Positions 1-12,479 of a DNA stretch of 12,479 nt are shown piece after piece. The notes under the pieces are model-generated. The model was not told the DNA's origin and ran no database searches. It worked only from the letters and a program-made list of their open reading frames with translations. The stretch is taken from IMG/VR virus record IMGVR_UViG_3300034160_000140; one strand, 5' to 3'. Origin of the DNA: a virus (lineage: Duplodnaviria; Heunggongvirae; Uroviricota; Caudoviricetes). Position 1 is the stretch's first letter, and the number at the start of each line of letters is the position of its first letter. The translations under genes and the position numbers were made by a program.

Positions 1-89
1 TTGAACATCAGTGTGTACTCTCGTATGACTGTGTTGATGAGATTACTGGAGCATCCGCACTCAATCTTTATGCGGTTGACAAAAAGTAA
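1..89 (+). CDS. 3' end of a hypothetical protein (partial, ...EHQCVLSYDCVDEITGASALNLYAVDKK*)
   Basis: Open frame from base 3 to TAA at 87-89, followed by an intrinsic terminator at 110-129. Confidence 0.55.
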   Translation, partial: EHQCVLSYDCVDEITGASALNLYAVDKK

Positions 90-109
90 CACTGTAACAA
101 AAATAAATG

Positions 110-129
110 AACCGCTTCGGCGGTTTTTT
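110..129 (+). terminator. Intrinsic terminator
   Basis: AACCGC-TTCG-GCGGTT stem-loop (cUUCGg loop) plus T-run to 129. Confidence 0.9.
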
Positions 130-130
130 G

Positions 131-159
131 TTGCATGACCGTTCAATATTGTTTATAAT
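131..159 (+). promoter_or_regulatory. sigma70-type promoter
   Basis: TTGCAT (131-136) - 17 bp - TATAAT (154-159). Confidence 0.8.
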
Positions 160-187
160 TGTTGTAATTAATCAGAGAGATATGTAA

Positions 188-391
188 ATGATCGCGTGCA
201 GTTGTCCAAAATGTAGCACCTATGGTAATGCTTCTTATTGCATCAATGACATCATTGATGAAGGTAAGGCAGAATATGAATCCAGTCGTAAAAAGTCAGA
301 TTTCTGGATGAAGTTTTCGCTGTGTGCAGCCGGAATATTTTGTTCTATTCCTGTTGTTATTCGTATTTTAGATTATTTTGTTAAGTCGTAA
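188..391 (+). CDS. Small hypothetical protein, Cys-rich N-terminus and C-terminal hydrophobic helix
   Basis: 67 aa ORF between a promoter and a terminator; CSCPKC...YC at N-terminus; FSLCAAGIFCSIPVVIRILDYF hydrophobic. Confidence 0.7.
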   Translation: MIACSCPKCSTYGNASYCINDIIDEGKAEYESSRKKSDFWMKFSLCAAGIFCSIPVVIRILDYFVKS

Positions 392-412
392 GTAGTTAAT
401 TTTGAATACAAT

Positions 413-438
413 AAAGGAACCTTGTGGTTCCTTTTTTT
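413..438. terminator. Bidirectional intrinsic terminator between convergent genes
   Basis: AAAGGAACC-TTGT-GGTTCCTTT with T-run to 438. Confidence 0.85.
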
Positions 439-1138
439 AATGTATGTTTATCATGGCAATCAGTAACTTATCTTCTTCTGTCAAATCTTCCAATGTCTTT
501 ATTTCATTTTCTTTAATGTAGTTAAGATATTGACGCTTGCTGTATTTAACGCCACCCATATTTATATGATCTTTTTCTACTATAATACCCTTTTTTTCAA
601 GTGATGTGAGTTCAAATTCATTGCCATATGTATAACTGTATTCAAAATATAAATCAGTACAACTGTCGAATAAATACAATGATTTAAATTCATTATCGTT
701 TATATATGACTTTTTAATGAGTGGCATATATATTTTTCTGTAACTGTTAAGTTTAAAAATAAATCCTAATCCCAAAATAAGGATAACCGTTATATTCAAA
801 ACATGCCCAAATATACTATGATTCTCATAGTTTGATGCATAAAACATCATTGAGTAGATCAAACCTAGTATTATTAGATATTTAAACCCTTCTGGTAAAA
901 ATATGGTTCTTTTTTTATAGTCACGCTTCGAATAGTTTGTTTTATAGTAACTTAGTATGCCGACCATCACAAACATGGCTATGATGTCTAATGTAATGTA
1001 AGTTGCCAATACTTTTTCTATTGGTGTATTAAAGGTGTAAATAGCCACAATAGACAACATCAGATAAAATGATGCTACTATTATTTTATTGCTATATATA
1101 CTTTCTTTTAATGTTTTAAAGTAATTTTTCATTTTCAT
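437..1138 (-). CDS. AT-rich multi-pass membrane hypothetical protein (start may be the second ATG at 1132)
   Basis: 233 aa ORF; about 4 hydrophobic segments in the first 130 aa, soluble C-terminal domain; AGGA on the minus strand upstream of ATG AAA ATG. Confidence 0.8.
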   Translation of the reverse strand: MKMKNYFKTLKESIYSNKIIVASFYLMLSIVAIYTFNTPIEKVLATYITLDIIAMFVMVGILSYYKTNYSKRDYKKRTIFLPEGFKYLIILGLIYSMMFYASNYENHSIFGHVLNITVILILGLGFIFKLNSYRKIYMPLIKKSYINDNEFKSLYLFDSCTDLYFEYSYTYGNEFELTSLEKKGIIVEKDHINMGGVKYSKRQYLNYIKENEIKTLEDLTEEDKLLIAMINIH

Positions 1139-1201
1139 TCCTTTCTGTGCTCACATCATTACATTTATTTTTTGTTTTTCAATCTTTTTTGATTATAAAT
1201 C

Positions 1202-1230
1202 TTACATTTTTTGTTTAATTATGATAGAAT
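1202..1230 (+). promoter_or_regulatory. sigma70-type promoter with extended -10, heading the 1257-2451 operon
   Basis: TTACAT - 17 bp - TAGAAT (1225-1230), TG at 1222-1223. Confidence 0.65.
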
Positions 1231-1256
1231 ACACACTATTATTTCAGAGGTGAGTT

Positions 1257-1448
1257 ATGGAAAATCTGAAAGCCGTTGGCACCTTTCTGTTGTTAACCGC
1301 TGTTCTGGTATTCATTGTTTTTACCATAGTTGTGAAATCGAATCGATTTGGTGAGTGTTTGGAGGTCAATTCCTTCATGTATTGTACATTTACTCAACGA
1401 GACTTTTTGCTTTGGGATACTTTATATCCTTTCAAAAAGAATAATTAA
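1257..1448 (+). CDS. Small membrane protein, paralogue of 1465-1668
   Basis: GAGGTG SD; N-terminal TM; C-x8-C followed by TQxxFxxWDxxxP shared with the next ORF. Confidence 0.8.
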   Translation: MENLKAVGTFLLLTAVLVFIVFTIVVKSNRFGECLEVNSFMYCTFTQRDFLLWDTLYPFKKNN

Positions 1449-1464
1449 TTATTGGAGATCTTTC

Positions 1465-1668
1465 ATGGTAATGTTGAAGAAAATTTTTAGTTTTATTGGT
1501 TACGGACTCATTTGTTTGGTTTTCTTGGTAGTCGTTGTCGGCTTATTGATGGCTTCACAAGATCGAATGGACACCTGTTTGAAACAAGAATCAACGTCTT
1601 ATTGTGCCATGACCCAGCAAAAGTTTGTATTCTGGGATATGGTCAATCCGTTGTCTGATAAAAAATAA
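1465..1668 (+). CDS. Small membrane protein, paralogue of 1257-1448
   Basis: GGAG at 1454-1457 before ATG 1465 (the track start at 1348 is an upstream extension); TM then CLKQESTSYCAMTQQKFVFWDMVNP. Confidence 0.8.
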   Translation: MVMLKKIFSFIGYGLICLVFLVVVVGLLMASQDRMDTCLKQESTSYCAMTQQKFVFWDMVNPLSDKK

Positions 1669-1686
1669 TCTAGTCGAGCGAAACTT

Positions 1687-2055
1687 ATGAACATTGTCGT
1701 TATTCAAAAAAATAAACCATGTCCATTGCCGGTGGAGACTGACCGTTCTAATCATAATGTTGTGGCTGAATATGGTGATATTTACAGTAAAGATGAGATA
1801 GCACTTGCCAAACAAAAACTTATTCAAGCACGAAATGTAGTTGTTAATAGAAATCATTTCTTCTTGACGATGGCAATGCAAATTTTGTTTGCTGATGCAT
1901 CAAGCTGGCTAAAAACCTATTCAATGGCGGGCACTCATTTCTATTTCAATACTGGGTATGTTTTCAATACCCATGCTGATGATCTTGCCGACTTTTTTGA
2001 AGAAGAACTTAAGTGTTATGCTCTTAATTTTCTTGCAATGAAAACTGTTTTTTGA
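1687..2055 (+). CDS. Truncated DUF2201-N (putative metallopeptidase)-like domain with degenerate HExxH
   Basis: KLIQARNVVVNRNHFFLTMAMQILFADASSWLKTYSMAGTHFYFNTGY matches by eye the DUF2201 N-terminal pattern (xARxxLxxxxPFFxxxAxxL..DASxW.xTAATDGxxxYYNxxF); HExxHC position reads EEELKC. Confidence 0.65.
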   Translation: MNIVVIQKNKPCPLPVETDRSNHNVVAEYGDIYSKDEIALAKQKLIQARNVVVNRNHFFLTMAMQILFADASSWLKTYSMAGTHFYFNTGYVFNTHADDLADFFEEELKCYALNFLAMKTVF

Positions 2056-2097
2056 TAGAATAGCTCCATCAACTCAACGACACAAAGGAAATACATC

Positions 2098-2451
2098 ATG
2101 TCCCAAGCTAAGAACCTGCCTAATCTGCCAGTCAAAAAATTTGCTTTGGCTCTCTGCAGCAAGAATGTTTGGGGTGTAATCACCTCCGACCAGCCAAAAG
2201 AAATTACCTTTGGTGATGGTTCTACCAGCACTTGCCATACCGGTTTTGCTTGCCGTGGCACTGTCATCGCAGGTTGGGGTGAAAAGGAAGGCACTACTGT
2301 CATCAAGCAAGAAGGTGACTTGTGGGCTTCCCGTAACCCACACGTTGTAGCCTACTTGGGCGACTTCGATGGAGCTGACCTGAACGACCCGCTGGTTCTG
2401 GCTGAAATCTTGGCTTATGGCCGTCACAAACTGTCTTGCATGAACCTGTAG
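2098..2451 (+). CDS. Hypothetical protein
   Basis: 117 aa, AAGGA SD, followed by a terminator; strongly biased codon usage (CTG, CGT, GGT, GAA). Confidence 0.85.
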   Translation: MSQAKNLPNLPVKKFALALCSKNVWGVITSDQPKEITFGDGSTSTCHTGFACRGTVIAGWGEKEGTTVIKQEGDLWASRNPHVVAYLGDFDGADLNDPLVLAEILAYGRHKLSCMNL

Positions 2452-2473
2452 TAAGGTTCACTCAGTAGACAAT

Positions 2474-2498
2474 AAAGGCCACCTTCGGGTGGCTTTTT
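2474..2498 (+). terminator. Intrinsic terminator
   Basis: GCCACC-TTCG-GGTGGC plus T-run. Confidence 0.9.
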
Positions 2499-2499
2499 C

Positions 2500-2528
2500 T
2501 TTACCTAGTACTTTGATTGTGGTATAAT
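2500..2528 (+). promoter_or_regulatory. sigma70-type promoter, extended -10
   Basis: TTTACC - 17 bp - TATAAT (2523-2528), TG at 2520-2521. Confidence 0.75.
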
Positions 2529-2555
2529 CCATTATCAATTAGAGAGGTTTCGACA

Positions 2556-3200
2556 ATGGCTCTTGCTCCCGCAGAAATCAACATCAAAAATCACATCATC
2601 CAATTTCCTGACTTGTTTCAAAGTCGTTTTTCGGTGTTGAAATTTGTATTGTTGAGCGATCCAGAATCGTGCTGGGCACAAGATGGCATTATTTACTCTC
2701 GGCATATTTCGACCCAAGATGTTACAAATCCAAAACTGAACACCAGTCACCTACCAGATGTTCCAGCAGAATTGGCAGATCTTTGTGCCTCTCATATTAC
2801 TCCAATGCAAATTAATCGTGAAATTGAATTGGCGAAGTATTTGGTGATTGAAAAGCATTTGGACACCATCGTTAAGGTTGAGATGCCCAACGAGAAGGCT
2901 ATGTCTGCCGCTGATGTTCGTCAAATTAATGATTACTCGTTGATCTTTCAAGTGCCTGATAATGTGGAAGCCAGTTGGCGTGTAGCGGTTCGTGAAGTCT
3001 TGCAAGCAGCTATTATTGCTACCAAGCAGGAATATTGCAATCATCGCTGTGATGGATCTCACGCTGACCACTGGGTCTATCCCTTTGCGTTTAAAACCTA
3101 CCATAAACTGTTGGGTGAACAGAAACGCTTTATGCCTAAATTAAACATTTCACCAGCCACAGCAGAAAAACTTAAACAACTTCGTGGTTTGTTAGGTTAA
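2556..3200 (+). CDS. Hypothetical protein (214 aa)
   Basis: GAGAGG SD before ATG 2556; the track start TTG 2517 lies upstream of the -10 box and is rejected. Confidence 0.85.
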   Translation: MALAPAEINIKNHIIQFPDLFQSRFSVLKFVLLSDPESCWAQDGIIYSRHISTQDVTNPKLNTSHLPDVPAELADLCASHITPMQINREIELAKYLVIEKHLDTIVKVEMPNEKAMSAADVRQINDYSLIFQVPDNVEASWRVAVREVLQAAIIATKQEYCNHRCDGSHADHWVYPFAFKTYHKLLGEQKRFMPKLNISPATAEKLKQLRGLLG

Positions 3201-3224
3201 ATGTAGCTATCCACAATAAATAGC

Positions 3225-3253
3225 TTGTTCAAAAAAAAGGTTTATTGTATAAT
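3225..3253 (+). promoter_or_regulatory. sigma70-type promoter
   Basis: TTGTTC - 17 bp - TATAAT (3248-3253). Confidence 0.75.
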
Positions 3254-3283
3254 GGCTACACACAAACCGATGAGGCAACAACC

Positions 3284-3571
3284 ATGATTACGTCTTCTTA
3301 TCTCAAACGTCCAGTCGTGATAATGAAGGTTCGTGCAGCCGTTGTGGAAGCCACAAAAGCGGCTGTTGATAGCGATGGGCATGGTCGAGCCTATATCACC
3401 GATTATGAAGACAATAACATCATGCGGTTGGATGTCTTTGTGCCGGGAAATCATGATTTATTCCCTGCTGGTGGTGTGATTGTCTACGGTGAAGGATCTA
3501 AGCAGATTACCAGTTTGGTCGAAGATTCCATTGGCAAACGATTCAGTGAGTTGTTGAACTTTTCCGTTTAA
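3284..3571 (+). CDS. Hypothetical protein (95 aa)
   Basis: GAGG SD before ATG 3284; terminator follows. Confidence 0.8.
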   Translation: MITSSYLKRPVVIMKVRAAVVEATKAAVDSDGHGRAYITDYEDNNIMRLDVFVPGNHDLFPAGGVIVYGEGSKQITSLVEDSIGKRFSELLNFSV

Positions 3572-3591
3572 TTAATTTCAACGTATTAACT

Positions 3592-3618
3592 AAAAAGAGC
3601 CTTGATGGCTCTTTTTTT
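3592..3618 (+). terminator. Intrinsic terminator (potentially bidirectional); copy 1 of a 24-bp repeat
   Basis: AAAAAGAGCC-TTGAT-GGCTCTTTTT; 3594-3617 identical to 4890-4913. Confidence 0.9.
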
Positions 3619-3629
3619 GTTTGCCATTA

Positions 3630-3660
3630 TATTTGATTTAATAACATTATCTGTTATAGT
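3630..3660 (+). promoter_or_regulatory. Promoter of pilin-like paralogue 1
   Basis: TATTTGATTTA-N12-GTTATAGT; TTGATT - 16 bp - TATAGT, TG at 3652-3653. Confidence 0.6.
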
Positions 3661-3687
3661 TGCTATGAATATAATATTGAGTAATCT

Positions 3688-4278
3688 ATGATTTTAAATA
3701 AGACTAAACAAACAGGCACTATTGGATTTGATGTAATAATGGTAATCGGCATTATGTTGTTGATTATTGCTGTTACATTGACACTTTATGGATCTGCCAG
3801 AGATAAAAGAAATGAGCAAGAAGTTAATTATTTAGGGTTGCTCTATCATTTAAGTTTTTCTAGTGGGAATGGATTAATTGTTTATAATGAAAAAGAAGTG
3901 TCGGACATTCAAAAAACTGTTATTAAATCATTAGATTGCACCAAAAATTATTGTACTCCAATACAAACGGCTCTTTCAATTGGATCTTTTATTTCCATTA
4001 ATTACACTAATGGTGTTGCACATGATATTAAAATTTATTCAACTAATGTAAGTTCTATTTTCTTCAAGAATAACAAAAGCTCTTATTTTTATAGTGAGAA
4101 ATTTCAGCTTGAAAAAACCACACTTGATGAACACCCTGATTATGCCTATCCATTAAGTATCCAGCCAAAGTTAACTCATGAATATTACTTAGCCACTGAT
4201 CTAACCAATCCAGTAAGTGAAGATGTATGTATTCCATCTGGTTTGGATTGTTATGATGTTTTACATTATAGGCTTTAA
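3688..4278 (+). CDS. Type IV pilin-like membrane protein, paralogue 1
   Basis: KQTG|TIGFD then 20 hydrophobic residues (prepilin-like, Asp at +5); aligns with 4999 and 7072 proteins including two Cys pairs (LDCTKNYC; VCIPSGLDCYDVL). Confidence 0.6.
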   Translation: MILNKTKQTGTIGFDVIMVIGIMLLIIAVTLTLYGSARDKRNEQEVNYLGLLYHLSFSSGNGLIVYNEKEVSDIQKTVIKSLDCTKNYCTPIQTALSIGSFISINYTNGVAHDIKIYSTNVSSIFFKNNKSSYFYSEKFQLEKTTLDEHPDYAYPLSIQPKLTHEYYLATDLTNPVSEDVCIPSGLDCYDVLHYRL

Positions 4279-4283
4279 AAAAA

Positions 4284-4312
4284 TTGAAAATATAGTTTTT
4301 TCTTGCTATAAT
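4284..4312 (+). promoter_or_regulatory. sigma70-type promoter, extended -10
   Basis: TTGAAA - 17 bp - TATAAT (4307-4312), TG at 4304-4305. Confidence 0.85.
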
Positions 4313-4358
4313 CTTTGAGTTGTTTATCGACAATGTTAAGCCATTATGAGGATCATTA

Positions 4359-4592
4359 ATGCGAATTATTCGTATGGGATATTGCAAGAAAATGCGATTT
4401 GCTTACATTCAGGCTAATTTTTTGGAAAGAGTCTTCATCGACCTAAAAATCAAAAAACGTACTTCTGGTGTGTTCCGCACTCAATCTCTTGGGGCATGGG
4501 CAAATAAAGCACAATACCTACTTGTTCCACGATCAACCAAAGGTCATGGTCTTTTTTCAGATAAGGAAAAAGCTGAGTATTATCGTAATTAA
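4359..4592 (+). CDS. Small basic hypothetical protein
   Basis: GAGGA SD at 4348-4352; own promoter; Lys/Arg-rich 77 aa. Confidence 0.7.
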   Translation: MRIIRMGYCKKMRFAYIQANFLERVFIDLKIKKRTSGVFRTQSLGAWANKAQYLLVPRSTKGHGLFSDKEKAEYYRN

Positions 4593-4595
4593 TAT

Positions 4596-4624
4596 TTGCT
4601 AAAAGAAATCGTTTTTGTTATAAT
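4596..4624 (+). promoter_or_regulatory. sigma70-type promoter, extended -10
   Basis: TTGCTA - 17 bp - TATAAT (4619-4624), TG at 4616-4617. Confidence 0.8.
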
Positions 4625-4653
4625 TAAATCTCAATTCAAAGAGGATTTTCATT

Positions 4654-4863
4654 ATGAGCATTCATCCCATCGTTAAAGATTTTCTCGCACAGCCTCTGCC
4701 CGATGATGCCTACAAAGCAGCTTCATTGGATGAACACAAGATGCCTTCTCGGGCTTCGTTTGAACGAGTCAATCGCCTGCTGGCTAGCTCGACGCCAGCT
4801 CAAATAGAAAAAGCCCGTAATGCCGCTCACCAGTATCTGTTTGGTAAATCGCCTAAACAGTGA
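4654..4863 (+). CDS. Small hypothetical protein
   Basis: GAGGA SD; 69 aa; promoter upstream, terminator downstream. Confidence 0.8.
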   Translation: MSIHPIVKDFLAQPLPDDAYKAASLDEHKMPSRASFERVNRLLASSTPAQIEKARNAAHQYLFGKSPKQ

Positions 4864-4889
4864 AGTGCTGAAAAAGTCCACTTACAATT

Positions 4890-4913
4890 AAAGAGCCTTG
4901 ATGGCTCTTTTTT
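4890..4913 (+). terminator. Intrinsic terminator; copy 2 of the 24-bp repeat
   Basis: AAAGAGCC-TTGAT-GGCTCTTTTTT. Confidence 0.9.
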
Positions 4914-4937
4914 ATTGCTTAAATTCAATACATTTCG

Positions 4938-4968
4938 TATTTGATTTATCAATGATATTCGTTATATT
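4938..4968 (+). promoter_or_regulatory. Promoter of pilin-like paralogue 2
   Basis: TATTTGATTTA-N12-GTTATATT, same geometry as 3630-3660. Confidence 0.6.
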
Positions 4969-4998
4969 TTATTACGTCCGTAATATTTGGAGGGGCTT

Positions 4999-5613
4999 AT
5001 GAGTGCTAATAAAATCATTATTATAAAAAGCGAATTTATAATAATTACATCTATTTTAGTTATGATTATTATCTTGTCTTTTTGTACTTTCTATGAGTAT
5101 AAGCGAAAAACAGTTGTGGAGAATGTAAATTATTTAGCGTTCATCTATCATTTAGGCTTATCTAATAATACTGATGGCGTATATATCATTAACTATGATC
5201 AAGCATTAAACATTCAAAAAGATGTCATTAAAAATCTAAATTGTTCAAGAGATAAAGACTACTGTTTTACATTTGATGATAAATTGGTTTCAGGTGCTTT
5301 TATTGAAATCAGTTACATTAATAATAAAGTTGATTATCTTAAAATATATTCTAAAAAGATTGGTTTTATTTTTAATAACAATGTCGCAATGGAACCTTAT
5401 TCAAAAGGATTATTTCCGCCTGAGTCGATTACGCAAAGTGAAAGCTTTCGCGTTGGAAGACCTAACACTTTGGTTATTGCTGATATGATGAACCATGTGA
5501 AGCATGAATATTACAATGAATACAATTTGGGCAAACGGATTACAGAAGAAGAGTGTATGCTGGCTAAAAATCAGTGTTTTGATGTTCTTTTTTACGAAAA
5601 AAACCCTGCATGA
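4999..5613 (+). CDS. Pilin-like family membrane protein, paralogue 2 (no recognisable prepilin cleavage site)
   Basis: GGAGG at 4989-4993 gives ATG 4999; N-terminal TM; VNYLAFIYHL..IQKDVIKNLNC..YC..GAFIEISY..LKIYS aligns with VNYLGLLYHL..IQKTVIKSLDC..YC..GSFISINY..IKIYS of 3688. Confidence 0.65.
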   Translation: MSANKIIIIKSEFIIITSILVMIIILSFCTFYEYKRKTVVENVNYLAFIYHLGLSNNTDGVYIINYDQALNIQKDVIKNLNCSRDKDYCFTFDDKLVSGAFIEISYINNKVDYLKIYSKKIGFIFNNNVAMEPYSKGLFPPESITQSESFRVGRPNTLVIADMMNHVKHEYYNEYNLGKRITEEECMLAKNQCFDVLFYEKNPA

Positions 5614-5627
5614 CACTCATGAAGACG

Positions 5628-5656
5628 TTGACGAAAAAAGTCTTTTTTGCTATAAT
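5628..5656 (+). promoter_or_regulatory. Near-consensus sigma70 promoter, extended -10
   Basis: TTGACG - 17 bp - TATAAT (5651-5656), TG at 5648-5649. Confidence 0.9.
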
Positions 5657-5686
5657 ACATTCACTAAAAACCAATAGAGATCCAAC

Positions 5687-6103
5687 ATGACTGCGATTAT
5701 CGTTAGCGACAAAATCAAAGTTCCAGAAGGGCAAGAAAACAATCCTTGCGTGGGTTGTGGTGCTTGCTGTGCCTACTTTCGTGCATCCTTTCACTGGATG
5801 GAATGCGAATCGGCTGGCGGCACCGTCCCTGATGACACCGTTGTTCAGGTCAGTCCACACCATGTCGCCATGAAGGGTACTGATAGCTCCACATCCCCTT
5901 ACTGCGTTAATCTGACTGGAACCATCGGTGTCGATGCGTTTTGCGGTGGTTACGCCACTCGTTCTTCTACTTGCCGTGATGGTTTTCCAGCTTCCTATGA
6001 AGATGGTGAAAAGAATGAGCGGTGTGATAAGGCTCGGGCAAAACACGGCCTTCGTGAGTTGACACCAGAAGATTGGGCTTGGAAAAATGCAATCACGGCT
6101 TAA
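5687..6103 (+). CDS. ykgJ: YkgJ family cysteine-cluster (zinc/iron-chelating, CxxCxxCC) protein
   Basis: NPCVGCGACCAYFRASFHW.E...AGGTVP...RSSTCR...NERCDKARAKHGL matches the E. coli YkgJ pattern. Confidence 0.9.
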   Translation: MTAIIVSDKIKVPEGQENNPCVGCGACCAYFRASFHWMECESAGGTVPDDTVVQVSPHHVAMKGTDSSTSPYCVNLTGTIGVDAFCGGYATRSSTCRDGFPASYEDGEKNERCDKARAKHGLRELTPEDWAWKNAITA

Positions 6104-6121
6104 TAATTTCAAATAAATCAT

Positions 6122-6141
6122 GGGGCTTCGGCCCCTTTTTT
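6122..6141 (+). terminator. Intrinsic terminator
   Basis: GGGGC-TTCG-GCCCC plus TTTTTT. Confidence 0.9.
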
Positions 6142-6142
6142 G

Positions 6143-6171
6143 TTGTTTTTGATTGGTTACAGTGGTATAAT
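6143..6171 (+). promoter_or_regulatory. sigma70-type promoter, extended -10
   Basis: TTGTTT - 17 bp - TATAAT (6166-6171), TG at 6163-6164. Confidence 0.8.
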
Positions 6172-6197
6172 GAGTTATCAAAACGAGGATAAGCCCG

Positions 6198-6566
6198 ATG
6201 AAAACTTTGAATGCCGAAACCGTCAAAATCCAGTTGAACGCTTGTGGTGTTAAGGTTAATGATATTTCGAGTGATTTGAAGAAAATCGTTGAAGCCACCG
6301 TTTCATCCAGCCAAGAATCAGCATTCATTGAAGCGAAGGTTAATGCCATTCGACTCGATTTGGCAGCAAAAGACTCCGATTTTAACCCAAAAGACATTGT
6401 TTTTTCCTTCTCTCCATTGCCCCGTTCGGTGATCGTTTACAAAAATCAGCCGTTCATTGTCGATTGCTCTCACAAAAATGGATTGTTCTTGATTTCGATG
6501 TGTGGCGAAGAGTATGAAAGTGCTCCTGTTGCAGAATACCCAGTTATTGGCACAATTACCATTTAA
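6198..6566 (+). CDS. Hypothetical protein
   Basis: GAGGA SD; 122 aa. Confidence 0.85.
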   Translation: MKTLNAETVKIQLNACGVKVNDISSDLKKIVEATVSSSQESAFIEAKVNAIRLDLAAKDSDFNPKDIVFSFSPLPRSVIVYKNQPFIVDCSHKNGLFLISMCGEEYESAPVAEYPVIGTITI

Positions 6567-6575
6567 GGAATTGAC

Positions 6576-6959
6576 ATGAACTACAATATTGAAAATTACG
6601 AAGATAAGCAAATGGCTACCGTCTCCAAGTGGTTTGTTGGCATTTTTGTGGTTATTGTTGTCGCTGTTTTTTATCAAGTAATTGTCAATGGTTATCAACC
6701 TACCGGAAAAAAATCGGAATTGATGAGCATAGAAGCCAATATTATTACCAGCGAACAGACTAGTAGTTTTCTTGTTCGTATTTATGACAAACAGATTGAA
6801 GGTGGTTTTCGTTGCCGGTCTGAACCGATTAAAAAACGAGCGAAACTCTTTTATCGTATGGCAGAAGTTAAAACAGTCACCGGCAAGTTGAAAATTGTCC
6901 CTGTTTTTGATGATGTATTGAGTTGCAAAAGCATTATGTCAGATGTTCAAGTTTCATAA
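6576..6959 (+). CDS. Single-pass membrane hypothetical protein
   Basis: AAGGA SD; WFVGIFVVIVVAVFY TM then beta-rich domain with two Cys. Confidence 0.8.
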   Translation: MNYNIENYEDKQMATVSKWFVGIFVVIVVAVFYQVIVNGYQPTGKKSELMSIEANIITSEQTSSFLVRIYDKQIEGGFRCRSEPIKKRAKLFYRMAEVKTVTGKLKIVPVFDDVLSCKSIMSDVQVS

Positions 6960-6970
6960 ATAGGTATGTT

Positions 6971-6998
6971 AAAAAAGCCTCCTTCGTGGAGGTTTTTT
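6971..6998 (+). terminator. Intrinsic terminator (potentially bidirectional)
   Basis: AAAAAAGCCTCC-TTCGT-GGAGGTTTTTT. Confidence 0.9.
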
Positions 6999-7028
6999 AT
7001 TTGCTTTTTTTATATTATTTGTTATTAT
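6998..7028 (+). promoter_or_regulatory. Promoter of pilin-like paralogue 3
   Basis: TATTTGCTTTT-N12-GTTATTAT; TTGCTT - 16 bp - TATTAT, TG at 7020-7021. Confidence 0.6.
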
Positions 7029-7071
7029 TTTTAATGAAGTTAGAACTTCATAATAACTATAAGGTATAGCG

Positions 7072-7746
7072 ATGAATACAAAAAAAATAAATAAGATGTC
7101 TGGTGGTGTTTCTTTGCTTGAACCACTTATGGTGATTGCTCTCTTTGCAATGATGATTATTATGGCAATAATTTACTACAGTGCTTCAACTAAAAGGTTT
7201 AATCCAGATTTTATGGATATTGTAAGTTTTGCTAATAATTTAAACTCGTTACAATCAGATAAAGAAGTCATTACTTTAAAGTATAATGAAATAACGCCTT
7301 TTCAAAAAGATTTGTTTAGTAAAATAGATTGTGTTAATTCCATATGTAAGCCTATTGACTTACAAAAATATCCGCCTAACACTTATTTAAGAATTTATTA
7401 TAAAGATTCCAAGTTTGATTCTTTTTATCTGTACACAAAAAACAACAGTTCTATTTTTAACTTTAATACAACAGTTTATAATGATTGGGTTTCAAACATC
7501 TCTTTTGATCGATTTAAAGAAGAAGAAATTACTTTGATTAAACGAGAGAAAAAGAGATACCCAGATATGAATCCTTTTATTACTTATTTATCAAATACAT
7601 TTGATAATGTCTCTATTTATAATATCTCTGATAATGATCAATCTGTTGTTAAAGATGATAATTGTCCAGAAGCAAACTGCACCAGTGTGTTAGCGTATAA
7701 AAACAATCCAATCGTACAACTTGCAGACAACAAAAAAGCCCTTTGA
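7072..7746 (+). CDS. Type IV pilin-like protein with canonical class III (prepilin) signal, paralogue 3
   Basis: Basic leader MNTKKINKMSGG|VSLLE with Glu at +5, then hydrophobic helix; IDCVNSIC and NCPEANCTSVL Cys pairs align with paralogues. Confidence 0.7.
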   Translation: MNTKKINKMSGGVSLLEPLMVIALFAMMIIMAIIYYSASTKRFNPDFMDIVSFANNLNSLQSDKEVITLKYNEITPFQKDLFSKIDCVNSICKPIDLQKYPPNTYLRIYYKDSKFDSFYLYTKNNSSIFNFNTTVYNDWVSNISFDRFKEEEITLIKREKKRYPDMNPFITYLSNTFDNVSIYNISDNDQSVVKDDNCPEANCTSVLAYKNNPIVQLADNKKAL

Positions 7747-7754
7747 GGGCTTTT
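7734..7754. terminator. Bidirectional terminator between convergent genes, overlapping the stop of 7072-7746
   Basis: AAAAGCCCT-TTG-AGGGCTTTT. Confidence 0.8.
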
Positions 7755-7775
7755 ATTCATTCATTTCCGAAGCGA

Positions 7776-8387
7776 TCAAAGCTTCCCGGTATATTTCAAC
7801 AACAACGTGCTCCTAATCCCCAGAATAGCCTCATTACAAGCAATCTGACCTATTTCAATCATGTGCATGGCTTCTTCACTGGTAAACACACCAACTTCGA
7901 TATCTTCGTCATCAATCCCATAGGCTTTTGACTGGTCGATGTCACTGGCACTGAACGCACACAGAAAGTGGTGATGTTTTTCACTCGATGAGCCAGCACT
8001 GGTATACCCGGAGCCTAGATCGATCAAATTGCTTTCGTTGACAATCACACCCGCTTCTTCGTTGGCTTCTTTGGCTGCAGTTTGTCGAGGTGTTTCTCTG
8101 ATATCATTCTTGATGTCAATATGACCAGCTACCACACTCCAGAGATATGGGTTGGTATCATATTCGTTCACAGCAGCACCCGGCCTGAACTGACGGATTA
8201 ACAGGAATGAATCTTTATCCTTATCATACAGCGTTAGGCAGACAGCATCGGCCTTTTTGACGATCAGGAAATTCAACTCACCACGATCACCTTTGAACTT
8301 TTCAAATTCAAAATGGCGAAATCCCACTTGCATGAAGGGATAATTGATTTCAATCTTTTCGTTCAGTAATTTATAGGGTCTGTTCAT
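7776..8387 (-). CDS. Nudix hydrolase, NudF/NudK-like (ADP-ribose / NDP-sugar pyrophosphatase family)
   Basis: LLIRQFR, Nudix box AG..ETPRQTAAKEANEEAGV, SAGSSSE, IDDEDIEV; GGAG SD 6 nt before ATG at 8387. Confidence 0.85.
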   Translation of the reverse strand: MNRPYKLLNEKIEINYPFMQVGFRHFEFEKFKGDRGELNFLIVKKADAVCLTLYDKDKDSFLLIRQFRPGAAVNEYDTNPYLWSVVAGHIDIKNDIRETPRQTAAKEANEEAGVIVNESNLIDLGSGYTSAGSSSEKHHHFLCAFSASDIDQSKAYGIDDEDIEVGVFTSEEAMHMIEIGQIACNEAILGIRSTLLLKYTGKL

Positions 8388-8469
8388 GTTCGTCTCCATT
8401 TCTTGCAATATTAACACAATATTAGTCGAAAATACATGAGTTATTTTAGTTATTTTACAAAAAAAATGT

Positions 8470-8498
8470 TTGAATGACGGCCTTGTTTTTGATAAAAT
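8470..8498 (+). promoter_or_regulatory. sigma70-type promoter, extended -10
   Basis: TTGAAT - 17 bp - TAAAAT (8493-8498), TG at 8490-8491. Confidence 0.8.
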
Positions 8499-8527
8499 AC
8501 ACACACATTCAAAGAACGAGGCACATC

Positions 8528-8788
8528 ATGTCATTTTCCAAAGAATACACCGAAGCTGAATTGAAATGGGCTGACCAGTACAAAGGTGCTGTCATCCAAA
8601 ACATCAAATACAGTGCTCCCAAGCACGCCCCGACCAATTTTCACTACTATGCCGAAATTCGTTTGGCAAATGGCGAACTGATGTTGGCTGCAACCTTGGA
8701 TATGTGTGTTGAACGTCTTCAAGTTGTGGCTGAATGCCTCGCTTACTGGAAACACTTTTCGGAAGTGATTGATATTATCACTCCATAA
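8528..8788 (+). CDS. Hypothetical protein (86 aa)
   Basis: GAGG SD before ATG 8528; terminator follows. Confidence 0.8.
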   Translation: MSFSKEYTEAELKWADQYKGAVIQNIKYSAPKHAPTNFHYYAEIRLANGELMLAATLDMCVERLQVVAECLAYWKHFSEVIDIITP

Positions 8789-8816
8789 ACTACCCAGTTA
8801 ATCAAACAAACTCATT

Positions 8817-8840
8817 AAGCAGCTTCGGCTGCTTTTTTTT
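8817..8840 (+). terminator. Intrinsic terminator
   Basis: AAGCAGC-TTCG-GCTGCTT plus T-run to 8840. Confidence 0.9.
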
Positions 8841-8860
8841 GTTTTTTTTATTCTATAATC

Positions 8861-8889
8861 TTGTTTTTTATGGCAGTTTTTGGTAAAAT
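8861..8889 (+). promoter_or_regulatory. sigma70-type promoter, extended -10
   Basis: TTGTTT - 17 bp - TAAAAT (8884-8889), TG at 8881-8882. Confidence 0.7.
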
Positions 8890-8923
8890 ATACCCATCAT
8901 AAAGACGAAGAAAGGTCATTATC

Positions 8924-9298
8924 ATGAGCATTACTTACAAGACGGCTGCAGGTAAAGCACAAATCATCGAATTTTGCCAGATTGCGAAAACCCATCGCTT
9001 GTGCATTCCGGGTTGGAACCTTATTTGTGATTTGAACTCGGTTGTTAATGGCTACACCGACCCAGTTGAAGTCGAAATCAGCCTTGCTTATGATGGTGAC
9101 AAACCCATTGCCATCGCTTTGAAACATCACAAAGTGCTTCAATGTTTTGTTCGGGCCGCTTACCGCCGTAAAGGTGTCGGTTCGGAAGTCATTAAGCCTC
9201 ATATGGATAAACAGGTCAGAACCCTTTCAGGAACTGCTCACAGTAAGTCTTTTTGGCGAAAAAATGGAGTTGGTGTTGCTTATCAACCTATGGTATAA
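8924..9298 (+). CDS. GNAT-like acetyltransferase
   Basis: LQCFVRAAYRRKGVGSEVIK resembles GNAT motif A (acetyl-CoA binding R/Q-x-x-G-x-G); FWRKNG resembles motif B. Confidence 0.7.
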   Translation: MSITYKTAAGKAQIIEFCQIAKTHRLCIPGWNLICDLNSVVNGYTDPVEVEISLAYDGDKPIAIALKHHKVLQCFVRAAYRRKGVGSEVIKPHMDKQVRTLSGTAHSKSFWRKNGVGVAYQPMV

Positions 9299-9299
9299 T
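9291..9299 (+). promoter_or_regulatory. Extended -10 element overlapping the GNAT stop codon
   Basis: TGGTATAAT; no good -35; 9290-9303 identical to 10650-10663. Confidence 0.5.
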
Positions 9300-9338
9300 T
9301 ACCACCTACACTCATAGATAATACAAGGAAACAACTAC

Positions 9339-9530
9339 ATGATTTTTTACCTTGCACGCTTGATTATCCTCGCTGTTTTCATGTTCATTATTTCCATGTT
9401 TGGCTTGGCTGGATATGGCGTCTACAAGGCCAGTAATGGACTAGACTTCAATCACGGCCTCTCTGGGGTTGTTCATCATGTTTGGACAGGTAAACCACTT
9501 CCTGCCGATGAGATTACAGAGAATAAATAA
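9339..9530 (+). CDS. Small membrane protein
   Basis: AAGGA SD; N-terminal hydrophobic stretch of about 25 aa. Confidence 0.75.
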   Translation: MIFYLARLIILAVFMFIISMFGLAGYGVYKASNGLDFNHGLSGVVHHVWTGKPLPADEITENK

Positions 9531-9555
9531 AACCACTTTGTAAAAAATAAATAAA

Positions 9556-9577
9556 GACCGTCCTAGTGGCGGTTTTT
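9556..9577 (+). terminator. Intrinsic terminator
   Basis: GACCGTC-CTAGT-GGCGGTT (two G.U pairs) plus T-run. Confidence 0.7.
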
Positions 9578-9578
9578 G

Positions 9579-9607
9579 TTGTTATAAATAGGTTAACGTG
9601 GTATAAT
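9579..9607 (+). promoter_or_regulatory. sigma70-type promoter, extended -10
   Basis: TTGTTA - 17 bp - TATAAT (9602-9607), TG at 9599-9600. Confidence 0.8.
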
Positions 9608-9620
9608 TATCACTTAATCA

Positions 9621-10028
9621 ATGAGTGAGATCACTTTAATGACCATCAAATGTTTGGAGCTTTGTAGTTGGATGCACCCACATAAGCGTGGATTTGCAGA
9701 CACTATCCGACTGGGGCCATATACTGAAATCGAACCTAAACTGAATGTGCATGGTTGGTTTCTGCAGGGTGAAGAATGCTGGTTTGAAGTTGATGGTAAA
9801 GCCTATTCTTGCCCGCGTGATATGTTTGACTACAACATGAACATTTTGAATGCCCGTGAACTCTCTACATTGGAAGTCAATGCTCTCCAACAGATTGTTG
9901 AAGCTAAACTGGCGACCCCTGAACAACAGAAAATGTATGGGTTTCATCGACTTCATGGCAATAAATTCAACCCGCATACGGCTCGCCGTAAAAAACTTTT
10001 TAAAGACATGCGTAAAAAAATCAAATAA
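9621..10028 (+). CDS. Hypothetical protein with basic C-terminal tail
   Basis: 135 aa ORF between promoter and terminator; no clear SD, start uncertain. Confidence 0.75.
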   Translation: MSEITLMTIKCLELCSWMHPHKRGFADTIRLGPYTEIEPKLNVHGWFLQGEECWFEVDGKAYSCPRDMFDYNMNILNARELSTLEVNALQQIVEAKLATPEQQKMYGFHRLHGNKFNPHTARRKKLFKDMRKKIK

Positions 10029-10047
10029 GCACCAAATAATCACTATA

Positions 10048-10071
10048 AAAGGGCTTCGGCCCTTTCTTTTT
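10048..10071 (+). terminator. Intrinsic terminator
   Basis: AAAGGGC-TTCG-GCCCTTT then CTTTTT. Confidence 0.85.
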
Positions 10072-10082
10072 GCTTGTGTGTT

Positions 10083-10091
10083 TGTTATAAT
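10083..10091 (+). promoter_or_regulatory. Extended -10 promoter
   Basis: TGTTATAAT; weak -35. Confidence 0.6.
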
Positions 10092-10118
10092 AAAGTCCTA
10101 TATTCAGAGATTGTTCTC

Positions 10119-10598
10119 ATGAAAAAACCATTTTGGAAATCCTATTTCAGCGAACTGAAAACCATGTTCAGGCAGAACGTTTTGTTTATGTCGATACTGC
10201 TTGCTGTAGTCGTTACATCTCCGATTGGATACTCTTTCATGAGTTGGTATTCAACAGAAGTTCCGGCGACTCTCGTTGTTCATGATCCTGTTGCTTATCC
10301 CCACAAATATAAACAAAAAGTGGAATATCGGTACTACGCTACTTTTTACTTTCCAGACATACAAGCCAATAAAACAATTTCTGTTGCTGAACGAACGCAT
10401 TTTCATGCACAGGCTGGTGATGTTTATTTGTTCTCTCGCAGTGATAAACTTCAAACTGGCCCCTACAACATCTATTCGTTTATAGCATTAATTCAATGTA
10501 TTATTGCATTTATGTTTGTCTGCGGATTGATTTGGTCTTTCTTTGAATTTACCAACACTTATTTCAGTGTTAAAAAGAAAGAAAGCACCTATCCATAA
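10119..10598 (+). CDS. Two-TM membrane protein with beta-rich central domain
   Basis: ATG 10119 lies downstream of the -10 box (track start 10074 does not); hydrophobic segments near both ends. Confidence 0.8.
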   Translation: MKKPFWKSYFSELKTMFRQNVLFMSILLAVVVTSPIGYSFMSWYSTEVPATLVVHDPVAYPHKYKQKVEYRYYATFYFPDIQANKTISVAERTHFHAQAGDVYLFSRSDKLQTGPYNIYSFIALIQCIIAFMFVCGLIWSFFEFTNTYFSVKKKESTYP

Positions 10599-10630
10599 AC
10601 CAATTAAAATGTGATTTTTGTAGAAATCCA

Positions 10631-10659
10631 TTGCAGGTCATCGTTCAGAATGGTATAAT
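10631..10659 (+). promoter_or_regulatory. sigma70-type promoter, extended -10
   Basis: TTGCAG - 17 bp - TATAAT (10654-10659), TG at 10651-10652. Confidence 0.85.
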
Positions 10660-10687
10660 TACCCCATCAAGAGAAAAGGGGTTACAT

Positions 10688-10948
10688 ATGAACAAATTCA
10701 TTATCGCCGTTGTTCTTTGCTTGTTCACTACCTTGGCTTCCGCTAGTGAACCAGTTCGGATTAAATATAATGGCAGTCGTGGTTGGGATGTTTCTTCCCC
10801 TATGTATCGTTCAACCACCAGTCAGGCAAAATCGAAGGTTCGTTACTACGAAAACCTTCCTAAAAAACAAGTAAAACAAGCTTTCCGTGACATGGACAGA
10901 AAAATAAATACCAGTATTAATAAAAGCCTTAAAAAGATGTTTCGCTGA
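10688..10948 (+). CDS. Small secreted basic protein (Sec signal peptide)
   Basis: AAGGGG SD; MNKFIIAVVLCLFTTLASA|SEP signal; Lys/Arg-rich mature part. Confidence 0.8.
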   Translation: MNKFIIAVVLCLFTTLASASEPVRIKYNGSRGWDVSSPMYRSTTSQAKSKVRYYENLPKKQVKQAFRDMDRKINTSINKSLKKMFR

Positions 10949-10958
10949 CAGGCGGGTG

Positions 10959-10987
10959 TTGAATGTAAGTTGGTTGTTGTGTAAACT
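10959..10987 (+). promoter_or_regulatory. sigma70-type promoter
   Basis: TTGAAT - 17 bp - TAAACT. Confidence 0.65.
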
Positions 10988-11015
10988 ATGAATATAACCC
11001 AAGAGGATTCAAATC

Positions 11016-11135
11016 ATGAAAAATGAACTTGTTTCACTGGTTGTTTCTGCAAGTTGCATTCCATTCATCCTTCCAGCTTACATCGGATACCACATGTTCT
11101 TTGCTCGAAATGATAAAGCACCAGTAAAACGCTAA
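11016..11135 (+). CDS. 39-aa hydrophobic microprotein (absent from the ORF track)
   Basis: GAGGA SD at 11003-11007, ATG 11016, TAA 11133-11135; MKNELVSLVVSASCIPFILPAYIGYHMFFARNDKAPVKR; own promoter and terminator. Confidence 0.7.
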   Translation: MKNELVSLVVSASCIPFILPAYIGYHMFFARNDKAPVKR

Positions 11136-11151
11136 GTCTCAACGGTAGATT

Positions 11152-11185
11152 AAAAAAGCCTAGATTAAAGAATTTAGGCTTTTTT
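11152..11185 (+). terminator. Intrinsic terminator (potentially bidirectional)
   Basis: AAAAAAGCCTAGATT-AAAG-AATTTAGGCTTTTTT (one G.U). Confidence 0.85.
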
Positions 11186-11654
11186 ATTTAAAATGAATAC
11201 AATGTTCGTTTTTTGTTGTATAATAAGCCATAACTTTCTTATTGTAGGTAATTGTCATGAGCACAGCACTTAAAATAGGCATTACTTTCGGCATTATCCT
11301 TATTCTTTTGTGCTTTACGATGCTGTTTCAAATATTTTCAGGCTCCTATCAGACCTACACCACGTCTGCCAGTCGAGTAGAAATTCTGAAATATGAACAG
11401 AGTGATAAAAGCGGGATCACTCGAGTTTTGTTGAAAAACCAAAATTCTGATGATTATTTCTTTGCTTCTGTTCCTGATAGTTGCAAATTTCTACCTATAA
11501 ATTCTGTGGTTGATGTGACGGTTCAACGCCATGTTACACAGCTTTTGTGGTTTATTAACACTTACTCCATTCGCCTTGTTGAAGGTGATGTTTGCCAAAA
11601 ATAGAACTCAAGACACTATAAAATAAGCCTATATTTCAAAATTTAGGTTTTTTT
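11156..11654 (+). repeat. 30-bp imperfect direct repeat (25/30) at 11156-11185 and 11625-11654 flanking one gene
   Basis: AAGCCTAGATTAAAGAATTTAGGCTTTTTT vs AAGCCTATATTTCAAAATTTAGGTTTTTTT. Confidence 0.8.
11257..11604 (+). CDS. Single-pass membrane hypothetical protein
   Basis: GTAGG SD-like; TATAAT at 11219-11224; N-terminal TM then beta-rich domain with two Cys. Confidence 0.8.
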   Translation: MSTALKIGITFGIILILLCFTMLFQIFSGSYQTYTTSASRVEILKYEQSDKSGITRVLLKNQNSDDYFFASVPDSCKFLPINSVVDVTVQRHVTQLLWFINTYSIRLVEGDVCQK

Positions 11655-11656
11655 TT
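11625..11656 (+). terminator. Intrinsic terminator, degenerate relative of 11152-11185
   Basis: AAGCCTA...TAGGTTT plus long T-run; 25/30 identical to 11156-11185. Confidence 0.65.
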
Positions 11657-11666
11657 GTTTCAATTA

Positions 11667-11675
11667 TGCTATAAT
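11667..11675 (+). promoter_or_regulatory. Extended -10 promoter
   Basis: TGCTATAAT; no good -35. Confidence 0.55.
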
Positions 11676-11705
11676 AGCTTATTGAAATTACTAGGCTACA
11701 AGAAC

Positions 11706-12320
11706 ATGAATGACGACAATATGTTGGAACTTGTTCACCCTCCTTATGTTTCCTATTTGGAAGCTGTCAAGAAAAACAAACTGGCTGATTTGACCATTCT
11801 CAATAGTTTGTGTTCCGACAATTTTGTTTATAATTTCCGTCAAAATTCCTTATTTCATAGAGAATGTCAGAAAGCGGGTGTTTATTCACTCGTTACGAAA
11901 ACACTGGTTGAGAACCTTGCTGAACTTCTTAAAGGTAAATGTTGCCTTGAAGTTATGGCCGGTAGTGGTCGTTTAGCTCACCACTTGAATCAAGCGGGTG
12001 TGTCTGTTTTGGCAACCGATGACAATTCTTGGTCACTTAATGACCTTGAAGTAACGCAGATGTCAGGTTTAGACGCTGTTCGTCAATATTATGACCAGAT
12101 GGACGTTCTCATTCTCTGTTGGCCTCCTATGAACAGTGCCGCTTTCGAGATCATCAAGGCTTGGGGCACTGAAAAGCCTATTCTGGTGGGTGGTGAAATC
12201 GGTGGCTGTTGTGCAGATGAATTGTTCGATATTCACTTTAAAGGTGACTTTCTTGATGTGGGTAGCGTCTCATTTTCAGGCATACACGATTCATTCCAGT
12301 GGGGATACTTTAAACCATAA
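11706..12320 (+). CDS. Class I SAM-dependent methyltransferase, substrate unknown
   Basis: Motif I LEVMAGSGRLA, acidic VLATDD, DVLILCWPP, GGEIGGCCADE; start 11706 or 11721 (track TTG 11655 precedes the -10 box). Confidence 0.8.
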   Translation: MNDDNMLELVHPPYVSYLEAVKKNKLADLTILNSLCSDNFVYNFRQNSLFHRECQKAGVYSLVTKTLVENLAELLKGKCCLEVMAGSGRLAHHLNQAGVSVLATDDNSWSLNDLEVTQMSGLDAVRQYYDQMDVLILCWPPMNSAAFEIIKAWGTEKPILVGGEIGGCCADELFDIHFKGDFLDVGSVSFSGIHDSFQWGYFKP

Positions 12321-12371
12321 CTTTGGCTATTAAAACTAAGTTTTATATGATATTTAGTTCTTTATCTTGGG

Positions 12372-12400
12372 TTGACCTTCAAGATCGATAGCATTATAAT
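12372..12400 (+). promoter_or_regulatory. Near-consensus sigma70 promoter
   Basis: TTGACC - 17 bp - TATAAT (12395-12400). Confidence 0.85.
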
Positions 12401-12428
12401 ATCGACACTTTGAAGGAGATAGTAAGTT

Positions 12429-12479
12429 ATGATGCTTTTGAAAAACCTTACAATTCTACTGGCCCTTAGTGCCTCTACT
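12429..12479 (+). CDS. 5' end of a probably exported protein (partial, MMLLKNLTILLALSAST...)
   Basis: AAGGAG SD; signal-peptide-like N-terminus; open to the window edge. Confidence 0.6.
   Translation, partial: MMLLKNLTILLALSAST

Follow-up and report, generated by a model that had tools for sequence, protein, structure and literature searches.

The three genes and their surroundings

Three open reading frames, here called A, B, and C, lie on the plus strand of the window, the whole 12,479-nucleotide stretch of DNA that was analyzed. They are listed below with the terminators and promoter motifs around them.

3592..3616, + strand: hairpin terminator upstream of A, with a core identical to that of B (terminator scan, upstream alignment)
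3630..3658, + strand: promoter motif of A, TATTTGATTTA-N13-GTTATA (TTGATT, 16 nt, TATAGT; composite pattern)
3688..4278, + strand: paralogue A, 196 aa (ORF, translation, family alignment)
4890..4910, + strand: hairpin terminator upstream of B, core as at 3592-3616 (terminator scan, upstream alignment)
4938..4966, + strand: promoter motif of B (TTGATT, 16 nt, TATATT; composite pattern)
4999..5613, + strand: paralogue B, 204 aa (ORF, translation, family alignment)
6972..6998, + strand: hairpin terminator upstream of C (terminator scan)
6998..7026, + strand: promoter motif of C, TATTTGCTTTT-N13-GTTATT (upstream alignment, composite pattern)
7072..7746, + strand: paralogue C, 224 aa (ORF, translation, family alignment)
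7734..7754, - strand: hairpin terminator where the C and NUDIX genes converge (terminator scan)

The original prediction held that the three frames align along their length and share an N-terminal transmembrane segment and a set of motifs, and all of this was confirmed. A matched B with a BLASTP E value of 6e-25 (32% identity over 184 aa), A matched C at 8e-11, and B matched C at 6e-6; the three are true paralogues, homologous over their full length. Each has a single N-terminal hydrophobic segment and the motifs QK, a C-x4/6-C pair, I.Y, (I/L)Y(S/T), a C-terminal C-x4/6-C pair, and VL.Y. The four cysteines, Q75, Y106, Y117, and VL.Y are invariant or nearly so among 30 to 41 family members. 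Each product starts with a basic leader and a hydrophobic N-terminal helix, followed by a predicted exported alpha/beta domain of ∼150 residues with two conserved Cys pairs. In A, the leader is followed by G10, TIGFD (Asp at +5), the hydrophobic helix, and the predicted exported domain, with Cys pairs 84/89 and 181/188. The leader of C, MNTKKINKMSGG, is followed by VSLLE (Glu at +5 when the second Gly is taken as -1), the hydrophobic helix, and the predicted exported domain, with Cys pairs 87/92 and 198/203. B has a domain and four cysteines as in A, and its hydrophobic helix is preceded by IIKSEF, without a Gly. A GGAGGGG Shine-Dalgarno sequence precedes ATG 4999 of B, and TTG 4987 was rejected as the start because that sequence fits ATG 4999. 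The genes are also AT rich, as had been claimed, with a GC content of 0.28 to 0.30 versus 0.36 to 0.50 for most neighbors and a GC3 of 0.21 to 0.26 versus ∼0.4; this AT richness is real and is more than an amino acid effect.

The composite promoter pattern, which was derived from the same three sites, occurs three times in the window, always upstream of A, B, or C, with 0 occurrences expected by chance, and the C motif is kept in a related locus (L009). In diverged relatives, the order is conserved as a 214-aa gene, A, B, a CxxCxxCC gene, a 122-aa gene, a transmembrane gene, C, and a NUDIX gene, and the trio keeps an unchanged gene order in at least five related loci. The genes had been described as dispersed solo units among unrelated genes. 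That description holds insofar as each is preceded by a hairpin terminator and a promoter-like site, but the trio is a conserved syntenic block with a common promoter type in an accessory region of giant phage-like elements. Moreover, neither A nor B has its own terminator, and co-transcription with the small downstream genes may therefore occur.

The context is phage-like, consisting of cassettes of one gene each, equipped with a TATAAT promoter and a hairpin terminator, and of neighbors with PHROG matches, and the window is rich in other small membrane or secreted proteins. No conjugation genes were found near the trio, and in this phage-like setting the suggestion of a plasmid adhesin setting recipient range finds no support. 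The claim that no pilus machinery lies nearby stood: neither the window nor the flanking 10 kb in related loci contains a pilus gene, and no T2SSE, T2SSF, Peptidase_A24, or Secretin family was recorded within 10 kb on either side in four related loci. Nor did the family profile find a major-pilin candidate in related loci covering ∼90 kb.

When 1.84 billion proteins were searched exhaustively with a profile, 16 representatives of the family were recovered and no canonical pilin was linked to it, and Pfam, NCBIfam, and PHROG gave no above-threshold match. The family is found only on giant metagenomic contigs of 0.7 to 1.9 Mb, and the giant phage-like element with the trio comes from peat and wastewater. 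Related loci had no match in the viral_contigs and genome_contigs collections; the window, protein A, and the 214-aa neighbor had none in phage and plasmid collections; and this lineage was not identified in the literature on megabase-sized phage-like elements.

N-terminal sequences and predicted folds

Across the family, a near-invariant Gly follows a Lys/Arg-rich leader, the exceptions being group B and the 63-aa protein P0047, which has Ala there. The residues before the predicted cleavage point are KQTG in A and KMSGG in C, so the Gly is found in these two and not in B. Asp or Glu stands at +5 in all 13 of the A-like and distant members compared, with ∼20 hydrophobic residues after it. In the distant locus L006, the three paralogues read FLSID, VSLLE, and FCIID after the Gly, and a single A/B-type gene in L004 reads ASLID. 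In half of group C, an Asp after the invariant Gly places the Glu at +6. Glu12 of B is replaced by Lys in some orthologues, and B is probably uncleaved and membrane anchored. The ancestral N-terminus fits the class III pattern, with Gly at -1 and Asp or Glu at +5.

The curated models do not recognize this pattern. PF07963, the check proposed for the pilin-like claim, was absent for A, B, and C and missed its curated threshold throughout (best E value of 0.017, in 2 of 41 family members), and TIGR02532 likewise fell below threshold, with an E value of 0.56 in one family member. A profile of the N-terminus searched against PDB sequences gave 14 matches at an E value of ≤10, of which the top three were type IV pilins (0.01, 0.032, and 0.15); TcpA and the CFA/III pilin were also among the 14. 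The Gly and the acidic residue were in register in the three pilin alignments shown; the alignments of the family N-terminus to geopilin and PilA are in register. With the PF07963/TIGR02532 superfamily, the family has in common a short basic leader closed by a Gly at -1, an acidic +5 residue, and a hydrophobic stretch of ∼20 residues; it differs in the missed thresholds, in a +1 residue that is T, V, F, or I, in having Asp more commonly than Glu at +5, and in the lack of the motif in group B. If these are class III signals, then signals this diverged escape both models, and viral-metagenome surveys would therefore undercount pilin-like genes.

Structure prediction also returned pilins first. 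The model of C (residues 30 to 224; pLDDT of 76.6, pTM of 0.76) had domain 1 of CofB and of TcpB as its top two matches among 48,161 chains, both at Z 4.6, with the next at 3.5. The model of A (pLDDT of 67, with low confidence at residues 31 to 47) likewise had domain 1 of TcpB (Z 4.4) and CofB (Z 4.2) as its top two of 48,161. The alignments span TcpB 34-228 and CofB 27-266, covering 127 to 143 residues of the pilin domain. In Foldseek against the PDB, TcpB was the best match (E value of 0.06); rows for GNAT and AHL-synthase proteins were set aside as noise, with an rmsd of 14 to 19 Å. The top matches in the AlphaFold DB were prepilin-type proteins, and the C model without its N-terminal helix gave one at an E value of 4.4e-4 and a probability of 1.00. 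Searches of BFVD (viral) and the ESM Atlas gave no meaningful match. Language-model neighbors fell in N_methyl, PilS, Bundlin, and shufflon-PilV clusters with scores below 0.9, a level that makes them a lead only. In the alpha/beta roll of pilins, a long N-terminal helix packs on an antiparallel sheet. Pilin domains rank first in the PDB and AlphaFold DB for two models, but the matches are weak (Z 4.2 to 4.6, TM 0.28 to 0.44) and the long alpha-1 helix of A is predicted to be broken. Complex prediction with the soluble portions of A, B, and C scored 0.00, which counts neither for nor against. Roles as i-spanin, holin, or antiholin were rejected because the fold is alpha/beta rather than coiled coil and there are no lysis neighbors.

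The pilin-like designation is therefore upheld in part. The N-terminus, the in-register pilins, the fold, the AlphaFold DB matches, and the language-model neighbors speak for it, all below threshold, but the PF07963 threshold is missed and B lacks the Gly. We consider it quite probable that A, B, and C are pilin derived. Four weak but mutually consistent lines of evidence point to an origin from a type IV, class b-like pilin, and in the models the nearest shape appears to be the first domain of TcpB and CofB, two type IVb minor pilins, without their C-terminal tip domains.

Comparison with known pilins and proposed function

TcpB of the Vibrio cholerae TCP and CofB of the ETEC CFA/III pilus, the best structural matches to the two paralogue models, share a class III-type N-terminus with the trio, although sequence homology to them is undetectable and the Z scores are only 4.2 to 4.6. 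Their domains 2 and 3 are beta-rich and C-terminal, trimerize at the pilus tip, and bind TcpF or CofJ. The trio lacks both domains, its products ending after the pilin-like domain at 196 to 224 aa. It also differs in a short leader, in Asp for Glu at +5 in A, and in the missing cleavage site of B, and there are three paralogues outside any type IVb pilus operon instead of the one gene of TcpB, CofB, and LngB. TcpB with Asp at +5 keeps near wild-type function, and priming does not depend on Glu5 (PMC5207764). An extended alpha/beta loop with a disulfide, Cys85-Cys107, is a feature of TcpB and CofB (PMC9565799). At roughly that place in the trio lies the first Cys pair (84/89 in A and 87/92 in C), after the second helix and where such a loop would be expected.

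A precedent for pilins on phages is provided by the FimU-like and PilA-like proteins P-FimU and P-PilA, which become part of the host pilus and thereby keep out other phages that depend on it; virulent phages, too, have PilA-like genes (PMC12952977). Like the trio, these proteins are pilin-like and are carried on a phage or phage-like element without pilus machinery; unlike the trio, whose family matches no known pilin family, they are recognizably similar in sequence to the pilins of the host (PMC12952977). A 63-aa form reduced to the N-terminal part, present in the relative locus L011, resembles truncated P-PilA proteins (PMC12952977). The proposal of decoy subunits that bring about superinfection exclusion is plausible for A, B, and C.

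Our best explanation is that A, B, and C are diverged pilin-like proteins that alter or disable the host pilus, to which we assign a probability of roughly 0.45; that they act through host type IV machinery at all falls a little short of an even chance. A and C would be inserted in the inner membrane and then cut by a prepilin peptidase, most likely that of the host. The cut proteins could join the host's machinery for type IV filaments, serving as "headless" minor pilins. Pili primed by them would have an altered tip, or pili already growing would stall and collapse. As a result, a phage receptor might be masked or removed, giving superinfection exclusion, or pilus functions might otherwise be switched off during infection. 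B, having lost its cleavage site, would probably stay membrane anchored, with the assembly platform or A and C as its targets.

Alternative explanations and wider meaning

Low GC content and the lack of a database family might suggest that the frames are merely chance openings in AT-rich spacer DNA, but conservation already refutes this, and we give it practically no weight. Full-length orthologues at 44 to 97% identity occur in several genomes, with dN/dS values well below 1 (0.18 to 0.50 across A, B, and C), and A, B, and C are thus real proteins; the four conserved cysteines, the promoter and ribosome-binding site of each frame, and confident fold models (pTM of 0.76) argue likewise. Neighboring genes have dN/dS values of 0.02 to 0.2, so A, B, and C evolve faster, under selection that is purifying but relaxed. 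A lies at 0.33 to 0.50, and B, the most constrained of the paralogues, at 0.18 to 0.22. This constraint on a protein without a cleavage site implies that at least one family member works uncleaved, and it fits a different reading in which all three are single-pass inner-membrane or periplasmic proteins that form no filament, their pilin likeness being vestigial or convergent. They could be injection blockers or envelope modifiers like T4 Imm and Sp, or receptors or anchors for exported proteins of the element. Such a role agrees with pilin scores that are all below threshold, with the many other small membrane and secreted proteins of the window, and with cassettes of an early type, as used by phage exclusion genes. 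However, a conserved Gly and acidic residue at the helix start are needless in a plain signal anchor, none of the six other N-terminal transmembrane proteins read in the window combines the two, and sequence, fold, and embedding searches independently return pilins first. We regard this reading as somewhat unlikely.

The pilin-like evidence serves equally well if the trio supplies the minor pilins of a type IV filament, either a pilus or a secretion pseudopilus, that would be the element's own surface fiber or export device; the ATPase, platform, peptidase, and major pilin would then be carried on another part of the 0.7- to 1.9-Mb element. With contigs of up to 1.92 Mb, the element is large enough to have room for such machinery, and three conserved, co-regulated paralogues resemble the minor-pilin sets that prime filaments. 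In type IVb systems, however, the minor pilin gene lies within the machinery operon, whereas the trio is located among small accessory cassettes, and no machinery family was recorded within 10 kb on either side in four related loci, nor a major-pilin candidate in ∼90 kb of related sequence. An own filament thus seems distinctly unlikely. Far less probable again is that the trio forms a virus-encoded adaptor set, in which TcpB/CofB-like minor pilins reduced to domain 1 would re-prime the host pilus to display or export secreted proteins of the element, as TcpB does for TcpF; were it true, the giant phage-like element would be using the host pilus for secretion.

Should the preferred reading, that of host pilus alteration, prove true, phage-encoded pilus components would reach beyond the small temperate phages of Pseudomonas and Xylella to giant, uncultured phage-like elements whose contigs measure 0.7 to 1.9 Mb, and a pilin lineage that no domain library recognizes would be added. 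With two members that have a cleavable signal and one that does not, a shared promoter type, and retention across diverged genomes, the trio would offer a compact system in which to study the priming, capping, or stalling of a host pilus by foreign pilins. Among sequencing runs, none of RNA is listed as containing the trio; neighbor genes are contained in two wastewater runs labeled RNA-Seq, one of which was judged to be probably DNA, and over B the same two runs show only short pieces of at least 85% likeness.

The three paralogous genes and their neighborhood

The window holds about 25 short genes, nearly all of them on the plus strand, and in most cases a gene has a cassette to itself, made up of a promoter of the TATAAT type, a ribosome-binding site and a GC-rich hairpin with a run of T after it. 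The three open reading frames of the original prediction were all found:

3688-4278, plus strand, pilin-like gene A, 196 amino acids
4999-5613, plus strand, pilin-like gene B, 204 amino acids
7072-7746, plus strand, pilin-like gene C, 224 amino acids

The proposed full-length homology of the three proteins was borne out by BLASTP (E values of 6e-25 for A/B, 8e-11 for A/C and 6e-6 for B/C), and the motifs named for them, including two cysteine pairs, are common to all three. They are also AT-rich, as claimed, with a GC content of 0.28 to 0.30; the third codon position is hit hardest, at 0.21 to 0.26 GC versus about 0.4 in most neighbors. A gene for a 233-amino-acid multi-pass membrane protein (437-1138, minus strand) is similarly AT-rich, at a GC content of 0.27, and is a further envelope protein in the compositional class of the pilin-like genes. 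Its dN/dS of 0.21 to 0.34 is higher than that of most neighbors and overlaps the pilin-like range. Two adjacent small genes (1257-1448, 63 amino acids; 1465-1668, 67 amino acids) are apparent paralogs by eye, each encoding an N-terminal transmembrane helix followed by C-x8-C and an F.WD motif.

The description of the three genes as dispersed was overstated. Four to five related loci keep the same order, namely a 214-amino-acid gene, A, small genes, B, a CxxCxxCC gene, a 122-amino-acid gene, a transmembrane gene, C and a NUDIX gene, which makes the trio a conserved block rather than a random scatter. In one related locus, L004, a single A/B-type gene (L004:7918-8529) stands in place of A, B and the two small genes that separate them in the window, where A and B have the upstream terminator core and promoter in common. 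For these reasons, the A/B pair is the product of a segmental duplication that took in the terminator and promoter. The single L004 gene is about 45% identical to A and to B alike and has retained G|ASLID as its signal; the duplication is therefore lineage specific, and the cleavage site of B was lost afterwards.

In pairwise comparisons with three relatives, dN/dS was 0.33 to 0.50 for A, 0.18 to 0.22 for B and 0.28 to 0.49 for C, versus 0.02 to 0.2 for most neighbors. A, B and C are thus real proteins, and they are evolving faster than their surroundings. Fast evolution is often seen in surface-exposed proteins. In contrast to the fast-evolving pilin-like genes around it, the CxxCxxCC (PF03692) gene lying between B and C (5687-6103) is conserved better than any other in the block, at 96 to 99% identity and with a dN/dS of 0.03. 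In two wastewater sequencing runs searched over 3000-8500 (X19 and X20), contigs of a relative align over the GC-richer neighbor genes, and at a likeness of at least 85% there was no alignment over most of the A-to-B stretch (3453-5620) or over C, X19 giving only short pieces over a 69-amino-acid gene (4654-4863) and B. These gaps are consistent with pilin-like genes that diverge faster or have been replaced.

Each of the three genes is preceded by a composite promoter-like motif, TATTTG(A/C)TTT(A/T), 13 nucleotides, GTTAT(A/T):

3630-3658, upstream of A
4938-4966, upstream of B
6998-7026, upstream of C

It may alternatively be read as TTGATT, a 16-nucleotide spacer and TATAGT or TATATT. The motif has no other occurrence in the window, a uniqueness that is partly circular, since these same three sites were the source of the pattern. 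It is largely kept 5' of the orthologs in relatives, and this conservation is the stronger point. The promoters of neighboring genes differ (TTGnnn, 17 nucleotides, TGnTATAAT), which suggests a separate expression class for the trio. The first motif element resembles a T4 MotA box, with TTTGCTTTA exact in L004.

N-terminal signal and likeness to pilins

The N terminus of C reads KMSGG, VSLLE and then about 20 hydrophobic residues, a good class III (prepilin) signal when counted from the second glycine. That of A reads KQTG followed by TIGFD, with aspartate at +5, and that of B is without the glycine, its glutamate being replaced by lysine in some orthologs. Family-wide, the glycine behind a Lys/Arg-rich leader is near-invariant, the exceptions being group B and P0047, the product of a small gene in the related locus L011:

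L011:13072-13263, 63-amino-acid gene with a pilin-like N terminus, just upstream of the C ortholog

Aspartate or glutamate stands at +5 in 13 of 13 A-like and distant members, and the three paralogs of the most distant locus read G|FLSID, G|VSLLE and G|FCIID. On this basis the ancestral N terminus was canonical and the loss in B derived. There is one irregularity, in that about half of group C have aspartate right after the invariant glycine, which moves the glutamate to +6. The combination of glycine and acidic residue was absent from all six other N-terminal transmembrane proteins read in the window.

The 62 N-terminal residues, taken as a profile, found 14 matches among all PDB sequences at an E value of 10 or less, and the best three were type IV pilins (geopilin, 0.01; PilA, 0.032; geopilin, 0.15); TcpA, the narrow-pilus PilA5 and the CFA/III pilin were also among them. 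Glycine at -1 and the acidic residue at +5 were in register in all three printed pilin alignments (the geopilins and PilA), and the full-length family profile behaved in the same way. No Pfam, NCBIfam or PHROG family gave a meaningful match to A, B or C. When 41 members were scanned one by one, pilin families were matched below threshold only: N_methyl (PF07963), the family that the original prediction had proposed to search, reached at best an E value of 0.017, in two members, and XpsH, ComGD, GspH and TIGR02532 appeared in one to three members each. The proteins thus fall short of formal pilin-family membership.

Structure prediction had also been proposed, and pilin domains did come out on top for A and C, but every fold and language-model score was weak by the tools' own guidance. 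The AlphaFold2 model of full-length A had a pLDDT of 67, and that of C residues 30-224, with the hydrophobic helix left out, had a pLDDT of 76.6 and a pTM of 0.76. In an all-against-all search against 48,161 PDB representatives, the type IVb minor pilins TcpB and CofB filled the first two rows for both models, aligned over their pilin domain, with Z scores of 4.4 (127 residues) and 4.2 (129 residues) for A and of 4.6 (143 residues) and 4.6 (128 residues) for C, for which the next row had 3.5. TcpA, the CFA/III pilus and a Thermus competence pilin were found in lower rows. Foldseek also placed TcpB on top for C (E value of 0.06). Among AlphaFold DB clusters, the best match of the helix-less C model was a "prepilin-type N-terminal cleavage/methylation" protein (E value of 4.4e-4, probability of 1.00, TM score of 0.44), with two further prepilin-type proteins within the top ten; the same proteins head the list for A. 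Language-model neighbors of A and C fell in N_methyl, PilS/Bundlin and shufflon-PilV clusters, with scores of 0.80 to 0.86. The pilin case is made because these weak scores agree across methods and paralogs. Domain 1 of TcpB (residues 1-229) is an alpha/beta-roll pilin domain, and its long alpha/beta loop is held by a Cys85-Cys107 disulfide that is common to CofB (PMC9565799); the first cysteine pair of our family lies at a comparable position.

Possible function and distribution

With four conserved cysteines and this membrane topology, the domain is probably exported to an oxidizing periplasm. In TcpB, Glu5 is dispensable for pilus priming and required to enter the growing pilus and trigger retraction, and a Glu5Asp variant is about wild type (PMC5207764). 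FimU-like proteins of prophages take over from the tip pilin of the host and so block phages that bind the tip, and PilA-like genes occur in virulent phages, some truncated to about 60 residues (PMC12952977). The 63-amino-acid L011 gene is reminiscent of these truncated forms. The best-supported reading is therefore a host-pilus route for A and C together with a membrane-acting B. A and C would be cut by a prepilin peptidase, most likely that of the host, and would be taken up by the host's type IV filament machinery, where, as "headless" minor pilins without the C-terminal tip domains of TcpB and CofB, they would alter the tip or stall the fiber. B would work uncleaved in the membrane.

A phage-like element with pilin-like genes but without the machinery is known in kind. 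The trio may instead be part of a filament whose genes lie elsewhere on the giant element, the window being a piece of a 1.92-Mb contig, or all three may be membrane proteins that act without any filament. By sequence, the trio belongs to a very diverged, uncatalogued lineage, and its conserved three-paralog arrangement in giant elements is unusual.

When 5.8 billion proteins were searched by word index, 28 relatives came up; an exhaustive profile search, run on 1.84 billion cluster representatives, yielded no more than 16. All are metagenomic and fall into three orthologous groups corresponding to A, B and C. Apart from the 63-amino-acid L011 gene, the family profile found no further paralogs in about 90 kb of related loci. 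That gene, with the shared promoter motif on one side and the C ortholog on the other, encodes a basic leader, AIPFLE and a hydrophobic helix, with nothing beyond this N-terminal part. Besides the 1.92-Mb contig, the family is located on very large contigs of 1.85 Mb, 1.07 Mb, 835 kb, 773 kb and 678 kb. The 1.92-Mb and 835-kb contigs are JGI Ga0370506_000001 and Ga0370511_0000001, respectively. Searches of phage, plasmid, IMG/VR and GTDB collections found nothing similar. The DNA is present in peat and wastewater metagenomes and also in runs bearing coded organism names. Those runs (X3 to X11), which come from several studies and whose organism labels are likewise coded A, B and C, carry about 60 to 70% of the sampled words from 3600-7800, and a close relative of the element may therefore exist in culture or in an enrichment.
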